From a phage, in sequence record OZ346222.1: DNA of 64,000 nt; one strand, given 5' to 3'. The position numbers and the translations under genes were made by a program. The notes below the pieces were generated by a model that was not told the origin of the DNA, made no database searches, and saw only the letters and a list, made by a program, of their open reading frames with translations. Below are positions 1 to 64,000 of the stretch, one piece after another. How positions within the stretch are numbered: position 1 is the first letter of the stretch; every line of letters starts with the position of its first letter.

Positions 1-1
1 G

Positions 2-166
2 CCAGTTAGTGCAGAAGGTGGTCCAAACTGGATATACAGCGCATGGAGAAAGGTTGACATTCTCCCAAACCCAGGTAAAGATATGGTAGTTTGGCAGCTT
101 ATCAACAACATCGGGATTCCAATCTTTGATGAAGCTGTTAAAATCTATTTTGAACTTGACGATTAA
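2..166 (+). CDS. 3' end of an upstream gene (partial, hypothetical)
   Basis: Open frame from window edge to TAA at about 164-166, directly before the RBS of the next gene. Confidence 0.35.
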   Translation, partial: PVSAEGGPNWIYSAWRKVDILPNPGKDMVVWQLINNIGIPIFDEAVKIYFELDD

Positions 167-183
167 TATCAGGAGACCTTAAG

Positions 184-429
184 ATGACTGAAGCAGTTGC
201 TCGCGCAGGACAGAAAGTACGTTGTGTTGAAGTAGGTTTTGGTGGCAAAGGGTGTCAAAACTTGACTCAAGGCAAGGAATATGCTGTTATCTCTGGTGGT
301 GGCGACGAAAGTATTGTGTTCGAGGGTCACATCCTGGATGCTGAAAACTTTGAAATCTTTGACGACGATGGGGATCCGATCACCTGCCTGCTGGACGGGA
401 ATTGGGGAACTTTCGAAGTGATTGGCTAA
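184..429 (+). CDS. hypothetical protein (81 aa)
   Basis: Track ORF; AGGAGA RBS upstream of ATG. Confidence 0.6.
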   Translation: MTEAVARAGQKVRCVEVGFGGKGCQNLTQGKEYAVISGGGDESIVFEGHILDAENFEIFDDDGDPITCLLDGNWGTFEVIG

Positions 430-512
430 CAAATACCTATTGTAATTTACAGAAGGGGATGCTAAAATAGTGTCTCCTTCTATGTTGTTCAAATAAAATC
501 GGAGATTCCATA

Positions 513-881
513 ATGGAACAAATGAACGATCAAGAGTCGGTTGCGATGAACGAGCAAGAACAACCTCAAGAATTTTTCTTAGGGTTAAGTAAAGATCAAG
601 TGTCTCTTTTGCTAGTGCTTTCTTCTTTCATGGGAAGACTTCAGGAGCTCACACAACAACCGGAGGCTGAACAATTATTTCAGGCTCTGCGTGAAGAAGA
701 AAAATATCGTCGTTTGGACTATGCCTTAGGTTGGGTAGCTCAACAACGAGATATGCTGATGGCCCTCTCTGGGACCACAAGTTTTGCAATGGGCCTGTTG
801 GCTCAAGTTCAGGACAAATTAATTCAAGCAGGGTTTGCACACACGGCAAACACTAACGAAGAACAAGGAGACAAAGAATGA
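513..881 (+). CDS. hypothetical acidic protein (122 aa)
   Basis: Track ORF; GGAG RBS; stop overlaps next start (ATGA). Confidence 0.6.
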   Translation: MEQMNDQESVAMNEQEQPQEFFLGLSKDQVSLLLVLSSFMGRLQELTQQPEAEQLFQALREEEKYRRLDYALGWVAQQRDMLMALSGTTSFAMGLLAQVQDKLIQAGFAHTANTNEEQGDKE

Positions 882-2092
882 GCGTTATTCAACAATTCGC
901 TAACCCGATGAATCCGCGTGAAACTGTTTTACTGGCTCACGGCATGATTAAACGCGTCAGCATCAAGCCTATCAAAGGTGCTGATCCTACAACAGGTATT
1001 AAAACCACTGTGTGGCAAGGTAAGAAAATTGAATCCAGCCACACCATCTCTTTACTGATTTCTGAACTGGATTCCTCTGATAACCTACTTCAAGGTGGTG
1101 AAGAAGTTTGGATCAGTATGGGCGATAAGCTGCTTAAACCGGGTCATCAAGACTCTGTCTCTGTTAAAATTGATGACAAGTGGGAAACCGTAACGCCAGG
1201 ATGGATCGTAAATATTCCTTTGAAGGCAAACGAGCATAACGGTAAGACCTATTACAAAGGCTCACTGGCTAAGATGGTTAAGCTGGGTGTAGGAGAGGCT
1301 CCAGCAGCGACTCAGCAGCAAAAACAGCAACAAGGTGTACAATCACAAGGCCAGAAGCAGAATGCCAATCAGGACGTTTTACGCATCTATGGCGATGTGA
1401 CTCAGATTGTTGGCAACGTGGTTACTGTCAATGACCACAAGATTGGCGAAGGTGCTATGGTTGTCACCGATGAGCAGCTTAAAGATCTGGTGGTAGGTGG
1501 TCGTGTTGCAGCCATTGTTGACAAAGACACCGGAAACATTATCAGTGGTTTCAAAGCCTACCCCCCTAAGGCAGAGAACGGCACTCAAGGCTCCGGTGGC
1601 AAGCGTAAATCCTCTTACGACCCTATCGGTGTGGAAACGGGGCATAGCATCAATGCGTTGCAGATCATCCTGGATCGCGGGTTTAAGGTAGACGACCCAC
1701 TGGGCGTGGCTAAAACACTGCACGTAGTCACCATTGAGCTTAAGAAAGAGTATGCTCAGGCCACCAACCGAACTGAAGATGAAGTAGGTGCCAGTGTCGG
1801 TAATGCGGTGTTGAACGCTTGTCGCCGTATTGACAAGAAAACGAAAGTTGATGATTTTGCAGCGGCAATTACTGCAGAAGCAAAAGATGTCTTGACTAAT
1901 CTGGCTGAGCCGTTGTACGATTGGATCAAGAACGGTGCTGGGTCAACTGACCATCAAGAACCTCAGGCTACCAAACAGGAAGCAGCTCCACAGCAAAACA
2001 CTGTAGACGCTCCTCCTGTAAATGATGAGGAAGATGACCCAATGGATCAGAATCCAGCACAGTACTCCTTTGATGATGACATCCCTTTTTAA
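878..2092 (+). CDS. SSB-like protein with bacterial SSB-type C-terminal tip (DDDIPF)
   Basis: 404-aa track ORF, translationally coupled to upstream gene; Q-rich linker and acidic tail ending DDDIPF, the hallmark C-terminus of E. coli SSB; OB fold not verifiable by eye. Confidence 0.55.
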   Translation: MSVIQQFANPMNPRETVLLAHGMIKRVSIKPIKGADPTTGIKTTVWQGKKIESSHTISLLISELDSSDNLLQGGEEVWISMGDKLLKPGHQDSVSVKIDDKWETVTPGWIVNIPLKANEHNGKTYYKGSLAKMVKLGVGEAPAATQQQKQQQGVQSQGQKQNANQDVLRIYGDVTQIVGNVVTVNDHKIGEGAMVVTDEQLKDLVVGGRVAAIVDKDTGNIISGFKAYPPKAENGTQGSGGKRKSSYDPIGVETGHSINALQIILDRGFKVDDPLGVAKTLHVVTIELKKEYAQATNRTEDEVGASVGNAVLNACRRIDKKTKVDDFAAAITAEAKDVLTNLAEPLYDWIKNGAGSTDHQEPQATKQEAAPQQNTVDAPPVNDEEDDPMDQNPAQYSFDDDIPF

Positions 2093-2107
2093 CAATTAGT
2101 TAACATA

Positions 2108-2137
2108 GCCCTGCCCGAAAGGGTGGGGCATTTTTAT
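2108..2137 (+). terminator. intrinsic terminator
   Basis: GC stem (CCCTGCCC / GGGTGGGG) followed by TTTTT. Confidence 0.6.
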
Positions 2138-2154
2138 ATAAGGAGATCTGAAAA

Positions 2155-2571
2155 ATGACATTAGAAGATATCATTGTTAAACCTGAGAACTATGACCAAT
2201 ACAACCTGTCAACTCAATCTGTAGACCTTGGATGCGCCACGGTCAGTGCGTGGCCGGTTAACGGAAAAGAGCTAGATAAATGCTTAGAAGCTCACATGTC
2301 TATTAACAAGTTTCTGGATGAAAATACTCACTGGCTTGAGGGTGCAGGAGTATATGCTTCATGGTTGGAGAGTATGGGATTCGACTACCAATCTGAAGAA
2401 GGGTGGTGGAGCTATTTAGCTATCTGTCCAGAGACGCTACAATGCTTCATGAAATACTCTGAAGATTTAGAGTACCGGGCGGTGGTTGATAGTGCTATTG
2501 CCCGTTATAGCCGTAAACCTTTTTCCCACGACATTAAAACTGTGGAAGAGTTTGTTGAAGTTTTCTGTTGA
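2155..2571 (+). CDS. hypothetical protein (138 aa)
   Basis: Track ORF; AAGGAGA RBS. Confidence 0.6.
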   Translation: MTLEDIIVKPENYDQYNLSTQSVDLGCATVSAWPVNGKELDKCLEAHMSINKFLDENTHWLEGAGVYASWLESMGFDYQSEEGWWSYLAICPETLQCFMKYSEDLEYRAVVDSAIARYSRKPFSHDIKTVEEFVEVFC

Positions 2572-2596
2572 CACAGGTTGAAAGGTGTGCAATTAT
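2568..2596 (+). promoter_or_regulatory. sigma70-like promoter
   Basis: TTGACA, 17-nt spacer, AATTAT; overlaps stop of upstream gene. Confidence 0.4.
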
Positions 2597-2667
2597 AACT
2601 TCATATGACTGGAGGACGTGATGAACGAAGAAAACTGGGATGTATAACTAACAGGAGGCCACTGCCC

Positions 2668-2865
2668 ATGATTTATCGAATCCGTGTAAGAGAAGATGCA
2701 CCAGGCTGTTACTTTGACTGGCGTGGGTGGTGGTTTCTCCACCCAATGGATGGACTCACAGATAGAATGCTGGATGCTGCCCTTTATACAGATACCGACA
2801 TAGAGTATAATCTCTATCTGAAGGACGGTATAGATAACGGCCTGTTTGAAGCAATTCCTGTGTAA
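2668..2865 (+). CDS. hypothetical protein (65 aa)
   Basis: Track ORF 2605..2865 trimmed to the ATG that follows an AGGAGG RBS. Confidence 0.5.
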   Translation: MIYRIRVREDAPGCYFDWRGWWFLHPMDGLTDRMLDAALYTDTDIEYNLYLKDGIDNGLFEAIPV

Positions 2866-2933
2866 GAGACTGTGATAGCTATGTTTTATGATCTTCCTGT
2901 AGCGCCACCACCTGTTGAACCCGGAGAACTAAG

Positions 2934-3359
2934 ATGATCTATGAAATGCCAAAACTGATTCGTGACGATGCCCAAAACGCTCACACCATTATTATGGGCA
3001 AACGCATGGATATTATTTGTCATAAAGATTTCTGGGAAGGAAGTTACTTCACAGAGTATTTTGGTAAACTGGATAATGGTCTGCTGATCCAGTTCTACAC
3101 CGATGCGGAAAACAACATTCCCTGGGAGTTCGAAACTGAAGATATTCATAAACTTTTCACCTTCCTCGATATTAAGGTTAAGGCCAAGTTTGAAGAGGGT
3201 GAGTGCGACGATTGTGGATTTTATGAGGTAACAGATTTCTATCTTCCAAGTGGTAAGAACCTTTACTATGAAAGCCACTTCGGTAACTCAAATATGCCAC
3301 AGTGCTGGACTGAGTTTTTTGAAATTGTGGAAGAGGAGCTGGCATATCGTGATTATTGA
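2934..3359 (+). CDS. hypothetical protein (141 aa)
   Basis: Track ORF; GGAGA RBS. Confidence 0.55.
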   Translation: MIYEMPKLIRDDAQNAHTIIMGKRMDIICHKDFWEGSYFTEYFGKLDNGLLIQFYTDAENNIPWEFETEDIHKLFTFLDIKVKAKFEEGECDDCGFYEVTDFYLPSGKNLYYESHFGNSNMPQCWTEFFEIVEEELAYRDY

Positions 3360-3807
3360 TACTGTAGAGGGAGATTTAATCTCCCTTTTTAAGAGCGGTG
3401 CTGGTCACCTGATCCACGGTTGTAACTGCTTCCACACAATGGGTAAGGGTGTAGCAAAACAGATTGCCCGTGAGTTCCCTCAAGCATTGGAAGCTGATAA
3501 AATGACTATGCACGGTTGCCTAAGTAAACTGGGCGCGTTCTCCCGCTGGGAGCACTTATCTCCGAGAGGTATTGTCTACGGAATAAATCTGTATACTCAG
3601 TTCTACCCAGGGCCTAATGCTGAATATTTCTCAATACTGAAAGGCTTTGAGCGAGTCAATGAAGTATTTGAGGGGTCGATTTTACCATTCTACATCCCTA
3701 AGATCGGGTGCGGCATAGGTGGTTTGAAGTGGGAACATGTAGAGGACATTATTAACCTTGCCACTTTTGATATAGATATTATCGTGGTGGAGTACAAAGA
3801 GTGTTGA
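3250..3807 (+). CDS. macro-domain-like protein (putative ADP-ribose binding/processing)
   Basis: Track ORF; glycine-rich segments HGCNCFHTMGKGVAKQIA and KIGCGIGG resemble macro domain loops; start uncertain because the 5' end overlaps the upstream ORF. Confidence 0.5.
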   Translation: MVRTFTMKATSVTQICHSAGLSFLKLWKRSWHIVIIDTVEGDLISLFKSGAGHLIHGCNCFHTMGKGVAKQIAREFPQALEADKMTMHGCLSKLGAFSRWEHLSPRGIVYGINLYTQFYPGPNAEYFSILKGFERVNEVFEGSILPFYIPKIGCGIGGLKWEHVEDIINLATFDIDIIVVEYKEC

Positions 3808-3832
3808 CAGCTATATTTTAAGATGGTATAGT
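3804..3832 (+). promoter_or_regulatory. sigma70-like promoter
   Basis: TTGACA, 17-nt spacer, TATAGT. Confidence 0.5.
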
Positions 3833-3861
3833 CGCCACAACGATTAAGACAGAGGAGCACT

Positions 3862-4056
3862 ATGGAGACTAAAATCTTAATTCTAGCTGTGATAGATACA
3901 ACAGAAGGAGCCATGTTTGAATCTGCAGGAGGGTATTTCTACCTGCCCTATGGAAAAAGAACTTCCGAGCCGAGTAAAGATTCAATCCTTAAAGTGTTCC
4001 CGTGTGCTTTCTGGCTGGAGATCTTGGTAGAAGATTGCAGAGGACTAGGGAGATAA
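3862..4056 (+). CDS. hypothetical protein (64 aa)
   Basis: Track ORF; GAGGAG RBS. Confidence 0.5.
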   Translation: METKILILAVIDTTEGAMFESAGGYFYLPYGKRTSEPSKDSILKVFPCAFWLEILVEDCRGLGR

Positions 4057-4058
4057 TT

Positions 4059-4253
4059 ATGAGAAACAAGAAAGAGCTTTACTCTGGTGAGTGGATAAAC
4101 GATCAACAGGTAGGAGAGGTAACCTGCTTCCGGTGCTTTACTAGGTACAATCTTAAAACTGCACCAAAAAGTGTTCCAAAGACTGACGGTTATTACATAA
4201 AAGAACCTCATTGCCCAAAATGCAAATGCCGATTATACTGGAGTAACCTGTAA
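4059..4253 (+). CDS. small zinc-ribbon protein (64 aa)
   Basis: Track ORF 4002..4253 trimmed to internal ATG; CxxC...CPKCKC pairs. Confidence 0.5.
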   Translation: MRNKKELYSGEWINDQQVGEVTCFRCFTRYNLKTAPKSVPKTDGYYIKEPHCPKCKCRLYWSNL

Positions 4254-4257
4254 AAGA

Positions 4258-4285
4258 TTGACATCTGAAAACTGCGGTGTATAAT
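4258..4285 (+). promoter_or_regulatory. sigma70-like promoter
   Basis: TTGACA, 16-nt spacer, TATAAT. Confidence 0.6.
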
Positions 4286-4316
4286 ATAAACATAAACTAG
4301 CAGAGAGTGATATATT

Positions 4317-4508
4317 ATGGTAATTTTTAATCGAGACGGTATCATAGTTAGACAGCACCCATTCCTTGAATACTATCAAATTGAGCAATGGTGCTACGGG
4401 GATTGCAGTCACTCCTATGGGCAAAGTTGGGGATATCGCACAGTTTTTGAATCAACAGATCTTGATAAGGTAAGACAGAAAGTTTTAGAACTTATTAACA
4501 ACAAGTGA
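4317..4508 (+). CDS. hypothetical protein (63 aa)
   Basis: Track ORF downstream of consensus promoter. Confidence 0.55.
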   Translation: MVIFNRDGIIVRQHPFLEYYQIEQWCYGDCSHSYGQSWGYRTVFESTDLDKVRQKVLELINNK

Positions 4509-4515
4509 GTATGAT

Positions 4516-4851
4516 ATGGTAACATTAGAAAGACGTAAAGCTATCGCCGCCACACTGGCAGACATCTTTTGGGAGTGCAATTTAAAAGATACCCGATATT
4601 GTGGCGCATCTGTAGATGCATTATTCCCACGGCCCACTATTGTTGCAATGGGAAACCTGTCAAACGTGGTGTATGGAGCATGGGACAAAGAAGGTGGATT
4701 TTATATCTGGCAACCTGACTACGGGACCTGGAAAGAGGTAAGGGGTGCGGATGACTTTGGGCCTGCAGTTGCCAAAACGATGGATGGCTGGAAAATCTAT
4801 GTCGGTAACGACATGAAGCTGAAAGGCGAGATTGTTTACTGGTTACCTTAA
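4516..4851 (+). CDS. hypothetical protein (111 aa)
   Basis: Track ORF in co-oriented array. Confidence 0.55.
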   Translation: MVTLERRKAIAATLADIFWECNLKDTRYCGASVDALFPRPTIVAMGNLSNVVYGAWDKEGGFYIWQPDYGTWKEVRGADDFGPAVAKTMDGWKIYVGNDMKLKGEIVYWLP

Positions 4852-4872
4852 TAAAACGCAGGAGATAAAGTT

Positions 4873-5118
4873 ATGAACAAAGGGTGGACATTTGTAGACG
4901 GCGTTAAAAACATGCCTCTAGGAAAGTATATTGTAGCCATGGCAGATGAGAATGGCAAGGTGGATTTCGGAGTTTGCGAGGTTGTTCTTGCAGGATCTGG
5001 TGACTATGCTCACAAAACTGGGATAATTAACGGTCATTTCTACTTTGATTACAACCCTGTTGTGGCGTATATGGCTATGCCAGAGTTCGAGCTCCCAAAG
5101 GAGGGTGCGGATGTTTAA
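4873..5118 (+). CDS. hypothetical protein (81 aa)
   Basis: Track ORF; GGAGA RBS. Confidence 0.55.
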   Translation: MNKGWTFVDGVKNMPLGKYIVAMADENGKVDFGVCEVVLAGSGDYAHKTGIINGHFYFDYNPVVAYMAMPEFELPKEGADV

Positions 5119-5308
5119 GCTTAAATCTGCATGGAACATCGCTGTGGGGGACGAGATCCGCATCCCAGGTGGAAAGACCATTATGAAGATATCTCGTATC
5201 GAGTACGAAGGTGATCGTGTATTTCATATCTTTGCAGAAGATGGTCGAGAAATTTATATACAGGCAGGCTCTCACATCTATATTCGTAAGAAAGGGGACG
5301 ACAAATGA
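5111..5308 (+). CDS. hypothetical protein (65 aa)
   Basis: Track ORF 5045..5308 trimmed to ATG after AAGGAGGG RBS. Confidence 0.45.
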   Translation: MFKLKSAWNIAVGDEIRIPGGKTIMKISRIEYEGDRVFHIFAEDGREIYIQAGSHIYIRKKGDDK

Positions 5309-5634
5309 CAGAGATCATCATTTCAACTGCAGGGTATGTGTTCCTGACAATCATTGCACTGACCATTCTGGTGGTGGTATATGGAATTGTTATTCTCCCT
5401 ATTCTTGAGACAATTAGTTTGTGTCGGTGTTGGAGAAAGGCTTACGGTCCACAGCCGTGGAAGGACTGGCCCCACCTGGTGCACATAGCGTTCTCTTATG
5501 CTTATGATCACGCCAGCAGTGCATGCATAACCGGGTATCACGCCCACAACTGGAGCTGGGAAGGGTTGAGGAAATGGAATGTTACAAAGACCATACCTCT
5601 GCGCATGTACAAACCTAAAAACAAAGACAGCTGA
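5305..5634 (+). CDS. membrane protein (109 aa)
   Basis: Track ORF; ATGA coupling; hydrophobic N-terminal helix. Confidence 0.55.
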   Translation: MTEIIISTAGYVFLTIIALTILVVVYGIVILPILETISLCRCWRKAYGPQPWKDWPHLVHIAFSYAYDHASSACITGYHAHNWSWEGLRKWNVTKTIPLRMYKPKNKDS

Positions 5635-5947
5635 TACTTGAAAATCCCTGGCATATCAAGTGTAAGGAGGATTTCTAAAATGGATTTCCTCCTTTTGATA
5701 TTTCACCGGGCCAGATATTTTAAAATTCTTAGAAAATCAGAAAATGGATCGAAAACTAAAATGGATTTTTCAAGACAGGCACGATAAGATGTGCTGCTCA
5801 TTCTATCGTTCGCACCGTACTTTAAGTCACTATTCCAGATTTTTCCGCACATACTCTCACCCTTCTACCAGAACTTTCCCAGCTTACCTCTGACCTTTTA
5901 TAACAATAAGTCCATTATTATCAGAAAGTTTCGGCACATCTCTTTCG

Positions 5948-6140
5948 GTACTCGATCTGTTTTTCATTTCAAAGACCTGATTTTCTGAAAATTTTTCTCG
6001 ATAAATTTCTTAGTACTCGATCTGTTTTTCATTTCAAAGACCTGATTTTCTGAAAATTTTTCTCGATAAATTTCTTAGTACTCGATCTGTTTTTCGTTTT
6101 CTGAATCGGATTTTCTGGAAATCGTTCCAGCTCTCGACCT
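5948..6140. repeat. tandem direct repeat, about 64-bp unit, two full copies plus a diverged third
   Basis: Unit GTACTCGATCTGTTTTTCATTTCAAAGACCTGATTTTCTGAAAATTTTTCTCGATAAATTTCTTA repeated exactly twice, third copy diverges. Confidence 0.8.
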
Positions 6141-6305
6141 GAAATTTTTGGGGACGAAATCGATTTTTCGTTTTCAGAAATGGATTTTTAAAATTTCTAT
6201 ATGGGAATATTTTATGGGATACTGTTTTATAGGAAATTGTTACGGAGGGTAATTAGCATGCTAATTAAATTTATTAAATGCGAGGAGTTCTCATTTAGAA
6301 TTTTG

Positions 6306-6495
6306 AATGATAATCATTCTCGTTTGCAGAATAACGGGCAGGCCCGGTGATTGTCTCCCGGCCCCTACTGCCCCGGCTTGTTATTATAGTATCACACAGG
6401 ACAAAGAAAGCAAGGATTTTTTGCATAAATTTTTAAATGATAATGATAACCGTTCTCATTTTATGCAGCGCCCATCCCCGGTGGTTGTCTCCCCC
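6306..6495. repeat. two about 60-bp direct repeats ending in GC-rich core CCGGTG(A/G)TTGTCTCCC
   Basis: AATGATAAT...TTGCAG...CCGGTGATTGTCTCCCGG at about 6306-6365 and a variant at about 6436-6495; third inverted copy of the core at about 16115-16139. Confidence 0.7.
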
Positions 6496-6716
6496 GTCAC
6501 CGGTGCCTGCCGTCCTTTCGATAGGTATATCGTGCCACCTGGCGGGGCCGCTGTCAACACTTTTCAAAAAATTTTTCTAACCTGATGCGCTAACCGCTGC
6601 AACCTGGCGGGGTCAGCCTGGCAGGACCTAACTGACCGGGTAGGAGAGAATGAAGGCTTGTAAACCTGGTGGGCCTATGCTACAGGATAGGTAACAATTG
6701 AAGAGGAGGTACAAAA

Positions 6717-6884
6717 ATGAAAGGTAATATGATCCCCCTAGAAAATGTAGCTATTAATGACGCTGAGGCTATCGCCCTGGTTGAAAAGGCTATGGCGGGA
6801 GCGTTGGAACATAAAGAAGAGTACGAAAAATGGTGGTTAACCTGGCGGGGGCGGCAGGTGGATTCTATCATAAAAATAATTTAA
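6717..6884 (+). CDS. hypothetical small protein (55 aa)
   Basis: Below track cutoff; GAAGAGGAGG RBS then ATG; open frame to TAA. Confidence 0.4.
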   Translation: MKGNMIPLENVAINDAEAIALVEKAMAGALEHKEEYEKWWLTWRGRQVDSIIKII

Positions 6885-6892
6885 AATAGTCG

Positions 6893-6922
6893 TTGACAAC
6901 AAGGTTAATCATGGTATTATTA
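6893..6922 (+). promoter_or_regulatory. sigma70-like promoter
   Basis: TTGACA, 17/18-nt spacer, TATTAT-like. Confidence 0.5.
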
Positions 6923-6970
6923 CCCTACAAGGTGAACAACACCGCACTAACCAGTAAAGAGGATAAATTT

Positions 6971-7168
6971 ATGAACGCATACGGGATCAAAGTACGTCGC
7001 AACACTCGCCAGGTGGTCACCAATCAAGTGATTTGCCGGGTGGATGTAACCATCAACAACGGGCAAGGCCTTTATAAATTTCGTCGCGGTCATAGCTATA
7101 CCCTGCAACAGCTTAATCGTTGCGCCCTGACAAAAGGTCAGATCAACCATTGGTTTAATAAAAAATAA
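6971..7168 (+). CDS. hypothetical protein (65 aa)
   Basis: Track ORF 6893..7168 trimmed to ATG after AAGAGGA RBS (upstream part is the promoter). Confidence 0.5.
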   Translation: MNAYGIKVRRNTRQVVTNQVICRVDVTINNGQGLYKFRRGHSYTLQQLNRCALTKGQINHWFNKK

Positions 7169-7171
7169 GTA

Positions 7172-7200
7172 TTGACATACAGTCCGACACCAAATACACT
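7172..7200 (+). promoter_or_regulatory. sigma70-like promoter
   Basis: TTGACA, 17-nt spacer, TACACT. Confidence 0.55.
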
Positions 7201-7232
7201 AAAAGCACAAAAGACACTAAGAGGATAAAATC

Positions 7233-7631
7233 ATGAAAACCACTACCTTTAATTTTGATAATGCAGACTTTTCTTTTTCTGATGTCAAGAACTGCCGCCG
7301 TGATCGTGGATTTTACAAGGCTTATAATCTGGTGGGCCTGGACGATGACAATAATTTGCACGAAGTAGCTGAGATCCGGTATTATGCCGCCGCCAGCGGT
7401 AACACTAACTACTGCGTTTTTTGGATACACGACAACAAGAACAATAAGTACGGTTATACTGGTGGCAAGGCGAGCGGTCACGGTTACGATAAAGCTAATG
7501 CAGCACTTGAGAGCGCATTAAATGCTATGGGGATCACTGCCAACGGCTGGATCTATGAAGAAGAGTTTTTGTCGGCACTTGCTGACCACCTGGGCTATAA
7601 AAAGCACATTGTAACATGCGCCCACGAATAA
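7233..7631 (+). CDS. hypothetical protein (132 aa)
   Basis: Track ORF; AAGAGGA RBS. Confidence 0.6.
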   Translation: MKTTTFNFDNADFSFSDVKNCRRDRGFYKAYNLVGLDDDNNLHEVAEIRYYAAASGNTNYCVFWIHDNKNNKYGYTGGKASGHGYDKANAALESALNAMGITANGWIYEEEFLSALADHLGYKKHIVTCAHE

Positions 7632-7637
7632 AAATTG

Positions 7638-7665
7638 TTGACACGCTGCAAAATTCAAGTAAACT
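7638..7665 (+). promoter_or_regulatory. sigma70-like promoter with 5' UTR hairpin
   Basis: TTGACA, 16-nt spacer, TAAACT; followed by hairpin GGCGGGAATGTTTCCCGCC and AAAGGA RBS. Confidence 0.45.
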
Positions 7666-7713
7666 AGTCACAAAAGGCGGGAATGTTTCCCGCCAACACA
7701 AAGGAAAAAGATC

Positions 7714-8118
7714 ATGAATAAGAACGTACGCCGCATCATGAACGAACTGGCAAACGATGAAAAAATTATTGACATGCATTTGATCAACATTTGCCGCCGT
7801 TGTGTAACATACAACAACCGCGCCGCAAAAGCGCGTGAGATGAACGCAAAAGGCACCTTAAAGCCATTCCAGGTGGTGGTAAAGGCCATTAAAGATGTAA
7901 CTAATACGGCAAACCAGGTACAGGGGAACACCAACGAGAGTACCAATATTGATCCGGCTTACATCATGAAACGGATCCGGACCTGCAAGAACAAAGAGCA
8001 AGTGTATAATGTCATAGACTGGTTGGATTCTATGGGCGATGTGGTGTACAATAGATTCTCGGCAGCTATTGAGATCCAGCTTGACAGGTTAGACGGTAAA
8101 GTACTTAAAACTTACTAA
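7714..8118 (+). CDS. hypothetical protein (134 aa)
   Basis: Track ORF. Confidence 0.6.
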   Translation: MNKNVRRIMNELANDEKIIDMHLINICRRCVTYNNRAAKAREMNAKGTLKPFQVVVKAIKDVTNTANQVQGNTNESTNIDPAYIMKRIRTCKNKEQVYNVIDWLDSMGDVVYNRFSAAIEIQLDRLDGKVLKTY

Positions 8119-8124
8119 ATTTAT

Positions 8125-8164
8125 TTTTAGATGGCCTTGACTCCAGGGCCATCAATAAAGTAAA
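8125..8164 (+). repeat. conserved intergenic element, copy 1
   Basis: TTTTTAGATGGCCTTGACTCCAGGGCCATCAATAAAGTAAA; palindromic arms GATGGCC/GGCCATC around an embedded TTGACT. Confidence 0.8.
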
Positions 8165-8208
8165 TTAATCTCAGCTAAGCGAAAAAGGGGGCTTTAAGAT
8201 GAGCACTA

Positions 8209-8318
8209 CACGCCAATACACAAAGGTAACTATTATCGCCTGCGTTGTCGGTTACATCCTGGCGCAAATGTTAATGAGTAGCGCTAACAGTTTTGCAAAA
8301 TTTTTCTTAAATTTTTAA
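8209..8318 (+). CDS. hypothetical hydrophobic micro-protein (36 aa)
   Basis: Below track cutoff; purine-rich RBS then ATG; hydrophobic core. Confidence 0.3.
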
Positions 8319-8346
8319 TTGACAAGCTAACTTAGATTGATATACT
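8319..8346 (+). promoter_or_regulatory. sigma70-like promoter
   Basis: TTGACA, 16-nt spacer, TATACT. Confidence 0.5.
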
Positions 8347-8397
8347 TAAACACGTAAACGGGAAAACTTCCCAGAACACACAAAAGGAGAAAACACC

Positions 8398-8739
8398 ATG
8401 ACTACTATGGCCGCCGCAGAAAAAGCTATTCAGATCGCCGCACTGAAAAAACAGATCGCAGACCTTGAGAACAAGATCGATAACTTTGAAATCGACGAGG
8501 ACAAGTACGACGAAAACTATGATGAATGGTTAGACGAGATCTACGGCGAAATTATGATCGGAAACATTTCTTTTCTTCCGTCGCGTATCCTCAAGGAGCT
8601 AGATCCTATCGCTTACCGCTGCGGATTTAGCGACTACATCGACAGCCTGGATATTGAGGACGATGAAGAATACCAGGAATTACAGACAGAGTTAGAAGAA
8701 GCAAAAGAAGAGCTTGCAGAACTGGAAGAAAACGAGTAA
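8398..8739 (+). CDS. hypothetical acidic coiled-coil protein (113 aa)
   Basis: Track ORF; AAAGGAGAA RBS. Confidence 0.6.
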   Translation: MTTMAAAEKAIQIAALKKQIADLENKIDNFEIDEDKYDENYDEWLDEIYGEIMIGNISFLPSRILKELDPIAYRCGFSDYIDSLDIEDDEEYQELQTELEEAKEELAELEENE

Positions 8740-8745
8740 GATTAT

Positions 8746-8785
8746 TTTTAGATGGCCTTGACTCCAGGGCCATCAATAAAGTAAA
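8746..8785 (+). repeat. conserved intergenic element, copy 2
   Basis: Identical 40-mer to copy 1. Confidence 0.8.
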
Positions 8786-8828
8786 CTTTATACTGTTAAC
8801 ACTGAACTAATGCATAGGAGTTAAAACC

Positions 8829-9074
8829 ATGGCAGCACTAATCACCAAATATTATGCCCCTACCAACACCAAAAGCGCCCGTATCATGGTAAAAGGCTTC
8901 GGACGTAAAAAGGTGTACACCTGGGATTATGCCTTAGACACGGAAGACAACTACACCAACGCGATGACCGATTTTATTAATGATCTGAACACGCGGATCT
9001 TGACAAATTATAAAATTACCGATATTGCCTATATAGGGGAAGGCGGGATCTGTTTTGTCGGTATCGTCAAATAA
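8829..9074 (+). CDS. hypothetical protein (81 aa)
   Basis: Track ORF; TAGGAG RBS. Confidence 0.6.
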   Translation: MAALITKYYAPTNTKSARIMVKGFGRKKVYTWDYALDTEDNYTNAMTDFINDLNTRILTNYKITDIAYIGEGGICFVGIVK

Positions 9075-9080
9075 GCTGTT

Positions 9081-9120
9081 TTTTCGGTGGTCCTGGTAGC
9101 AGGGCCATCTATAAAGATAG
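9081..9120 (+). repeat. conserved intergenic element, diverged copy
   Basis: TTTTCGGTGGTCCTGGTAGCAGGGCCATCTATAAAGATAG, same position class after a stop codon. Confidence 0.5.
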
Positions 9121-9149
9121 TTTATCAATACAATGAAAGGAGAAAGTAC

Positions 9150-9503
9150 ATGATCAGCGGGGCAAGTTTTATTATTGGCGCTATTGCTACGGCTTTAATT
9201 GTAAACAAGATCCAATCTAAAAACGAAAAAGATAGCAACGCCCTTACAGAATACCCGTTTTGGGTATTCAACGACAATGAAGACTATATTATCAAGTACA
9301 AGAATGAGAAGGGCGACCAGGTAACACCGCGACCGATCCCGGCTTACAAGATGCAAGAAACACTATACCGCCTAAAGGCTGGAGGCGCAAAAATCGTAGA
9401 CTTTTGGGGATACGATCACACAGATCAGGAAGTTATAAAGCGCCGTATCCGGGCTATTCAGGCCAATATTGAAGTTAGCAAGGGGGGAATATATGAAGAT
9501 TAA
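9150..9503 (+). CDS. membrane protein (117 aa)
   Basis: Track ORF 9087..9503 trimmed to ATG after AAAGGAGAAAG RBS; N-terminal TM helix. Confidence 0.55.
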   Translation: MISGASFIIGAIATALIVNKIQSKNEKDSNALTEYPFWVFNDNEDYIIKYKNEKGDQVTPRPIPAYKMQETLYRLKAGGAKIVDFWGYDHTDQEVIKRRIRAIQANIEVSKGGIYED

Positions 9504-9690
9504 TTTTGAGAAGATTGTAAAGCGATCTCATGCTTCCGAAGAGCTGCCGGAACGCCGCCAGCGCAACAATAAACTGAATAAGCCAAAAAGATTTGGGAAG
9601 ATCTGGCGGAATCATTATGATCGCAAATTACCGGGCCTGCTTTTGGAACGTGAACGACAGGCGGAACGATACCGCCACAAAGGCAAATAA
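9493..9690 (+). CDS. hypothetical basic protein (65 aa)
   Basis: Track ORF 9469..9690 trimmed to ATG after AAGGGGGGA RBS. Confidence 0.45.
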   Translation: MKINFEKIVKRSHASEELPERRQRNNKLNKPKRFGKIWRNHYDRKLPGLLLERERQAERYRHKGK

Positions 9691-9698
9691 CAACCAAC

Positions 9699-9726
9699 GC
9701 CCCGCCATTGTGCGGGGCTTTTTATT
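9699..9726 (+). terminator. intrinsic terminator
   Basis: GCCCCGC cattgt GCGGGGC followed by TTTTTATTT. Confidence 0.7.
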
Positions 9727-9871
9727 TCTATCCTACGAATAGCGCCCCTGGTTGGCCCTGTAAGCGCCAAAAAGGCCCCACCTATGCAATCGCCCACCTT
9801 TAACCTGAAAACATCGCTTAGGGCCGTTTTATGGCGTTAAAAATATCATTGACAGTGATTTTATTTAAAGC

Positions 9872-9899
9872 TTGACATCTTAAACAGGTTAGCTATACT
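9872..9899 (+). promoter_or_regulatory. sigma70-like promoter
   Basis: TTGACA, 16-nt spacer, TATACT. Confidence 0.55.
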
Positions 9900-9933
9900 A
9901 ACCACATCAAAGAGAGAGAAAGGAGTAAACGCC

Positions 9934-10194
9934 ATGCGTAAATTAAAAAATTTTGATAAAGTTGATGTTGTCCTGAATAATTTTTACTACTGCAACAACA
10001 AGGCCATTTGGTGGCGTGATAGTTCCACCGATAAAGTCAAGGCGCGCTTTCTCCAGGGGCACTGGCAAGGCCGCCCAGTGATTAAAATCATGGGGCAATT
10101 GGTAGCGTTTAAAAATTGCCGCCGTGTTGATGACGTTGAAGAGATCTTGAATATTTTACGCCACAATAATTTAAAAAATAGTGTTGACAAGTAA
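9934..10194 (+). CDS. hypothetical protein (86 aa)
   Basis: Track ORF; GAAAGGAG RBS. Confidence 0.6.
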   Translation: MRKLKNFDKVDVVLNNFYYCNNKAIWWRDSSTDKVKARFLQGHWQGRPVIKIMGQLVAFKNCRRVDDVEEILNILRHNNLKNSVDK

Positions 10195-10211
10195 ATCTCA
10201 ATAAGTATACT
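10184..10211 (+). promoter_or_regulatory. sigma70-like promoter with 5' UTR hairpin
   Basis: TTGACA, 16-nt spacer, TATACT; hairpin GGCGGGAAGTTTTCCCGCC follows. Confidence 0.5.
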
Positions 10212-10268
10212 TAAGCACACAGGCGGGAAGTTTTCCCGCCACTAACAAAGAAAATAGGAGAAAATATC

Positions 10269-10892
10269 ATGACCACCGTTAACATTACCACAGGTTGCAA
10301 TTTATCTTTCGACGTGCTGACCGACGAACAAAAAGAAAAAGCTGTTGAAATGGTCCGCGAAAGAGAAGAACACAGCGGGGATAACTTTTTTGCAGAAAGT
10401 GTAATTGAATACTATAAAGAATATGTTTTTCCAGAGTACGGGCTTGAAGATACCAAGGTACAGTGGTCCGGCTTTTGGTGTCAAGGCGACGGCGCATCAA
10501 TTAGCGCTGAAAATGTAAACTTAGAAAAATTCTTGCGTAAGGTTAAAGCGCTTACAAAATTTCGCTCAATTAGACACTTGTTCGGCACAATGCACGATGG
10601 CGAACTATCAGCCAGCGTTGAACGTATCCCGTTTAGCCATTATCATCACGAAAACACAATAGGCGGGTGCATCGATACCAACTGGCTAGACCTGACCACC
10701 AAGCAAGAGGATAAAATTGAAGAGCTGGAAGAGCTGATCACCGAGACGGTACGGGAGCTATCCCGCAAGGTTTACGTAGACCTGGAGCAGGCCTATCTTG
10801 AACAATTCACTACCGAAAACCTGATCGGCCTTATCGAGGCCAATGATTGGCGGTTTGATGTGGATGAGTATGGCGAGATGACTTTTTCATAA
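10269..10892 (+). CDS. hypothetical protein (207 aa)
   Basis: Track ORF; TAGGAGAA RBS. Confidence 0.65.
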   Translation: MTTVNITTGCNLSFDVLTDEQKEKAVEMVREREEHSGDNFFAESVIEYYKEYVFPEYGLEDTKVQWSGFWCQGDGASISAENVNLEKFLRKVKALTKFRSIRHLFGTMHDGELSASVERIPFSHYHHENTIGGCIDTNWLDLTTKQEDKIEELEELITETVRELSRKVYVDLEQAYLEQFTTENLIGLIEANDWRFDVDEYGEMTFS

Positions 10893-10900
10893 ATAAAGTG

Positions 10901-10929
10901 TTGCAATAACCTAAAAACCTGCTATATTA
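10901..10929 (+). promoter_or_regulatory. sigma70-like promoter with 5' UTR hairpin
   Basis: TTGCAA, 17-nt spacer, TATATT; hairpin GGGGCAAGACGTTTGCCCC follows. Confidence 0.45.
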
Positions 10930-10981
10930 AAACTCAAGGGGCAAGACGTTTGCCCCCACACAAAACAAAGAGGAAAACATC

Positions 10982-11362
10982 ATGAAAAACACTACTAAAG
11001 CTATTGACACCGTTATGTTTAACCTGGTTACCTTTCGCGAGGATATGAAAGATCTTCCACGTGAAACAGTGTGCGATCACATTGAAAACTATCGCAAACT
11101 AATCAAAGAGTTGCCTTTAAAACGTGACCAGTATGCGGCTAACGCCATGCTTAATGCCATGATCAAAAAGATGATTCAGTGTGATTTAACTCTGGCCTAT
11201 GACTATGCGGGTGGTCGTTTTGCAGTATACAATCAGCCCGTGCCCGGTATGGGCACCACCGAAGAATTGCACGCGCTCAATCTAAAACAAGACGTATGGG
11301 ATAACATGCCCCGCGTGGTGGTGTGGGCAGAAAGCGGAAAGATTTACGGCGATAATTTTTAA
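10982..11362 (+). CDS. hypothetical protein (126 aa)
   Basis: Track ORF; AAGAGGAAA RBS. Confidence 0.6.
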   Translation: MKNTTKAIDTVMFNLVTFREDMKDLPRETVCDHIENYRKLIKELPLKRDQYAANAMLNAMIKKMIQCDLTLAYDYAGGRFAVYNQPVPGMGTTEELHALNLKQDVWDNMPRVVVWAESGKIYGDNF

Positions 11363-11373
11363 TCAGGTAACAG

Positions 11374-11397
11374 GCGGCATATTTGCCGCCTTATTGT
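11374..11397 (+). terminator. probable intrinsic terminator
   Basis: GGCGGCA tatt TGCCGCC followed by TTATTGTT. Confidence 0.45.
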
Positions 11398-11426
11398 TAA
11401 ACAGAGTTGCAAAAGAGGTACATAGA

Positions 11427-11798
11427 ATGGAATTTATTATTTTGGCTGTAGTAGTTGCCTTGTTCAACGCCTGGATCGCTGGCAAGATGGGTAGATCCGC
11501 CTTTTTATGGTTTATTATATCTATTTTCCTGGGGGTGGTTGCAACTATTGTACTTGTTATCCTTGCAATTGTTGACAAGGGGAATAATAGAAAGGGTAAA
11601 GTATTTTCAGACCTGTACGACGCTCAAACGTTTGTCAACGCCTATTATAGTGATCTTCCAGTCTCCCTACGCTGCAGCCTGGCACAACAAGTTTTCGATG
11701 AGGCTAAAACCAGAGATCAAGCCCATGAGATATGTTTAACTGAGGCGGATCGCCTATTTGAGAGGAATAGAAAATATGTGGGCCAACCGTTTAAATAA
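11427..11798 (+). CDS. membrane protein (123 aa, two predicted TM helices)
   Basis: Track ORF 11394..11798 trimmed to ATG after AAAGAGG RBS. Confidence 0.55.
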   Translation: MEFIILAVVVALFNAWIAGKMGRSAFLWFIISIFLGVVATIVLVILAIVDKGNNRKGKVFSDLYDAQTFVNAYYSDLPVSLRCSLAQQVFDEAKTRDQAHEICLTEADRLFERNRKYVGQPFK

Positions 11799-12021
11799 TG
11801 CCACGTTAATTAATCCCTTTAGTGAAGATTTGAAGCCAGCCGCCTGGCGTGATGGATTCAATAACGAACGCTTTATTTTCAAGCCTGATCTTGAGGAATT
11901 TTATAACAATGGATCGAACAACAGCGGAGATAATTTTTCTTGGGATGTGCGTGGTGATGGTACTCCTGGGGGCCATTGTAAACCACGTCACTACTACCAG
12001 GAGGAAAGAGGGAGACGATGA
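11776..12021 (+). CDS. hypothetical protein (81 aa)
   Basis: Track ORF 11758..12021 trimmed to ATG after GAGAGGA RBS. Confidence 0.45.
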   Translation: MWANRLNNATLINPFSEDLKPAAWRDGFNNERFIFKPDLEEFYNNGSNNSGDNFSWDVRGDGTPGGHCKPRHYYQEERGRR

Positions 12022-12137
12022 CAACCAAGGATAAGCCCCGTACCGATAAGGCGCGCCGGGTTATGGTATGGCTTGAGATCATCGCCCTTGAAATATTGCT
12101 AGGCGTAGGGATGTACTTTATCGCTGTAAGTAACTAA
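12018..12137 (+). CDS. hypothetical membrane micro-protein (39 aa)
   Basis: Below track cutoff; ATGA overlap with upstream stop; hydrophobic C-terminus. Confidence 0.3.
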   Translation: MTTKDKPRTDKARRVMVWLEIIALEILLGVGMYFIAVSN

Positions 12138-12141
12138 GAGC

Positions 12142-12170
12142 GGCCCCCGATCATGGGGGCCTATCTTTTA
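12142..12170 (+). terminator. intrinsic terminator
   Basis: GGCCCCC gatcat GGGGGCC followed by TATCTTTT. Confidence 0.7.
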
Positions 12171-12191
12171 AAAAATTTTTCTTCCGGGGTG

Positions 12192-12219
12192 TTGCAATCC
12201 GGTCCGGAATGTGGATAAT
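12192..12219 (+). promoter_or_regulatory. sigma70-like promoter with 5' UTR hairpin
   Basis: TTGCAA, 16-nt spacer, GATAAT; the -10 region contains TGTGGATAA (DnaA-box-like); hairpin GGGGAGCTAATCCCC follows. Confidence 0.5.
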
Positions 12220-12275
12220 AACAATCAACGGGGAGCTAATCCCCACCACCACAAAAACCAGAAAGGAGAAACAAA

Positions 12276-12476
12276 ATGAGCAACAATATCCGCGTTATTA
12301 ACTTCAAAAAAGAAGAAAAAATTGCCGTGCTGATTGACGGTCAAGAAATCTTCAAGGGCGACTATGAAGATCATCAAACGGCGATTAGTATCACTCGCGT
12401 GATTGGTTATCATAATTTCTACCCCCAAGGCGCTGAGGCAGCAGTTAAACGAATCAAAGAGATTGTAGGCCTGTAA
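12276..12476 (+). CDS. hypothetical protein (66 aa)
   Basis: Track ORF; AAAGGAGAA RBS. Confidence 0.55.
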   Translation: MSNNIRVINFKKEEKIAVLIDGQEIFKGDYEDHQTAISITRVIGYHNFYPQGAEAAVKRIKEIVGL

Positions 12477-12483
12477 AATTTAT

Positions 12484-12524
12484 TTTTAGATGGCCTTGAC
12501 TTCAGGGCCATCGATAAAGTAAAT
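12484..12524 (+). repeat. conserved intergenic element, copy 3
   Basis: TTTTTAGATGGCCTTGACTTCAGGGCCATCGATAAAGTAAA, two mismatches to copies 1 and 2. Confidence 0.8.
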
Positions 12525-12560
12525 TTAAACCCTGTTAAAATACCACGCAGTTAACAAGGA

Positions 12561-12869
12561 GTGATAGACATGTTTATCCAGGCTAATAATCTTTATTTCT
12601 TTGATGGTCAGATCGTAGATGGTGTGGAAGTGGAGATCACCGGGTGCCCTGGCGGTCAGGCTATGACTTTTCGGAATAATGCCTTTGATGATTCTCATAT
12701 CGTTATGAGAATGGAAGTTACGAAGCTGGACGACAAGAAAACACTTATTGACTATTCTGTGAAAGATCATCCAGACTACCGCATGATCCATGGTGATTTG
12801 TGCATTGTTGACCGTGACAAGGTGGGCGGCATTGTGATCGCTATTGTGAACGATGTTTTCTCAAACTAA
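12561..12869 (+). CDS. hypothetical protein (102 aa)
   Basis: Track ORF; AAGGAG RBS. Confidence 0.6.
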   Translation: MIDMFIQANNLYFFDGQIVDGVEVEITGCPGGQAMTFRNNAFDDSHIVMRMEVTKLDDKKTLIDYSVKDHPDYRMIHGDLCIVDRDKVGGIVIAIVNDVFSN

Positions 12870-12886
12870 TTTCAGCAGGCGATTTT

Positions 12887-13237
12887 ATGAAAGTCAAACT
12901 ATATTACCTTAATGAGCTTAACCCCCTTGCCCAGGTCCGCGCCCTAGCTAATACCTTGATTTGTGAGAAATCTGTATATTGTGTTGAGCTTAACGCCATG
13001 CGTGAACGTCTCAAAGGTGGTTACTTTGACATCCATGCTGCAATCAACGGCCTGAATATGGAATTTATACGCTTACGTAACAGCCGCCGGAATCTGGCAA
13101 GAATGGAACAAGATCCGGCCCACCTTCGTAAGCTGGTTATTGAAAATCATCTGATGTTTAATGCCGAGGGTGATTATTACCATTTTCACCGCAAACGCTG
13201 GTACCGTGGCGGCAATACAGGCAAGAATGCAAAATAA
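12887..13237 (+). CDS. hypothetical protein (116 aa)
   Basis: Track ORF. Confidence 0.55.
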   Translation: MKVKLYYLNELNPLAQVRALANTLICEKSVYCVELNAMRERLKGGYFDIHAAINGLNMEFIRLRNSRRNLARMEQDPAHLRKLVIENHLMFNAEGDYYHFHRKRWYRGGNTGKNAK

Positions 13238-13272
13238 GGCCCCTAGCAGGGCCTGCAGCAATATAATCACAT

Positions 13273-13306
13273 AAAGGCCATGCGGTTGCATGGCCTTTAT
13301 TATTTT
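13273..13306 (+). terminator. intrinsic terminator
   Basis: AAAGGCCATGC ggtt GCATGGCCTTT followed by ATTATTTT. Confidence 0.7.
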
Positions 13307-13354
13307 GGCGTTACAACGGCATACGGGGCGCTTAAAAAATTTTTAAAGAAGTAC

Positions 13355-13382
13355 TTGCATCATTCCCGACAATATGGATAAT
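13355..13382 (+). promoter_or_regulatory. sigma70-like promoter with 5' UTR hairpin
   Basis: TTGCAT, 16-nt spacer, GATAAT; hairpin GGGGGAGGCCCCC follows. Confidence 0.5.
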
Positions 13383-13439
13383 AAGAGTTGTCGAGGGGGA
13401 GGCCCCCAATCGTTGACCAGATAGATAGGAGTTAAAATC

Positions 13440-13724
13440 ATGGCTATTGTTACCGCTGGCGATGTAGTAGAAATGGAAGCAAAATACTTAAAAGCGGGTA
13501 TGCACATCCTACGGAATGATCAAGAGCTATTATTAACGATGGTTGACTATAATCACGGCCAGGATTATCCAAGCATCGACTACTTTTTTGAGTATGTTGA
13601 TGAAGAGTTGAAAGAGGATGAGGCCTATTGCGGTGAGTTCTGCAACTTCTTTTGTCCTGATGAGGTTGTAAAGGTTATTTATCAACCTGGCGTAGCTTTC
13701 CCGCTGCACGCTATCAATAAATAA
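13440..13724 (+). CDS. hypothetical protein (94 aa)
   Basis: Track ORF; TAGGAG RBS. Confidence 0.6.
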   Translation: MAIVTAGDVVEMEAKYLKAGMHILRNDQELLLTMVDYNHGQDYPSIDYFFEYVDEELKEDEAYCGEFCNFFCPDEVVKVIYQPGVAFPLHAINK

Positions 13725-13779
13725 ACCTGGCGGGGCCGAAAAGGCCCCCAATTATGAAAATAAAGAGAGGCAAATCATC

Positions 13780-14013
13780 ATGATGGAACAAATTAAACGC
13801 GCCGAGGCTATTAATGGCAACGTGATCTATTTTGTCAGCAAAAACGAAAAAGGCGTACCATATGCGGCAGTAATAGTACAACCTGACGGCGATTATTGGT
13901 TTACTGTGTACGGCGCTTATTCTTTTGGGCGTCCAGTGCATGATAAAATTTTGAAAGTAGCGAACCCTACCGGGAAGAATATCACAGCAGAAAAATTTTT
14001 TGAAAATAGTTGA
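13780..14013 (+). CDS. hypothetical protein (77 aa)
   Basis: Track ORF; AAGAGAGG RBS; preceded by hairpin GGGGCCGAAAAGGCCCC. Confidence 0.55.
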   Translation: MMEQIKRAEAINGNVIYFVSKNEKGVPYAAVIVQPDGDYWFTVYGAYSFGRPVHDKILKVANPTGKNITAEKFFENS

Positions 14014-14038
14014 CATGACCATATAAGACTGTAATATA
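14010..14038 (+). promoter_or_regulatory. sigma70-like promoter with 5' UTR hairpin
   Basis: TTGACA, 17-nt spacer, TAATAT; hairpin GGGGGCAACGAACCCC follows. Confidence 0.5.
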
Positions 14039-14088
14039 TAAATCAAAGGGGGCAACGAACCCCACCAACTACAAAGAGGATAAAAATC

Positions 14089-14268
14089 ATGGCTATTATT
14101 GCAAAGACTGAGATCATAGGCTTAGATTCTATTCTCCTCGCATATGAGGAAGCTATAGAAATGTATGTGGTTTCCTATGGTGAGTATATCCGTGAATATA
14201 AATCTATTGATCTGGCTTTTGAATGTTATATCCGCCAGGTTAATAAAGCGTACGATGATTATCGTTAA
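14089..14268 (+). CDS. hypothetical protein (59 aa)
   Basis: Below track cutoff; AAAGAGGATAAAAATC then ATG; open to TAA. Confidence 0.45.
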   Translation: MAIIAKTEIIGLDSILLAYEEAIEMYVVSYGEYIREYKSIDLAFECYIRQVNKAYDDYR

Positions 14269-14274
14269 AATAGT

Positions 14275-14303
14275 TTGACAACAGCCATCTTACAAAGCAT
14301 AAT
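14275..14303 (+). promoter_or_regulatory. sigma70-like promoter with 5' UTR hairpin
   Basis: TTGACA, 17-nt spacer, CATAAT; hairpin GGCGGTGGAATGGTCCGCCACC follows. Confidence 0.5.
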
Positions 14304-14355
14304 ACATAAGGCGGTGGAATGGTCCGCCACCTGGAACAAAGAAGAGGTAAACACC

Positions 14356-14601
14356 ATGAAAAGCAATAAAGGTTATAACGGTTACAAAAACAAAACTCAT
14401 TGGAATGTAAGCCTTTGGATTAATAACGATGAGTCATTGTACCGGTTGGCCCAAGGCTTTATTAACGCCAATGCTAATCGTAATGATGCGGCGCGGGATA
14501 TGATGCTTTTTCTGGAGCTAACCGGACAAGATAAGACCCTGGACGGCTTCAAGTACAGCACTACGGCGATCCGTGCCGCGATGGTTGGAATGAAACACTA
14601 A
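14356..14601 (+). CDS. hypothetical protein (81 aa)
   Basis: Track ORF 14275..14601 trimmed to ATG after AAGAAGAGG RBS. Confidence 0.55.
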   Translation: MKSNKGYNGYKNKTHWNVSLWINNDESLYRLAQGFINANANRNDAARDMMLFLELTGQDKTLDGFKYSTTAIRAAMVGMKH

Positions 14602-14792
14602 AAGCACATAGCTGCCTTACCCTGGGGCTGTGGTAGCGGCCCCATGAATAAGGTTACTAACAGAAGAGAATAAACACCATGAAACAGAAATTAATCGATG
14701 CAGTGATCTTGGTTATTGCCCTGGGTATTGGCCTGATTGCAACCATGTCTAATATGATCTTGTCTTCCAACGGTATCGGGTGAGGTTGGCAA

Positions 14793-15008
14793 ATGATCAC
14801 TAACAAAACAGGCAAAACGGAATTTTTACGCAACTTACAGATCGGCAAGCCTGAGATCTGGTACTGCACTAAAACACCGCGTGACGAAATGAAAGACTTC
14901 ACCGCCACGCTGCAACGGGTAAAGATATCTATCACGCAGAAAAAGGCCTTACTAGTGGTGGAAGGGGAGATCCCCCAAACCGTTGTTATAGTTGATCGTA
15001 CAGCATAG
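14793..15008 (+). CDS. hypothetical protein (71 aa)
   Basis: Track ORF. Confidence 0.5.
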   Translation: MITNKTGKTEFLRNLQIGKPEIWYCTKTPRDEMKDFTATLQRVKISITQKKALLVVEGEIPQTVVIVDRTA

Positions 15009-15099
15009 TTTAATTTATACAGATACCTGAAAATTAACCAACAAAGCATAAACAGGCGGTTACCGCCGCCTTAAACGTAGCAGAAAGAGGATAGGCACA

Positions 15100-15384
15100 A
15101 TGAAAAAGATGATCGCAGTGGTTACCCTGGTTGTTGGACTTAATGCGCCTGTAATGGCTAAAGAGCTGGCAAAAGAGGTTAATCTAACGGATATTCATGC
15201 CGTCAATCAAATCGGGGTTACTTATCGCTTATGCCTTGCCGCTAAAACTTTTAAGGACGGCACAACAGAGTACTACGGATTCGAGGGTATCCGGTGCGGT
15301 GAGCTTGCTCGCGACCTTAAGGAAGATCCAGACCTGGAGGATCTGCCCATAACCGTGAACGGGAAAACTTACGTGAACCGTTAA
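15100..15384 (+). CDS. secreted protein with N-terminal signal peptide (94 aa)
   Basis: Track ORF; AAAGAGGATAGG RBS; MKKMIAVVTLVVGLNAPVMA signal-like N-terminus. Confidence 0.6.
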   Translation: MKKMIAVVTLVVGLNAPVMAKELAKEVNLTDIHAVNQIGVTYRLCLAAKTFKDGTTEYYGFEGIRCGELARDLKEDPDLEDLPITVNGKTYVNR

Positions 15385-15529
15385 CCATGAGAAAGATAAT
15401 TATTACCATGGGGATCGTGGCGGCAATGTTGGCGATCTTTCCCTTTATGGTTAGGTATGTGCTGATTAATGTTGTCCTGGTAGTCAGCGATCTGGTGTTA
15501 TATATTAACTCATTGTTTTAGGCGCGATA

Positions 15530-15721
15530 ATGACAGCGGAAGAAGTTAAAAAAGTACTGGCGGTACTGCGTTATCATAATCATTGCAAGGTGAAGAATGA
15601 TCCTGATTATCTTGATTCATCCCTTGAAGAGGATACACTACAAGCCATAAGCAACATGCAAGAATTGCTTAAGCGTATGACAGAGAAAAACCGACCGGAC
15701 TACATAGGGGGTAAAATATGA
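15530..15721 (+). CDS. hypothetical protein (63 aa)
   Basis: Track ORF. Confidence 0.5.
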   Translation: MTAEEVKKVLAVLRYHNHCKVKNDPDYLDSSLEEDTLQAISNMQELLKRMTEKNRPDYIGGKI

Positions 15722-16029
15722 TCGCTATTACGCCAACCGTTTTAGATTGGTATCGGCAACGCATAGCGCCTCCGCTGGCTATCTTCAAAGATGCGGAAGC
15801 AAAACAACGCCGGATCTCAATACATGAGATCATCAACCTTAACGCTGGAGGCACACCATACCGCCCAGGACCTGGCCGTGAGATGGACAATACATTGGCG
15901 ATCCTGAAGATACGCCGTAAACGGTCCTCCCTTACGCTGGATTCATTACACACAATGCAGTCTCCGTTCCAGGTGACTGGGAAACGGATCGCCAGGTCCT
16001 GGACAAAGGCCAATGACCGGACCGTATAA
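15718..16029 (+). CDS. hypothetical protein (103 aa)
   Basis: Track ORF; ATGA coupling to upstream gene. Confidence 0.5.
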   Translation: MIAITPTVLDWYRQRIAPPLAIFKDAEAKQRRISIHEIINLNAGGTPYRPGPGREMDNTLAILKIRRKRSSLTLDSLHTMQSPFQVTGKRIARSWTKANDRTV

Positions 16030-16165
16030 ATAAAAAGTGTTTTGGTACTGATTTTGGGGTTGACTTGTTCGGCCCCTTTTGCTATTCTTATTAAACGGGC
16101 GGCACTTGGGAACAGGGGGAGACAATCACCAGGCCTGCCTGTCATATAAGAACTATAAAAACCGT

Positions 16166-16195
16166 TGACATCTGCCAGGGGGTGGGGTAACATTT
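16166..16195 (+). promoter_or_regulatory. sigma70-like promoter with 5' UTR hairpin
   Basis: TTGACA, 17-nt spacer, TAACAT; hairpin GGGGCAAAGGTGCCCC follows. Confidence 0.5.
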
Positions 16196-16247
16196 ATCTT
16201 GAAGGGGCAAAGGTGCCCACACAACAACCAGAAGAGAGGAAAACACT

Positions 16248-16520
16248 ATGTCAAGCTGGATTAATCAAGAAGTCGAATCACGTTTTAATGCTATTTGGGA
16301 TCTCATCGAAAAAGAAGACGGCACATCAAGCCCCTACCTCAACAATTTGGAATTCCATTTTGTGGAAGCGATGAACGCAGAACATGATCACGAAGGTGGT
16401 GCGGACGAGTTCGCTAAAGGGTATGGCTTCAACAATGCCAACGAAATGATCGAGGCGGTTGTACTCCAGGCTGAGGAAGATTATCAATTAAAAACGCTTG
16501 AATTCTGCCGCCGCAAGTAA
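16248..16520 (+). CDS. hypothetical acidic protein (90 aa)
   Basis: Track ORF; AGAGAGGAAAA RBS. Confidence 0.55.
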   Translation: MSSWINQEVESRFNAIWDLIEKEDGTSSPYLNNLEFHFVEAMNAEHDHEGGADEFAKGYGFNNANEMIEAVVLQAEEDYQLKTLEFCRRK

Positions 16521-16580
16521 TAAGATAATGACACGGGCCGGGAGGCCCACTAATCAGAACCACACAAAGAGGTAAACATC

Positions 16581-16844
16581 ATGAAACGTCTTGATCAGCT
16601 TAAACTAGTTCAGTACATGGCCTACAAAGTTCTTGAAGTCCAAAAAGGTAGCAAAAAAGAGGTTTGCGAGAAAGCGTACAAGATCTTTACCCGTAAAAAA
16701 GATGATTGGATGTTACGCCAGACCAAAAAAGCCGATATCTTGGGGTACCTGGAAGAAGAGATCCGACTTGAAGAGCAAGAAGAGATCCGCCGCAGTGAGG
16801 CAGATTATCAGGCAGCCTGGGAAAACTGGATGAGCAACAAATAA
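16581..16844 (+). CDS. hypothetical protein (87 aa)
   Basis: Track ORF; AAAGAGG RBS; 5' UTR hairpin GGGCCGGGAGGCCC. Confidence 0.55.
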   Translation: MKRLDQLKLVQYMAYKVLEVQKGSKKEVCEKAYKIFTRKKDDWMLRQTKKADILGYLEEEIRLEEQEEIRRSEADYQAAWENWMSNK

Positions 16845-16910
16845 TACAACAAGTTGCACGATCAGGGGGCAATAAAGCCCCTTGATCACATAAAAATTAT
16901 GCTATCCTTG

Positions 16911-16940
16911 GTTGACAAGGATCGGCAGTTTTGCTATATT
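16911..16940 (+). promoter_or_regulatory. sigma70-like promoter
   Basis: TTGACA, 17-nt spacer, TATATT. Confidence 0.55.
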
Positions 16941-16988
16941 CTTTTTGAAGGGAAGTTGTAAGAAAATTAACTAAGAGGTAAAAACACC

Positions 16989-17408
16989 ATGAACATTAAA
17001 TCTAATAATCCGGCATATAGCTTTGATAACGCTTTTTGTCACGGTCCGGCGGCGAAAGGATTCGAAATCGATGGTAAACTAATTATTGTCAATGTTGACG
17101 GGGAAGAGGTTGCAGTATATCCGGTGGCAGACGTAAAAAGCCGTTTACAATGCCGCATGGATGTTACCGCCTATCAGCTTGATCCGGTCCGCATAGTTGC
17201 CCTGGTCCTGGAAGAAGAAATTAAAGCCATGCACCATAGCAACAGATTTATTGGTGACGCGCAGGATAATATGAAAGTATGCCGCCATAAAGTTAATGAA
17301 GTGCTTAAAGAGTACGGCTATAAAGATCTTATGATCAAACGTGAGGAAAAATTCCGCTACCGTAACGACCTGGCAAATCGGATTTTTGAAATATACGAAT
17401 CATTATAA
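16989..17408 (+). CDS. hypothetical protein (139 aa)
   Basis: Track ORF; TAAGAGG RBS. Confidence 0.6.
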   Translation: MNIKSNNPAYSFDNAFCHGPAAKGFEIDGKLIIVNVDGEEVAVYPVADVKSRLQCRMDVTAYQLDPVRIVALVLEEEIKAMHHSNRFIGDAQDNMKVCRHKVNEVLKEYGYKDLMIKREEKFRYRNDLANRIFEIYESL

Positions 17409-17426
17409 TTTTTTAACTGAATTATC

Positions 17427-17452
17427 AAGGGGCTTAGGCCCCTTTCTTTTTG
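17427..17452 (+). terminator. intrinsic terminator closing the rightward early array
   Basis: AAGGGGC tta GGCCCCTT followed by TCTTTTT. Confidence 0.7.
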
Positions 17453-17889
17453 TCTGCTCTTCCCCCTACCATAAACGGCCCTACCTGGCAAGTGGAATAA
17501 TTGACGAGCCATCAATCCCACACACTGTACAAATATACATGTAAAATAACTATTGCATAACCTTTCATTGTGTGGTAGCGGTGCTATTTTTTACCTGTTT
17601 TCCTTCCAAAATTGCACGTAATGCAGCTATTGCACAAAATTTAACCTGATGCACATCTCCAATATCCTGTCAACAACTAAAAATCTTTATAAGTCATACA
17701 CTTACACAGCATCGAAAGCGTGTTCTACGCGAAAAATCGAGTATAACTATAGCCGCCAGATCTCAGAATTCACGTACGCACGCCATTCTATAGCCTGCAA
17801 AGTATTTATTCCAACCACAGAATAACGGAATAGTCAATACCTGAATAAAATAATTATTCGTTTAAACTGCATAACATAAATCAGCTCAG

Positions 17890-19410
17890 GTGTCAACATT
17901 TTTCGTAAACAGTCTGAAATTGTCACTGTGAGTTATCATAAACAGAGAAATCTTTAGTCGTATAATGTTTACTGTACGTTACTATACTGACTGGAATCAT
18001 TAGATGACTAATAGAAAGATAAGAAATAATTAACAATACAATTATTTTACCTGTAACAATAAGACAACTATGCAAACGAATGGCATGGCGCGACGGAGTC
18101 GCGACATAATATAAAAGCAGTAACCATCACCCCCGTGATGGTTTGTCTGCAATCTATTAATCAGATCATAGTTGCCTTGTATTCAGTTAATCATGACATA
18201 ATAAGCAAGGCAACTATAGATCTGCTAATAGTTGCCCTGCTTTTATATTATGTCATATATTATTAACTTGTTAATTGTTAACTTGCTAATTGTTTTCATG
18301 CAAACGAATGTCATGGCTTATCCTATCTGTGTAAACAGTTAAGGTGTAAACTATCCAGGCGTAAACAGTCTATGCGGGAACAATCTATACGTGAACAGTG
18401 AAACATGAAATAATAACAGTCGTTATTGTGTCGAAAGTGTATAAGGTGTCAGACAAGTTTTTCTCCTCTTTGTCAAGTGCTGCATGAAAAATTTACAAGC
18501 TTGTATGGTAGCATTTTTGCGGCCCTGTTTACATTCAGCGATGTATGTATAATCCTTGTTGTGTGGGCGTTTAGACGTCTAGACGGTCAGAAGTCTGCAG
18601 GTTAATACCTAATCTATCGGCTGCTAACTATATCCCACACAAATAGTAAGAAATATAATTGTTATGTGCGTAAACAGTAACTCATGTTATCAATCCCTGT
18701 ATGTATCGCCAGTGGTGCGCATAATGGGTATTATGTTAAATTGCCCGTAATGATAACTATTCTCACAATGATAGGTATTCTCATTCACTCCCACAAGATA
18801 GGTTGCAAATGTTGTGCCACTGTGTGAACGGCCTAACCTATTAATTTGCCTCACTGCCTCGATATTTGAGAATTGTTATAAGAATGAGAAGTATTCCCAT
18901 TTCGTCCGCCTGGCAGCACTCCAGTCGCTACCGCTCATGACAGGGCAGAACTAGACCCTCTTCAGATATTTCTGGCTGACTCTTCAGGTCTGTGTGGGAA
19001 AAGCCAACCTCTCCGGCGGCGGGGAGGGGGTCAATTAAAAAAAATTACGTGGTGCATGAAGCGCTCTTCAGGTAAGGCATGTGTTATGGGATGAAACCCT
19101 CTTCAGGCAATGATATTTGTGGGTGTGATATTTGCTGGAAAGCCAGATATGACGGGACTCCTGGCGGGGCAGGGGTAGTACAGACAGGGAAAATATGGGG
19201 GATGTAGTTGGGGAAATTGATCAGACAGGTAGAGTATGGAATATGTTACAAGTATGTTAAATAGGGAGGATGAATATCTGCAGGATTTGTGTGTAAAATC
19301 AAAGACTTAAGTGGTGTTGTGGTATTTTCTATAAATAATTCAAGTTTAATAGGTAATATTTGTCTCTATCCACTTTGTGTGGTAAACAGATTCAGATGAA
19401 ATTGGTTTAC
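17890..19410. repeat. iteron field: at least 8 copies of GTAAACAG(T) in both orientations
   Basis: Copies at about 17899, 17969(-), 18332, 18361, 18527(-), 18669, 19381 plus variants GTAAACTA, GTGAACAG; no ORF of 60 aa or more in 17545-19823. Confidence 0.6.
18150..18320. repeat. nested inverted and direct repeats
   Basis: ATAGTTGCCTTG / CAAGGCAACTAT perfect 12-bp inverted repeat, ATGACATAATA / TATTATGTCAT inverted repeat, TAATTGTT direct repeats, flanked by direct repeats ATGCAAACGAATG(G/T)CATGGC at about 18070 and 18298. Confidence 0.7.
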
Positions 19411-19873
19411 AAGTGTATACATAATATACAAATTAAAGATACAAGAAACCCCCCTCCCCCTTCGGCTACCATTCACCTTTTCCTCTGACTGGTACTTAAA
19501 CACTTATTCAGACTCTTCAGGTTATCACCCATATATCATATGGCAGTGACTGGTGTCCTCCGGCCCCTCTTTCGTCACCCGTCCGCTTCGCCATGCTAAT
19601 GCCATAGCCAATGGTTCGGTTGTTCACTCTGTTCACTCAGGTGTATCTCCATACCCCTTCAAACCGAAGAGAACAGAAAACCCGAATTACTCGGTAAAAG
19701 AAAAGAGAAGAACTTAATTTTATCAGGATAGGCAAGAATGTCAAGGCATGACTGCTCACTAAACAAGCAAACAGTCATGTGTGGAAGGTAAGTGATTGTG
19801 GTGGTGGGAAATTTAGTTGAAAGATGTGTTATAGGTGCGCTTCCAGCACTTTGGCCGGGCAGCTAATTGTGTG

Positions 19874-20089
19874 TCAGTCCAGCGGTTCATCCTCTACTTC
19901 ACTGAAATCAATGTTCATGGTCTCCTCCCAACCATCGATCTCAGCACAAGAGTGGAGTTCTTTAGGGTTTACTCCCAAAGCCTCAGCAACAGAGTCTATA
20001 TTTAACACCTCTGGCAGGTATGATTCATCGAATTCAAGGTAAATCAGGCCACGAGTGTTGTCAGCTCCACCAAATATCTCTATCTTCAT
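19874..20089 (-). CDS. hypothetical acidic protein (71 aa)
   Basis: Track ORF; last gene of leftward array. Confidence 0.5.
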   Translation of the reverse strand: MKIEIFGGADNTRGLIYLEFDESYLPEVLNIDSVAEALGVNPKELHSCAEIDGWEETMNIDFSEVEDEPLD

Positions 20090-20210
20090 GAAATCTCCTC
20101 TGGAAATGAGAGTGTGAACAGGGTTTTATACGTTCTAATGCACAGGAATTATACACGTTTGCCTCTTCAGGCCATGCTTTAGCATGAGGAACCTGTGTGG
20201 GCTCGGTGCT

Positions 20211-20423
20211 TCATAGTCTACCACCTCTGAACTCTTCGTGCTCAGGCATAATAGAGAACCAGATATCTACGATGTCCTCCCACGTCAGGTCATCAGCCTC
20301 AGGATCTGTCTGGGACGAAGATGAAGAGTCCTCAGAATCTAAGTTTTCCTCTTTAACTGGCTCATCCAAGGGACATATGGTCACTCCTTCGGATGTCTCT
20401 TCAGATGCATGTGTGTTGATCAT
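20211..20423 (-). CDS. hypothetical acidic protein (70 aa)
   Basis: Track ORF. Confidence 0.5.
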   Translation of the reverse strand: MINTHASEETSEGVTICPLDEPVKEENLDSEDSSSSSQTDPEADDLTWEDIVDIWFSIMPEHEEFRGGRL

Positions 20424-20521
20424 GTTCCCCCCGTGAGTATTCCGGCAACAGCCGCTATGGAAGTAATGATCATCAGGATCACCACTAAAACTTCAGACAA
20501 TGTTCTCATTGTGTATTCCAT
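20420..20521 (-). CDS. hypothetical membrane micro-protein (33 aa)
   Basis: Below track cutoff; GGAGAA RBS; stop overlaps ATG of downstream gene (ATGA). Confidence 0.4.
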   Translation of the reverse strand: MEYTMRTLSEVLVVILMIITSIAAVAGILTGGT

Positions 20522-20783
20522 ATTCTCCAAACTGTGTGTGGATACTATCACGGGAGCGGTAATGTGTCAACAGCAACGCCGCGAGGGTTTGGTTAAAATC
20601 CGAGCGTATGGTGATTTGGGTCAAAACGGACGTGCGTTCTCGCTACGCTCGAAAGAGAGACTTGTTTGTAGAAAGCTCTTAAACGCTCTGTAACGAGATT
20701 ATCTGTCCAAGGTATGCAATCGTGCACCAGATAAAGAAAAGGACGCCACAGAGCGTCCTAGGTGTCTTAAATTTGATATTTTG

Positions 20784-21095
20784 CTATACCCATGAGGGCT
20801 TATCAAGGTTGGAGTAGCTGAAAGGTGTCAAAAGGTGACTGTCAAAATCCCTCAAACTATCCAAATCTTTTTCCTCGTCCTGACACCATCTGTGCCTACA
20901 TTTATTGTTGTAGTGCATAGAATGCATAGCGTTCTGCAACTTAACAGGTACAAGTGATTCAGGAGTAGATAGTATTGTTGGGTATGCCAGAATCACCTCA
21001 AACAGTGGAAACACATCGAAACTAAAGTCTATCTCTGCAGAGGTTGATGGCATATAGGAGTATTTAGCCGCCTTTGTAGACATAATCCACCTCAC
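20784..21095 (-). CDS. hypothetical protein (103 aa)
   Basis: Track ORF in leftward array. Confidence 0.5.
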   Translation of the reverse strand: MRWIMSTKAAKYSYMPSTSAEIDFSFDVFPLFEVILAYPTILSTPESLVPVKLQNAMHSMHYNNKCRHRWCQDEEKDLDSLRDFDSHLLTPFSYSNLDKPSWV

Positions 21096-21209
21096 ACAGG
21101 TTTGATAATACCTTTACCGAATAATTCTTCGTATCTAATCTTATCCGGATCCCACTCTTGGATAATTTCGAAGACAATATCCAACCCAGGGATAATCACT
21201 TCTCCAGTG

Positions 21210-21419
21210 TCAAGTTTGGCAAGAACAAAACCAGAAGGCTGAATGGTTTCCCAGTTGTGCTTCATTGGAATAGAAGACCTCGAAAATATCGCCGACCTTT
21301 ATCTGTTGATCAAGATGTTCAAGATTCTCTTTCATATAGACGCAGCGGATTTTTCGTGCAGGCCAGAGACCACCTGCATCACGTTCATTTAGCTCTTTTA
21401 CAGTAATCGGTATACCCAT
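21210..21419 (-). CDS. hypothetical protein (69 aa)
   Basis: Track ORF in leftward array. Confidence 0.5.
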   Translation of the reverse strand: MGIPITVKELNERDAGGLWPARKIRCVYMKENLEHLDQQIKVGDIFEVFYSNEAQLGNHSAFWFCSCQT

Positions 21420-21436
21420 CTCAAATCTCCTTCATA

Positions 21437-21468
21437 GATAGTAAAAAGAGGGGCCCAAGCCCCCCTCT
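21437..21468 (-). terminator. intrinsic terminator (hairpin symmetric, may act on both strands)
   Basis: AGAGGGGGGCTTGGGCCCCTCTT flanked by T-runs on the minus strand. Confidence 0.5.
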
Positions 21469-21474
21469 TTGTCA

Positions 21475-21780
21475 TTATTCTACAGAGCGTTTGAACAGAA
21501 TGTCTGCCTCAGACATGTGCTCAACCTCTTCTTCGATTTTAGCGCGACGTTTTTCAGCCTCATAGCGAATATCGAACTCGGTAGCCACCAGAGATTTGAT
21601 GAATTTAGGAGAATACAGGTGATCCTGCTTCTCAACGAGAATGATATCCTTAATGGCATCTTTCAGATCTTTAATCTGAAGTTGGAGTTCTACCAGTTCT
21701 TCGATTGTTTTGCGAAGGCGATCACGCTCTGCAGTGTCAGAAGGAAGAGAGGTGAACAGTTCAACTTTAGATTTAGCCAT
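21475..21780 (-). CDS. hypothetical coiled-coil protein (101 aa)
   Basis: Track ORF. Confidence 0.55.
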   Translation of the reverse strand: MAKSKVELFTSLPSDTAERDRLRKTIEELVELQLQIKDLKDAIKDIILVEKQDHLYSPKFIKSLVATEFDIRYEAEKRRAKIEEEVEHMSEADILFKRSVE

Positions 21781-21808
21781 AGTAAGAGTCTCCTTATGTT
21801 GTTTTAAA

Positions 21809-22126
21809 TTAACGTTCTACAAAAATACCGTTCAGTTCAATAACCAGGAATTTCTGGTCTTCACTATCGTCTCGTGCCAGCACCTCACAGACGTATCGGT
21901 CATCCCCATCATCATCGCAGTCAAATACAAGACTGAGGACTTTATCATGGTAAACCTTCGCCACTACCGCCTCGTAAGTATTGCCGATTGTGAATCCAAG
22001 ATAATCTCCGATGCATTTGACAACAACATGGTCTCCAGCATTTAAGTCAATCTTCGTCATTACTGCGCTCCTTGGGTAATAATACTGTATGTAAAACTTT
22101 AACCAGAGATGTGAATAACGCCCCAA
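21809..22126 (-). CDS. hypothetical protein (105 aa)
   Basis: Track ORF. Confidence 0.55.
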   Translation of the reverse strand: MGRYSHLWLKFYIQYYYPRSAVMTKIDLNAGDHVVVKCIGDYLGFTIGNTYEAVVAKVYHDKVLSLVFDCDDDGDDRYVCEVLARDDSEDQKFLVIELNGIFVER

Positions 22127-22215
22127 AACACACCGATAGCGCTAAAACAGACAAGGCCATCATTAAAGCTTCAGTAAAATCAGTCATTCCTCACCTCTTG
22201 TTAGTCACTGTACTA

Positions 22216-22479
22216 TCATTTATCCTTGTCGTCAAGAACTTTTTTAAATCTTTCAGGGATATCTCCCGTTCTTAGATAGTTCATGACCTCGCAAGGTTCC
22301 CACTTGAATTTCTTACAGAGCAGGGCGGCTGAGATTGTTTCATTGCGAAAAGAAAGGATATTAATATCCCACTCTGAGAACCCCAACTTCCGAAGGGTAG
22401 CTACAGAAATCCTCACCGCAACCCAGCAGCAAAAACATGCAACAAACGCCACTGCTACAACCCACATCAGGATGTTCAT
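22216..22479 (-). CDS. membrane protein (87 aa)
   Basis: Track ORF; N-terminal TM helix. Confidence 0.5.
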   Translation of the reverse strand: MNILMWVVAVAFVACFCCWVAVRISVATLRKLGFSEWDINILSFRNETISAALLCKKFKWEPCEVMNYLRTGDIPERFKKVLDDKDK

Positions 22480-22568
22480 ATAAGCACCTTACTGAAATAC
22501 AAGACACAGTGTTAAGGTTACTGACCAGCAAATAATTAACAGTGCCGTTGCAACCTTTGCAAGATTTA

Positions 22569-22856
22569 TCATAGTGCCTCTAAGATTTCATATCCTTCGG
22601 GTCGGAATACAAGCCACTCCGTGGCTCCGTTTGGTCGATACGCTTTATACAGAACAACCTGGTCTCGGCACATGCACATGGCTACATAGTTTTCATCCAC
22701 ACCTGCAGCCTGCATTGCATCTTCTTCTCCGGCAACTGCTTTGCTTACAACTTCCTTGGTAGGCAGGTGTGCGATCAGCTCGTCACCATCATTAATTCCA
22801 AAATGGCTGAGTTCGCCGTTGGTATCTTTAATCTTAATCTTAACCAGATCTTTCAT
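22569..22856 (-). CDS. small acidic protein, paralog family B (95 aa)
   Basis: Track ORF; MK start and C-terminal YE(I/V)(V/L) motif shared with neighbours. Confidence 0.55.
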   Translation of the reverse strand: MKDLVKIKIKDTNGELSHFGINDGDELIAHLPTKEVVSKAVAGEEDAMQAAGVDENYVAMCMCRDQVVLYKAYRPNGATEWLVFRPEGYEILEAL

Positions 22857-23185
22857 TAGTCTTCCCCCAGGTTCAAAGGTCCTAAGATTTCATATGCCAG
22901 ATTAGAAGTTACAAGAGGGTCTTCTGCGTCTTTAGTATTATACCACCCGTGAATAACCAGAGTCCCACTTTGTTTCATGTCCAACTGGAACTCTTCTGCC
23001 GTTTCCTCATCCAGCTCCAAGATTTCCATAAGGTATTTGATGTTAGGGAGGTATGCAGCTGTTACAGTCCCCTCTACCAGACCTTCAGGCCAACCTACAT
23101 CTGGATGACAAGTAGGAACCAGGTTGGTCAGCTTAATGGTGTACGCTTTTTCTGCACGAGCCTTCAGTAACGGGTCAATCTTCAT
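22856..23185 (-). CDS. small acidic protein, paralog family B (109 aa)
   Basis: Track ORF; start/stop overlap with neighbours. Confidence 0.55.
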   Translation of the reverse strand: MKIDPLLKARAEKAYTIKLTNLVPTCHPDVGWPEGLVEGTVTAAYLPNIKYLMEILELDEETAEEFQLDMKQSGTLVIHGWYNTKDAEDPLVTSNLAYEILGPLNLGED

Positions 23186-23535
23186 TATTCGTCCTCCTCT
23201 TCGGTACCTGCTTCCAGTAATAAGTTAAGAATATCTTCTGCACAAGGTTCATAGAACTCTTGGCCTTCATTATCGATGATTTTGTAGTCATCTCCACGAA
23301 TAATCAGGGGATCACTATCAAAATTATCGAGACCTTTAACAACGACAACACGATCGATTGCCATCATTGTAAGAACTTTATCGACATCTTCCTCTGCTAC
23401 ACCATACTGCAGCAGAATGTCTTTGGTAGGAGGAACAGCATCCACCACAACGCCGTTACCAAAACCTTCTGGAAGTTTAGCTAAAATATCTTCCGGAACC
23501 ACATTCACATCAAAACCGGTAATTTCTACTTTCAT
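23185..23535 (-). CDS. small acidic protein, paralog family B (116 aa)
   Basis: Track ORF; MKVEITG start, acidic tail. Confidence 0.55.
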   Translation of the reverse strand: MKVEITGFDVNVVPEDILAKLPEGFGNGVVVDAVPPTKDILLQYGVAEEDVDKVLTMMAIDRVVVVKGLDNFDSDPLIIRGDDYKIIDNEGQEFYEPCAEDILNLLLEAGTEEEDE

Positions 23536-23796
23536 TTACAGCACCTCTTCGTCAACTACTTCATAAAAATGGCCTGGGATTGCAATAGCGTTCTCACCTT
23601 CACCTACAAACACAGTTCCGTCAAGAATCAACATCATAAGAATTTCTGTAATATCCTCTTCCGGAACGTTGCCAAAACCTTTAATCAGCTCGTAGGTTGG
23701 AATATTTACCTCTAAGATGTCACCATCTTTAGAACGGAAATCAACACCGTCCTGAATCTCTGCCGTTTCAAGGTTTTTCAATTTAATCTTCATCAA
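23536..23796 (-). CDS. small acidic protein, paralog family B (86 aa)
   Basis: Track ORF; ends FYEVVDEEVL. Confidence 0.55.
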   Translation of the reverse strand: MMKIKLKNLETAEIQDGVDFRSKDGDILEVNIPTYELIKGFGNVPEEDITEILMMLILDGTVFVGEGENAIAIPGHFYEVVDEEVL

Positions 23797-23872
23797 TCGG
23801 TCCCCTGTCTTGTTAAGATGAAGGTATTATTTCACACAGGGTTGGCGTTGTCAACACCTGTGTGCAAGAAAA

Positions 23873-24268
23873 TTACTGAAACAGTGCGGATAAATTACCT
23901 TCTGGTGGGAACTTATCTGCCAAAAACGGTGTTAGCACAGTAGCCTTCTGAAGATCTGGGGTCCACTCGTTGTTCAGAACATCCCAGTAGTACGCAATGT
24001 TGCTGTGTGGGTGCCGCATTACGAACTTTTTCCCTTCGTAGTCATCTGAAACCTCTACAGAAGAAATAACAACAGAATCTTCAAGGGTTTCTTCATAGAA
24101 AGATCCACCTTCAAATTTCCAACGAGATGCAAGAGCCCCTGCCTTGAACGCTGCAGATAACGGACTGTCGGCAAGAACATACATTTCTTGCACTCTGTCG
24201 CTGCGATCTTTGCTTCTTACGTTGTATACAGTATCTGAGCTATACTCAACACGGTATAGTCTTACCAT
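23873..24268 (-). CDS. hypothetical protein, paralog family C (131 aa)
   Basis: Track ORF; shares HP...YW...W(T)P motif with 26074..26472. Confidence 0.55.
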   Translation of the reverse strand: MVRLYRVEYSSDTVYNVRSKDRSDRVQEMYVLADSPLSAAFKAGALASRWKFEGGSFYEETLEDSVVISSVEVSDDYEGKKFVMRHPHSNIAYYWDVLNNEWTPDLQKATVLTPFLADKFPPEGNLSALFQ

Positions 24269-24627
24269 TACCGCACCTCCTCAATAACTTCCACATCTGA
24301 ACCCACCACAAATGCAAAAGGACAGGTTTCATGAAAGACATCCGGATCTCCGCCAAGCTTGCTAACAATTTCTCCACCACTAATAAACACAAGCTCACCG
24401 ATATTCATCAGATTGCTGAAATAGTATCCATAATGATTAAAGAATGCAGCAGGGTCAGGTAGACTAGTAGCCTCAAGTTCTACATCGGTTGAGATTACTT
24501 TCTTATCATAACCTCTCGCCTTCTGAGATGCAAGATCCGCAGAATCTTCAGGCGACCTGAGATGCACAGGAATTGTTTCACCAATAAAGCGTACTTTCAT
24601 ATTATCACCCAACAACCATAGCTTCAA
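24268..24627 (-). CDS. small acidic protein, paralog family A-like (119 aa)
   Basis: Track ORF; internal MKVRFIGE may be the true start; ends VEVIEEVR. Confidence 0.5.
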   Translation of the reverse strand: MKLWLLGDNMKVRFIGETIPVHLRSPEDSADLASQKARGYDKKVISTDVELEATSLPDPAAFFNHYGYYFSNLMNIGELVFISGGEIVSKLGGDPDVFHETCPFAFVVGSDVEVIEEVR

Positions 24628-24868
24628 AAGGGGTCATGAACGAATAAACGGCATCATCATCTGCTTCAGGGAATGCTCCCAAAGACTTCATGTCTGAGCC
24701 CTTGACAAATACAAGGTTTTGATCAAAAGCTTCTTGGGGATCAATCCGATACATATTTCGTAGAATATCGCTTACCTCCTCATCAAGAGGTGAGTATGCT
24801 GTGCACGTTTTTCCGATCAAGCTTTGAGAATCAGGGTATCCACCTGAAGTTTTAAAATAAACAATCAT
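24605..24868 (-). CDS. hypothetical protein (87 aa)
   Basis: Track ORF. Confidence 0.5.
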   Translation of the reverse strand: MIVYFKTSGGYPDSQSLIGKTCTAYSPLDEEVSDILRNMYRIDPQEAFDQNLVFVKGSDMKSLGAFPEADDDAVYSFMTPFEAMVVG

Positions 24869-24958
24869 ATAGTATCACCTCTGGTAAGAGATGGGATTCC
24901 TTTCCCACAAATAATTACAAACCTTCCTTATCGAGGAAGTATGCTAATCCAAGCAGGA

Positions 24959-25228
24959 TTATTCCTCTACAATCTCATACACATCAGGAGTTACAATCAA
25001 CTCTTCTCCGTTACCCGGTGCAATAAACACCACCAAACCTTCAGGTGTGTGCTTTTTAGCCATCTCGATAACATCTTCCCGCAGGGCTGGCTCCATCAGA
25101 TCAAAACCTTCACCCAGGGCATCACGAACCACCTTCATATAGTCCACTGGTTGTGCTTCAACAATCATGCCTTCAACCAGACCACAATTTTTGTCTGCCA
25201 GCTCAGTTTTGAATAATTTAATTTTCAT
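24959..25228 (-). CDS. small acidic protein, paralog family B (89 aa)
   Basis: Track ORF; MKIKLFK start, ends VYEIVEE. Confidence 0.55.
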   Translation of the reverse strand: MKIKLFKTELADKNCGLVEGMIVEAQPVDYMKVVRDALGEGFDLMEPALREDVIEMAKKHTPEGLVVFIAPGNGEELIVTPDVYEIVEE

Positions 25229-25261
25229 TTAGAGGTCTCCTCAATTATTTGATATTAATAG

Positions 25262-25363
25262 CCGTAACCTAACACATTAACTACAACTGCGATTGCAAAC
25301 ATAATTTCAAAGCATGCAATCTCTACATTTGGGACTAATTTCTTGATCACACCCATTGTAGCA
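25262..25363 (-). CDS. hypothetical hydrophobic micro-protein (33 aa)
   Basis: Below track cutoff; GAGGTG RBS 6 nt before ATG. Confidence 0.3.
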
Positions 25364-25365
25364 CC

Positions 25366-25683
25366 TCATTCTCTAAAGTCAATCTTTACTTTGCCTTTCC
25401 CCTTACCTTTCTTTCCACCGCATTTAGCCAGTTGACGTGCTGCAACATCTACCATACGGTCAGTTGCCTCGTAAGCATCACTGCCTTTAGCTTTGGCAAT
25501 AACTTCTTTTCCAGAATTGTCAAAAATGAACGCCATAACTTCCTGGTGATCATTTTCAACTTTTACACTCACACGTGCATAGTTGGCAGAGGGATGCAAA
25601 CGCTCCAGCTTAGACATTTTGTGGGAAATGAAAGACACCATACCTTCAGTGATTTCTACGTTGCCAGTGATTTCAATTTGCAT
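25366..25683 (-). CDS. hpf: ribosome hibernation promoting factor / RaiA-like protein
   Basis: Track ORF; MQIEITGNVEITEGM...KLERL...SVKVEN...AKAKGSDAYEATDRMVDVAARQLAK follows the bacterial HPF/YfiA pattern. Confidence 0.8.
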   Translation of the reverse strand: MQIEITGNVEITEGMVSFISHKMSKLERLHPSANYARVSVKVENDHQEVMAFIFDNSGKEVIAKAKGSDAYEATDRMVDVAARQLAKCGGKKGKGKGKVKIDFRE

Positions 25684-25765
25684 AACGTGTTCCTTTTAAA
25701 GAAGAGGGAACCAAACCCTCTTTGAAAACAATGATACTAAATCTGAAGCGTTGTGTCAACAGTTT

Positions 25766-26056
25766 TTACAGATTGTTGTCGATAGTTTTTAAAATATCCA
25801 CAGCAAGATCTGCCATTTTTCGAACATACTCTGCAAACTCAACAGGATCCTTGATCAAAGAATTCACAGGGTCGTACCCTAGAGCGTTCAAAATGGCTGC
25901 AGCATCTACAACCTTCTCATCATTTGCGAAGATCTCTCCATCAAACTTGTAGGTCCATTTTGAGTCAATCTTGGCAGGGAATGATTGGTCAACGCTTGTT
26001 ACACCATCCTTTTTAAACGCTCCGGTGTTATCAGTGTCTAGAACTAAATCCATCAT
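25766..26056 (-). CDS. hypothetical protein (96 aa)
   Basis: Track ORF. Confidence 0.5.
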   Translation of the reverse strand: MMDLVLDTDNTGAFKKDGVTSVDQSFPAKIDSKWTYKFDGEIFANDEKVVDAAAILNALGYDPVNSLIKDPVEFAEYVRKMADLAVDILKTIDNNL

Positions 26057-26073
26057 GTTAGTACCTCACCGTT

Positions 26074-26472
26074 TCAGTTTAGCTTTTCTTCAACAACCCC
26101 ATAGCTCGGGACAGAGTCAAGAGCTTTCTGGTTTAAAAGTGGTGTAGCAGAATCTGCAAACGGTGTCCAAGTTTTTGTTCTGGCGTTCCAGTAATGCTTC
26201 ACTCTGGAATCTGGATGCACTATAACAAAAACTTTTTCACTTGTCAACACATTAATTTCTTCCACACCCCTGCTGATAATTTCTCCGTCATATCCCCCGG
26301 TCTGGTATCCTTCGTACCAGGTTCTTGCATAGGCATAGCCAGCCTGCCAGCATGCAGCCTCCTCCGAGGTGGAGACTACGTAGAAGTCTTTCTCAAATTC
26401 TGGGATACGCCCTTGCTTTACGCTCCAAGCTCCGCGAATTTTCATTGTAACTTTGAATAGTTTATTTTTCAC
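26074..26472 (-). CDS. hypothetical protein, paralog family C (132 aa)
   Basis: Track ORF; paralog of 23873..24268. Confidence 0.55.
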   Translation of the reverse strand: MKNKLFKVTMKIRGAWSVKQGRIPEFEKDFYVVSTSEEAACWQAGYAYARTWYEGYQTGGYDGEIISRGVEEINVLTSEKVFVIVHPDSRVKHYWNARTKTWTPFADSATPLLNQKALDSVPSYGVVEEKLN

Positions 26473-26484
26473 AACGGTTACCCA

Positions 26485-26739
26485 TCACAGTTCTACAATA
26501 TCTGCATCTGACCCTGCCCCAAAGGCATAATAGGACTCTTCCCCGAAATAATATTCCGGTGCACCAGCAGCGATCAGGTCTGATCCCAAAATGAATACCA
26601 CGTTGTGGCCTACATAGCTGTGATTTTGCCGCACAGGATCATCCCACGGCAACCCTTCGAAGTATACCGCAGGGACGACCTTTCCTTTCAGGAAGGATTG
26701 CCCCAAGTAGACGTTAGAATCAAGAATTTTAACCTTCAT
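26485..26739 (-). CDS. small protein, paralog family A (84 aa)
   Basis: Track ORF; MKVKILD...GK(V)...LIAAGA motif. Confidence 0.55.
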   Translation of the reverse strand: MKVKILDSNVYLGQSFLKGKVVPAVYFEGLPWDDPVRQNHSYVGHNVVFILGSDLIAAGAPEYYFGEESYYAFGAGSDADIVEL

Positions 26740-26956
26740 GATCGTCCTCCACTATCTCTACATCCTCACCTAGGGCAAAGTTGTAGGTCCACTGACTGTC
26801 AAAGCATTCCTGAGATGCACCAGCGGCAATAAGATCTGCCCCTTTTATTTTTAAAAGGTCAGGGTAATCTTCGTTAGGGACAGCAGTAAACACTTTCCCT
26901 ACTAAAGGCTCCTGACCAATATAGAAGCTTGAATCTAAAACTTTAACTTTCATCAA
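26729..26956 (-). CDS. small acidic protein, paralog family A (75 aa)
   Basis: Track ORF; MKVKVLD...DLIAAGA; ends VEIVEDDHEG. Confidence 0.55.
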   Translation of the reverse strand: MMKVKVLDSSFYIGQEPLVGKVFTAVPNEDYPDLLKIKGADLIAAGASQECFDSQWTYNFALGEDVEIVEDDHEG

Positions 26957-27240
26957 CGGTCTCCATCAGGTGGTTGTGGGACGTAAACACTGTTACGAAT
27001 ATCGTCCGCAGTATAGTAATAAGTGTCTCCAACCCTATCTCTGGCTGCAATGTACTCTGCTATACCAATAAGTGCCATTGATTTGGTGGCGTATCTTCCC
27101 CACTCGTTAGCTCCCCAGTAGAATTTAGACCAGTAGGGAATAATACCGAACAAATATACCTTTTGACGAACTTCCCAGTAAGTGCCTTTTCCGACAAGTT
27201 TAAACTCTACTTCACTACTGTTAATCTTTTTCATTATCAA
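26953..27240 (-). CDS. hypothetical protein (95 aa)
   Basis: Track ORF; ATGA coupling. Confidence 0.5.
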   Translation of the reverse strand: MIMKKINSSEVEFKLVGKGTYWEVRQKVYLFGIIPYWSKFYWGANEWGRYATKSMALIGIAEYIAARDRVGDTYYYTADDIRNSVYVPQPPDGDR

Positions 27241-27533
27241 TCTCCCTCTACCGTGGTCGGATTGTCAGTAAGAAATTGAGCATTGGCTGGAGGCACGCCT
27301 GACATTTTCCACACAACCATAAGTTTGTAACCAGGAACTCTATTAAGTGCAGATCGAGTAGAGTTTGTGCACGTATACTTTCGCTTTCCAAACCCGTTCT
27401 CCATCATAATCCAGTACCCAGTATCTTTGTCACCAGGTATCGGTAGACCACCTTCATCAACCCACTGAATGGACCACGGCACGATGGCTACAGCTTTATA
27501 TTTAAACTTTTTAAACCACTCAAAAAGTTTCAT
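27237..27533 (-). CDS. hypothetical protein (98 aa)
   Basis: Track ORF. Confidence 0.5.
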   Translation of the reverse strand: MKLFEWFKKFKYKAVAIVPWSIQWVDEGGLPIPGDKDTGYWIMMENGFGKRKYTCTNSTRSALNRVPGYKLMVVWKMSGVPPANAQFLTDNPTTVEGD

Positions 27534-27628
27534 AATTCAGCCTCGCATAGACATAATCACTATAAACAGGCAAACAATGAATCCGAATGCCACGCCACCC
27601 ATAAACGTTAATATTGATGCAATCATAG

Positions 27629-27826
27629 TCAATCAGCCTCGCTTGGCAACTCTTCTACCTTAACATGCCGAAAAGTGTTACCGTAATGGTTGATCCATGA
27701 CATCAGCTCGCTTTCTTGCTCTTCCTCTGGGATGAACTCTCGAATGCTGACAAGTTTTAAGAAAACCCAATCACAATCTGCACCCATTCTACCAGACAGG
27801 CAATAGTGCTTCATAAAACCCCCCAC
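27629..27826 (-). CDS. hypothetical protein (65 aa)
   Basis: Track ORF. Confidence 0.5.
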   Translation of the reverse strand: MGGFMKHYCLSGRMGADCDWVFLKLVSIREFIPEEEQESELMSWINHYGNTFRHVKVEELPSEAD

Positions 27827-27831
27827 CTGGT

Positions 27832-28026
27832 TTAGAATATTGCTTCTTCCATTGCACCTGAGAGCAACAAAGAGGTGATCTGGCTAACATTCATCTCAGA
27901 CTCTACTTCCTCCCCTTTGAAAGGTTCGCGGCAGAATAGGACTGTTTCAGGACTTTTACTTCGAACAATATAATACAAATCATTCAATGTGTTGTAGTAA
28001 TAAGTGTTAAAACGTAAGTTTTTCAT
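27832..28026 (-). CDS. hypothetical protein (64 aa)
   Basis: Track ORF. Confidence 0.5.
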   Translation of the reverse strand: MKNLRFNTYYYNTLNDLYYIVRSKSPETVLFCREPFKGEEVESEMNVSQITSLLLSGAMEEAIF

Positions 28027-28310
28027 TTTCTAGTCCCCTTCTTAGATTTTTGTGTAGAAACGCTTTCTGCAATACGAGACAAACGTTCTTCTGAAGCCTT
28101 GCCTATTCCAGGTTTTTTGAGTGGGTTATCTTTATGACCACAATCCAATTGGATATTGGATACCTCTCCAACCTTGTAAGTCAATTCTAGCAAAAGGTTG
28201 TCGTCCTTGTCAAATGTTCTTACGATAAATTTTTTATCGTTCTCCTGAACTTCGTATCGGGTACCCGCAGTATACAGCATGGTGCCATCCGCATAGGATA
28301 TCCAGATCAT
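28023..28310 (-). CDS. hypothetical protein (95 aa)
   Basis: Track ORF; ATGA coupling. Confidence 0.5.
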   Translation of the reverse strand: MIWISYADGTMLYTAGTRYEVQENDKKFIVRTFDKDDNLLLELTYKVGEVSNIQLDCGHKDNPLKKPGIGKASEERLSRIAESVSTQKSKKGTRK

Positions 28311-28654
28311 TGAACCTCCTTCTGCTGCAACAGCATTAACTCTTTGTTGGAGATTTTTACTGCTGTTTTTATTGTTCCATCTTCACGAAACCACGACCAG
28401 AACTCTACAGTGTCACCACTATCAAGTAAAGCATGCCCATGGTAAAAATCTTTGTCCTTAGACAGTTTCTCATCTATATCTGCATCAACACATTCGTGAT
28501 CCATAGCATTTTGCCTGAACGCATCGGTTATGCCAATGCACGCCTTGCTCTCAAGACTGGTATATCCGATATCTTTTAATTCAGTTTCCCAAGTCCAGTA
28601 CCCTATAAAAGCTAAAACAGCTACCCACAGTAATAACGTTTTAATCTTTGGCAT
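28307..28654 (-). CDS. signal-anchored/secreted protein (115 aa)
   Basis: Track ORF; hydrophobic N-terminus LLLWVAVLAFIGYW. Confidence 0.5.
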   Translation of the reverse strand: MPKIKTLLLWVAVLAFIGYWTWETELKDIGYTSLESKACIGITDAFRQNAMDHECVDADIDEKLSKDKDFYHGHALLDSGDTVEFWSWFREDGTIKTAVKISNKELMLLQQKEVQ

Positions 28655-28716
28655 TCTCTCTACCTCTTTCTTAGTTTATTTCACTATGGCACATCCTTTG
28701 TGCCATATCTCAACTA

Positions 28717-28959
28717 CTACTTAAATAGTAGTTCAAAATAGTGCAAAATTAACAGAAGTTGAACTACACCTAGTGCAACGGCGAGTATGTTAATCTTAGA
28801 ATCGAAAAACTTCTTAACTTTTACTCTAAAAGGTTCCTTAATGTCCTTTACGATCCTATCTATAGATGACCTCATATCTCTGATTACCATCCTGAACATT
28901 AAAGACGGATGCTCCCCCCATCTCTGTAACGGAATCAAAAACATACTCTCTTCGGTCAT
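28717..28959 (-). CDS. hypothetical membrane protein (start uncertain)
   Basis: Track ORF overlapping the upstream gene by about 100 nt; true start probably an internal Met; hydrophobic C-terminus. Confidence 0.35.
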   Translation of the reverse strand: MTEESMFLIPLQRWGEHPSLMFRMVIRDMRSSIDRIVKDIKEPFRVKVKKFFDSKINILAVALGVVQLLLILHYFELLFK

Positions 28960-29188
28960 AAGGGCCGCCAGCTCTGCGTATTAACCTCTCCACAGAGACT
29001 TCGAACGTCACACCTGTAACGTAATCATCTATAACAAGTCGTGACGGGTCTTTACCTTTACTATCAAGAGGTATCAAAGTTATCTTTCCAGATTTTGTTA
29101 AAATTTCCCCTTTTTCAAGCAAGGTGTACCAATGCTCTCTGCCAAGACTGTTGAGGCACGTTTTTACATATTTAACAAACATCGTCAC
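28856..29188 (-). CDS. hypothetical protein (110 aa)
   Basis: Track ORF. Confidence 0.5.
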   Translation of the reverse strand: MTMFVKYVKTCLNSLGREHWYTLLEKGEILTKSGKITLIPLDSKGKDPSRLVIDDYVTGVTFEVSVERLIRRAGGPYDRREYVFDSVTEMGGASVFNVQDGNQRYEVIYR

Positions 29189-29388
29189 CCCTCATCGCAC
29201 GTCTGATATAACCACTCTATAAAATCTTGATACCATTCGCCCTCTGAGCGCTCCGTAGGCCAATAATCTTCACCCTCTCGTGCATTAAAATCTGAGTATT
29301 CAACTTTCCACTCCTTTACCAGCTCGTGGAGAAGGTTTTCAGCCTGCTCTAAAGATTTATTTTTTACCATTGCTGTCTCCTTTTTCAA
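29185..29388 (-). CDS. hypothetical protein (67 aa; second ATG with AAGGAGA RBS may be the true start)
   Basis: Track ORF. Confidence 0.5.
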   Translation of the reverse strand: MKKETAMVKNKSLEQAENLLHELVKEWKVEYSDFNAREGEDYWPTERSEGEWYQDFIEWLYQTCDEG

Positions 29389-29589
29389 GATAGTTATACA
29401 TCAGAACTGCACCACCTAAGATGGCTACCAGTAACAATACCCCAGATAGCATCTCAATAAACATGGCTTGAAACACTGGAAGGCCTCCCTAAATTAACGC
29501 ACCATTTTAAATACATGCTCTTTTCCCATAAAGGTGCCTGGCTAAGATCTGCGTAGAACGCAATCTCTTTAAGAACAGTATAAACAGTT

Positions 29590-29826
29590 TTAGGTGCGGT
29601 CTCCATCCCTACCCTCCTTTTTCTCCTTCCTGATATTCTTGTAGTAATCAACTAGGCACATTATTACGATGAAGATAACAACAGGCCAAAAAGGTGCAGC
29701 AGTGATGATGGTGATAAAATCATCAAACTTCACCCTTCGTCTGGACACGATGCATACACCTGTCAAGAATACCGCTGTTATAACGGACATTACCAGGTAA
29801 CCTATTAGCACAACATTTATACTCAT
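29590..29826 (-). CDS. membrane protein (78 aa, two TM helices)
   Basis: Track ORF. Confidence 0.55.
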   Translation of the reverse strand: MSINVVLIGYLVMSVITAVFLTGVCIVSRRRVKFDDFITIITAAPFWPVVIFIVIMCLVDYYKNIRKEKKEGRDGDRT

Positions 29827-29856
29827 TGGTCCTCCCTTTGTAGGTTAAATTGTATA

Positions 29857-30390
29857 CTACAAATGGTCGCTGAGGGTGTCAAGAAAATTATCCCGTTCTT
29901 TCTCAGAGTTTTCATGTGTGTAGCTGAAAAACATATCGAGAATAACCTTATTGATATATTCCAGCTCCTCTGTGTTCAGATGCTTAGCAGGATCTACAAT
30001 GACATCCCAAATATCATACAGACCACACTCATGATACCCATAACGCCACTCAATTGTCAAGCTGAGCGGCAAATCTTTACCTTCACAAACAACCTTCCAT
30101 CTACATATGTTGGTATCTGGTCGTACCTGTGCACGGTACACCTGCACAAAATCCAATTTGAATTTGAGGTACTCGTCATACAATTTAAGCACAAAGCTCT
30201 CGATTTGTGGAGACACTTTTGCAGCAAACTGTGCGTATTTGTACTTGCACTGGATGATCTTTCTGCGTTTTGCAGTTAAATTTTTTGCCGCCAGTTGTTC
30301 TTCAGTGTATCTCCACCTACGATCAACAAACGCAACAGGGTCTTTGTCCCCATAGAGGTCTTCCCAGTTAATCAGAAGCATACCTGTCAC
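29857..30390 (-). CDS. hypothetical protein (177 aa)
   Basis: Track ORF. Confidence 0.55.
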   Translation of the reverse strand: MTGMLLINWEDLYGDKDPVAFVDRRWRYTEEQLAAKNLTAKRRKIIQCKYKYAQFAAKVSPQIESFVLKLYDEYLKFKLDFVQVYRAQVRPDTNICRWKVVCEGKDLPLSLTIEWRYGYHECGLYDIWDVIVDPAKHLNTEELEYINKVILDMFFSYTHENSEKERDNFLDTLSDHL

Positions 30391-30620
30391 TCCTCCACAA
30401 CTTCAAGGCCTTTACCGCCTCGCTCTGGCAGATTACTTAAAGATAGGTAATACATATAATCAGGAGAGATCCTGCCAGACTCTGCACCTGCAGCTAGTAA
30501 ATCCTTCCCTTTAACCAGGACAACATTCTCGTTTGCAGATAGCCGTTTTGCTTCCACAATTTTACCAACACAGTCAACCAAGGAAGGGTACCCTAAATCT
30601 GTAAGAAATTTAACTTTCAT
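30387..30620 (-). CDS. small protein, paralog family A (77 aa)
   Basis: Track ORF; MKVKFLTD...GK(I)VEA...DLLAAGA; ends LEVVEE. Confidence 0.55.
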   Translation of the reverse strand: MKVKFLTDLGYPSLVDCVGKIVEAKRLSANENVVLVKGKDLLAAGAESGRISPDYMYYLSLSNLPERGGKGLEVVEE

Positions 30621-30657
30621 GCTACCTCCTACCTACCGTCCCTGGTAAGATAAATTA

Positions 30658-31056
30658 TTACTGAACAGAGCGCGGTGCTGGGAAGGATAACTCTTCTAAA
30701 GAGAAGATTTCATTTCCTACCACCCAAGTTGCTGGGTCATCTGGATCAACAGGTTGGATAATCATTACCTCATCCGCCTCGCACACACGTTTCCCACCCA
30801 TAGTAGCGTCAGCCACTAACATACGCGGCTCTTCAGAAATGCACAGGTAGCCACCTCGGCCCACTGTTCCTTCCACGGGATCCTGCCCTTTGACCACAAT
30901 GAATACCTTCTCTCCTGTGGAGATATTACTTTTCACACTAACAGTTTGACCAACTTTAGATGTACCGATCTTGGTGGCTTCAAACATTAAATCCCGAATT
31001 ACTGTTGCATAGTTGCCGGACACTTTCTTACCTTCTTTAGTAATCTCAATCTTCAT
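30658..31056 (-). CDS. hypothetical protein (132 aa)
   Basis: Track ORF. Confidence 0.55.
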   Translation of the reverse strand: MKIEITKEGKKVSGNYATVIRDLMFEATKIGTSKVGQTVSVKSNISTGEKVFIVVKGQDPVEGTVGRGGYLCISEEPRMLVADATMGGKRVCEADEVMIIQPVDPDDPATWVVGNEIFSLEELSFPAPRSVQ

Positions 31057-31328
31057 AATCTAGGCTCCTTAAATGAATCTATGTAATCAATTAAATCCCA
31101 AGCATCGCGATGGGCTGTCAGAGGGTATACTTCTCCGAGAGGGATCATAGCAATAAGTCTATCAAAAACCCAGTCTGGACGCAACATTTTATGGTGATAT
31201 TCCCACTCACCTTCCACAGATTTTTTCTGAGTGATCAGGATCTCTGTGTAGTGTTTCGCCTGTCTTGAGTAGATTGAAAATGACTTGTACATAAATGACC
31301 CCCTCTTGTTGAAAACAACAATACACAA
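31053..31328 (-). CDS. hypothetical protein (91 aa)
   Basis: Track ORF. Confidence 0.5.
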   Translation of the reverse strand: MCIVVFNKRGSFMYKSFSIYSRQAKHYTEILITQKKSVEGEWEYHHKMLRPDWVFDRLIAMIPLGEVYPLTAHRDAWDLIDYIDSFKEPRL

Positions 31329-31643
31329 CTACCAGGTTACTGTCAAGTAGGCAACCGTATTATTTTTCTCTGGGGAGATGCCAACAACATCTACCTGCAG
31401 ACCTCCTGCCCTTAAATCTCCAACAATGTGCGGGAAGTAATCTGAGAGATGCGAGGGTAGATTTATCGAAAATCCGCACCCCAGAAAGCCTGCTAACGCT
31501 TTATTTTGTATCTCCCCTACAATCGCATCATAAATGGAGTTAAGCTCGTCAGGGAGTGTTACAGGGCGTTTTAGCGCTAGCTGGTGTAATTTGTCCTTAG
31601 CACTCATTTTCATTTCAGGTCTACCTCTGGGGGTGCCAACCAC
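31329..31643 (-). CDS. hypothetical protein (104 aa)
   Basis: Track ORF. Confidence 0.5.
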   Translation of the reverse strand: MVGTPRGRPEMKMSAKDKLHQLALKRPVTLPDELNSIYDAIVGEIQNKALAGFLGCGFSINLPSHLSDYFPHIVGDLRAGGLQVDVVGISPEKNNTVAYLTVTW

Positions 31644-32143
31644 ATAAACGGCGGCAAGTCTAAACGGTTTTTCTTATCCCACACAAAATATGCATATGCT
31701 TGCCCGTCAGTTCTGCCGTTTGATTGAAATGATGGACGCTTAGATATTGTGATCACAGTAGTAGGTGCATTATCAAGCCACCATTCAAATCTGGCTTTGC
31801 TTTCCAGAAAATTAAGACGCAAAAGCATAATAACTACGTCAGCATCTTTCAACGCCTTGTCTACAAACTCACGAGCCAGGCTGTATGGTGGGTTGGTGAT
31901 AATACAGTCAACATGGTTGTATTCTGTATTCAGATAGTCAACACCTTCTTGTATTTCTCCCCATGCAGATCCTAACGGCATACGGGAGTAGAACACACCT
32001 GAGGCACTATTCCTGCAAGGCTCTAAGTAGGTCCAGTCTTCTGGGAACGGAATAAGGTCATACAGCCCTTCTGCACACCACTCCGGTGTCACATACTCAT
32101 CGTAGGCGTTACGTTGTTCATCAGGTTTTCTAGCACAAGTCAT
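31610..32143 (-). CDS. phage-type DNA N6-adenine methyltransferase (Dam-like)
   Basis: Track ORF; YVTPEWCAEG N-terminal segment and catalytic NPPY motif. Confidence 0.75.
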   Translation of the reverse strand: MTCARKPDEQRNAYDEYVTPEWCAEGLYDLIPFPEDWTYLEPCRNSASGVFYSRMPLGSAWGEIQEGVDYLNTEYNHVDCIITNPPYSLAREFVDKALKDADVVIMLLRLNFLESKARFEWWLDNAPTTVITISKRPSFQSNGRTDGQAYAYFVWDKKNRLDLPPFMWLAPPEVDLK

Positions 32144-32194
32144 GCAAATCTCCAGATCATAAAAGCCCTCCGAAGAGGGCTTTAGAATTAATGT

Positions 32195-33244
32195 TTAAGC
32201 TTCTTCGACAATTCCTGCACCCAGGATTTTTTCATTGAGCTCTTTTGCTGTTTTAATAATATTGTCCACCAGACGCTTGCGAGTCTTATCTTTCACCTTA
32301 ACCTCTTCACCGCCGTTCAGAGTAGTCTTCAATTGAGACAGAATATCCTGAAGTTCAACGACAGAGAATCTCTGCAGATCTTCTGAAGTAATCTCACTCA
32401 GGGCAATTCTGACGGTCTCGCCACTTTCCATCTGCAGATTCAGGAACACAGTGTGAACATCACCTTTCGAACCACCCGCTTTTGCAGATTCAACAGCATG
32501 AACTAACTCATCTAAAGATGTGCACTGGTGAATCTCCGGAAGACCTGCTTCACCTAACACGCCTTCTTCATCACCTTTTGCCAGAAGCTTTTTCGGTTTT
32601 TGTCCGTTCTGGATGCGTTGTATGTTGCCTTCATCCAGAATAATAGCTCCAGTGCGTGCTGCCAGCTCTTCTCCGTCCAACCACACTTCGCCACCAGCTG
32701 TGATGGATGCGATCTCATCTTCTGTCAGCACCCCACCGTAGTATTTTTCGATCAGGCGTTCAAAACGTTTTTTCCAGTAGCTGACCTGAGTATTCATGTT
32801 CACACCGTTACCATAAGTGCCACCTTGATAGTAGTGGAACATAAACTCTGTGTCCGGAGCCACAGTACGTTCTTTACAACCAAGCCATAAGATTGTTCCA
32901 GCAGAGCAGCACATCCCTTCAGCATGTGCAACAACGCTTGCCTGAGACTCTCGGAATGCCTGCAGATAAGCCATTGCAATGTGCACGCAACCCCCAGGGC
33001 TATTGATGATCACCCGAATGCTTTCTTCCGGCTGAGCCATACGGATCGTCTGCAGACGAGACATATGATCTTGTAAGTCTTCCAAATCGTCGATATAAAG
33101 AACGTGGTCAACAACAGGTGTTGGGTAGCTGTATGTTTCCATGATACCGCCCGGCATACCAAACATTTTATTACTCATAGGTTCGAAACCGTTCTGTTTT
33201 TCTTTCATGCCGTGCACCATGGTTCTGCGAGGTGTTAAATTCAT
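32195..33244 (-). CDS. ClpP-family serine peptidase with C-terminal extension
   Basis: Track ORF; VIINSPGGCVHIAMAYL and GMCCSAGTIL match the ClpP active-site region. Confidence 0.7.
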   Translation of the reverse strand: MNLTPRRTMVHGMKEKQNGFEPMSNKMFGMPGGIMETYSYPTPVVDHVLYIDDLEDLQDHMSRLQTIRMAQPEESIRVIINSPGGCVHIAMAYLQAFRESQASVVAHAEGMCCSAGTILWLGCKERTVAPDTEFMFHYYQGGTYGNGVNMNTQVSYWKKRFERLIEKYYGGVLTEDEIASITAGGEVWLDGEELAARTGAIILDEGNIQRIQNGQKPKKLLAKGDEEGVLGEAGLPEIHQCTSLDELVHAVESAKAGGSKGDVHTVFLNLQMESGETVRIALSEITSEDLQRFSVVELQDILSQLKTTLNGGEEVKVKDKTRKRLVDNIIKTAKELNEKILGAGIVEEA

Positions 33245-33304
33245 GAGAAATCCTTAATATTGGAAGTTGAAAGCTATTTATTTAAACCTGATTCACATTT
33301 ACCT

Positions 33305-33616
33305 TTATTTAGCAATCACTATGGAATACTTACGATTGTCAGAAGCATCACAACTCAATGATTGCCAGTCTACCACATACCACGTATCATTGTCAACAAT
33401 TACTTTATCGCCTGTTCTGTAGCAAGTGCTGCTTTCAATAATTCGAGACTCGATAAAGAATCTGTGTCGGCGCTCACGTAGCAACGCTAAGTTAATTATA
33501 TTACCACCGCTGTCCTTGGTCCACACATTCTTGGATCCCTTATTTGCCAAAATTGTCTCGCCGTTATAGACAAACAGGCAGTATATTTTATTCAGTTTCT
33601 CTTGTATTGTAGCCAT
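33305..33616 (-). CDS. hypothetical protein (103 aa)
   Basis: Track ORF. Confidence 0.5.
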   Translation of the reverse strand: MATIQEKLNKIYCLFVYNGETILANKGSKNVWTKDSGGNIINLALLRERRHRFFIESRIIESSTCYRTGDKVIVDNDTWYVVDWQSLSCDASDNRKYSIVIAK

Positions 33617-33717
33617 ACTGTCCTTCTCTCTGTTTTGTCCGATAATAATATCTAAAGCTTACCTATTTGTCAACAACTGTTTTAGATATTTAAGGGTGGA
33701 ATAACCACCCTTCTGTA

Positions 33718-34506
33718 TTACTCGGAAACAGGGGTCCAAATATGATTTGCACGATCCTCAATAAGATTGAGTGCGATCTGACGACCCAACCCAGAACGAA
33801 CGACATCGTCTGGACTATCAAAGCTGATCATTCCAACCTCAGGATCTGGATGACGAGTAAAGAAATCCGTCACCCATGCAAGGCCAGATTTACCAGGGAT
33901 GTCACGTTGGCTATTATCACCCATAATTACAAGGGTGGCTTGATCAGAGATCCTTGTGATAATTGACAACATTTCTTCAGGGTTAGTTTGCTGTGCCTCG
34001 TCAATCAGGACAAAGCATCGCTCATCGAAACTACGACCACGAATGCTTTCAACTTCACAAATCTCGATACGGCTGTTCTGACCGTCTCCCAGCATTGCGG
34101 CAAAAGCACCTTTGCCAACACGACGACAAATCGTGTCCATCATGCTTCGAAGATAGGGCCACAGTTTCTGCATTGCATTTCCAGGTTTAAATCCTGAAGT
34201 CTTTCCTGTCTGAACGTAAGGACGTGCAACAATAATCTTATCAATCTCGTTCTTACGCAGAAGATCACCTGCATATGCAGATGCCATGAATGTCTTACCG
34301 GATCCAAACACACCGTTTACAATAATAATCTTACGTGACCCTAGATAATCAAGATACTTTTGCTGCTTCTTATTCATTGGTCGGAGAGCTGGAGCGGTGT
34401 GCTCTCTTTCGTCAGCAAATTTCTCAGCAGCCTTACGCAGGCGATCAGATTTGCGAGCCTCTCTAGCTTCATCACGCATGCGTTTTGTTTCTTTAGCTCG
34501 ACCCAT
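33718..34506 (-). CDS. phoH: PhoH-like ATPase
   Basis: Track ORF; Walker A GVFGSGKTF and PhoH-like downstream motifs. Confidence 0.85.
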   Translation of the reverse strand: MGRAKETKRMRDEAREARKSDRLRKAAEKFADEREHTAPALRPMNKKQQKYLDYLGSRKIIIVNGVFGSGKTFMASAYAGDLLRKNEIDKIIVARPYVQTGKTSGFKPGNAMQKLWPYLRSMMDTICRRVGKGAFAAMLGDGQNSRIEICEVESIRGRSFDERCFVLIDEAQQTNPEEMLSIITRISDQATLVIMGDNSQRDIPGKSGLAWVTDFFTRHPDPEVGMISFDSPDDVVRSGLGRQIALNLIEDRANHIWTPVSE

Positions 34507-34544
34507 GTTGGGACTCCTTTCAGATTGAGATGTGCCAAGTACTT

Positions 34545-34895
34545 TTACTGCAACAGTTTTTCAATAGCCGCTTCCATGCTGCTTGCAACAGCCTGAACTC
34601 GGATATTCATCTCTTCTTGGTGGATCAGCTCCTTAAGCTCTTTAATGGTAAATTCTTTAGAGAAACCTTCCACCATAATCTTGTGCAAGGCTTCTTGCGT
34701 GTCTACTTGCAAGAACTTTTCCAGTTTGTTGGCAGAGGCTTCTAAATCAGCCCGAATACGAGGGTCATCTGTGCGATTCAGCATTAGGCGTAAGCCATCA
34801 AGATTAGTAGAAATAGCATCTGCATGTTGAGTAACTAACCGTGGCAAAATGAGATCTACAAACTTATTAGCCAAATCGATACGTTCTTGTGTCAC
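34545..34895 (-). CDS. hypothetical protein (116 aa, GTG start)
   Basis: Track ORF. Confidence 0.5.
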   Translation of the reverse strand: MTQERIDLANKFVDLILPRLVTQHADAISTNLDGLRLMLNRTDDPRIRADLEASANKLEKFLQVDTQEALHKIMVEGFSKEFTIKELKELIHQEEMNIRVQAVASSMEAAIEKLLQ

Positions 34896-35005
34896 TGTTG
34901 CACCCCCTCTTCATCTTCATGATGTTTCTTTTCACGCTTGTGTTTTTTCTTAAGCTCAAGCGCAATCTCTTTCTTGTACGCCTTCTTCAAGGCTTTTTTA
35001 GCCAT
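34892..35005 (-). CDS. hypothetical lysine-rich micro-protein (37 aa)
   Basis: Below track cutoff; GGAGGTG RBS; stop overlaps downstream GTG start. Confidence 0.45.
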   Translation of the reverse strand: MAKKALKKAYKKEIALELKKKHKREKKHHEDEEGVQQ

Positions 35006-35067
35006 TTGGCACCTCCTCTGCTTTCATTACGGCAATTATAACCAACTCAACAAAGCTTTGTCAACAA

Positions 35068-35541
35068 CTAGTCTACCTGAACCCAACCGCCTGATACTTT
35101 TTTAAACATTCTTTGGTTATCACTGCCTCGGAACGGTTTCTTGGTTGGTAAATCTTTTACATACTTACCGTCAATGATGATATCAGCCAGTTTAAGAACA
35201 TCACTAGAGATATGGTCAAATGTGAACCCAGTATATACAAGAATAGTTTTCTTGTCACCAAATTTTTCCTTAATTTTCTCCATCAGGCTAATAATATCTG
35301 GCTCATTATAGTATGCTAAGGGTTCTCCACCCAGTAGAGAGATACCGCACACAGACGGGTTATCTAAATCTGACAAGATTTTTTGCAAGTCTTCTTCAGT
35401 GAACTTCCTCCCCTTATCTTTTGACCAAAATGCCTGATTAAAGCAACCAGGGCAATCGTGTGGGCACCCAGATACCCACAAGGCAGTTCTAATACCTGGT
35501 CCTTCGGTGTAAGATATTTCTGTGTATCCAGCAATGTTCAT
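35068..35541 (-). CDS. nrdG: anaerobic ribonucleotide reductase activating protein
   Basis: Track ORF; radical SAM CPHDCPGC motif; directly downstream of nrdD. Confidence 0.9.
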   Translation of the reverse strand: MNIAGYTEISYTEGPGIRTALWVSGCPHDCPGCFNQAFWSKDKGRKFTEEDLQKILSDLDNPSVCGISLLGGEPLAYYNEPDIISLMEKIKEKFGDKKTILVYTGFTFDHISSDVLKLADIIIDGKYVKDLPTKKPFRGSDNQRMFKKVSGGWVQVD

Positions 35542-35654
35542 AGATACTCCGCATCACATTTAGGGCAATGCCAAATAAAATCGTCTAGTGCCTTGCACCA
35601 ACGAAGATTACAACTACAGCCGCACTTGCAAATTTTATAAATACCTGATGACAT
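35538..35654 (-). CDS. Cys-rich zinc-ribbon micro-protein (38 aa)
   Basis: Below track cutoff; GGAGGTG RBS; seven Cys including CKCGCSC and HCPKC; stop overlaps nrdG ATG. Confidence 0.45.
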   Translation of the reverse strand: MSSGIYKICKCGCSCNLRWCKALDDFIWHCPKCDAEYL

Positions 35655-35717
35655 ACTGCACCTCCTAGCTCACTGTGTGTCAATAATATGCCACATCCTT
35701 GTGGCTTTTGTCAAGAA

Positions 35718-37841
35718 TCAGCAACCACAACTTCCGTAGTGCTTAACTCGCTCGATAACTTCCGCTTGCTTACCTTTATTGTAAGGACGGGAGTTAGGAC
35801 TGGAAAGGTATCCAGACACACGTCGAATTACACTGATCGTTCCCTCTTCATGGTTTCCACACTCTGGGCATACAAAGCCTTTAGCTGTTGCACTGAACTC
35901 ACCAGAGAAACCACACTTGAGACATTTATCCACAGGTTGGTTAATACCAAAATACATAATGTGTTTATACCCGAAGTCAACAAGAGCCTCTAAAGCATCC
36001 AGGTTGTTTTTCAGGTTAGGTGTTTCTACGTATCCGATGTTGCCACCAGAGGAGATCATAGCAAAACCTTCCTCATACTCCCACTTATCAAAAGGAGAGC
36101 TATTTATCCATACTGGCTGATGGAAACTGTTGGTGAGATATTCATGCTCGTGCTTCAACACTTCCGGATATTCACGATCCAGACAGGTTGCAGCTTTATA
36201 GCATAGACTCTCAGAAGGAGTGCCGTACAAGCTAAATGCTAGTCTACTTTCCTTCTTGTATCGCTCACAAGCATCTCTCATGTGCTGAAGGATTCCAAGA
36301 GCTAAAGCCTTGTCACCCTCTCTGCCCAAAATCTGACAGGTTTCATACACACCGATATACCCAATACTGATGGAAGCGTACCCGTCATAGAAGAGTTTAT
36401 CAATACTCTCTTCAGGATCCAGGCGAGCAAGAGCGCCTTCACACCACATGATGGGGTTCTGCCCTGCCTTTGTTCCTTTTAGACGATTAACCCTTACAAG
36501 GTGAGCCTCGTATGCAAGATCCAAGTATTCGTCAAGAACTGCAAAGAAATCAACACCTTCCGTCTTAGCTTTTGCCGCAATCATTGGCAGGTTAAGGCTA
36601 ACAACGCCTAAGTTAAATCTGCCAAGGTATTTCTCCTCGCCTGTTTCCAAGTCATTGTATTTGCTAAGAAAACTCCTGCAACCCATGCTAGTTACTTTGC
36701 CATCTGTCGAGCCTGTCACTTTTCTATTTAGTGGTACAGATACGAAGTCAGGATAGATACGTTCTGCACAGCATTCCAGAGCTAATCGTTTCAAATCATA
36801 GTTAGGATCCCCAGGGTTCATGTTGACACCCTCTTCCAGGAAGAACAGCACTTTAGGGAACACAGGTGTGATACGTTCTTCACCAAGACCCATTTTGTGG
36901 ACTTTCAGGTAGTTTTTGGTAATCATTCTACCAAAGACCGAGGTATCCAGTCCTAAACTCAATGTGATGAATGGAGTTTGCCCGTTGACAGAAGTTAACG
37001 TGTTGATTTGATAGAGCAAAGTCTGCATGCTGTCAAATACGTCTTTATCTGTCATTTGCATTGCAACAGTTTCAGCATCCGGCAACCAATGTTCCTGGCA
37101 AAATTTAAGGTTCTTCTCATAGGTTGCTTCAGCATACTGTGCCAGATAATGATCAATATGGCTCATAGTCTGACCACCATATTGAGCACTAGCTACCGCA
37201 CTAGAGATTTGGCTAAGGATTGTTGTTGCAACCCCTATTGACTTCGGCTTACTGACATGGGCGTTACCAATGTTGAATCCGTTTTCCAACATATCTGGAT
37301 AATTTACCAAACAACAGTTTGTTAACGGACTGATCAAGTAGTCAAGATCATGCACATGGATGAATCCTTTATTGTGCTCTTCGGAGACACGGTCTGGCAG
37401 GATCTGTGTTGATGCAAGGTGTTTGCTAAGAATACCTGCAAGCAGGTCGCGATGAGTGTGTACATGATTAGTAGGCTTATTTGCGTTTTCTTTTGTAAAT
37501 TCATCACAAGTTCGATCCAAGAAGCCACTAATATCTGCAAGCAGTTTTCCACCTGCCTCTCTGTTATTATCTCTTGTCTGTCTATACTGGATGTATTCTC
37601 TGGCTGCACATTTTAAACCCATATCCATAAGAGCATCTTCAACAAGGATATGGATATTTTTTACAGAGATCGTGCACTGGTCGGTTGGTAGATTGTTAGC
37701 AACAACTTCATTAACCGCGCAGGCGATCCGGTAAGCTTCTTCTTCAGTATGTCCAGACTCAAGTAAGGCGGACTCTGCCGCCTTGATCACCTTAATTCCG
37801 TTATAGAACTCTTCTCTACCGTCCCGTTTTACAACTTTCAC
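35718..37841 (-). CDS. nrdD: anaerobic ribonucleoside-triphosphate reductase (class III)
   Basis: 707-aa track ORF; C-terminal glycyl-radical-like RRVSGYL and zinc ribbon CLKCGF...CPECG. Confidence 0.9.
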   Translation of the reverse strand: MKVVKRDGREEFYNGIKVIKAAESALLESGHTEEEAYRIACAVNEVVANNLPTDQCTISVKNIHILVEDALMDMGLKCAAREYIQYRQTRDNNREAGGKLLADISGFLDRTCDEFTKENANKPTNHVHTHRDLLAGILSKHLASTQILPDRVSEEHNKGFIHVHDLDYLISPLTNCCLVNYPDMLENGFNIGNAHVSKPKSIGVATTILSQISSAVASAQYGGQTMSHIDHYLAQYAEATYEKNLKFCQEHWLPDAETVAMQMTDKDVFDSMQTLLYQINTLTSVNGQTPFITLSLGLDTSVFGRMITKNYLKVHKMGLGEERITPVFPKVLFFLEEGVNMNPGDPNYDLKRLALECCAERIYPDFVSVPLNRKVTGSTDGKVTSMGCRSFLSKYNDLETGEEKYLGRFNLGVVSLNLPMIAAKAKTEGVDFFAVLDEYLDLAYEAHLVRVNRLKGTKAGQNPIMWCEGALARLDPEESIDKLFYDGYASISIGYIGVYETCQILGREGDKALALGILQHMRDACERYKKESRLAFSLYGTPSESLCYKAATCLDREYPEVLKHEHEYLTNSFHQPVWINSSPFDKWEYEEGFAMISSGGNIGYVETPNLKNNLDALEALVDFGYKHIMYFGINQPVDKCLKCGFSGEFSATAKGFVCPECGNHEEGTISVIRRVSGYLSSPNSRPYNKGKQAEVIERVKHYGSCGC

Positions 37842-38116
37842 TTTTTCTCTCCAAAACCATTCTTAACAAAAGAGATGAAATCGTCGGCACCGCCTATATG
37901 GACACTGTCAAGATCGCTTTCTAAGAAGATCTGTGGCAACGTTCTGGGGACAATTGGACTGCACTTCTCAATAAGCTCTTCTTTTGTGTAGCCCTCGCCA
38001 AGTGTCTTATATACAAAAGGCAGACCTTTGCTGATTGCAAATTCTTTTGCTCTGACACAATGTGGGCAGTTATCCTTACCGTAAATGATGATGAAAAAAG
38101 ATTTTTCGCAGCTCAT
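37838..38116 (-). CDS. glutaredoxin/NrdH-like redoxin
   Basis: Track ORF; CPHC active site; between nrdD and nrdB. Confidence 0.8.
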   Translation of the reverse strand: MSCEKSFFIIIYGKDNCPHCVRAKEFAISKGLPFVYKTLGEGYTKEELIEKCSPIVPRTLPQIFLESDLDSVHIGGADDFISFVKNGFGEKK

Positions 38117-38119
38117 ATA

Positions 38120-39268
38120 TTAAAACTCCCAAATTTCTTCTTCAGCGTCGTTAACAGTTGTGTTGACGCGGTAGTCAGTGTTCGACATTTCTTGGTTCGC
38201 CGTCTGTTGTAATGAAGGTTTCATCCACACCTGCATAAACGGTAGCGGGTCCTTTGTTGGCGGCACAAAGTCTTTGTCGATGTCGTAGTAATCATAAATC
38301 GGTGAGCAGTTATAGTCAACCCACTCTTTAAGCAACGGTGAGTTAAGACCTATAATCGCTCTTCCTTCGCTGAAAATATAGTCACTCCAACCGTACTCTT
38401 TGGTTCGTACTTCATCAAGAATCTCTTTTAACTCCCCCTTTATCTCAAGGAAGCTTTTCTCCCATGCGGGATCATTAAGCAAGATATCAATGATGGCAAA
38501 ATCACCTTTCGAATGTAGCATTTCGTCAAGCATGATTTTTTGAACAAGCTGCGCCACCTGAACAAAGATACCCTGTTCAGCTACTGCGAAAGTGCATGCA
38601 AAACTTGCAATAAACTCAATACTTTCCAGAGCTAAAAGCGCAAAAAGCGCTCTAAGAATGCATTTCCGCACAATATCTTCTTCAACACTAGAAGGATCCA
38701 GGCGGTATTTTGCACCAATAACCTCAAGCTCTTGCATGTATTTGACAATAACGCCGGATCTGCTCAGAACGTTTTGGTTTTCCTGAATCTCTTCTATAAT
38801 CTCACGGGCATTGGGGAGGCATTGTCTAACAATCTCTGAGTAAGTTAGTGCGTGAAGAACTTCAATCTCTGACTGTTTCATCAATAGAGTGAAAAGCTCA
38901 CTATTAGTGATGAATGGTGAAAAGAGGCAGATGATCGATCTTGCCGCAACGCTATCAGCCTCCCATTGCCACATCAAGGTCTGCACCATCACGTCATAAG
39001 TTGACTTTGAGCATGTTACAAAATCTGAAATAGATTGCGACAAATCCACTTCATCCTCTGCCCAATCTTGCTCTTTTTGTTTTTTGTATAGTTCAAACAG
39101 TTGTGGATATTTTTTGTTGATAGAGTCGTACATACCCATTTGCTGTCCCAGAAACAGCGGATAGTCACCAGTTTTATGAGCGGTGTTCTCAGCATTAAAT
39201 ACAGCCATTATTCTACCTCTAAAATGGGGCCGAAGCCCCTTTAAAATTATAGTGCACAGCTTTCGCAA
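38120..39268 (-). CDS. nrdB: ribonucleotide reductase small subunit (class I)
   Basis: 382-aa track ORF immediately downstream of nrdA; ferritin-like composition. Confidence 0.85.
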   Translation of the reverse strand: MRKLCTIILKGLRPHFRGRIMAVFNAENTAHKTGDYPLFLGQQMGMYDSINKKYPQLFELYKKQKEQDWAEDEVDLSQSISDFVTCSKSTYDVMVQTLMWQWEADSVAARSIICLFSPFITNSELFTLLMKQSEIEVLHALTYSEIVRQCLPNAREIIEEIQENQNVLSRSGVIVKYMQELEVIGAKYRLDPSSVEEDIVRKCILRALFALLALESIEFIASFACTFAVAEQGIFVQVAQLVQKIMLDEMLHSKGDFAIIDILLNDPAWEKSFLEIKGELKEILDEVRTKEYGWSDYIFSEGRAIIGLNSPLLKEWVDYNCSPIYDYYDIDKDFVPPTKDPLPFMQVWMKPSLQQTANQEMSNTDYRVNTTVNDAEEEIWEF

Positions 39269-41562
39269 TACGGATCTTCAACTGAACTATCTGCAATCAA
39301 AGGATAGTTCTTTCTGGTTTCATCTTCAGCCTGTTTCTTGGCATGAAGTTCCTCTGCCAAGGAGTCACCAGCACCAACCCTAGAGTTTAAATAATACCAT
39401 GTCTTCATCCCGAATTTAGTGGCACGGATAAGGTACCCTAACTGCTCCTTCATTGAAATTTTACCATCTTTCAACTTGGTGTAGTCTATGTATAAATCCG
39501 CGCTGATTGCCTGACCTGTGAATTTTTGAATCACGGCATACATATCGATCATGTCGTTAGTATCAACGTCCCAAGCCGAGGTGTAATACTCTTTCAACTC
39601 ATCATAGTCAGGAACGATAAACAGCACCTGCCCTTGTGGCGACTTTTTAAAGATAATGTGCTCACGGACAGGATAAACCCCGTTAGTGGTGTTTGTTGCC
39701 AGCGAAGAGCTTTCATTAGGCATATATGCTTCAAGAACGCTATTACGTAGCCCACCATTCTCAATGATTTCTTTACGTAACCCTTCCCAATCCTGTTTAA
39801 GAGAAGGATCTTTCACCACGCTATCGACCTCTTTGTTATAGGTGTCGATTGGTAACCAACCTTCTGGATATTTTGTTTTATGCATCCACTCGCAGACACC
39901 ACGCTCTTTTGCCAACCGTAAACTTGCCTTATGCAAGCTGTAGCTGTGAAGTTCTGCAAGATCGTGAACGAGCTGTTTACTTTCAGGAGACCCGTAAGTA
40001 ACCTTGTGGCTGGCAATAAAATGTGCAACATTGGTAAGGCCAACCCCGATGGATCTGCGTTTTTTAACTGTGCTTTCCATATTTTCATACGGATATGTCA
40101 TGATTTCCATAACATTGTCAATCATAAGCACCGTATAGTATGCAACATCCTCATACTCCTCTGGAGTAACCCTCCCAGCTACAAGAGATGACAGGAAGCA
40201 CAATGCAACCTCTCCATCATCAGCATCGTACTTGAAGATATTACGCATATCTGAATAGCCTTTTGTCGGGAGGGCTATTTCTGCACACAGGTTGCTTGAA
40301 TAGATCACATCTTTAAAAGGTGTATGTCTATTCATCTCATCTGTCCAGTATACGTACAGCCTTCCCACCTCAGTGCGCTGCGTGATCAGTTCAACAGCAA
40401 GATCTCTAGCTCGGATCCATGTTTTAGGAATACTGTCATCTTTAGCAATACGATCAACCTCTGCATCAAACTCCTCCATAGACATGGTGAAGATACCCTC
40501 ATGCAGTTGAGGCGCGTGCTTATAAGAAACAAGCATCCAATCTAAATTCTTAGCCACACGGTTGATAAACGACCTATTAATACCGATGGAGTAGTCCATG
40601 GTGTTGATTCTTTTTGAAGCAACAGTCATAGGGTTTCTCAAACGGATTAGCTCATCAATCTGCGGGTCCAGTGCAAGGAATGATACTGTTGCAGAACCAC
40701 CACGTGATTGTTGTCTGTTCTCCTTAACCCCAGCATCAATACCTCGATAATATGGAATCTTACCCATATGTTTAATAGTGTTACCACGAACACCATCGCC
40801 TGCAGATCTTGAGGATAAGTAGTAGCCGATACCTGCTTGGTTAACCGTCATTGTGTACGCAACTTCACGTGCCACACCAATAGATTTTGCTGTATCGTCA
40901 GCTTTTATTACACAACAAGATGCATACCCTGTCTTACCTGTGCGCAGCCCGTTTAAGTACGGTGTTGGGGCATTGATCTTTAAGTCGGACAGATAAGTGT
41001 ATAATTTTACAACATCGTTGATACGACGTTCTTTCGGCATATTCTTCATGACAGCCATTGCTATCCCCATAAACATCATCTGGGGAGATTCAAACAAGGT
41101 GTCTTTAAGAGTATCCTTGATCCCGTATTTGTCGCGAAACTGTTTAAGGACTGCATAGCCATAACCGAGATCTTTACTGTGGTCAATAACAGCGTCTAAA
41201 GTGTTTAGCTCGGTAAAGCTATAACCCATATCCTCCCAATAACCTTTCTCAACCATGTCATTGTAAAATGATGGTAAGGAAGGGATCTTTGTAAACCCTC
41301 CAAAAGCCTCTTTATAGATCTGACCAATAAGAACACGACCAGCCATACGGGAATGTGCTTCGTCTTTACGGCTAACACAAGAGTCTATAATAGCTTGGTT
41401 AACTTCTTTGGTTGTACATCCATCATACAACCGCTTGTAGGCATCCAGTGCAATATGTGACCAATTGCCGTTACCATCGTCACCGAAAATAGCTGCCTTA
41501 TTTAAACGTTCTGGATCGAATGCCACTTCACATCCGTTGCTTTTAATTACCTTGGTGATCAA
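39247..41562 (-). CDS. nrdA: ribonucleotide reductase large subunit (class I)
   Basis: 771-aa track ORF; N-terminal ATP-cone-like VIKSNGCEVAFDPERL; C-terminal Cys pair. Confidence 0.9.
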   Translation of the reverse strand: MITKVIKSNGCEVAFDPERLNKAAIFGDDGNGNWSHIALDAYKRLYDGCTTKEVNQAIIDSCVSRKDEAHSRMAGRVLIGQIYKEAFGGFTKIPSLPSFYNDMVEKGYWEDMGYSFTELNTLDAVIDHSKDLGYGYAVLKQFRDKYGIKDTLKDTLFESPQMMFMGIAMAVMKNMPKERRINDVVKLYTYLSDLKINAPTPYLNGLRTGKTGYASCCVIKADDTAKSIGVAREVAYTMTVNQAGIGYYLSSRSAGDGVRGNTIKHMGKIPYYRGIDAGVKENRQQSRGGSATVSFLALDPQIDELIRLRNPMTVASKRINTMDYSIGINRSFINRVAKNLDWMLVSYKHAPQLHEGIFTMSMEEFDAEVDRIAKDDSIPKTWIRARDLAVELITQRTEVGRLYVYWTDEMNRHTPFKDVIYSSNLCAEIALPTKGYSDMRNIFKYDADDGEVALCFLSSLVAGRVTPEEYEDVAYYTVLMIDNVMEIMTYPYENMESTVKKRRSIGVGLTNVAHFIASHKVTYGSPESKQLVHDLAELHSYSLHKASLRLAKERGVCEWMHKTKYPEGWLPIDTYNKEVDSVVKDPSLKQDWEGLRKEIIENGGLRNSVLEAYMPNESSSLATNTTNGVYPVREHIIFKKSPQGQVLFIVPDYDELKEYYTSAWDVDTNDMIDMYAVIQKFTGQAISADLYIDYTKLKDGKISMKEQLGYLIRATKFGMKTWYYLNSRVGAGDSLAEELHAKKQAEDETRKNYPLIADSSVEDPYCESCAL

Positions 41563-41867
41563 TTTGCTTCCTCCACTTCACTAACGTATTTATCAAGGCA
41601 GGTATCAGTATCTTGCTGGATAAAAGTATCCTCTTCTACAGAGATATTTATAATTTTACCTGTATACTCGTCATAATAGACATCATCATACATTTTAATA
41701 TCGTTTGTCAGGCCATTGAACCAAAGCCAACCAACATACTCTGCCCGACTTGCAAAACCAAGATCCTTCCACTTGGAGTTATGACTCATCTTCACCACCT
41801 TAGCTTTCAATACCGAATAATTTTTCCAGGCGATGCAGATCTTCAAAATTGAAAGGTTCATCAACAA
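41559..41867 (-). CDS. hypothetical protein (102 aa)
   Basis: Track ORF. Confidence 0.5.
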   Translation of the reverse strand: MLMNLSILKICIAWKNYSVLKAKVVKMSHNSKWKDLGFASRAEYVGWLWFNGLTNDIKMYDDVYYDEYTGKIINISVEEDTFIQQDTDTCLDKYVSEVEEAN

Positions 41868-42300
41868 TATGAATATCTTCAGCCTTTTCAGATTGTTTTG
41901 TATACTTTCTTACATTAACACGATCCTCTACGGGGATATCATACGGGAGATCTTGAACAAGCATTGCCTCACCAGGTGCTTTATCTACATCTAAAATATC
42001 TACACCGTTATACATTTGTGGGTATCTAAAGTCTGCACGCATGACACCAGCAAATACATCTGCCTTTCGATAATGTGTTGGCTTATTTTTGCATCGAACG
42101 TTTTTTCCACGAAGAACATCAATACTTTTTAAATCAAACCCTACGGCAAAGAGTGCAGCTCGGAGACCGTTTCGTGTGCGAACGTTAAACCCGGGGACGG
42201 TAGATAGAAAATCTAAAGTAACTGAAATAAATGTCTTTTTAGGAATCATAACATTACTCATATCTGTCTCCATTTCTGGCTCACCAACAAAGTGAGCCAT
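41800..42300 (-). CDS. hypothetical protein (up to 166 aa; start likely internal)
   Basis: Track ORF; overlaps upstream gene. Confidence 0.5.
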   Translation of the reverse strand: MAHFVGEPEMETDMSNVMIPKKTFISVTLDFLSTVPGFNVRTRNGLRAALFAVGFDLKSIDVLRGKNVRCKNKPTHYRKADVFAGVMRADFRYPQMYNGVDILDVDKAPGEAMLVQDLPYDIPVEDRVNVRKYTKQSEKAEDIHIVDEPFNFEDLHRLEKLFGIES

Positions 42301-42359
42301 TATTATAGATTATCTAATACTATTAGTCAACACAAAAGTTACCTATCGCTGTGATAGGA

Positions 42360-43343
42360 TTAACCTTTCACGAAGTGGTTATTAAGCAGTTGTCTGTGCT
42401 GAACCCACCCACAAAAGTTGGCAGACCAGAATTTACCATCACGGTCTTGATGGGTTACACCTTCCTGCCAAGTACTGATGTCTTGTGTGATTTCACATGA
42501 AGACAGGTAGTAGTTTAAACGTTCCATTGCGTTATCGTGATCCATAGGTGTTGCCTGGTGCTCGTAAGGGCTTGCATGAATACGATCCCCACCAATCAAT
42601 TTTTTAGCCACACTATCTGCCTTTTCAAACGTGCTGTCAATATTTCGATAAGATACTTGTGCACAGCAACTAGCACTGATAGACAGAGCTTCTTTAGTAT
42701 CGAGAATGCAGAGCTTTCCTTCTGTGTCACGTACAGCGTAGTTAAACTCTCCGTCCAAATAAACGTGCTCTACATATGGGGTGTGCCATTGACCCGGTTT
42801 AAGGATTTCAGGAGTGCTATTCTCAAGAGCCTCCCACATACAATTAGCTAACATCTGAATCGTAGGATCCGCATCGTGCCAGCAACGGAGGTGGAAAAAA
42901 TTATTCCACTCGGTGCTTGTTACAACTGTTTTCATGCGCTGGAACGGCTCCACTAAGCGGTTACATACTTGCTTATGGTAACCAGCAAGGGCGAACTTCT
43001 CTGCATGCCAAGCGGCGTTTTTTGCAGCTTCTTTCCAAAACTCTTCAGGAGTTAGCTCCATGTCAGTGTACTCTACACGGATCTTTTGATCGTGTTCCCC
43101 ACCATCTTCCATTCCTCGCTTATTTACACCGAAGCGAACTGGCATTGCCGGATTCTCCACAATCTGTTGCAGCATCTTGCCGACAGGTACTGCACGGGAA
43201 GACATGGCGTTTCGGCTGAACACTCGGTGCGTCATAAGCTCTGAGTGAATAATTCGAGGATACTCTAGTTCAAAAGTGGTGATACGCTTACCTTTCTCGG
43301 AAATGCTGTCAGCAATAATCTTTGCAGTGCACAGTTTTAGCAT
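42360..43343 (-). CDS. thyX: flavin-dependent thymidylate synthase
   Basis: Track ORF; ThyX-like MTHRVFSRNAMSSRA motif region. Confidence 0.8.
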   Translation of the reverse strand: MLKLCTAKIIADSISEKGKRITTFELEYPRIIHSELMTHRVFSRNAMSSRAVPVGKMLQQIVENPAMPVRFGVNKRGMEDGGEHDQKIRVEYTDMELTPEEFWKEAAKNAAWHAEKFALAGYHKQVCNRLVEPFQRMKTVVTSTEWNNFFHLRCWHDADPTIQMLANCMWEALENSTPEILKPGQWHTPYVEHVYLDGEFNYAVRDTEGKLCILDTKEALSISASCCAQVSYRNIDSTFEKADSVAKKLIGGDRIHASPYEHQATPMDHDNAMERLNYYLSSCEITQDISTWQEGVTHQDRDGKFWSANFCGWVQHRQLLNNHFVKG

Positions 43344-43543
43344 TATTTAGCTCTCCTTGTTTTAATTTTGGAAATTTCGTCTGGGTTTATGTTGGCCTTA
43401 AATGCAAGGTATCTGTTGAACATGTCAGAGCACATATCTTGGGTGATCCTAGAGGCATACACTAGCTTACCTCCTAGATCATACACCTCTAGCCAGTCAC
43501 CGTATCTGACTACAGGATCGCCACCTTTAGAACATCTGCCCAT
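43343..43543 (-). CDS. hypothetical protein (66 aa)
   Basis: Track ORF. Confidence 0.5.
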   Translation of the reverse strand: MGRCSKGGDPVVRYGDWLEVYDLGGKLVYASRITQDMCSDMFNRYLAFKANINPDEISKIKTRRAK

Positions 43544-43544
43544 T

Positions 43545-44138
43545 TCAAATACCTTCTAAAAATTTTCCTATTTTATACCAGCTATTAGCGGTATAGTCAA
43601 CACTGACCTTTAACTCCTCGAATTGCTCATAAGGCGTATCTTTTAGGATTTTAATAACTTCAGGTCGTGAAGCGAATTGGTTCAGGTATTCATGCCTGTC
43701 GTCAATTATAACATCTACAGCCACATTCCCTTTGAAATGTGTGGCGTAGAAGCCGTGGCCCTGGGTGTGATCGTCCAGATCCATAAAATCACTGGTCCAA
43801 CGCTTTAAGAACCTTGATTTAGATGCAAGGTGACCTTTCTTGCATACCGAGATAAATGCAAGCTTGTGACCACGAGCCACCAAATCTTTCATAACCTCAA
43901 TAGCCCCCTCTTCAGGCTTAAGGAAGTCGTAGAGGAACGGATCACTCCAGAAATCAAAAGGTCCTATGATGTTTTCTTTGGGACGATCAGGCCAATACTT
44001 TGACAGATCGTAATACATTAGCCCATTAGAAGGTTTAGCTACTGTCTTACTGGCTGGACCATACAAACGCTCCAACCACTCCCACCATGCTGTTCCTGAA
44101 TCTACCAGTGTCAAATCTACATCAATTCCGATTAACAT
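43545..44138 (-). CDS. HAD-family nucleotidase/phosphatase (putative 5'-deoxyribonucleotidase)
   Basis: Track ORF; N-terminal IGIDVDLTL (DxD) motif and C-terminal IIDD. Confidence 0.65.
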   Translation of the reverse strand: MLIGIDVDLTLVDSGTAWWEWLERLYGPASKTVAKPSNGLMYYDLSKYWPDRPKENIIGPFDFWSDPFLYDFLKPEEGAIEVMKDLVARGHKLAFISVCKKGHLASKSRFLKRWTSDFMDLDDHTQGHGFYATHFKGNVAVDVIIDDRHEYLNQFASRPEVIKILKDTPYEQFEELKVSVDYTANSWYKIGKFLEGI

Positions 44139-44749
44139 TCTTCTTGGGCCTCTTTAGCATCAATATACTTGAACACAATCTCCGATGCACACTCCCAAGG
44201 TGCACCTTCAGGGTTTACAACATCAAACTCAACCCCTTTTATTCCGTTCTTTTCCAGACTTAGATAGGTTCTGGAATCATTTCCCCAGTCATATCCTACA
44301 CGGTGAATACGGAACAACAACAGATCTCCACCTGTGCTGTATGCGTACTCGCTAAGGCATGCCAGCTCCTCTTTGAATCCACCATCGGAGTAAACAACAG
44401 CCCCTTTACCTTCAGGGAAATCTTTCTTCAAAGATGCGACTGCGGCTTTACCGAAAGCATCTTCACCAAAGATAGGTTTAATCAGATTTTCACTACAATG
44501 GATCATCCATTCTCGCGGAGAAACATGCTTGCCGTCTATCATTAAGAAAGGGCAAGGCTCTTCTTTGTAGTGGCGGTCATAAAGTGCATTCCAGAGTTGA
44601 GGAGTTACACCAGCTGCCTTAATTGCCACACTGAAGAGCATCTCCTTAACCTCACGGTGGTGTGAGTTAGGAATAGCTTCCAACAAGAGATCTGCAATGT
44701 GATCCTTACCACTGCTAGGTGGGGCGTTAAGAACAATAATATCCATCAA
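44132..44749 (-). CDS. deoxynucleoside monophosphate kinase
   Basis: Track ORF; P-loop NAPPSSGKD resembles T4 gp1 dNMP kinase. Confidence 0.65.
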   Translation of the reverse strand: MMDIIVLNAPPSSGKDHIADLLLEAIPNSHHREVKEMLFSVAIKAAGVTPQLWNALYDRHYKEEPCPFLMIDGKHVSPREWMIHCSENLIKPIFGEDAFGKAAVASLKKDFPEGKGAVVYSDGGFKEELACLSEYAYSTGGDLLLFRIHRVGYDWGNDSRTYLSLEKNGIKGVEFDVVNPEGAPWECASEIVFKYIDAKEAQEEC

Positions 44750-44949
44750 AAACCTCCGTGGTATTCTTCAACTGCATCAATAATACTTTTACACTTATCT
44801 ACCAGCTCGTTAGCCACTACAGCATCGTCTTCCCAAACAGCTTCCTCAATCTGATCAAGCAATGATCGCATCTTACCCATCATTTCTGGGATAAAGTTTT
44901 CTGAAAAGCTGTCTGGAATTGTTAACTTTAGTGTCATTGTGGTCTCCAA
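44746..44949 (-). CDS. hypothetical protein (67 aa)
   Basis: Track ORF. Confidence 0.5.
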   Translation of the reverse strand: METTMTLKLTIPDSFSENFIPEMMGKMRSLLDQIEEAVWEDDAVVANELVDKCKSIIDAVEEYHGGF

Positions 44950-44964
44950 TCATACTATGCGTTA

Positions 44965-45423
44965 TTAGAAGTTTGTTTTTACACGTCCCTTCTCATCAAC
45001 CTCGTTGTTAGCTAAAAGCGTTACAAAGTCTGTGAAACGAACATGAAGAACCCTTTTCTTATCAAGGTATCCTAAAGCCACCCCTGAGAAATTTAGCATC
45101 AAAGGGGCTAAAGAAGCTCTGGCACTGAAATGCTGTTGTTCTACCCTTCCAACACCCTTAGTGTAGGATGGGTTAAGATTGTAAGTTCTGAATCCCAGTT
45201 TTGTTGGAGCTTTAGAATTAAAAACGACTTTATAGCGTTTCTTACTCAACTTATGCTCCAGGATAAGCATTCCCTTATCACCTTTGATAAGTTGAAAATC
45301 TGTAAAGTGCTCTTTTAAGACGAAAGGTAGTGCCAGTCCCATCGCCTGTCCTCTTTGTACCGCTGTCTCACCAAAAGCTTTTGCATCAGTAAGTTCTTTG
45401 GTCAAGTCTATGCTTTTGATCAT
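44965..45423 (-). CDS. hypothetical protein (152 aa)
   Basis: Track ORF. Confidence 0.55.
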   Translation of the reverse strand: MIKSIDLTKELTDAKAFGETAVQRGQAMGLALPFVLKEHFTDFQLIKGDKGMLILEHKLSKKRYKVVFNSKAPTKLGFRTYNLNPSYTKGVGRVEQQHFSARASLAPLMLNFSGVALGYLDKKRVLHVRFTDFVTLLANNEVDEKGRVKTNF

Positions 45424-46234
45424 ACCTGGTCTCCAAAATGTATTGTAGTTCTTTCTTACCTATACTCTTCATTCCAGCAGTCTTACCTGCTTCTTCTTGA
45501 AAAGAAGAATAGCATTCAGCAAACACTCTGTCAACACCGTTAACTAAAGATTTTATGAAATATGTTGATTCTTCAGATTTTGGGTCATCATCCCCCAATA
45601 CTTTTCCAGCATTATACCCAACACGTCTTACACAGAAGTCGTAGTCATCTGGTGTGCTAAAAGAAAATAACTTATTCTCTCCAATCTCTACAGGATCCCT
45701 ATTGCACGCCTTTTTCTCCCAAATTTGGAAAACACATGGCACGTCATAAGGTTTGCCATTAAGTAAAAACGAATTCTTAGGGCACCTTTCGCTGTAGACA
45801 AGGTGCATCGACATGTCCAGTTTGTTTGCAAAAAATATTTTTTCAAATGTCCGTGGCAAGATGAAGGCTATAGCCCCTCCAAGCTCTAGCAATGATGCAC
45901 AATGGTTAAAGAATTTGCAAGCTAAGGATGAATTCTTGCCAAATGGTGGGTTACCTATGAAGACATCTGCCTTGGGATGCACCTCCAAGAAGTTTGCCTG
46001 AATGCACGGTGTTGGTCCTTCAAATTCAGGATCTGGTACTAAATCGTACGACAGTATCTCTGAAAATAGTTTTGAAAAAGAACCCCTTCCAGCAGAAGGC
46101 TCAACGTATGCACAATTCCCATACTTATCTTTTACTTTACCAACAAGATATTCTGCATACTCAGGGTTTGTGTAGTATTTGTCGTTGGACTCTTTCTTGC
46201 TCAAAGTGCCTCCAAAAGGAAAAGGGAGGCGCAA
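45386..46234 (-). CDS. DNA N6-adenine methyltransferase (second, distinct family)
   Basis: Track ORF; SAM motif VEPSAGRGSF then catalytic NPPF. Confidence 0.75.
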   Translation of the reverse strand: MRLPFPFGGTLSKKESNDKYYTNPEYAEYLVGKVKDKYGNCAYVEPSAGRGSFSKLFSEILSYDLVPDPEFEGPTPCIQANFLEVHPKADVFIGNPPFGKNSSLACKFFNHCASLLELGGAIAFILPRTFEKIFFANKLDMSMHLVYSERCPKNSFLLNGKPYDVPCVFQIWEKKACNRDPVEIGENKLFSFSTPDDYDFCVRRVGYNAGKVLGDDDPKSEESTYFIKSLVNGVDRVFAECYSSFQEEAGKTAGMKSIGKKELQYILETRYDQKHRLDQRTY

Positions 46235-46249
46235 GCCTCCCTATAATTG

Positions 46250-47233
46250 TTAGATTATCTGAATCAGGGTATTTTTCATTTCTTCTCTGGTGCGGATGTT
46301 GTTACGGTCACGAACAACAGATCCACAACCTTCGCAGCGGTATGTTTTAAATGCACTCAGTTGAGTATACGCCAAAGCTTCTTCCTCGTGAAGGTGTTCT
46401 CCACCACAGCGTGGGCAACGAACTTTTGGCTCCTCATCCTGGTAGTACAATGACATGTTGGGGTGCTGCTTAGCAAACGGGCGAGCCAGCAAATACAGGC
46501 CTTCCAGAGATAGGATATCGCCAACATTGTACTCCCGCATCTGTTTAAACGCCTCAAGATCACCGTGAACACACTTGATCCACATTTCAAATGTGTGGTC
46601 AATCAGTTTCTGTCGGGCAAGTTGGAAGTATTTGCATGCATACTCCAAAGTGTTTGCATTCAAACGGAATGCCTTCTTGATCATTTTAAGGGTGTCAACC
46701 TCTTTGTAGGGGCTTGTTGGAGGCAATCCGTGAAATGCAAATCGTTGGTTGGCCCACCCACAGTCAAAACCTGAATTGTGGGCTACTGCGACATCACATT
46801 TATCCAGATAATACCACAAATCCTGAATCAATTCGAGATCATTGTGAATATCCTCATCCCACATTTTGTAATCAGGAAGAGCGCAGTCAACCACACTAGG
46901 ACTGTCTAACCACTTACCTGCGAAAGTTAGCATGTAGGGCATAATTTCAATACCGCAGGTTTGAATGTTGGTCTTATAGTGCCCAAAGAACCAGCCGTTT
47001 GTTGGAGATGTCTCTGTATCATACACCCAAACTTTAGCACCTTTGTGCTCTTCAAGGAAGCGCTCCGTTGCTTCTCCTACAATCTCTGACATATTCTCTT
47101 GTGCACGTTTAAGCTGTAGTCGGATCCAGCTCTCACGTGACTCACGGCCTAAAAATTCACGAGCAATTTGTCTATTAGTGTATCCCTGTTGCTTTAGTGT
47201 TAAAATTTGCTCAAGAGTTAACTTTGTCATCAT
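46250..47233 (-). CDS. DnaQ-like 3'-5' exonuclease (DEDD family)
   Basis: Track ORF; Exo motifs VYDTETS, HNSGFD, YNVGD; C-terminal Cys cluster. Confidence 0.7.
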   Translation of the reverse strand: MMTKLTLEQILTLKQQGYTNRQIAREFLGRESRESWIRLQLKRAQENMSEIVGEATERFLEEHKGAKVWVYDTETSPTNGWFFGHYKTNIQTCGIEIMPYMLTFAGKWLDSPSVVDCALPDYKMWDEDIHNDLELIQDLWYYLDKCDVAVAHNSGFDCGWANQRFAFHGLPPTSPYKEVDTLKMIKKAFRLNANTLEYACKYFQLARQKLIDHTFEMWIKCVHGDLEAFKQMREYNVGDILSLEGLYLLARPFAKQHPNMSLYYQDEEPKVRCPRCGGEHLHEEEALAYTQLSAFKTYRCEGCGSVVRDRNNIRTREEMKNTLIQII

Positions 47234-47245
47234 CGTTAAGATTCC

Positions 47246-47467
47246 TTAGTAAAACTGAAGAATGTCTTTTAAAGCGAAGTCACGATATTCGCCCTTGTCT
47301 ACATCGAAGGCACGCATCAACCACTGCTCTTCTTTATGATACTCTGTAGAGCCAAACCATAAATTAGGCTCAGTAACGCAGCGATCTGCAACAACACCTT
47401 TCCAGTTACGGTATTTCATCCTGATCAGAACTGAATCGCAAGGATTGAATACCTTTTTCATCCCCAT
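47246..47467 (-). CDS. hypothetical protein (73 aa)
   Basis: Track ORF. Confidence 0.45.
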   Translation of the reverse strand: MGMKKVFNPCDSVLIRMKYRNWKGVVADRCVTEPNLWFGSTEYHKEEQWLMRAFDVDKGEYRDFALKDILQFY

Positions 47468-48011
47468 AGAAATCTCTCTCCTCAGTTTTCTTTATAAACT
47501 CCTGCATGTAGAACTCAATAGCCTCATGCTTGGTGCACTCCGGATTAATGACAAGATTGAGATCTGATTCTGCTCGTGCAATGATCGTAGCTTTAGAGCA
47601 TCTCCTCAAGAACTTTGTCATATCATCTCTGTAGTTTTTGTGGAGCGGGAAGTCGCTGTAGTCTTTCTCCAAATAGTCAGCCATCCGGCGCAACGCCTCT
47701 GATAAACTGCAATCTGTATACTCGTTACAGTATTTCATCCAGTATTTAAGCACATACCCCTCAAAGGTATTAGTGCATTGGGACAAAACACCCCTGCAAC
47801 GACCAGTCAGATGGTCATGATCCAAACAAGGCTTACGAAGTGGCTCGCACAAGATAGGATCAAGACCATCCTGCTCCTCTGACAATTCTTTTCGAAAGTT
47901 GGCTATGTCCTTAGAATCTTTTAACCACCCGTTATGAACGGGGGCTTTGACAGCTTTCTTTCTTATTTTACGCTTTGCGATAATCCCTCCAGATGCGCCC
48001 TGCCTATCCAA
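47406..48011 (-). CDS. endonuclease VII-like (HNH) nuclease
   Basis: Track ORF; CLDHDHLTGRCRGVL...CTN matches Endo VII core. Confidence 0.6.
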   Translation of the reverse strand: MDRQGASGGIIAKRKIRKKAVKAPVHNGWLKDSKDIANFRKELSEEQDGLDPILCEPLRKPCLDHDHLTGRCRGVLSQCTNTFEGYVLKYWMKYCNEYTDCSLSEALRRMADYLEKDYSDFPLHKNYRDDMTKFLRRCSKATIIARAESDLNLVINPECTKHEAIEFYMQEFIKKTEERDFYGDEKGIQSLRFSSDQDEIP

Positions 48012-48592
48012 TAAGCATCTGCGAGATCGGCCTTACCTTGTACCAAATTGATCCCATCTAGGAACCCAGGTTCAGATACTTCGCAGGCCTTAACCATCAA
48101 CTTTTTATCCATCGTAACAGGTTTCTTCACAGTATGCTCTTTACCTGTCTTTTTGTCAAGCTTTTTCTTCTCCTCGAAAGCAAGTTCCTCAGGAAGATGA
48201 CCACGAGCAAACTTTTTGGCAGTTGTTGGTGTCACTGTGTGGACCTTAAACAGGCCGTCATTTTCACAATCCGCTAAGGCATCCCAAAGCATAACTTCAA
48301 GACCGTAAAACAACCCAGCCAGTTCACGTGTGGCATCCCCGCGTGATCCAAAGGAAAGCCCTTCCATAACTACAGTGTCAACGCCGTGCGTGTGGATATA
48401 ATATCTGACCTGTTTGCAGATCCAGTCAATACGCTCAGCAGCTGTTGCAAAAGAAACCGTCCCTGGTTTCTTCTCTTTTGCAGATGAGCTTTGAGTTCGT
48501 AACACAACCTTATGAACAGGCTTTCCATCGTCCCATACAACGCAAGCTGTGTGTGTCAACGACTGGTCTATGGATAATAGACGCTCTCTCAT
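47963..48592 (-). CDS. RuvC-like Holliday junction resolvase
   Basis: Track ORF; LSIDQS (Asp), MEGLSFG (Glu), KADLADAYWIGRAH (Asp pair) in RuvC order. Confidence 0.6.
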   Translation of the reverse strand: MRERLLSIDQSLTHTACVVWDDGKPVHKVVLRTQSSSAKEKKPGTVSFATAAERIDWICKQVRYYIHTHGVDTVVMEGLSFGSRGDATRELAGLFYGLEVMLWDALADCENDGLFKVHTVTPTTAKKFARGHLPEELAFEEKKKLDKKTGKEHTVKKPVTMDKKLMVKACEVSEPGFLDGINLVQGKADLADAYWIGRAHLEGLSQSVK

Positions 48593-48924
48593 GCTTCCTC
48601 ATCCTCCTCTCCTTCATCAGGAGCATAAGCCTTATCTTTGAACAATACGAGAGAGCAAAGCTTAACATCTGTTTCCACACTGGTGAACATGCATAACCGC
48701 TCGCCCTCAATCAGCTCACAATCCTCTTTTAAAACAGCAGACCATACACGGTCATCTGCGTAATCATCCGTGTACAGGATGTATGAAATGGTGTCATCTT
48801 CATACAACCGCCACATACCTGTGGCAACAACGAATGTATTTTTTGTTTTAAGTGTCCCTGTTGTGTGATCATCCTCAAAAACAGCTTCCATAATTGCGTT
48901 ATCTACAGAATTTTTAGTCATCAA
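48589..48924 (-). CDS. hypothetical protein (111 aa)
   Basis: Track ORF. Confidence 0.5.
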   Translation of the reverse strand: MMTKNSVDNAIMEAVFEDDHTTGTLKTKNTFVVATGMWRLYEDDTISYILYTDDYADDRVWSAVLKEDCELIEGERLCMFTSVETDVKLCSLVLFKDKAYAPDEGEEDEEA

Positions 48925-50060
48925 ATTGCTCCAACATTTCTAAGAACGTTAACAAGTTTTGTTTGATCATTGAATGTTCGCTTCATATACAAACAGTCAA
49001 AAATTATACTCATCCATTGACCTACGGAGATTCTACGATCAATACCATTGAAGTCAGTATACTTAACAACACCTTTCGGGAACCACTTCTTGTACTGATC
49101 AATAATAGCCACCCACATCTCCTTTGGAGTGCTGCACTGAGACAGTAGGTAGAATGCTGAGGCATCTCCGAACTTACCCTTACCGATAAGTCCTTGATAC
49201 GGCTTGATGTTGTCAGCAGAGTCACCACACAGCATTTGGTATCCGAAGAACAGCATTCCGTAACCACCAACCTCTCCATTAGGCTTCATGAAGATGTTCC
49301 CCATACCGTTATCGATCAGCATAGGGGTTTCCCTTACAAAATCTCCCTTATCGTTTCGCATGGGATCGAACACAAGCCCCGGTAGTGTTCTTTGGTCCTT
49401 ATCAATAGAGATAATAAACTTGTTGAACTTACCTGTTTTTTGGTAGTGGTTCCAACCTTCAAATTGCTGGATAGCTAACCAGTCATCAGCCTCGATACCG
49501 TTGATCACTTGAGCATTATACTGCTTTTGGAGATACTGTCTTGCATCTCCAAGCAGCAGTGGTCGAAGAGTATTGTTACGGTTGGCTTTGTATCTTTCCG
49601 GCATTGGAAGATCTAGTCTGAAGTTACCTGTGCCTCCCAACACCCCGACACATCGCTCTTCCGGAATACCAAGATAGTTAAGAACTGCATTTGCCTTACA
49701 TTTTATTGTGTGCAAGCAGTTCTCTACAGGGTCAGGTGTTTGGATATCCAAGACATCAAAATCTTCACGTGTCCACGGAATAAACTCCTTACCAGACTTT
49801 TTACATGCGGCTTCACGGTTGGTATTCTCAGCTTTTAGCCAACCACCAACGGTGTTCTTCTGCCGCCCCCAGAACTCTGTTCGTGTTTTAAACATCTTCT
49901 TACGTCCGGAGGCTTTGTGTGTTACCTCAATTGTCCTTTTTTCACAACTTGCTGCAGCTTGATATGCAACCTGATCGAAGTCATAATAAACTATAGCGTC
50001 AGGTTCAAGAAGATCAGCCAGACAATCTATGGACTCAATAAGTGGATATTCTCTACTCAA
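48921..50060 (-). CDS. 5'-3' exonuclease / flap endonuclease (RNase H-like)
   Basis: Track ORF; GIEADDWLA, ISIDKDQ and helix-hairpin-helix CGDSADNIKPYQGLIGKG motifs. Confidence 0.75.
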   Translation of the reverse strand: MSREYPLIESIDCLADLLEPDAIVYYDFDQVAYQAAASCEKRTIEVTHKASGRKKMFKTRTEFWGRQKNTVGGWLKAENTNREAACKKSGKEFIPWTREDFDVLDIQTPDPVENCLHTIKCKANAVLNYLGIPEERCVGVLGGTGNFRLDLPMPERYKANRNNTLRPLLLGDARQYLQKQYNAQVINGIEADDWLAIQQFEGWNHYQKTGKFNKFIISIDKDQRTLPGLVFDPMRNDKGDFVRETPMLIDNGMGNIFMKPNGEVGGYGMLFFGYQMLCGDSADNIKPYQGLIGKGKFGDASAFYLLSQCSTPKEMWVAIIDQYKKWFPKGVVKYTDFNGIDRRISVGQWMSIIFDCLYMKRTFNDQTKLVNVLRNVGAI

Positions 50061-50361
50061 AGACCCTCCTGTTAGTTATTCTGCAAGATGGTTGGATGCT
50101 GTAATGGAATGCATCATCACTCTCTGCAATAAGTGACTCAACATCCCAATACTTTTCAAAAAGGAACGGATTAGACCCCCAGTGGTGGGTTATTTTCATC
50201 AAGGAGTCTGGTATCATATAACCACAGATCTTAATTACATCGCCAGGTTGAATTGTGTTTTCATGAAGGTTGCTTGCCTTCTTCAGAATCATACCTTTAT
50301 GATTCTCGTTTGCATACAACTGGACAATATCTTTATCTTCAACAATAAAAATTTTAAGCAT
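50053..50361 (-). CDS. hypothetical protein (102 aa)
   Basis: Track ORF. Confidence 0.5.
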   Translation of the reverse strand: MLKIFIVEDKDIVQLYANENHKGMILKKASNLHENTIQPGDVIKICGYMIPDSLMKITHHWGSNPFLFEKYWDVESLIAESDDAFHYSIQPSCRITNRRVFE

Positions 50362-50420
50362 ACCTAGTTCTCCTAGTTTATAGATATCTGACCGATAATA
50401 TCAGATTAATAACACTTTTG

Positions 50421-50714
50421 TCAAGACTTTTTAGTCTTTCTTGGAGAGCTTTTTGTTGATCTTTTCCTTTTGTGGTAGATTCCAAGTGCAGCGTTTTCTT
50501 GGGCGCACGTTTTAACAGTTCTCAGACAAGAGCTTTCAGCTTTAGGCAGGTTTAACTCCCACCAACCAAGCCAGTAAAGTTCTGATTCAGACAACTGCTC
50601 AGATTCAGCCTTCCGATACAAGGCTTGCATACCCCTGATGATATCGTCCAGAGGTGTATCGAATACAAAAGCTGTCTTATCGAATTTCTCTTTTACAGAT
50701 CTCTTAGCCATCAA
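50421..50714 (-). CDS. hypothetical protein (97 aa)
   Basis: Track ORF. Confidence 0.5.
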   Translation of the reverse strand: MMAKRSVKEKFDKTAFVFDTPLDDIIRGMQALYRKAESEQLSESELYWLGWWELNLPKAESSCLRTVKTCAQENAALGIYHKRKRSTKSSPRKTKKS

Positions 50715-51168
50715 GGTAACCCTCTATCCACGAAAAGTCAGTCTTCCATTCTGGAACTTTACTAAGCTCGCGCCACTCTGCAAAGCAGTCTCGGTAATAC
50801 GCCTCTGCCATACCTCTGGTGATCTTATTCACCTTAGCCAACTGATTAACTGCCTGAGCATACTTTCCACGGATATTTGCTAATCCAGGATGTACCGATG
50901 TGTGACAATCTGGGCACAACGCTATCAGTCCGACAAGCCGGATCACTCCCTCTTCGAAAGTGTAAAGTTCATGACACTCCACTGGATGTTTGCTGCCTTT
51001 ACCGCCGCACACCTCGCAAGTGTAGTTTGCCTCTCTGTAGCACTTCTTACGGATCTTATCCCACTCACTCTTCTTCACAGCGTTTCGGAGGTTATTATAC
51101 CAAGCTGTTTCTGGGATCAGTTGCACAATAAGCCTGCGTTCAGACCTCATTAAACGTCCGTCTTCCAC
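50704..51168 (-). CDS. HNH-like zinc-binding nuclease (putative)
   Basis: Track ORF; CEVCGG...H...CH and CPDCH motifs. Confidence 0.45.
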   Translation of the reverse strand: MEDGRLMRSERRLIVQLIPETAWYNNLRNAVKKSEWDKIRKKCYREANYTCEVCGGKGSKHPVECHELYTFEEGVIRLVGLIALCPDCHTSVHPGLANIRGKYAQAVNQLAKVNKITRGMAEAYYRDCFAEWRELSKVPEWKTDFSWIEGYLDG

Positions 51169-51177
51169 GTATCCCCC

Positions 51178-51399
51178 TTATTCAAAGAAATGGGTGCGAG
51201 GGCAGGAACCTGCCTCGCCTTGTTTCACAAGCTCGTAGAGCTCACCTTGGCTTGTCTCATAAAGGCAAATACGTTTACCATTGTCCCGATACACATCGAC
51301 AAGATACGCTGTTTCACCTGCAAACACGACACCACAGGCCAGACATGCTGCCATGAACAAAATTGCCAACAGAAAATCTTTCATGGTTAAACACTCCAT
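51178..51399 (-). CDS. small secreted protein with signal peptide (73 aa)
   Basis: Track ORF; N-terminal LAILFMAACLACGVVFA. Confidence 0.5.
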   Translation of the reverse strand: MECLTMKDFLLAILFMAACLACGVVFAGETAYLVDVYRDNGKRICLYETSQGELYELVKQGEAGSCPRTHFFE

Positions 51400-51447
51400 A
51401 ACATTTTATGAGGTAACAATACCACGTCCGTGTGGTTATGTCAATGA

Positions 51448-51963
51448 TCAATCCAGGACAATGCCGCCTGCCTTTTTAAACACCTCGATCAACTTCTCGA
51501 TCTTCTGTTCATGCTGACCATATCCAGCGCCGGGTAACGAAGCCCAGCGGGAACGGCATTTGCGGATAGCTTCGTGGATACGCCCTTCGTCAATGTCGGC
51601 GAGAGCCTTGCACTCACGGATCAGTTGCAACGCAATCTTGTCCTGACTGGCAGGGCCAAAATCTGGTAATCCTAGCTGTTTCATGTAGTGTTTAGCAAAC
51701 TTCTCCAAAACCTGGTAACGACCAGCAGCGGAGGAGGTAAGTTTAGCATTTAGCTTAACGTAAACACCTGGATGCTTGCTGTAATCGCTGAACAGCTTGC
51801 CGCCGACTATGACATCGTACCCCCGATCCTTGGTAGGTTGTCTACCATTATCTGTTCCTTCCGAATATGCGATCATATCCAAGAAAGCTTTTCGTTGAAC
51901 ATTTTTATCAAGTTTCATTTTCATACTCTCCAGTTTGCTCATAACTAACCCGATCAACAACAC
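51448..51963 (-). CDS. endolysin, lambda R-type lytic transglycosylase
   Basis: Track ORF; AFLDMIAYSEGTDNGRQPTKDRGYDVIVGG...WASLPGAGYGQ near-colinear with lambda R; true start probably the internal MKMKLDK. Confidence 0.9.
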   Translation of the reverse strand: MLLIGLVMSKLESMKMKLDKNVQRKAFLDMIAYSEGTDNGRQPTKDRGYDVIVGGKLFSDYSKHPGVYVKLNAKLTSSAAGRYQVLEKFAKHYMKQLGLPDFGPASQDKIALQLIRECKALADIDEGRIHEAIRKCRSRWASLPGAGYGQHEQKIEKLIEVFKKAGGIVLD

Positions 51964-52041
51964 TGCATAGTGTGGTTATGTAGGTGCCAATTGAAAAACC
52001 ATCATTCAATTGGCTACCGTTACCTACTAAACCATCCTACA

Positions 52042-53325
52042 TCATTCCAGAACCTCCCAAGTATCTGGGTTAACATTTCGGACGCAGATACCGACAGGGA
52101 ATTGGTAGTTGTTGTCTTCTGTCCTTGCTTGATATTTGAAGGTGACAAACTTGCCGATCATTTCCTGCATCCTGTCATAGCTACGCTCCTCGTGCGTGCC
52201 TTTCATCTTCATTTTAACAACAACACCTTCCTTGTCAACACAGATAAGAACACCTTCATCATTCTTATCTTTCTCAACGTCAATAACTTTCACCTCTGCG
52301 TCGTTGAACTTTTTCCATTTCAATGCTTCAGATGTTCGCTGACCATACTCATATTTACCACAGAAGTTACGCATAATGGTACCTTCATATCCTTCAGACA
52401 TAAATATACCAACAGACTCTTCGCACCGATCAACCGTATATGCAAGCTCTGCATCAACAACCTTAATATGATCAAGCATCAAAGAAGTAATAGCACCGTT
52501 TGCCTCCATAAGATCCTTACAGCGACCAGACTCTGTTTCAGGATCCCACCACACCTTATCGCTAGGAATATCGAAAATATGATACTCTAAGTCGTAGCTG
52601 CAGTACCCTTCGTAACGCAAATCATCACGAACAGGCTCAACATCAACAGGAATGTCCACCTTGTTGAAGTTTTTGTATGTTGCTAAACCTGCTTTAATCG
52701 CAGCCTGACGGCGTTTTTTATCTGCCTTGTAGTCTTTATCGATCTCGGCCTGAATTTCTTCCTGTGTGCGCCACCGTTTAGCAAGAGACACTATTTTCTG
52801 CAGAGGTAGACCATGAATATAGAGCTCTCCGTCGAGCTGTTTAATCCCGGTGGTTAGGTGGAAAGAGCGAAGTTGCTCCAGAAGCTTTCCTTGAATAGGG
52901 TAGGACTTATTACCACGGGAAATAAATTTAGGCTCACCATTCTGGAAAACAACAAGTAGACGAAGGCCATCTAACTTACGCAAGATCCAGCAAGGTAATT
53001 TAAGTGCCTTGCCACGCTTCAGGTAGTCATGCACCAACATGGGTAAAAGATCAACACCTTGCTCACAATCTTCCATACTCTCCACGTACCCGAGTCGGAC
53101 CTGTTTTTCCCACTTACTGATCGCTTCCAGCTCGGCCTGTTGCTCAGCTGTAGTTTCATTGGCGCGACCCACGTTCTTAGGTGTGCAGATCGTCTCTTTG
53201 TATTGCAGTTTACCATCAAGCTTGCCAAACTCTACGATAACCTTATCACCATCCGTGAATACTTTCCACTGTTGGTAGCTGCCATCTTTGTTCAGTGCGT
53301 ACAGTGTTGTTTTGATTTGATGCAT
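52042..53325 (-). CDS. DNA ligase (probably ATP-dependent)
   Basis: 427-aa track ORF; adenylation motif KLDGLR (KxDGxR). Confidence 0.7.
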   Translation of the reverse strand: MHQIKTTLYALNKDGSYQQWKVFTDGDKVIVEFGKLDGKLQYKETICTPKNVGRANETTAEQQAELEAISKWEKQVRLGYVESMEDCEQGVDLLPMLVHDYLKRGKALKLPCWILRKLDGLRLLVVFQNGEPKFISRGNKSYPIQGKLLEQLRSFHLTTGIKQLDGELYIHGLPLQKIVSLAKRWRTQEEIQAEIDKDYKADKKRRQAAIKAGLATYKNFNKVDIPVDVEPVRDDLRYEGYCSYDLEYHIFDIPSDKVWWDPETESGRCKDLMEANGAITSLMLDHIKVVDAELAYTVDRCEESVGIFMSEGYEGTIMRNFCGKYEYGQRTSEALKWKKFNDAEVKVIDVEKDKNDEGVLICVDKEGVVVKMKMKGTHEERSYDRMQEMIGKFVTFKYQARTEDNNYQFPVGICVRNVNPDTWEVLE

Positions 53326-53594
53326 TACTCGGCCTCTTCCTTAAAAATTTTAAACATCTCTTCTTTACTCATTACCAACCAGTCCCCCATAAAATCAACA
53401 AGCCAATCACCCTGGTACAAGACTAGGTTACCAAACGGCTCTACAAGCTCACACATGCGACGAAGATCTCTGGTCCGAACAGGTGACGATGTAAACACAC
53501 CTGTATCAATCCACCGTTGCAGATCAGATACTGATGAAGAGCTTCCGTCAAACTGGTGTGCTTCTACAGGTTTAGCAAGATTAAATAACGGCAT
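53325..53594 (-). CDS. hypothetical protein (89 aa)
   Basis: Track ORF. Confidence 0.5.
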   Translation of the reverse strand: MPLFNLAKPVEAHQFDGSSSSVSDLQRWIDTGVFTSSPVRTRDLRRMCELVEPFGNLVLYQGDWLVDFMGDWLVMSKEEMFKIFKEEAE

Positions 53595-53919
53595 TGCAGT
53601 CCTCCTTATCTAATAGATCTTTTATTGGGTAAACAAGCAGGTGTGGATCGTAATAATTTATAGTTTTATTCTGCCACACTATGAACTTAATTACAACTAA
53701 ATTTACCACATCTTTATCTCCATGTAGTCCAACACACAGATTTGTCCATATTTTGTGGTTGAATACTTTGCTGTCGATGTAGATCTTAGTGTCAAACTTA
53801 TCCTCTATCCTGCCTATAAGTTTAACCAACTCTTTCATCTGATCCCCAAACACAGCATCGTTTTCAAGATCTCTAGAGTGCTTGTACATAACTATCTGCC
53901 TCACTTGCATACTTTCCAC
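53581..53919 (-). CDS. hypothetical protein (112 aa)
   Basis: Track ORF. Confidence 0.5.
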   Translation of the reverse strand: MESMQVRQIVMYKHSRDLENDAVFGDQMKELVKLIGRIEDKFDTKIYIDSKVFNHKIWTNLCVGLHGDKDVVNLVVIKFIVWQNKTINYYDPHLLVYPIKDLLDKEDCNAVI

Positions 53920-53952
53920 AACAAGTAAAGCCGGGTAATCCCGGCCATGTTG

Positions 53953-54666
53953 TTAAATATACTCTGCTACATCCTTGAAGCTCGAAGGCTTCATGATCTT
54001 ACCTTTACTGTCAAGGAATATGATAACTTTATTACCGTTGTAGAATTCTTCCTTAGCAACAAAACCTTCATATCGACCATCAAAGCGTCGCTCAAGATCT
54101 TTAATCTCCAACTCTATGAGTTGTTCAGCAGGCATATCTGCACTGGCACCGTGTGAATACCGTAGATGGTTGACCCGTGCAAACTTGCTGTCATTCGATT
54201 TGAGAACCTTACGCATCATCCCGCACACATCGCCGCGAAGCTGGAACAGCAAAGCTGTTGACAACTCCGCTAAACGGTAAGCTGACGCTCTTTGCTTGGA
54301 TGTGTTTTTCGCAGCGATCAGTGTGTCATAGAACTCACCGATCTTGAACTTAAGACCTCGTGGATTATCAAACAGGTTTGACCACTTTTCGTGATTGTCA
54401 TTAACAAGATAAGCTGCATAACTTGTGACAACGTGAAGATCGCAGGCCTCCTTTAGCAGGTGATCTCCACCATCACCTTTCTCCAGCTCTTCCAAAACTT
54501 CATTGAACTCTTCCTCAATGAAGCTAAGCTGTAATTCGAATGGTGTGTATGATTTTTTCACTTTAGCTGCCACACGGTTCCAGTTTTCCACCCAGTTGGC
54601 AGACCAAAGGTAGTTTTCAGGTTGGGATAGTTTTTCCAGGTTGTCAATTAATTTAGTATTCAGCAT
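53953..54666 (-). CDS. hypothetical protein (237 aa), possible MazG-like nucleotide pyrophosphohydrolase
   Basis: Track ORF; EEEFNEVLEELE...D acidic helix reminiscent of MazG; weak. Confidence 0.3.
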   Translation of the reverse strand: MLNTKLIDNLEKLSQPENYLWSANWVENWNRVAAKVKKSYTPFELQLSFIEEEFNEVLEELEKGDGGDHLLKEACDLHVVTSYAAYLVNDNHEKWSNLFDNPRGLKFKIGEFYDTLIAAKNTSKQRASAYRLAELSTALLFQLRGDVCGMMRKVLKSNDSKFARVNHLRYSHGASADMPAEQLIELEIKDLERRFDGRYEGFVAKEEFYNGNKVIIFLDSKGKIMKPSSFKDVAEYI

Positions 54667-54679
54667 TAAAGGTCTCCTT

Positions 54680-55441
54680 TTAAAGTTCCATAAAGTTTTC
54701 TACAGTCTCAATGAATGTTTTATCAGAGAAGGCATCAACCGCACCGTTAAACCAAACTGGGATGCCACGATCCTCATACTGGTAAATATCACTACGTGAA
54801 ATGCCATTCTCCTCTAGATGCTGTGAGTCGTATTTATTAACGATCAGTAGTTTGGTTCCCTTATTGCAGGCAGGGAATAGCTCCCAGTTAAAATTGATAA
54901 CTGTGTTGGAGCACCCTACAAGGATAACCATATCATTGCTCGTAAGAGAAGTCAACAGGTCATACATGTCTGTATACTTCGGAGCTACTTCTCCGAAGAA
55001 CACCACATTAGGCTTAACCCAGGTATACTTTCCTGCGTCTACCTCAGAGTATCCAATGTCCTTAATGACGTCACTTCCTTCATCGTCCTCATAGACTATT
55101 TCTGGCAAATACCCGTGGACATGTAAAATATCTTCATGTTTTACACCAGCACGCTCCAGCAAATCATCTACATTGGTGGTAAGGTTGATCACACGACCAG
55201 ACCAGCGGGAATACCACTCAGCGATCCGAAGATGTGCAAGGTTAGGCTCAACACTGCCTAAAGCTACACGACGTGCATTGTAAAAGTCATGCACCTTATA
55301 GTAGTTCTTGGCAAAGGTGTGGATGTTGCACACCTCATCGATGCTGAAATTCTCCCACATTGCAGTGCTACCAGATCGGAAAGTGGGAATACCAGATTCA
55401 GCGCTCAAACCAGCACCGGAGATAATAATCAGTCGTCGCAT
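54680..55441 (-). CDS. Sir2-family NAD-dependent deacylase-like protein
   Basis: Track ORF; GAGLSAESGIPTFR NAD-binding signature, HG and FFGE motifs. Confidence 0.8.
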   Translation of the reverse strand: MRRLIIISGAGLSAESGIPTFRSGSTAMWENFSIDEVCNIHTFAKNYYKVHDFYNARRVALGSVEPNLAHLRIAEWYSRWSGRVINLTTNVDDLLERAGVKHEDILHVHGYLPEIVYEDDEGSDVIKDIGYSEVDAGKYTWVKPNVVFFGEVAPKYTDMYDLLTSLTSNDMVILVGCSNTVINFNWELFPACNKGTKLLIVNKYDSQHLEENGISRSDIYQYEDRGIPVWFNGAVDAFSDKTFIETVENFMEL

Positions 55442-55449
55442 AAGTGTCC

Positions 55450-55800
55450 TCAGTAGATGTTTTGTTTAATCTCTATTCCAAACTTTTTAAACGAGTCAGC
55501 TGCAAGCATGAATTTACGAGCCGCTGATGGGTTAGAAGTATGCACGAAAATCTTCACGTTGTCAACTACAGGAGGCTTACCAAATACAAATTTTTCCTCC
55601 AACATAGATAGGCAATCGTACCCTTCGAATACCTCTCCAAGGTCGTTGTCCATATGCCACTCAGAAACGCGTCTGTAGAGCTTTCTATTATCGTTAATAA
55701 AATCTATAAACTCGGAGGAATTCTTTAGCCAAACAGCGTCTTGGAGCCCGTACTTTGACGGATCTCTCAAGTCATCTAGCCACACAATCAACTTCTTCAT
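55450..55800 (-). CDS. hypothetical protein (116 aa)
   Basis: Track ORF; ATGA coupling to rnlA. Confidence 0.5.
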   Translation of the reverse strand: MKKLIVWLDDLRDPSKYGLQDAVWLKNSSEFIDFINDNRKLYRRVSEWHMDNDLGEVFEGYDCLSMLEEKFVFGKPPVVDNVKIFVHTSNPSAARKFMLAADSFKKFGIEIKQNIY

Positions 55801-56732
55801 TGCATATAGTTCTCGTTGTGGAAATAGTAATCGAGTATCTCACGGCGTTCCTGCTCCAGGAGGCAGTTCCATACATCCTCTGTGTAGTTGTTACGAATGA
55901 AGTTTACCATGCCGTAAAACTCTTCGTCAACACGTTTAAAGATATCATCATCCCAAATCTTCCAAGCTTTACCCCTCATTACGGCCTTCCGTGCCAGATA
56001 GTATGGAGACTTAATCTTCAGCTGCAGATCATAAGGGTAGTAAGGCTTACGAATCATATACCCTTCACCTCTTGTTTCTGCAGCTAATTCTTTTGCATAA
56101 CTGAACGGAATTTCACGCACAGTGTGAGGACGTTTTGCACCAAGGTATTTGGCAATCCCATCTAAAGCTGCTTCTGGTAGCATTATTCCAGAATCATTAT
56201 ATCTGCAACCTATCAAATATGCGCCACGATCTTCCTGAACAATATGCGGATCTGAGGGGTGACAAATTTCAAACATGAATGTCATATTTTCATTGCCCAT
56301 AACCTTCTTGATAAGATCTAAATTACCACATTGCTCCTGGATGGTTTCCTTTGCAAGGTTACAATATGGAGAATCAAGAGACCCGGTTGTTGAGAACAAT
56401 AGTTCACCTTTATGAGATGACACCACACCAAGGAATCCGTTCTTTTTCTCTACCGCCGTCACAAGCTTATTGTCAGGCAGGTTGGTGGAGTTTTCTCCCA
56501 AGTTAAACACTTTTGTAAAGGGCCATGCCACAACATTTCCTTCATTACCGACAACAATGCCTCGGCACTCCAGTAATCGAGGAGACAAATGCCATAAGTT
56601 GTTGTAGAATACTTTTCTGGCATATTTATAGATCTTTAACCCAAGGTCTGGGTGATATCTGCTGGTTACAAGACCTTTGTCAACTAGGTCGTCTGCATTA
56701 AAATACTTCATCATACGTTCCTCATTTGTCAT
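55797..56732 (-). CDS. rnlA: RNA ligase 1 (T4 RnlA-like)
   Basis: Track ORF; LLECRGIVV, VFNLGEN and lysine motif VEKKNGFLGVVS align with T4 RnlA LLECRGIMF, FFNLNEN, LTKEDGSLVSTY. Confidence 0.75.
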   Translation of the reverse strand: MTNEERMMKYFNADDLVDKGLVTSRYHPDLGLKIYKYARKVFYNNLWHLSPRLLECRGIVVGNEGNVVAWPFTKVFNLGENSTNLPDNKLVTAVEKKNGFLGVVSSHKGELLFSTTGSLDSPYCNLAKETIQEQCGNLDLIKKVMGNENMTFMFEICHPSDPHIVQEDRGAYLIGCRYNDSGIMLPEAALDGIAKYLGAKRPHTVREIPFSYAKELAAETRGEGYMIRKPYYPYDLQLKIKSPYYLARKAVMRGKAWKIWDDDIFKRVDEEFYGMVNFIRNNYTEDVWNCLLEQERREILDYYFHNENYMQ

Positions 56733-56775
56733 TTTGTCAGTCTATCCTGCCACACAAATAACCTAGTGTCAACAC

Positions 56776-56804
56776 TTGAAATTAACAAAACAGTTAGGTA
56801 TACT
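56776..56804 (+). promoter_or_regulatory. sigma70-like promoter in divergent intergenic region
   Basis: TTGAAA, 17-nt spacer, TATACT. Confidence 0.5.
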
Positions 56805-56832
56805 ATCGTTGAAATTAAAACGGAGGATTACT

Positions 56833-57243
56833 ATGTCTAAAATGCTATATATCGTGCGTGGTCTACCAGGGTCTGGCAAATCAACACTGGCAAGTGCGCT
56901 ATCTTTAGAAGGTCTGTATCCACATTTTGAGAACGACATGTTCTGGTACGACGATGATGGAAATTACAACTGGGATGCAAGTAAAGTAACACTTGCAGCA
57001 AAATGGTGCAAAGATAACGTAGAAGATATGATGCGTATGGGATACGACCGTATCGTGGTAAGTAATACATTTACAAAAGAAAAATATGTGCAAGAATATA
57101 TTGACATGGCGATCAGTCATGGGTATAGTTATACCGTAATCGTGGTTGAAAACCGCCATGGTAGTAAAAGCATTCATGATGTTCCAGACAGGGTTGTGGA
57201 TCGTATGGAACGCCAGCTTAAAAACTGCATTAAACTTAAATGA
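56833..57243 (+). CDS. polynucleotide 5'-kinase domain protein (T4 Pnk kinase-like)
   Basis: Track ORF 56776..57243 trimmed to ATG after ACGGAGGA RBS; P-loop GLPGSGKST as in T4 Pnkp. Confidence 0.65.
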   Translation: MSKMLYIVRGLPGSGKSTLASALSLEGLYPHFENDMFWYDDDGNYNWDASKVTLAAKWCKDNVEDMMRMGYDRIVVSNTFTKEKYVQEYIDMAISHGYSYTVIVVENRHGSKSIHDVPDRVVDRMERQLKNCIKLK

Positions 57244-57250
57244 GGAATGT

Positions 57251-57805
57251 ATGAAATACTTTGTAACAAGCGACACACACTTTCTCCACCAGCGGGTCAT
57301 GGAGTTTGACTCATGTCAAAAACACAGATCTCAGTATGATCACAATCTTGACAGTATGAATGCGGGGATCATCACCAAGTGGAACTCTGTTGTGTCACCT
57401 GCAGACACTGTGTTTCACTTAGGAGATATTGCGTGCACTAATGATAAGAATATTAACAAATTGCTCCCAGATGTTCTAAATATGTTGAACGGACATATTA
57501 TTCTTGTTCGTGGTAACCATGACACAAGGACGACTGTCAGAATTATGAAAGAGTTCGGTCATGAGGTTGTAGATTATTACGAGCTTCGCCACAACAAGAA
57601 TTTGATCTGTATGAGCCATTACCAGTTTGCAAAGTGGAACAGAAAGCCTCACGGATCGGTCCAACTGTTCGGTCATGCTCACGGAACCACACAGCAGTTG
57701 TTTGGCAGGCAGTTTGATGTCGGTTGGGATGTGTGGGGGAGACTCTTACCATTAGAAGAGGCATACCGTATTGCAATGAGTCTTGCTATTGACAGCGTGG
57801 AGTAA
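57251..57805 (+). CDS. calcineurin-like metallophosphoesterase
   Basis: Track ORF 57146..57805 trimmed to ATG after GAGGAA RBS; motifs DTHF, GDIA, GNHD, GHAHG. Confidence 0.7.
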   Translation: MKYFVTSDTHFLHQRVMEFDSCQKHRSQYDHNLDSMNAGIITKWNSVVSPADTVFHLGDIACTNDKNINKLLPDVLNMLNGHIILVRGNHDTRTTVRIMKEFGHEVVDYYELRHNKNLICMSHYQFAKWNRKPHGSVQLFGHAHGTTQQLFGRQFDVGWDVWGRLLPLEEAYRIAMSLAIDSVE

Positions 57806-57852
57806 TCCCTGCTATTTTAAAGAAAATTGCCACACAAGGAGAATCAGGAGAT

Positions 57853-58203
57853 ATGAAAGATGGGGATAAGCTGCTATATCTTAAAGTCCCCCTTGAAATA
57901 CTGTCTATGTCAAAAGTTTTGAATGACACAACTGGTGAGGTTGTTGTTCTTGACTTATATGACAAGATCGTATACTGCTACCTGCACAACTGGTATAAGC
58001 TTGGAGGAAATTCACGCTTCACGCCCAGCACAAGGAAAATTGCAGCAGATATTGGGATAAAGAAAACAAAAGCAGCAGCGTGCGTTAAAACTTTAGAATG
58101 TGCAGGAGTGGTTGAAATATCCACGCAAGGGAGAGGTAAAAGATGCACATTTTCCAAAGTTTTGCCACCAGAAGAAGTTATTCGAATGTCAACAACTGGT
58201 TAG
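57853..58203 (+). CDS. hypothetical protein (116 aa)
   Basis: Track ORF; AAGGAGAA RBS. Confidence 0.55.
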   Translation: MKDGDKLLYLKVPLEILSMSKVLNDTTGEVVVLDLYDKIVYCYLHNWYKLGGNSRFTPSTRKIAADIGIKKTKAAACVKTLECAGVVEISTQGRGKRCTFSKVLPPEEVIRMSTTG

Positions 58204-58278
58204 ACCAGTAAAAACTTAAATATCTGTACTATAAGGATTCGTATGTTTTATGTTCACTCTGGAACAGAGGTTAGTAAC

Positions 58279-58361
58279 TGTCCGTGATACGGACACTACT
58301 GTCCGTCACGCGGACACATCTGTCCGTAATACGGACACTAACTGTCCGTGATACGGACACA
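58279..58361. repeat. tandem array of four palindromic sites (C)TGTCCGT-N4/5-ACGGACA(C)
   Basis: Copies at about 58279, 58299, 58320, 58343; period 20-23 bp. Confidence 0.85.
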
Positions 58362-58499
58362 TAAAGAATATAACTAAAATAACTAAATAATAAAAAAAAT
58401 AAAAGATCTAGTACTTATGGTACTAAGTACATATACTTAACTTATGTAGAATATACTAGATCCTAAGTACCATGTTTTAAATTTATTACTTACTATAGG

Positions 58500-58860
58500 T
58501 AGTGTCGGCCCTTCATTGGCACTCGCCTACGAGGGGGCGAGATGCCGGGCCTCCTTGGTGCACACAATAACAGAAGTGCATACATGAAGGTCTGTTAACA
58601 TGTGTGGGAGCGAAGCGATAGCGCAGGCCAAAGGCCGAGCACTGATGTGGACCACCGACGAAAGCTTGCCAGCGCCGTAAGGAGTCGGTTGAGAGTCTCC
58701 CGCGCGAGCTTGGATGAAGTTTATGTGTGGAAACGGACAAGAAGGCCCCTAAATCGCTCCACAGCTATATAAACTATACCAGGTAAGGCAATCGCACCAG
58801 TTTGATAGAAAAGCTCGTTACAAAGCGATACAGTGAGTTTTTCTATAACTTGAAGAGGAG
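58500..58860 (+). other. GC-rich structured non-coding segment (candidate ncRNA; strand unknown)
   Basis: No rightward ORF; many short inverted repeats (GGCCC...GGGCC, CTCGCC...GGCGAG, TGCAC...GTGCA); GC content visibly above flanks. Confidence 0.3.
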
Positions 58861-58866
58861 GCAGCT

Positions 58867-59445
58867 ATGAGTCCACGCAAAGATGACCGTGAAAAGATTG
58901 CAAAACGTTATCAGAATGAAGAACAGATGGAGAAAACTTTCAAGTGGAAGCCAGGTTTCCAGCGTAATCATTCTAACGCTCGTGATCGTAAGCATCCGGA
59001 TAAGTGGTTAACACCGCCAAATGATGGCATGCAGGTTGGGGATGAGAAGGAGCTGTCACCTGGAAAAGATGGCAACTACATTCGCACTAAGGAAGCAGGT
59101 CCAAAGGATGACAGCTATCTTGTAGATAAGGTTCTTGACGGTGTTGATGTAGGTGTTGACACTGTACGAAACCTTTTTCTTGGTTGGTATCGCACAGGGT
59201 TTTTCGACATCAAGGCTATTCGTCGTGTTTGTGATATTAAAAAGTCTGCCTACGATGATGATTCCCTACATCGCACTCTGAGACAATACTCAGAGAGGTA
59301 CGGTCATCCAGTTATCACTCTTGACGATATTAACGAAGTTATGTATCATGTAGAGGTTGTTGCAGGTAGGTTCGGTGATGCATATCTCGGTATTCTTTCT
59401 GCAAAGGATGAGGTAATGTTAAATAAGATTTACTATGAACGCTGA
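58867..59445 (+). CDS. hypothetical protein (192 aa)
   Basis: Track ORF; GAGGAGG RBS. Confidence 0.6.
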   Translation: MSPRKDDREKIAKRYQNEEQMEKTFKWKPGFQRNHSNARDRKHPDKWLTPPNDGMQVGDEKELSPGKDGNYIRTKEAGPKDDSYLVDKVLDGVDVGVDTVRNLFLGWYRTGFFDIKAIRRVCDIKKSAYDDDSLHRTLRQYSERYGHPVITLDDINEVMYHVEVVAGRFGDAYLGILSAKDEVMLNKIYYER

Positions 59446-59455
59446 GGGGCGATTA

Positions 59456-59644
59456 ATGAACAATCCGGTAGCAAAGAACTGTAATAAATTCAACAAGTCT
59501 GCGATTCACACTGACAGGAAAAAGAGTTGGTTTCCTGACATTGACGAGGAGCTTGAGAGTTACTTTGAAGATTTAGTCACCAATGCAGATGAGGTTGCGA
59601 TTAAAGAATACGCAGACAGGAGGGATAAGGCCGGAATCTGTTGA
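59456..59644 (+). CDS. hypothetical protein (62 aa)
   Basis: Track ORF 59435..59644 trimmed to ATG after GAGGGG RBS. Confidence 0.45.
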   Translation: MNNPVAKNCNKFNKSAIHTDRKKSWFPDIDEELESYFEDLVTNADEVAIKEYADRRDKAGIC

Positions 59645-59669
59645 CAAAAATAATGTTACCTGATAAGAT
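59641..59669 (+). promoter_or_regulatory. sigma70-like promoter
   Basis: TTGACA, 17-nt spacer, TAAGAT. Confidence 0.45.
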
Positions 59670-59720
59670 CTGCAATATGATGTGATACAATTTTAACTTA
59701 CGAGGTCTACAGGTAATGCT

Positions 59721-59963
59721 ATGTTTAAGGTTAAGCTCGTTTTTCGTTCCATGAATGAGGATTATTTAGAAGATGAAGGTGAATTTCGTGCACTGGATGA
59801 TGCAATAGATTTTGCCAACGACTTAGCTTGTATGAATACGGGTTATGGGCTATGCTGTTGGGATGGTGGTGTTCAGATCGGTGATAGCAAGATCTTCTAC
59901 TTCTACCCTGAGCCTGATAACAAACAAATTAAGTATGTTTTATTTATTTGTGCTTTACAATGA
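59721..59963 (+). CDS. hypothetical protein (80 aa)
   Basis: Track ORF. Confidence 0.5.
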   Translation: MFKVKLVFRSMNEDYLEDEGEFRALDDAIDFANDLACMNTGYGLCCWDGGVQIGDSKIFYFYPEPDNKQIKYVLFICALQ

Positions 59964-60251
59964 GGTTGTTTTCGTGTATCATGATGAATATCCAATTTAA
60001 AGATGAATTTGATGGCTTTATCTCCGGATGCTTTGAAACAGGGTTCGGAGAAGGCTGAGTTCCCCTTAGAGGGCTTGATAGTGCACCACACTTAAAATGG
60101 TAGGGGCAGCCAGCACATGACGATGTGACCCCAGCCAACCTGTAATAAGGTCGAGCCAAAGTGCGGTAATGGGCTCTGGTAACCCACTTGTTGGGTCTTG
60201 CTGGTCCAGGACGCTGGACAAGTCGCAGGGAATACCACCCTGCGGCGAACT

Positions 60252-60281
60252 TGACAATCAGTATTTGCTATGATAAAATCC
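60252..60281 (+). promoter_or_regulatory. sigma70-like promoter
   Basis: TTGACA, 17-nt spacer, TAAAAT. Confidence 0.5.
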
Positions 60282-60307
60282 ACCTATCACGTGATAATGG
60301 AGGAAAC

Positions 60308-60646
60308 ATGGCGGATACAACTAAAAAGCGTCGCCGTAGAGGCAGACCTCTGAAAGAGGAGTCCAACGCCATTCAGCTAGAGAAGAACATCCTTGATATG
60401 AAGGAATCTTTTATAGCGATGGTTCCAGAAGCTCACAAAGTTTTAAGAGAGCTGATGTTGGACCCGAAAACCAAACAAAATATTCGTCAAAGCATTGCAG
60501 AGTATGTTCTTGATAAGGCAGACCGAATGCAGGAAGAATATGATGAGATGTTTGGTGAAGAGGAAGAGGTGGTAGTGGAAGAGGCTGAAAAACCAGCACC
60601 TTTTATGCCATTTACTACAGAAATACAGCCTGTTAGCAATAGCTAA
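60308..60646 (+). CDS. hypothetical basic/acidic protein (112 aa)
   Basis: Track ORF 60188..60646 trimmed to ATG after TGGAGGAAAC RBS, downstream of promoter. Confidence 0.55.
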   Translation: MADTTKKRRRRGRPLKEESNAIQLEKNILDMKESFIAMVPEAHKVLRELMLDPKTKQNIRQSIAEYVLDKADRMQEEYDEMFGEEEEVVVEEAEKPAPFMPFTTEIQPVSNS

Positions 60647-60742
60647 AATATTTTCTTGACAAACTTTGCTTAACAGTGTAATATTGTAAACATGGTCTCC
60701 CACCTTTTCTGGCGGCTAAGGTGTAAAAGAAAGCCACCCAGT

Positions 60743-60817
60743 GCCCTGTTAGCTTAGTGGATAAAGCAGCGGCCTTCTAAGCCGTTGACACTGGTTCGAG
60801 TCCAGTACGGGGTGCCA
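60743..60817 (+). tRNA. tRNA-Arg (anticodon TCT)
   Basis: Manual fold: 7-bp acceptor with G-U pairs, anticodon loop CTTCTAA, T-loop TTCGAGT, 3' CCA encoded. Confidence 0.7.
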
Positions 60818-60821
60818 AATT

Positions 60822-60908
60822 GGGGAGTTATCCCGTAGAGGTAGCGGTGTAGACTGTAAATCTATTGTCATTGCGACTCGGGTGGTTCGACTCCACCACT
60901 CCCCACCA
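60822..60908 (+). tRNA. tRNA-Tyr (anticodon GTA), long variable arm
   Basis: Acceptor GGGGAGT/ACTCCCC, anticodon loop CTGTAAA, long extra arm, T-loop TTCGACT, CCA encoded. Confidence 0.75.
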
Positions 60909-61022
60909 AATTTATATTTTTAGATGCATAAATAATACAGATAATGGCATTGATATTTATCGTCGTTTATACTAGTCACTAACTGCTCGAAAATCAGTGT
61001 CATTATCAGTATAATTTATAAA

Positions 61023-61113
61023 GGAGGGTAGGGAGCAATGGTGCTCAAGCGGTATTGAAAACCGTCCCGTTGAGGATGACTCGATGATGGTTCGATTCCA
61101 TTACTCTCCGCCA
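61023..61113 (+). tRNA. tRNA-Ser (anticodon TGA), long variable arm
   Basis: Acceptor GGAGGGT/ACTCTCC, anticodon loop ATTGAAA, about 20-nt extra arm, T-loop TTCGATT, CCA encoded. Confidence 0.7.
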
Positions 61114-61211
61114 CATTGTTGACCTTGTAATTAAGCGAAAGCCGGAAGCAGAACCGGATTATCAAATGTTACAGTCGTCATCGCCGACTAGCAACATGGT
61201 CAACATACTGA

Positions 61212-61308
61212 GCTAGGTAAGCCCTTTGGCAAGGGCGAGGATTTTTAATCCTGAAAATAGACGAGGTAGTCGTTGAATACATAGGTGGTTCGATTCCATC
61301 ACCTAGCA
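61212..61308 (+). tRNA. atypical tRNA-like gene (possible anticodon TTT) with about 30-nt extra arm
   Basis: Acceptor GCTAGGT/ACCTAGC, D-arm GCCC/GGGC, 4-bp anticodon stem with loop TTTTTAA, T-arm GGTGG TTCGATT CCATC; no CCA; extra region too long for a canonical tRNA. Confidence 0.35.
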
Positions 61309-61315
61309 CCTTTTT

Positions 61316-61391
61316 GCTGATGTAGCACAATCGGTAGTGCAATTGATTTGTAATCAATAGGTTGTAGGTTCAAGTCCTGCCATCAGCACCA
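61316..61391 (+). tRNA. tRNA-Thr (anticodon TGT)
   Basis: Acceptor GCTGATG/CATCAGC, anticodon stem ATTGA/TCAAT with loop TTTGTAA, T-loop TTCAAGT, CCA encoded. Confidence 0.75.
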
Positions 61392-61392
61392 A

Positions 61393-61467
61393 GGCCCTGT
61401 AGCTGGAAGGTTCAAGCAAGCGACTCATAATCGCCAGACGGTGGTTCAATTCCACCCAGGGCCACCA
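61393..61467 (+). tRNA. tRNA-Met or Ile2 (anticodon CAT), elongator type
   Basis: Acceptor GGCCCTG/CAGGGCC (G1-C72 paired), anticodon loop CTCATAA, T-loop TTCAATT, CCA encoded. Confidence 0.7.
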
Positions 61468-61478
61468 AATAGTAAATA

Positions 61479-61555
61479 CTCCGCGTAGCTCAGCTTGGTA
61501 GAGCGCCTGATTTGGGATCAGGAGGTCGAGTGTTCGAATCACTCCGTGGAGACCA
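61479..61555 (+). tRNA. tRNA-Pro (anticodon TGG)
   Basis: Acceptor CTCCGCG/CGTGGAG, anticodon stem CCTGA/TCAGG with loop TTTGGGA, T-loop TTCGAAT, CCA encoded. Confidence 0.75.
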
Positions 61556-61601
61556 CTTTCAGTTATACTTTAAACATATATAAACAAAAGGAACCTTTAA
61601 A

Positions 61602-61871
61602 ATGTATACACTTAAAATTGTAGAGCGTGTAAATCCAACTCATACCGTAGATTTTCGTGACGATTTCAATCCTCTGGCTGTAAATCTTCGAGAGTCATAT
61701 CATGAACTCAGCTGCGATGCAGTGGTGGTCTTTTTTGAAGACAACTCTGAAGGGGCGGTAGCTTGTGTTGTTGATAGTGAGCAGAAGTTTTATATTTACA
61801 GAGATGTAGATGCATACTTGATGAATGAAAATGCAGTTACTGTTAGAATCATCCACCGAGTGCCTCGATAA
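61602..61871 (+). CDS. hypothetical protein (89 aa)
   Basis: Track ORF; AAAGGAAC RBS. Confidence 0.55.
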   Translation: MYTLKIVERVNPTHTVDFRDDFNPLAVNLRESYHELSCDAVVVFFEDNSEGAVACVVDSEQKFYIYRDVDAYLMNENAVTVRIIHRVPR

Positions 61872-61924
61872 GTATTAGTCTCCTTTTAGTTAGTTTCGAT
61901 CTATTTAGGTTACTCAATTTTAAC

Positions 61925-61958
61925 CCGCCCCGTTAGCTGTATAGCTGCGGGGTTTTTT
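61925..61958 (+). terminator. intrinsic terminator
   Basis: CCCCG ... CGGGG stem with internal AGCTGTATAGCT hairpin, followed by TTTTTTCG. Confidence 0.65.
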
Positions 61959-61976
61959 CGTTTCTGGAGCCTTAAA

Positions 61977-62375
61977 ATGATTTCAGTTTTAACATGGCTG
62001 AGCAGGTATAAAGGGATCATAAAAGGTTTAGTTTTTGCAGCTGCGATAGGTACAGCTTATCTTGGGGCCGTGTATTGGTTTAACTCTAAGCTTAATGATG
62101 CCTACCAAGAAGGTGTGTCAGCAACAGAGTTAAAGTGGGAACGGATCCTTGATCAGCAACAAAAGCAGGCCGACAAAATTAAAATGGGCCACGCAGAGGA
62201 GGTTAAAAACCTTGAAAAATCCCTTTCTGATCTGCAGGATAAATTAAATATAGCTGAGAAGGCAGGTAAAGAAAAGCAGATTATCTACCTCCAGTCACCT
62301 GAAGGCAAGAAGTCAACACTTCCTGATCAGCTTATAGATATTTATAATGAGAGTATCAATCAGGAGGATCAATGA
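61977..62375 (+). CDS. i-spanin (Rz-like): N-terminal TM anchor plus periplasmic coiled coil
   Basis: Track ORF; TM helix LVFAAAIGTAYLGAVYWF then charged helical region; stop overlaps next start. Confidence 0.55.
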   Translation: MISVLTWLSRYKGIIKGLVFAAAIGTAYLGAVYWFNSKLNDAYQEGVSATELKWERILDQQQKQADKIKMGHAEEVKNLEKSLSDLQDKLNIAEKAGKEKQIIYLQSPEGKKSTLPDQLIDIYNESINQEDQ

Positions 62376-62659
62376 GAGTTGCTACACTGTTTATTGTGTG
62401 CTTGTTATTATGTGGGTGTGCAACCAGCGTTGAGAGAGAATACAAGATTGACCCTCCTGATGTAGGAAGGTTGATTGTTAAACCCCCGGAAGGTGCCATG
62501 AAACCACCTGCTAAAGCTATGCCTTTGAAGAAAGGTGCGCCAGATGCAGTGAATTCTGGCATTATGAGGGATAATAATCTGTCTTGTAGCAATGATAGAG
62601 CTAAATTGATCATTTTGCAAGACTATATTAGAACACTTTTTCCAAAGGAGAGAGGTTAA
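62372..62659 (+). CDS. o-spanin (Rz1-like) outer-membrane lipoprotein
   Basis: Track ORF; signal peptide with Cys cluster LLLCGCAT (non-canonical lipobox) and proline-rich mature region PPDVGRLIVKPPEGAMKPPAKAMP. Confidence 0.5.
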   Translation: MRVATLFIVCLLLCGCATSVEREYKIDPPDVGRLIVKPPEGAMKPPAKAMPLKKGAPDAVNSGIMRDNNLSCSNDRAKLIILQDYIRTLFPKERG

Positions 62660-63087
62660 TGTCTAAGATTTACGGACCGTGTTCTGAAAAGCAGAAGATG
62701 ATCCTAGAAAACGATGCAGATATTTTGGTAATCGGCGGTGCCGCAGGGTCTGGCAAGTCGTTCCTCTTGCAATTGATGCCACTTAAAATTATTGATGACC
62801 CCCACAGCTCTGTGGTTATGTTCCGAAGAACAACCCCACAGTTGGAAGGTGAGGGTGGATTATGGCCTAAAGCAGTAGCTATTTATAGTGATCTGCCTGA
62901 AAACATTAAGCCAAAGTTTAGAGAGAAGGATCATAAGTTCATTTTTCCACGGTTTGATCCGAACACTGGCAAGTGGGATAGAAGCAAAAAGGGAGCTGTT
63001 GTAAAATACTGCCACATGGAGTATGTACAAGATAAGCTTAACCATCAGGGGCTTGAGTACACCATGGTTTGCTTCGATGAGGGTTAA
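62659..63087 (+). CDS. terminase large subunit, 5' exon (ATPase domain through Walker B)
   Basis: Track ORF; Walker A ILVIGGAAGSGKSFL and Walker B TMVCFDE, frame closes immediately after Walker B where intron sequence begins. Confidence 0.65.
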   Translation: MSKIYGPCSEKQKMILENDADILVIGGAAGSGKSFLLQLMPLKIIDDPHSSVVMFRRTTPQLEGEGGLWPKAVAIYSDLPENIKPKFREKDHKFIFPRFDPNTGKWDRSKKGAVVKYCHMEYVQDKLNHQGLEYTMVCFDEG

Positions 63088-63985
63088 TTTGTAGCTCTCG
63101 TAAAACCTCCCTAATTGCGGGGAAATCTTTATTATTGACACCACCAACCTGTCATGGTAACATGACAGAGGCTTCGAAGAGAGATCGAAGGTATGGTAAC
63201 AGTGTGTTAATTTAGATAATCCGCAGCGAAGCATCCGAGAGGATGAACGTTCAACGACTAGTCGAAAGACGTAGAATCAAGCGATTCGAAACGGGAGGGT
63301 GAATGTGTAATACTAAGAAATGTATGGATTGCCAAAGAGTTCTACCTATTGATGATTTCTTTTTATCATCTAAGAGCAAGGATGGATACTCAGGTACATG
63401 CAAGGAATGCTATATGTACTACAGGAAGGGTGGATCTCGTAAAAACAAAAATATGGTTAAGAGAGATGATGCAGCATTGTTTATTCAAGACTTGCTGAAG
63501 AAAGGTGAACTTTTTGAATGCAAATCTTGTCATGAAAGTATGCTCGCTGATAGTTTTTACACAAAACGTGACTATGGTAAAGTATATCTGGTTACGAACA
63601 GGTGTAAGATGTGTGAAAAGTTTTATCAGATTGAGAAGAAATTTCACATAACAAAAGATGAATACTATCGTCTACTCTCAGATCAAGATCATAAGTGTGC
63701 CATTTGTAGAATATCCCTTGATGAGTATAGGACGCAAGGGTATAGAGATTTCTTTTGTGTTGATCATGACCATAAAACTGGTGCTGTAAGAGGGTTGCTT
63801 TGTGATAAATGCAACAGAGCTTTAGGTTTCTTCCAAGAGGATGAGGAAACTATTCTTAGAGCGGCAGAGTATTTACACATTCATAAGATATAGTCTGGTC
63901 TGCATGGAGACATGCAGCTGCCTGAAAATGGCGGGGCAAGACTAGCGACCTTGCCCGAACATAAACGACACAATTCGAATGGGAG
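63088..63985 (+). mobile_element. group I self-splicing intron with internal homing endonuclease ORF (boundaries approximate, 3' end not resolved)
   Basis: Core elements P AATTGCGGGGAAA (about 63113), Q AATCCGCAGC (about 63218), R GTTCAACGACTAGTC (about 63249), S-like AAGACTAGCGACC (about 63938). Confidence 0.6.
63303..63893 (+). CDS. HNH / endonuclease VII-type homing endonuclease (intron-encoded)
   Basis: Track ORF; GGAGGG RBS; CVDHDHKTGAVRGLLCDKCNRALGFF core motif plus N-terminal Cys-rich zinc-binding segments. Confidence 0.75.
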   Translation: MCNTKKCMDCQRVLPIDDFFLSSKSKDGYSGTCKECYMYYRKGGSRKNKNMVKRDDAALFIQDLLKKGELFECKSCHESMLADSFYTKRDYGKVYLVTNRCKMCEKFYQIEKKFHITKDEYYRLLSDQDHKCAICRISLDEYRTQGYRDFFCVDHDHKTGAVRGLLCDKCNRALGFFQEDEETILRAAEYLHIHKI

Positions 63986-64000
63986 CAGATAGACTACCTG

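Follow-up and report, generated by a model that had tools for sequence, protein, structure and literature searches.

A conserved, non-coding, hairpin-forming element directly follows the likely replication origin of an rV5-like phage

The window analysed here, 64,000 nucleotides of sequence record OZ346222.1, is DNA of an rV5-like (Vequintavirus) phage, and its GC-rich stretch at 58500–58860 is a genuine element, conserved and non-coding, that forms hairpins and stands immediately downstream of a likely replication origin. The element was present in 119 of 119 Vequintavirus records, and in whole-plasmid tblastx and blastn comparisons it was the only sequence common to the window and a set of 13–14 kb circular E. 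coli plasmids (up to ~85% nucleotide identity between phage and plasmid copies). The GC-rich island reported in the initial annotation was borne out, with GC contents in 200-nt windows of 0.575 (58500–58699) and 0.545 (58600–58799) against 0.305–0.40 directly upstream (0.305 at 58300–58499) and 0.42–0.445 downstream; that annotation missed both the origin surroundings and the plasmid relatives. The conserved element extends from about 58503 to 58850 and its 5′ edge is sharp: 12 of 13 columns just upstream are variable, versus 5 of 52 among phages in the first hairpin, H1. The region contains the following features.

57853–58203, + strand: small winged-helix initiator-like gene from the ORF listing (rV5 gp075 homologue)
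58275–58360: four iterons of 21–22 nt, each with the palindrome TGTCCGTnnnACGGACA (repeat family D1)
58361–58499: AT-rich stretch, GC ~0.30, with AT-rich palindromes (I3, I12, I13)
58507–58551, + strand: hairpin H1, made of GGCCC/GGGCC (58507–11/58547–51), GGCA/TGCC (58518–21/58543–46) and CTCGCC/GGCGAG (58522–27/58536–41)
58561–58606, + strand: hairpin H2, CACACA/UGUGUG (58561–66/58601–06) around UAACAGA/UCUGUUA (58568–74/58591–97)
58602–58772, + strand: spurious ORF over module and core (rV5 gp074, 56 aa)
58608–58645, + strand: module after the first TGTGTGG (58601–58607), with GCGAAGC (58611–58617) and GGCC-AAA-GGCC
58646–58706, + strand: core, comprising AUGUGGACC, stem P_a, loop GAAAGCUUGCCAGC, a hairpin and CUCCCGCGCG (58697–58706)
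58724–58730, + strand: second TGTGTGG spacer motif (repeat D2)
58744–58800, + strand: 3′ block alignable to the plasmids, comprising GGCCCCUAAAU (58744–54), a small hairpin and UAAGGCAAUCGCA (58784–96)
58805–58846, + strand: phage-specific 12-bp hairpin with an 18-nt loop (I10), 8 nt before the Shine-Dalgarno sequence of the next gene
58867–59445, + strand: first downstream gene, 192 aa (rV5 gp073 homologue), Vequintavirus-restricted

The order upstream of the element (initiator gene, four iterons, AT-rich stretch with GATC sites at 58405–58408 and 58459–58462) is the layout of an iteron-type origin, with tandem repeats, an adjoining AT-rich region and an HTH_36 gene nearby. The initiator gene product matched Pfam HTH_36 (E 1.5e-5) and DUF6945, gp075 is annotated in rV5 relatives as 'replication initiation protein / putative transcriptional regulator', and a sigma-70-like promoter was predicted upstream of the gene at 57789–57818. 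This is the likely origin, with the AT-rich stretch as the presumed unwinding region. Iteron copy number varies among the phages (ECTP14 has one more, A147 and JES2013 have deletions), and the divergent phage L007 has a different initiator (143 aa) and different iterons, the two having been replaced together; the AT-rich-then-element order is kept there, with the first hairpin marking the exact point at which similarity picks up again. Whichever of the at least seven iteron types is present, the element lies directly 3′ of the iterons and the AT-rich, GATC-containing stretch, always in one orientation. By direct reading, the element contains no full match to the DnaA box TTATCCACA, which an ssi signal of the 'A site' type carries in a hairpin stem; the closest are TGGTCCACA (reverse complement, 58647–58655, 7/9) and TCCCACACA (6/9 against the exact consensus), the latter fitting a looser, degenerate published consensus at 8/9. 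A resemblance of ACTTACTATAGG (58491–58502) to a T7-like promoter was rejected because its bases vary freely among phages. Downstream, the gp073 homologue had no match in a Pfam search, and a protein search found no homologues of gp075 or gp073 outside Vequintavirus. ARAGORN placed seven tRNA genes at 60743–61555, a cluster 2 kb downstream of the element, and Rfam at gathering thresholds returned only six tRNAs in the whole window, all elsewhere than the element.

The plasmids repeat this arrangement. In each of them the iterons are followed by an AT-rich/GATC stretch and this by the element, whose orientation does not change, with varied HTH_36/MarR-type initiators (PHROG replication-initiation matches) and at least five iteron sequences; plasmid L003 has a second iteron set that is again followed by H1. 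In the plasmids the element is built of interchangeable three-hairpin cassettes, with TGTGTGG between them, whose number and type vary freely. Type-1 plasmids share the core apart from P_a and three unpaired positions; in type-2 plasmids the core sequence is replaced and AUGUGGA, an 8-bp stem-loop and UCCGCGCG are kept. Their 15–17 genes include a major capsid protein (MCP, phrog_29), neck (phrog_222), tape-measure (phrog_5255) and Dit-like protein, with neither terminase nor portal among them, and 441 sequences in public data belong to the capsid protein cluster. By gene content the plasmids are satellite-like, which would make the phages their presumptive helpers.

Beyond these two groups the element was not encountered. 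Blastn against 5,426 E. coli genomes gave zero chromosomal matches and hit small plasmids only, ruling out a host-derived fragment, and blastn against phage and plasmid collections matched only the element's own family. Scans of IMG/VR with the core motif returned one divergent rV5-like contig and a chance coding match, and nothing else; in scans of GTDB genomes and metagenomes most matches were due to chance and lay in an Oxalobacteraceae gene, with rV5-like phages and two more plasmids as the only true ones. Similarly, the translated element, searched against 5.8 billion proteins for distant copies, found nothing outside Vequintavirus, and the plasmid capsid protein had no match in IMG/VR. 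A literature search yielded no description of an rV5 ncRNA, origin or satellites, nor of the plasmid accessions.

The initial annotation also called the stretch helix-dense. From the single sequence this holds weakly above chance: RNA folding z was −2.45 (381 nt) and −1.92 (301 nt) for the top strand and −1.46 for the bottom strand, DNA folding z was −1.38 and −1.05, and a repeat search found two inverted repeats within the segment. The case for real structure comes instead from comparing homologues across phages and plasmids. H1 has 15 pairs, 100% paired across 12 distinct sequences, with two pairs compensated (G-C to U-A) in plasmid L003 and the remaining differences confined to loops. Stem P_a (ACCGAC/GUCGGU, 58654–59/58684–89), whose 6 pairs are likewise 100% paired, has three pairs compensated in plasmids (GCUGCC/GGCAGC) and G.U in L007 and Aya; within the core, which model R1 matched once in the window, the loop GAAAGCUUGCCAGC (58660–73) is invariant and a hairpin CC-G(U/G)AA-GG lies at 58675–82. 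Over H1, P_a and this GNRA hairpin, all 23 pairs were 100% paired, 5 had changed on both sides between phage and plasmid, and none was broken. When a 27-pair structure was put to 500 shuffles and to slid controls, 0/500 shuffles reached the observed values, and the slid controls were 33–45% paired with zero double changes. Hairpins a and b of the plasmid cassettes were 100% Watson-Crick, with 6/12 pairs compensated and zero one-side-only changes, and perfect hairpins with stems of at least 5 numbered 52 in the plasmid elements against 18 ± 4 in shuffles. H1, P_a and the cassettes therefore form a hairpin cluster on one strand that has been kept by selection, as in an ssi signal. The independent evolutionary events are few, since most compensated pairs of H1 and P_a fall on the single phage-plasmid branch. 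RNAalifold applied to the phages alone missed P_a and gave almost no covariation (covariation term 0.33 kcal/mol), divergence within the genus being too small.

The other helices are less uniform. H2, which equals inverted repeat I5 and also appears in the MFE folds, has a variable distal part: the inner arm is lost in rV5 and A147 through an 18-nt deletion, leaving CACACAUG...CAUGUGUG able to pair, and in L007 the terminal A-U is replaced by C-G. The module at 58608–58645 resembles the AGCGUAGUGCGAUAGCACGUAGC module of type-2 plasmids, and its single changes in Aya and L007 are uncompensated. In the 3′ block, the small hairpin 58768–70/58776–78 has changed on both sides in L007 (UGC/GCA) and Aya (UGU/ACA) and is mismatched in JEP1, FV3 and L085. 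The hairpin at 58805–58846, absent from the plasmids, is nearly invariant, loop included (3/47 columns vary). A helix GUGGAC/GUCUCC (62–65/108–111 in alignment A2) was discarded as unsupported because its one variable pair is unpaired in 5/13 sequences.

The spacer TGTGTGG is itself enriched well beyond the element. It occurs 29 times in the window, where about 6–9 are expected, and 17–19 times per plasmid against 1.4 expected, making it the top 7-mer there. Copies lie on both strands, in coding and non-coding DNA, and inside genes the two orientations are equally frequent (9 versus 9), a better fit to a DNA-level signal than to an mRNA target. Its complement CCACACA stands 0–15 nt upstream of the Shine-Dalgarno sequence in four + strand genes (starting at 10982, 16248, 16581 and 57853). 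CTG precedes the spacers CCTGTGTGTGG and TCTGTGTGG and not ATATGTGTGTGG or TTTGTGTGG.

Is the folded molecule RNA or DNA? The initial annotation proposed an uncharacterised ncRNA lacking tmRNA, group I and RNase P signatures. As to known families it was right: ARAGORN found no tRNA or tmRNA at 58500–58860, and the Rfam covariance-model scan it had suggested matched no family to the segment at gathering scores or at E≤10. Over 58200–59000 at E≤10 the best match was rli43, which scored 22.8 bits where the gathering score is 100 and fell mainly within the AT-rich flank, and the plasmid versions at E≤1 gave nothing within the element. The Rfam 15 families covered included tmRNA, RNase P, 6S, SRP, group I and II introns, RNAI, C4/CI antisense RNA, phi29 pRNA, GOLLD, ROOL and Y RNA. 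The covariation check across homologues that it had likewise suggested brought out the compensated pairs described above for H1, P_a and the cassette hairpins. What stands of the ncRNA proposal is a non-coding, conserved element with compensated helices outside the described RNA families; the RNA nature of the folded molecule does not follow. Two apparent RNA arguments were withdrawn: a resemblance of CCGGAAGGAGGCAGC in plasmids to SRP RNA, which belongs to the covarying strand of P_a, reads differently in the phage and has no Rfam SRP match, and cUUCGg tetraloops, dropped because in cassette G the same CUUCG must form a UUC triloop on a 5-bp stem. Prediction found no promoter or terminator belonging to the element itself in phage or plasmids, and the strong promoters of the plasmid operons lie downstream of it. 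There was no G.U pair in 72 cells of the cassette stems, which is unusual for RNA helices, and triloops were the commonest loop class (many T-N-C on the top strand, G-N-A on the bottom). These properties, together with the fixed place after the iterons, suggest an origin-linked single-stranded DNA signal at least as much as a free-standing ncRNA.

The reading we favour, tentatively and with less than even confidence, is that an origin cassette is common to Vequintavirus phages and the phage-like plasmids and passes between them, and that the segment is its constant half, which does not depend on the initiator and acts, folded as a single strand, as a signal for priming or replisome loading. 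The comparisons establish conservation, the lack of coding, hairpins under selection, a modular build and a fixed place and orientation beside exchangeable iteron sets; origin function, priming and the kind of nucleic acid that folds are inferred. The winged-helix initiator would bind the iterons, and the adjoining AT-rich, GATC-containing stretch would then open. Unwinding would leave the GC-rich region single-stranded, free to fold into fixed hairpins spaced by TGTGTGG (CCACACA on the other strand), and on the folded strand the replisome would land and priming would begin. Such a signal would be of the ssi/sso type and could work as single-stranded DNA itself or by way of an early transcript crossing the origin. 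Because both the element and the genome-wide heptamer recur in the plasmids, one machinery may replicate plasmids and phages alike. The rV5 genome codes for a primase/helicase with relatives in podoviruses (PMC3606486). Several points weigh against this reading. Skew analysis in the rV5 genome paper could not define an origin, the nearest skew change lying ~2 kb away at a strand switch (PMC3606486). In neighbouring genera, located through RNA ligase, Seunavirus and a Klebsiella phage combine an initiator gene with a region of AT-rich repeats, and these origin-like regions lack the GC-rich element by eye, GC profile and covariance model; the element is therefore not required by this type of origin. 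At 300–650 nt it is also far longer than classical ssi signals, and the compensated pairs reflect few events.

Further points against the single-strand signal are those that favour a structured RNA with a role other than replication, a serious rival that we rate somewhat below the origin-cassette reading. Such an RNA could lie between cistrons of the early rightward operon or form its leader, and a stable ncRNA might be processed from it. Its UGUGUGG repeats could pair with the CCACACA near phage mRNA ribosome-binding sites, as in the four genes above, or bind protein. Consistently, the flanking genes have the top strand as their sense strand in phage and plasmids, RNA folding is better on the top strand than on the bottom strand, the promoter at 57789–57818 drives gp075 with no terminator predicted between that gene and the element, and the nearly invariant last hairpin stands just before the ribosome-binding site of the next gene. 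The C-G-closed, GNRA-type core loop G(U/G)AA also favours RNA, as do one-side variants of the phage stems, which on the top strand give G.U more often than A.C, and a possible helix GUGUGGG/CCCGCGC that requires two G.U pairs. However, the missing Rfam match, the position of the plasmid promoters and the want of any for the element itself, the cassette stems free of G.U, the dominance of triloops and the balanced heptamer orientation in genes all argue the other way, and an RNA of this kind would leave the fixed position beside interchangeable iteron sets unexplained.

A bolder extension of the origin-cassette reading, which we consider unlikely, is that the element and the genome-wide TGTGTGG make up a replisome recognition code common to virulent rV5-like phages and plasmid-borne satellites, of a class not described before. 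The hairpin array would be the site where the phage primase-helicase loads and first primes, and satellites would copy the array and enrich the heptamer ~12-fold, so that the helper machinery amplifies them.

Less probable again, and in our view improbable, is a hijacking signal of another kind common to helper phage and satellite, such as a pac site recognised by terminase. Satellites often share cos or pac sites with their helpers (P4/P2, PICIs), and a pac site would account for the element being the only nucleotide similarity between plasmids and window. The plasmids have capsid, neck, Dit-like and tape-measure genes and lack terminase and portal, and their tape-measure protein is closest in the phage database to those of Vequintavirus, although these best matches are only ~25% identical. 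The rV5 genome is circularly permuted (PMC3606486) and is therefore presumably packaged headful from a pac site. On the other side, pairing rather than sequence is conserved and the stems change on both sides, which is not as expected for a protein-binding site on duplex DNA; the same-family plasmids L121, L122 and L124 lack the shared core; cassette number and type vary freely; and the element is tied to iterons, not to any packaging gene. The helper-satellite relation behind this proposal is itself presumptive.

A small protein, encoded either by gp074 or by a minus-strand frame of 75–84 aa, is almost certainly not the explanation: the gp074 frame is open in most Vequintavirus genomes, is annotated as a hypothetical protein in rV5 and the BASEL phages and forms four clusters in the protein database, but its alleles show 15 synonymous versus 42 non-synonymous changes (codon positions 16:22:19, no third-position bias) with in-frame stops in B9-1 and L007, and its GTG start has no Shine-Dalgarno sequence and lies inside a stem. 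Indels break both frames (+1 G in the window destroys the minus frame, and 4 nt inserted at the gp074 start in L007 hit the plus frame), the plasmid copies are out of frame with one another, and compensatory stem changes would mean radical amino-acid replacements; several overlapping frames are open together, as expected for GC-rich conserved DNA. Among 5.8 billion proteins, gp074 matched only Vequintavirus annotations and the minus-frame peptide matched nothing. The initial annotation erred in taking a minus-strand frame for the sole ORF, as the rightward 56-aa GTG ORF at 58602–58772 and three minus-strand ORFs are present, and yet its description of the segment as non-coding holds, since gp074 fails the evolutionary tests of coding; relatives show stops, frameshifts and more non-synonymous than synonymous change rather than a conserved frame.

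Biocontrol and typing of E. coli O157 make wide use of rV5-like phages, which the BASEL collection also includes. If the origin-cassette reading is true, these phages gain a defined origin region, and a mis-annotated 'hypothetical protein' gives way to a functional non-coding element. The comparison also reveals that origin parts have repeatedly passed between virulent phages and small satellite-like E. coli plasmids. The cassette architecture, with interchangeable three-hairpin units, perfect compensatory evolution and a genome-enriched heptamer as spacer, is unusual for ssi elements and ncRNAs alike.

Among known systems, GOLLD and ROOL resemble the element as GC-rich, multi-hairpin, non-coding phage elements with variable modules, here 2 kb upstream of a tRNA cluster. 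Unlike them, it has no Rfam match even at E≤10, is much shorter, is tied to iterons and occurs also in plasmids without tRNA genes. Origin transcripts prime replication in several replicons (ColE1 RNA II, the T7 and T4 origin transcripts, transcriptional activation of ori-lambda), and a transcript from the promoter at 57789–57818 would similarly cross the iterons and the AT-rich stretch before entering the GC-rich folding region; in the plasmids, however, no promoter facing the element was found. ColE1 differs further in lacking the initiator protein and iterons present here, and no Rfam match to RNAI or another plasmid copy-control RNA was obtained.

The single-strand origins ssoA, ssoT, ssoU and ssoW of rolling-circle plasmids are strongly folded, orientation-dependent, non-coding elements of 150–300 nt that pass from replicon to replicon as cassettes, uncoupled from the Rep/dso module. 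The element is likewise folded, orientation-bound, non-coding and exchanged as a cassette apart from the initiator module. It differs from ssoA, whose signature is CS-6 (TAGCGT/A) in a terminal loop plus an RSB site: neither TAGCGT nor TAGCGA occurs in 58500–58860, which holds only TAGCGC at 58622–58627. Its replicons also differ from those of sso elements in having iterons and an AT-rich region, a theta-type layout.

The G4-type ssi signals (the complementary-strand origin of phage G4, the lambda 'ice' site, the G-site of plasmid R1) are runs of stable hairpins, roughly 100–140 nt long, beside a short fixed sequence (CTG) where primase starts. The element shares with them a non-coding run of hairpins on one strand at or within a few hundred bp of what is here a likely origin, a short fixed sequence beside the hairpins and a fixed orientation relative to the origin, and its three-hairpin cassettes parallel the three adjacent stem-loops of G4. 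It shows no sequence similarity to them (blastn, phage and plasmid collections), its fixed sequence is TGTGTGG rather than CTG, it consists of several tandem cassettes and a distinct core over 300–650 nt, and priming is putative here.

The pHW126-like plasmids come close in composition, their origins combining an ssi-like palindrome, iterons and a MarR-like winged-helix Rep (bioRxiv 10.1101/2022.12.05.519187). Common to both are four ~20-bp iterons, a conserved non-coding region, a palindromic ssi-like element and a winged-helix initiator, and one of the phage-like plasmids has an initiator also annotated as MarR-like. The pHW126-like plasmids differ in being small and rolling-circle, with a single palindrome as ssi and another order of elements; no sequence relationship to the element was detected, the likeness of the initiators being one of annotation. 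Their ssi is dispensable and yet affects copy number and multimer formation (bioRxiv 10.1101/2022.12.05.519187), so that an accessory role of the kind proposed here has a precedent.

The element, a GC-rich hairpin-forming segment at about 58503–58850, is situated within the rightward early region of the window. The GC island of the initial annotation is real (0.575 and 0.545 in 58500–58799, versus 0.305–0.40 upstream and ~0.42–0.445 downstream). Its description as helix-dense was not established from the window sequence alone, as single-sequence folding was modestly better than shuffles (RNA, top strand, z = –2.45 for 381 nt and –1.92 for 301 nt; bottom strand, –1.46; DNA parameters, –1.38 and –1.05). 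A second GC-rich non-coding island (60000–60250; GC 0.50–0.52, RNA fold z = –2.48) lies immediately upstream of a strong promoter-like site (60251–60279); it had no Rfam or tRNA match and is not common to the plasmids described below. By blastn, 58200–58900 matched 119 phage records at 90–99.7% identity, each of them from a Vequintavirus (rV5-like phage). The surroundings of the element are origin-like:

Upstream of the element, minus strand: RNA ligase
Upstream of the element: polynucleotide kinase/ATPase and phosphoesterase
57789–57818: sigma-70-like promoter preceding the initiator gene
Directly upstream of the element: 116-aa winged-helix protein (Pfam HTH_36), annotated in relatives as 'replication initiation protein'
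58275–58360: four iterons (tandem direct repeats) of 21–22 nt
After the iterons: AT-rich stretch of 140 bp with two GATC sites and AT-rich palindromes
~2 kb downstream of the element: tRNA cluster

Related genera have an initiator gene and an AT-rich repeat region and lack the GC-rich element. The rV5 genome is circularly permuted, its origin could not be defined, and its skew changes at the strand switch ~2 kb away (PMC3606486). A 99-nt tRNA at 61212–61310 has a 4-base anticodon (atcc), a weak Rfam score (35.5 bits) and no identity assigned by ARAGORN; its counterpart in phage WalterGehring is annotated tRNA-Lys.

The only ORF had been taken to be a minus-strand frame. This was incorrect: a 56-aa GTG ORF, annotated gp074 in rV5 and BASEL phages, lies on the top strand (58602–58772), together with three bottom-strand ORFs. 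The non-coding assignment itself was borne out, as gp074 failed coding tests of synonymous ratio, codon positions, stops and indels. Fourteen aligned phages showed 16, 22 and 19 variable alleles at the first, second and third codon positions of its frame, with 15 synonymous and 42 non-synonymous variants. In-frame stops occur in B9-1 and in the divergent rV5-like phage L007, which also has 1+3 bases inserted at the gp074 start. The loop of H1, the first hairpin of the element, has five Gs in the window (58533–58537) and in plasmid L003 and four in 14 of 14 other phages examined; in the window, the extra G breaks the long bottom-strand frame of other phages. Several frames are open simultaneously across the element, as is usual in GC-rich conserved DNA. 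Among 5.8 billion proteins, the gp074 peptide matched Vequintavirus annotations only and the bottom-strand peptide had no match. A scan of phage and plasmid versions against Rfam 15, at gathering thresholds and at E ≤ 10, gave no match, and ARAGORN called nothing in the element, consistent with the reported lack of a tmRNA signature.

Conservation of the element among phages is a mosaic, as the proportions of variable columns show:

Immediate 5' flank: 92%
H1: 10%
Hairpin H2: 55%
Module: 18%
Core: 16%
3' variable block: 51%
3' hairpin (58805–58846): 6%

In rV5 and A147, an 18-nt deletion takes out the H2 inner arm; CACACAUG/CAUGUGUG can still pair.

Covariation across homologues, named in the initial annotation as a check, was found as both-side stem changes between phage and plasmid. 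H1 (58507–58551) and the core (58646–58706) were aligned from phages and plasmids, 13 distinct sequences in all. Pairing was 100% across the 23 base pairs that make up H1, core stem P_a (58654–59/58684–89) and the CC-GNAA-GG hairpin. Both partners had changed in five of these pairs: two in H1 (each G-C to U-A) and three in P_a (A-U to G-C, C-G to U-A, A-U to C-G). All remaining phage–plasmid differences in H1 and the core fell in loops or junctions, leaving no stem substitution uncompensated. When a 27-pair structure, which includes a fourth helix without support, was tested against 500 column shuffles, none attained the percentage paired, the covariation score or the tally of both-side-changed pairs of the real alignment, and one attained its count of further pair types. 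In slid controls, pairing was 33–45% and double changes were absent. Independent compensation events are few, because most fall on one branch (phage versus plasmid). Judged from these alignments, the structure of the element is under selection.

Searching E. coli genomes and PLSDB by blastn gave no chromosomal match; the matches were small circular plasmids of 13.2–13.7 kb and one of 39.6 kb, apparently a trimer (three matches within its record). Additional relatives of 13.2–14.3 kb came from metagenomes and Logan/NCBI contigs, giving a family of circular E. coli plasmids of 13.2–14.3 kb (L003/L004 (NZ_CP020521.1), L005, L008–L010, L082, L093 and L121–L124). They carry genes for a major capsid protein (phrog_29; 441 public sequences belong to its cluster), neck and Dit-like proteins and a ~700-aa tape-measure protein, whose best database matches are Vequintavirus tape-measure proteins (~25% identity), and a replicon of iterons and an HTH_36/MarR-type initiator. 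Terminase and portal were not found among the plasmid genes. When the whole plasmid was compared with the 64-kb window (tblastx, blastn), the element was the sole match. We infer that these plasmids are either satellites of rV5-like phages in plasmid form or defective relatives of such phages; literature searches found no published description of them.

The element accompanies exchangeable initiator and iteron sets. The plasmids have at least five iteron sequences and differing initiators, followed by a conserved AT-rich/GATC stretch and then the element, invariably in one orientation. L007, whose element is 83% identical, has a different initiator (143 aa) and different iterons with the AT-rich-then-element order unchanged, and similarity restarts exactly at H1. 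In this phage (IMGVR_UViG_3300010279_000001, reverse strand 450–1280), the initiator gene and iterons were swapped as a block, with the flanking phosphoesterase gene and GC-rich element retained. In L003, H1 also follows a second set of iterons, and the flank there has a short sequence in common with that of L007 (AACTAAC..ATCCGTT).

The plasmid element (540–1170 nt) consists of cassettes with (T)GTGTGG(G) between them. One recurrent type, comprising three adjacent hairpins (a, 4–5 bp; b, 6–7 bp; c, 3–5 bp), occurs in at least eight sequence versions, most of which give three hairpins when folded alone; number and order vary among plasmids. In the six versions aligning without ambiguity, hairpins a and b were 100% Watson–Crick; both members had changed in 6 of the 12 pairs and a single member in none. 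Perfect hairpins with stems of at least 5 bp numbered 52, versus 18 ± 4 in shuffles. In a second core type (L121, L122, L124), GUCCGGAU-18 nt-AUCCGGAC replaces the P_a stem and 'invariant' loop between the retained AUGUGGA and UCCGCGCG; the shape is the same and the sequence different, and R1, a covariance model of the core, did not recognize it. In the phage, the module (58608–58645) looks like that of type 2 and the core belongs to type 1, which makes the element there a mosaic. Separately, the motif ACAGGGCCTC(T/C)CAG(A/G)GG occurs in the distal element part of plasmids L009, L010, L121 and L124 and in intergenic DNA of L118 (2950–3110) and L119 (3020–3130) (Seunavirus, Klebsiella phage), which hints at further common non-coding signals across the rV5 supergroup.

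TGTGTGG occurs at 29 sites in the window (e.g. 10956, 16217, 16560, 18560–20541, 57687/57730, 58601 and 58724, counting CCACACA), where dinucleotide shuffles give 9.0 ± 2.7 and base composition predicts 6.2; in 7-mer enrichment it ranks third behind words of the early promoter. It is the plasmids' most enriched 7-mer (17–19 per plasmid versus 1.4 expected; 17 in L004, both strands counted). Sites lie on both strands, with orientations 9 versus 9 inside genes; CCACACA...TGTGTGG inverted pairs spaced 20–60 nt are frequent, and four copies of CCACACA closely precede a Shine–Dalgarno sequence. Speculatively, TGTGTGG might be a DNA-level recognition site, e.g. for the phage primase-helicase, which would fit its distribution and plasmid enrichment; the rV5 genome paper related this enzyme to podovirus enzymes (PMC3606486). 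The top enriched words, TGTTGACA (38 copies) and ATCTGCA (36 copies), reflect a stereotyped genome-wide early promoter, TTGACA-N17-TAAGAT-CTGCA (e.g. 57789, 59641, 60251, 60656); plasmid promoters are similar (TTGACAAT...TGATAAGAT). The motifs CTCTTCAGG and GTAAACAGT recur in an ORF-poor ~2.7-kb stretch (17400–20200), which also has G/C-rich hairpins and top-strand TGTGTGG every ~400 nt and could be a further regulatory, origin or packaging region.

The best-supported reading, which we hold tentatively, assigns the segment to an origin cassette, as the half that stays constant; its folded single strand would serve as a signal for priming or replisome loading. A structured RNA with no replication role is a somewhat weaker candidate. 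As to which nucleic acid folds, the features point both ways. In favour of RNA, the top strand is the sense strand in phage and plasmids alike; read-through from the initiator promoter is likely, and no terminator was predicted between it and the element. The core has a G(U/G)AA loop with a C-G closing pair, G·U is commoner than A·C among top-strand single-side variants of phage stems, and a candidate long-range helix (GUGUGGG/CCCGCGC) requires G·U pairs. In favour of single-stranded DNA, a promoter or terminator of the element's own was not found, plasmid promoters sit downstream, and wobble pairs are absent from the 72 cassette cells and number just 2 among the roughly 290 that cover H1, P_a and the GNRA hairpin. 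On the same side is the predominance of triloops among loop classes: top-strand T-N-C (bottom-strand G-N-A) occurs in 8 of 35 distinct triloops and top-strand G-N-A in three, with ~two expected by chance for either. G-N-A loops closed by C-G form a class of unusually stable DNA mini-hairpins, e.g. d(GCGAAGC); GCGAAGC is present at 58611–58617. A packaging signal common to helper and satellite is improbable, a small protein, given the failed coding tests, hardly credible, and the remaining probability falls to something else.

The element belongs to no described family, and neither its cassette construction nor its occurrence in both virulent phages and satellite-like plasmids appears to have been described before; a proven trans-acting RNA would make it a new RNA family. 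As a folded single-strand origin signal, it would be comparable in logic to single-strand initiation signals (ssi) and single-strand origins (sso), and it is akin to known origin-associated folded elements. A documented case is the origin type of pHW126-like plasmids, where iterons and a conserved region occur with a palindrome resembling an ssi, the Rep is a MarR-like winged-helix protein and the ssi is accessory (bioRxiv 10.1101/2022.12.05.519187).

Follow-up and report, generated by a model that had tools for sequence, protein, structure and literature searches.

Coliphage rV5, to which the window (the whole 64,000-nucleotide stretch of DNA analysed here) is 99.9% identical, carries within its tRNA cluster a gene for a tRNA-shaped RNA with about 32 distinct homologues in GenBank phages, IMG/VR, and metagenomes, one per genome. 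Purifying selection acts on an L-shaped tRNA-like body, namely the branch of seven acceptor and five T-stem pairs, the D arm, the contact between D loop and T loop, and the two single-stranded flanks of a long extra region. This shape is maintained in three phage taxa even though it departs from rules normally kept by decoding tRNAs, namely on the length of the anticodon arm, U8/A14, constancy of the anticodon, and, in most relatives, U33. Literature searches covering rV5-like phages and tRNA-like, decoy, allo-, and suppressor tRNAs yielded no account of it, and our best reading is that these tRNA-shaped RNAs of phage tRNA clusters form a previously undescribed family. With respect to function, we lean, at rather less than even confidence, towards a functional gene whose RNA may work as a tRNA mimic or decoy for a host protein that recognizes tRNA shape. 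The features discussed below are as follows, in coordinates of the window.

60656-60684, plus strand: candidate sigma-70-type promoter of the tRNA cluster (TTGACA-17-TAATAT; 10/12 in a consensus scan)
61212-61310, plus strand: whole tRNA-like gene, 97 nt up to the discriminator and then an encoded CC
61212-61218, plus strand: 5' strand of the acceptor stem (GCTAGGT), pairing with 61301-61307
61219-61220, plus strand: linker A8 and A9, from column conservation in alignment A3
61221-61236, plus strand: D arm (GCCC-TT-TGGC-AA-GGGC), with four covarying pairs plus U14-A21 and U15-A20
61237, plus strand: invariant G26, opposing an invariant G at 61253 in a G-G mismatch layer
61238-61252, plus strand: short anticodon arm (15 nt versus the usual 17), from the RF00005 deletion and RNAfold
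61253-61283, plus strand: extra (variable) region of 31 nt, its flanks near-invariant in 32 sequences
61260-61274, plus strand: hairpin of the extra region (GACGA-GGTAG-TCGTT), from sequence and fold
61284-61300, plus strand: T arm (GGTGG-TTCGATT-CCATC) with the canonical T loop TTCGATT
61301-61307, plus strand: 3' strand of the acceptor stem (ACCTAGC), from pairing across homologues
61308-61310, plus strand: discriminator A73 and CC; the A of CCA is not encoded and TTTTT comes next

ARAGORN calls the gene at 61212-61310 on the plus strand as 'tRNA-???' and assigns a four-base anticodon (atcc); it is therefore unable to resolve the gene, and the check by this program that a preliminary description had proposed returned no canonical tRNA. 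In Rfam, the tRNA model RF00005 aligns to 61212-61308 with a score of 35.5 bits (E = 6.7e-5; gathering score 29); the alignment skips a single position on the 5' side of the anticodon stem, takes the loop to be UUUUUAA, and accommodates the variable region by a long insert. RNAfold gives a five-armed cloverleaf as both the minimum-energy and the centroid structure (-34.2 kcal/mol, z = -3.66), and 0 of 200 shuffles folded equally well. With R1, the covariance model derived from the family, the gene reaches 102.9 bits. The sequence, ARAGORN, RF00005, and RNAfold thus bear out the coordinates and the anatomy of acceptor, D, and T arms, short anticodon arm, and extra arm that the preliminary description gave, including a long extra region with its own stem-loop. 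It had also held that no CCA is encoded, in contrast to the neighboring tRNAs. The full CCA is indeed absent, but two of its three bases (CC) are present, and all six neighboring tRNAs encode CCA in full. Transcription of the operon that holds the gene probably starts at the promoter at 60656-60684, which the GenBank record of rV5 names P(tRNA); a weaker second candidate lies at 60987-61015 in the consensus scan. The gene borders a structured spacer of 98 nt (z = -2.7) in rV5, where a tRNA-Ser of the 8/4 type also adjoins it.

Pairing is retained in 99.7% of 672 helix cells among the homologues, and 12 of the 21 pairs have double changes; the covariation score is 0.42, compared with 0.16 for shuffles and at most 0.11 when partner columns were slid. 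The seven acceptor pairs and the five pairs of the T arm are 100% paired in 32 homologues, with compensatory double changes in five of the former and compensatory changes in three of the latter, such that the canonical 7/5 branch shows covariation in 8 of 12 pairs. The covarying T-stem pairs are 49:65, 50:64, and 51:63, and redrawing the branch as 8/4 or 9/3 was rejected, since A8 has no possible partner in position 65, which is C (A in PD06). The D arm, GCCC-TTTGGCAA-GGGC in rV5, contains the equivalents of G18 and G19 in its loop; listed above with four covarying pairs, it has covariation at three D-stem pairs in the count over homologues. Where tRNAs have U8 and A14, all 32 sequences have A8 and U14. 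U14-A21 and U15-A20 are likewise invariant and would allow a D stem of 6 bp around a loop of 4 nt, a lengthening that RNAalifold and RNAfold both make; since these two pairs do not vary, they offer no covariation to prove the longer stem. In PD06, they would offset a U-U mismatch in the D stem. The tertiary pair between G19 (61229) and C56 (61291) is changed to U19:A56 in 11 of 28 sequences. Neither the A8/U14 exchange and the D arm reminiscent of tRNA-Sec and allo-tRNAs nor the breadth of the family was part of the preliminary description.

The anticodon arm is 14-16 nt long in all members, that is, 1-3 nt short. In rV5, it can be read as AGGA/TTTTTAA/TCCT, with 4 bp and a 7-nt loop displaying 'UUU', or as AGGATT/TTT/AATCCT, with 6 bp and a triloop, which RNAfold prefers. 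Its outer three pairs are present in all homologues and pair 27:43 covaries. The fold underlying the ARAGORN call (stem ATTTT/AAAAT, 8-nt loop, 'atcc') was rejected, as the relatives do not possess the U-run that it requires. The extra region begins with a conserved single-stranded 5' flank (GAAAATA) and ends with a conserved 3' flank, (T)GAATACATA; G, AAA, and ATAC-ATA are the near-invariant flank elements among 32 sequences. The hairpin between them varies in sequence and length (13-24 nt) across the family and is foldable in every case, the stem ACGA/TCGT of rV5 appearing as ACGG/CCGT in Av-05. At the 3' end, most relatives have U73 followed by CCA, and this strictness suggests a role for the 3' end in them. 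In the rV5/Av-05 clade, CCA is no longer encoded in full and the discriminator is A, U, or C, with ends of ACC, ACA, TAC(A), or CAC(A).

Homologues occur in several genera of Vequintavirinae, in Stephanstirmvirinae (the phi92-like Justusliebigvirus PD06), and in at least one member of Schitoviridae (the N4-like Salmonella phage UTK0002). They always lie within tRNA clusters, usually 2-5 nt behind one tRNA and with the next tRNA directly after. The feature goes well beyond chance: family members score 80-117 bits with R1, at one copy per locus, versus at most 26 bits for ordinary tRNAs, and R1 had no match in 876 kb of unrelated viral contigs, a negative control consisting of the loci returned by the loose IMG/VR pattern GAAAATAG...TGAATACANNGG. 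As a family search this pattern was discarded, its approximately 120 loci being mostly chance. Among 185,579 genomes of bacteria and archaea, none contained a family-specific motif, on which ground a bacterial or prophage origin was rejected.

Loop types differ by clade and comprise NAUCAAR, CNNCCA (6 nt, with two free positions), UUUUUAA, UUUAUAA, and GUGAUA. NAUCAAR, the UCA type, is kept in Henunavirus, Justusliebigvirus, a Schitoviridae phage, and several metagenomic lineages; its positions 33-37 are conserved and positions 32 and 38 variable, as in working anticodon loops. UUUUUAA belongs to rV5 and UUUAUAA to Av-05, and the arm of this clade can close as a perfect 6-bp hairpin in which the apex, UUU versus UAU, is the sole difference. 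Most relatives have A33 or a 6-nt loop, and some arms consist of 5 bp and 6 nt. The six-nucleotide-loop relatives combine U73 with C35 C36, G1:C72, and C2:G71, all of which are GlyRS elements. Anticodon and discriminator change together, which hints at aminoacylation and hence at decoding.

The family shares several traits with allo-tRNAs, the tRNA-Sec-like molecules with a long V arm, a tetraloop D arm, and G73 or U73 described by Mukai et al. 2017 (Nucleic Acids Res 45:2776, PMC5389517), whose anticodons are highly diverse and include UAU; the same study reports selC* tRNA-Cys with U73 and UCA. Both have a long extra arm, U73 (in most members), and a D arm for which a long stem with a tetraloop is possible, and they also share homologous bodies with very different anticodons, UAU and stop anticodons among them, and a location in phage tRNA clusters; translational use of many allo-tRNAs is doubted. 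In contrast to the 8/4 or 9/3 branch and the lengthened anticodon stem of allo-tRNAs, the family has a canonical 7/5 branch and a stem shorter than normal, its extra hairpin sits between two long conserved single strands, the rV5 copy has A73, and the hosts of the family are enterobacterial lytic phages. Bacterial tRNA-Sec (RF01852) is similar in its possible D arm of 6 bp and 4 nt, the absence of a U8-A14 pair, the long extra arm, and a loop (CUUCAAA) near the CAUCAAA of many relatives. It differs in its 8/5 (13-bp) branch and G73, where the family has 7/5 and U73 or A73, and neither A33 nor a short anticodon stem is a tRNA-Sec trait. Class II tRNAs (Leu, Ser, Tyr) resemble the rV5 RNA in acceptor stem, T arm, G18G19/T-loop contact, and extra arm, and tRNA-Lys(UUU) resembles it in the loop UUUUUAA and A73. 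Both canonical types are set apart from it by A8/U14, the 15-nt anticodon arm, and an anticodon that is not conserved among orthologues, and class II tRNAs also by the 7 and 9 unpaired nucleotides that flank the rV5 extra arm.

Two alternatives would have the RNA decode. That it is a working, if oddly built, tRNA-Lys(UUU) is a rival reading that we consider unlikely; LysRS would recognize it through UUU and A73, a host enzyme would add CCA, the RNA would read AAA and AAG, and its unusual body, with the short anticodon stem and the extra arm, may resist host anticodon nucleases that attack tRNA-Lys, such as PrrC, PARIS, and Schlafen. LysRS identity rests on the anticodon UUU and discriminator A73. 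The rV5 gene has both only when four pairs are assigned to the anticodon stem, and U33, A37, and A38 complete what is then a textbook lysine loop. RF00005 exceeds its gathering score with this loop, the 12-bp acceptor/T branch is canonical, and discriminator A is confined to the UUU clade, with U in other clades. Precedents are the tRNA-Lys of phage T5, which replaces host tRNA-Lys cleaved by PARIS (PMC11464382), and a bacterial Schlafen whose main target is tRNA-Lys(UUU) (PMC13056530). The possible anticodon UUU of the preliminary description is visible in the sequence, and several GenBank records accept it, but it is not conserved, the nearest genus having UAU; together with an arm that is always short, this makes a plain tRNA-Lys unlikely. 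The anticodon stem of rV5 has four pairs or is shut as 6 bp and a triloop, A8/U14 is non-canonical, and orthologues carry UAU, NCC in a 6-nt loop, UCA, or A33. The sister genus, which combines UAU with U73 or C73 and lacks CCA, would represent an unworkable identity switch, and CCA varies even inside the clade (ACC, ACA). The variable region at 61253-61283 is not a short class I loop, and we know of no lysine tRNAs with a long extra arm. Moreover, tRNA-Lys is abundant in E. coli, so the host is already rich in it. Quite improbable, in our estimation, is kinship with suppressor or recoding tRNAs of the tRNA-Sec/allo-tRNA kind, whereby an ancestral UCA form would read UGA (as Ser, Cys, or Sec) and in rV5 that scaffold would have evolved into a missense or 'retargeted' form. 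The ancestral form would combine U73, a long extra arm, a 6/4 D arm, and an EF-Tu-compatible 12-bp branch; the NAUCAAR loop is constant across lineages while the stems covary, the best Rfam score of UCA copies is to the tRNA-Sec model (39-43 bits), the Hena1 gene is annotated tRNA-sup(tca), and the adjoining tRNA-Ser in rV5 as well as the allo-tRNAs and selC* tRNA-Cys (PMC5389517) lend further credence. Nevertheless, every tRNA-Sec score of the family (29-43 bits) is under the gathering score of 47, the branch is not 8/5, 8/4, or 9/3, the anticodon stem is below and not above normal length, and, in contrast to Ser and Sec V arms, the extra hairpin is set off on either side by 7-10 unpaired bases. 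A33 stands in place of U33, which is near-universal in tRNAs, and rV5 has neither UCA nor U73. In a weak test for opal suppression, TGA was still a common stop in Hena1 (12 of 50 long ORFs), not below rV5 (16 of 48), and no annotated gene in 50 kb of Hena1 showed in-frame TGA read-through, the candidates all lying in non-coding frames. A 190-aa synthetase-like ORF of Hena1 was rejected as a dedicated charging enzyme; it has no Pfam match and no significant match in the rV5 window (best tblastn E = 1.5), and it is distributed differently from the RNA, occurring in Henuna-, Stephanstirm-, and Certrevirus as well as in phages of Acinetobacter and Caulobacter.

The remaining alternatives dispense with decoding. 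The preliminary description had allowed for a pseudo-tRNA, a decaying relic, and this is not supported, because compensatory substitutions keep the cloverleaf across several genera and three taxa, with covariation extending to the tertiary pair. The gene is dispensable in at least one isolate, V18, the record of which is without its 5' half. This natural deletion, the loss of encoded CCA and the variable discriminator in the rV5/Av-05 clade, and other decayed tRNA remnants in related clusters could mean that the rV5 copy alone is dead, that is, that a family functional elsewhere lost its function in this lineage with erosion still to come. We regard this as very improbable, as the gene is approximately 93% identical between rV5 and Av-05 despite different genera and unalignable flanks. 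Double changes separate the two in the acceptor stem (A4-U69 to G4-C69) and the extra arm (A-U to G-C), their other stem differences are G-U wobbles or pair-restoring, and all stem variants within Vequintavirus keep pairing. It is also conceivable, albeit unlikely, that the RNA serves the structure or processing of the tRNA operon, or that it regulates by binding protein in a role apart from defense; its body would recruit RNase P or 3' processing enzymes, or stabilize the polycistronic precursor, and a protein of phage or host might attach to the conserved extra-region flanks. Such an element would accord with the constant position close between tRNAs, with the structured spacer that the gene bounds in rV5, and with conservation of body and flanks but not of the anticodon loop or, in rV5, of CCA. 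T4 rnaC and rnaD (species 1 and 2 RNAs), stable tRNA-like RNAs whose role is unknown, provide a precedent inside a phage tRNA cluster, and rnaC shares with the rV5 RNA a T arm, a closing stem resembling an acceptor stem, and an additional hairpin, although at 139 nt it differs in possessing a long central stem. Homology was rejected, R1 with filters off giving 8.7 bits for rnaC and no meaningful match to rnaD. However, RNase P and 3' processing signals are already present in the neighboring tRNAs, so the need for an additional tRNA-like unit is not obvious, and an operon element would leave the strict U73-CCA of most clades and loop positions 33-37 of the UCA type unexplained. Nor do antisense targets speak for a regulatory RNA; complements of the conserved 3' flank with at most two mismatches numbered 5 in the window versus 6.5 expected, one of the five being the gene itself, and an antisense or sRNA role of this flank was rejected.

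We return to the tRNA mimic, which corresponds to the third option of the preliminary description, a tRNA-like decoy, and is compatible with everything seen. An ordinary lysine tRNA would not have so short and variable an anticodon arm, and the RNA is therefore probably a mimic; in rV5 it is probably non-decoding and perhaps a decoy for tRNA-directed host factors. It would be transcribed from the promoter of the tRNA operon, released by RNase P and 3' exonucleases like the neighboring tRNAs, and presumably not used as an ordinary lysine decoder. It is possible that mimicry operates through the acceptor stem, T arm, and elbow along with the conserved extra region, and that the RNA thereby occupies or diverts a host protein recognizing tRNA shape, for which a tRNA-directed antiphage nuclease or toxin might be the most plausible candidate. 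A decoy would have a large host tRNA pool to compete with, and we know of no defense nuclease shown to bind such an RNA. Nuclease-resistant phage tRNAs offer a possible parallel, as with T5 tRNA-Lys against PARIS, T5 tRNA-Tyr against retron-Eco7 (PMC11555353) and phage tRNAs with anticodon-loop mutations (PMC10264068). The rV5 RNA is likewise phage-encoded, with a lysine-type loop and an anticodon loop differing from that of the host, and the small tRNA set of rV5 covers tRNAs known as targets of defense nucleases. By contrast, nuclease-resistant tRNAs are otherwise canonical and decode, whereas the rV5 RNA has a non-canonical arm and body.

A broader and more doubtful proposal is that the rV5 RNA is the first-noticed member of a new and widespread class of phage tRNA mimics, with a 7/5 body, a core in the style of tRNA-Sec and allo-tRNAs, an anticodon arm cut short, and an extra region that binds protein. 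The loop of this class (UCA type, CNNCCA, UUU, UAU) would have been re-tooled by phage lineages in an arms race with tRNA-directed defenses or tRNA-handling enzymes, and its members might be decoys that absorb anticodon nucleases or tRNA-modifying toxins, or charged non-decoding tRNAs with a non-ribosomal role. Phage tRNA genes have recently been recognized as counter-defense tools, with a focus so far on canonical replacements of cleaved host tRNAs. If the RNA is indeed a mimic or decoy, it would represent a new type of RNA-based anti-defense or host-takeover factor in well-studied therapy phages of E. coli, Salmonella, and Klebsiella. If it decodes, the structural limits for functional bacterial tRNAs would be wider than assumed, and synthetic biology could take an interest in the RNA as a natural scaffold for nuclease-proof or suppressor tRNAs.

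A practical consequence concerns annotation. ARAGORN overlooks all relatives tested, RF00005 has no match at E < 0.1 to the six-nucleotide-loop (Seuna/Mydo-type) orthologues, and the UCA-type orthologues match only the tRNA-Sec model, below its threshold. The label in Hena1 derives from ARAGORN, and the records that give tRNA-Lys (codon AAA) include those of BASEL phages. GenBank labels are inconsistent (nothing, Lys, Stop, Asp|Gly, "???", or sup), and annotation is conflicting (six ways) or missing in more than 200 GenBank phage genomes.

The gene at 61212-61310 (+) is a conserved gene for a tRNA-shaped RNA whose anticodon arm is non-canonical and varies between clades, and its product is a non-canonical phage tRNA-like RNA. 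Segment 60650-61600 of the window is 99.9% identical to Escherichia phage V5/rV5 (NC_011041, Vequintavirus), and the tRNA cluster is arranged as follows, with all tRNA calls made by ARAGORN.

60656-60684, sigma-70-type promoter, annotated as P(tRNA) in the rV5 record
60743-60817, tRNA Arg(TCT)
60822-60908, tRNA Tyr(GTA)
61023-61113, +, tRNA Ser(TGA)
61212-61310, +, the tRNA-like gene, called as an unresolved 'tRNA-???' with anticodon (atcc)
61316-61391, tRNA Thr(TGT)
61393-61467, tRNA Met/Ile2(CAT)
61479-61555, tRNA Pro(TGG)

The preliminary description had named an acceptor stem, a D arm, a T arm, a 4-bp anticodon stem with loop TTTTTAA, and an extra region with its own hairpin, and all of these are present in the sequence.

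61212-61218 and 61301-61307, +, acceptor stem GCTAGGT / ACCTAGC
61221-61236, +, D arm GCCC-TTTGGCAA-GGGC
61237, +, G26 (G)
61238-61252, +, anticodon arm AGGA-TTTTTAA-TCCT
61253-61283, +, extra region of 31 nt, with hairpin GACGA-GGTAG-TCGTT at 61260-61274
61284-61300, +, T arm GGTGG-TTCGATT-CCATC
61308, +, discriminator A, followed by CC at 61309-61310 and then TTTTT

It had also described the gene as lacking CCA unlike its neighbours; the six neighbouring tRNAs do all encode CCA, but the tRNA-like gene itself encodes only CC. The ARAGORN check that it proposed returned the gene, but under the label 'tRNA-???'. The Rfam tRNA model scored 61212-61308 at 35.5 bits against a gathering score of 29, with one anticodon-stem position deleted and the extra region inserted in the alignment. 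A five-armed cloverleaf was both the minimum-energy and the centroid structure in RNAfold (-34.2 kcal/mol, z = -3.66), and this fold extended the anticodon arm to 6 bp, leaving a UUU triloop.

Annotation software sees the gene but labels it in conflicting ways: it is tRNA-Lys (AAA) in the BASEL phages, tRNA-Stop(tta) in JLBYU08, tRNA-OTHER ('Asp|Gly') in Murica, and tRNA-???(atcc) in slur16, and the Hena1 orthologue is tRNA-sup(tca). The original rV5 record and paper list six tRNAs and leave the gene unannotated, and our literature search found no publication discussing it. ARAGORN made no call for any family relative tested. Rfam matched the UCA type, a clade named by its anticodon-loop sequence, only to tRNA-Sec and below threshold (39-43 bits vs 47), and the six-nucleotide-loop (CNNCCA) type had no Rfam match at E < 0.1.

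With the rV5 copy as query, BLASTN returned 129 phage records, nearly all rV5-like, together with diverged copies in Av-05 (~93%) and a Seunavirus (75%). Searches with these diverged copies found homologues in Seunavirus, Mydovirus, and Henunavirus phages, whose hosts are Salmonella, Cronobacter, Enterobacter, Klebsiella, Proteus, and Erwinia. Another homologue occurs in UTK0002, an N4-like Salmonella phage (Schitoviridae), and pattern scans of IMG/VR and metagenomes added more lineages, among them Justusliebigvirus PD06 (phi92-like, Stephanstirmvirinae). A family motif had 0 matches in 185,579 bacterial and archaeal genomes. A covariance model of the family (R1), built on 28 sequences, gave members 80-117 bits, whereas no ordinary tRNA from those loci exceeded 26 bits; each locus had a single member, and unrelated viral contigs totalling 876 kb yielded no match. 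Conserved and structurally odd, the family lacks annotation in most genomes and occurs in therapy-relevant phages.

In phage V18 (NC_041937, L007:1150-1247), a natural deletion of ~390 bp has fused tRNA-Tyr, cut to its 5' half, with the tRNA-like gene, cut to its 3' half; tRNA-Ser is gone too and tRNA-Pro is also damaged. The tRNA-like RNA is dispensable in this isolate at least. About 18 'Campylobacter phage' records (GenBank MG0656xx) are 99-100% identical to rV5-like coliphages over the tRNA cluster; mislabelled hosts or contaminated records are the probable explanation.

Selection on the fold is evident in the alignments. Among 28 sequences aligned with MAFFT, 99.8% of helix cells hold standard pairs, compensatory double changes occur in 11 of 20 pairs, and the observed covariation was reached by 0 of 500 shuffles. 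In the model-based alignment of 32 sequences, pairing holds in 99.7% of helix cells and double changes are seen at 12 of the 21 pairs; covariation scores 0.42 there, versus 0.16 when shuffled and <=0.11 with partner columns slid. The covarying pairs comprise five of the seven in the acceptor stem, three in the D stem, three in the T stem, and the outer anticodon-stem pair. At the elbow, 11 sequences have U19:A56 (TTTGTCAA with TTAGATT) in place of the tertiary pair G19:C56, strong evidence that selection acts on an L-shaped tRNA fold. The rV5 and Av-05 copies are separated by two compensatory pairs as well as loop and tail changes, and their flanks are unalignable. The pairing, the covariation, the elbow-pair swap, and these compensatory changes therefore lead us to reject a decaying pseudogene. 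The interpretation in the preliminary description holds in part: the gene is tRNA-like and unusual rather than a relic in decay, and it is probably something other than a plain tRNA-Lys.

Canonical tRNAs carry U8 and A14 and have an anticodon arm of 17 nt. Across this family A8 and U14 are invariant, and the anticodon arm between G26 and G44, both invariant and forming a G-G layer, measures 14-16 nt in every member. U14-A21 and U15-A20 are likewise invariant, so that a D stem of 6 bp with a 4-nt loop (UGGC) is possible, though without covariation support; this is the D-arm design of tRNA-Sec and allo-tRNAs, and in PD06, where the stem contains a U-U mismatch, this extension would make up for it. 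Within the 31-41 nt of the extra region, a hairpin of free sequence sits between two single-stranded flanks that hardly vary, G(A/U)AAA... and ...ATAC-ATA; distant clades share one of the hairpin types, which has the conserved loop GAACUAACAGUAC. Most clades keep U73-CCA; the 3' end is ACC, ACA, UAC(A) or CAC(A) in the rV5/Av-05 clade and UUCA or UCCC in the PD06 group. The anticodon loop is clade-specific.

N-A-U-C-A-A-R: Henunavirus, UTK0002, PD06, and several metagenomic lineages; this type has the broadest spread, with positions 33-37 conserved and 32 and 38 variable
C-N-N-C-C-A (6 nt, 5-bp stem): Seuna/Mydovirus, NN being AU, CG, CA, UU, AG or CU
UUUUUAA: rV5
UUUAUAA: Av-05
GUGAUA: one metagenomic contig

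The tRNA directly upstream of the tRNA-like gene in Seuna/Mydovirus also has a non-canonical anticodon loop (comparison loci L128/L129/L006 ~1930-2005; L132/L133/L136 ~1931-2005; L131/L134). It reads A(A/C)GAUU(C/A) in Seunavirus, without U33 and with U at 37, ACGAUA (6 nt) in Mydovirus, and CUGCGCA in GAP31, and the tRNA is labelled Ile, Ser or Arg depending on the record. Such clusters may more generally combine conserved tRNA bodies with aberrant anticodon loops. In Seunavirus and Av-05, a stretch of ~170 nt on the downstream side of the tRNA-like gene (L006:1620-1790; L005:1310-1480) contains tRNA-like fragments (GTGCATTAGCTCAG..., GTAGAGC..., a degenerate T arm) that no tool calls as tRNAs; disruption or decay of former tRNAs may have left them.

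Among known kinds, the tRNA-Sec-like 'allo-tRNA' group (PMC5389517) comes nearest. It has in common with this family a long extra arm, homologues with different anticodons (often UAU), and doubtful use in translation; U73 is shared by most members, and the family's D arm can likewise be drawn with a tetraloop. However, the 8/4 or 9/3 branch that defines allo-tRNAs is absent, and the anticodon stem is shorter, whereas that of allo-tRNAs is longer. The RNA does not match tRNA-Sec, as it has a 7/5 branch, lacks G73, and scores below threshold; nor class II tRNAs, as its extra-region flanks are long and unpaired; nor tRNA-Lys, as it has an extra arm and its anticodon is not conserved. T4 rnaC and rnaD, stable tRNA-like RNAs in a tRNA cluster, are non-homologous functional analogues.

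In the rV5/Av-05 clade the anticodon arm is a perfect palindrome, AGGATT-NNN-AATCCT, in which the central base alone differs, UUU in rV5 versus UAU in Av-05. Read as an anticodon, that switch would turn Lys into Ile without a matching identity-element change; at a triloop apex it is neutral. This clade has lost the encoded CCA, its discriminator is A, U or C, and its body is still evolving by compensatory changes. From these features together we infer a function independent of decoding and of an encoded aminoacylation end. Such a function would rest on the tRNA body and extra region, which points to a tRNA mimic. The RNA would be transcribed along with the rest of the cluster and cut out by RNase P and 3' exonucleases; if it is used as a tRNA, the CCA-adding enzyme would complete it. 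We favor, speculatively, a mimic or decoy for a host factor recognising tRNA shape, the most plausible target being a tRNA-directed antiphage nuclease or toxin. This choice draws on tRNA-Lys(UUU) as the usual E. coli target of PrrC, PARIS, and a bacterial Schlafen (PMC11464382; PMC13056530), and on phage tRNAs known to neutralise tRNA-targeting defence systems (PMC11464382, PMC11555353, PMC10264068).

We take seriously the main rival, a decoder of lysine type in rV5, but consider it less likely. Drawn with a 4-bp stem, the rV5 arm presents a textbook lysine loop (U33, UUU, A37, A38), and A73, a LysRS identity element, is confined within the family to the rV5/Av-05 clade. In the CNNCCA clade, U73, G1:C72, C2:G71, C35, and C36, which are GlyRS elements, occur together with position 34 free; in the UCA clade, U73 goes with C35 and A36, the combination of selC* tRNA-Cys(UCA) (Mukai et al., PMC5389517). 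These concordances of loop and identity elements (Lys, Gly, and Cys types) suggest that some clades at least are charged with an amino acid. Alternatives to the mimic comprise a nuclease-proof decoder, a processing or regulatory element, and a suppressor or allo-tRNA-like recoder; two tests of suppression on the sequence, both weak, were negative. For rV5 and Av-05 we prefer the tRNA mimic.

Two metagenomic phage contigs carrying a UCA-type tRNA-like RNA also encode a tRNA with anticodon CUA, labelled 'Pyl' by ARAGORN (L164:2791-2865, L154:7862-7934); it would be amber-suppressor-like, an uncertain reading with its poorly paired anticodon stem. Hena1 gp181 (L189:41109-41681 (-)), a 190-aa ORF called 'histidyl/seryl tRNA synthetase' in several records, has no Pfam match and no significant match in the window (best tblastn E = 1.5). 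Conserved versions occur in 273 records, from Henunavirus, Stephanstirmvirinae, and Certrevirus and from phages of Acinetobacter, Caulobacter, and Microcystis, a distribution that overlaps that of the tRNA-like RNA only in part.

The rV5 tRNA-Ser(UGA) at 61023-61113 (+) is best drawn as an 8/4 tRNA, with an acceptor stem of 8 bp (GGAGGGTA/TACTCTCC), a T stem of 4 bp, and a D stem of 5 bp with an AUGG tetraloop; its sole Rfam match is tRNA-Sec, under threshold at 38 bits. This '8/4 tRNA-Ser' type has been reported from phages (Mukai et al. 2017, PMC5389517). In the UTK0002 tRNA-Ser (L167:3410-3495; GGAAGATT/AATCTTCC), pair 8:65 covaries relative to rV5, from A-U to U-A. In both phages the 8/4 tRNA-Ser lies directly upstream of the tRNA-like gene, an adjacency that hints at a shared module. 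The 98-nt spacer between the two genes in rV5 (61112-61211 (+)) has a closed multibranch fold (-25.9 kcal/mol, z = -2.7) with closing stem TTGTTGACC/GGTCAACA and one arm with a 7-nt loop; it may represent a tRNA relic, or else a small RNA freed by processing of the flanking tRNAs.

Elsewhere in the window, an unannotated gap of ~290 nt at 59964-60250 (+), between rV5 ORF75 and promoter P74, appears G+C-rich by eye; it has no Rfam match and does not fold significantly better than shuffles (z = -1.4). A group I intron (Rfam RF00028, 48.7 bits vs a gathering score of 50) splits the terminase large-subunit gene at 63075-63917 (+) and contains an ORF for an HNH-type endonuclease that begins near 63304; in the rV5 record the terminase is joined from three segments.
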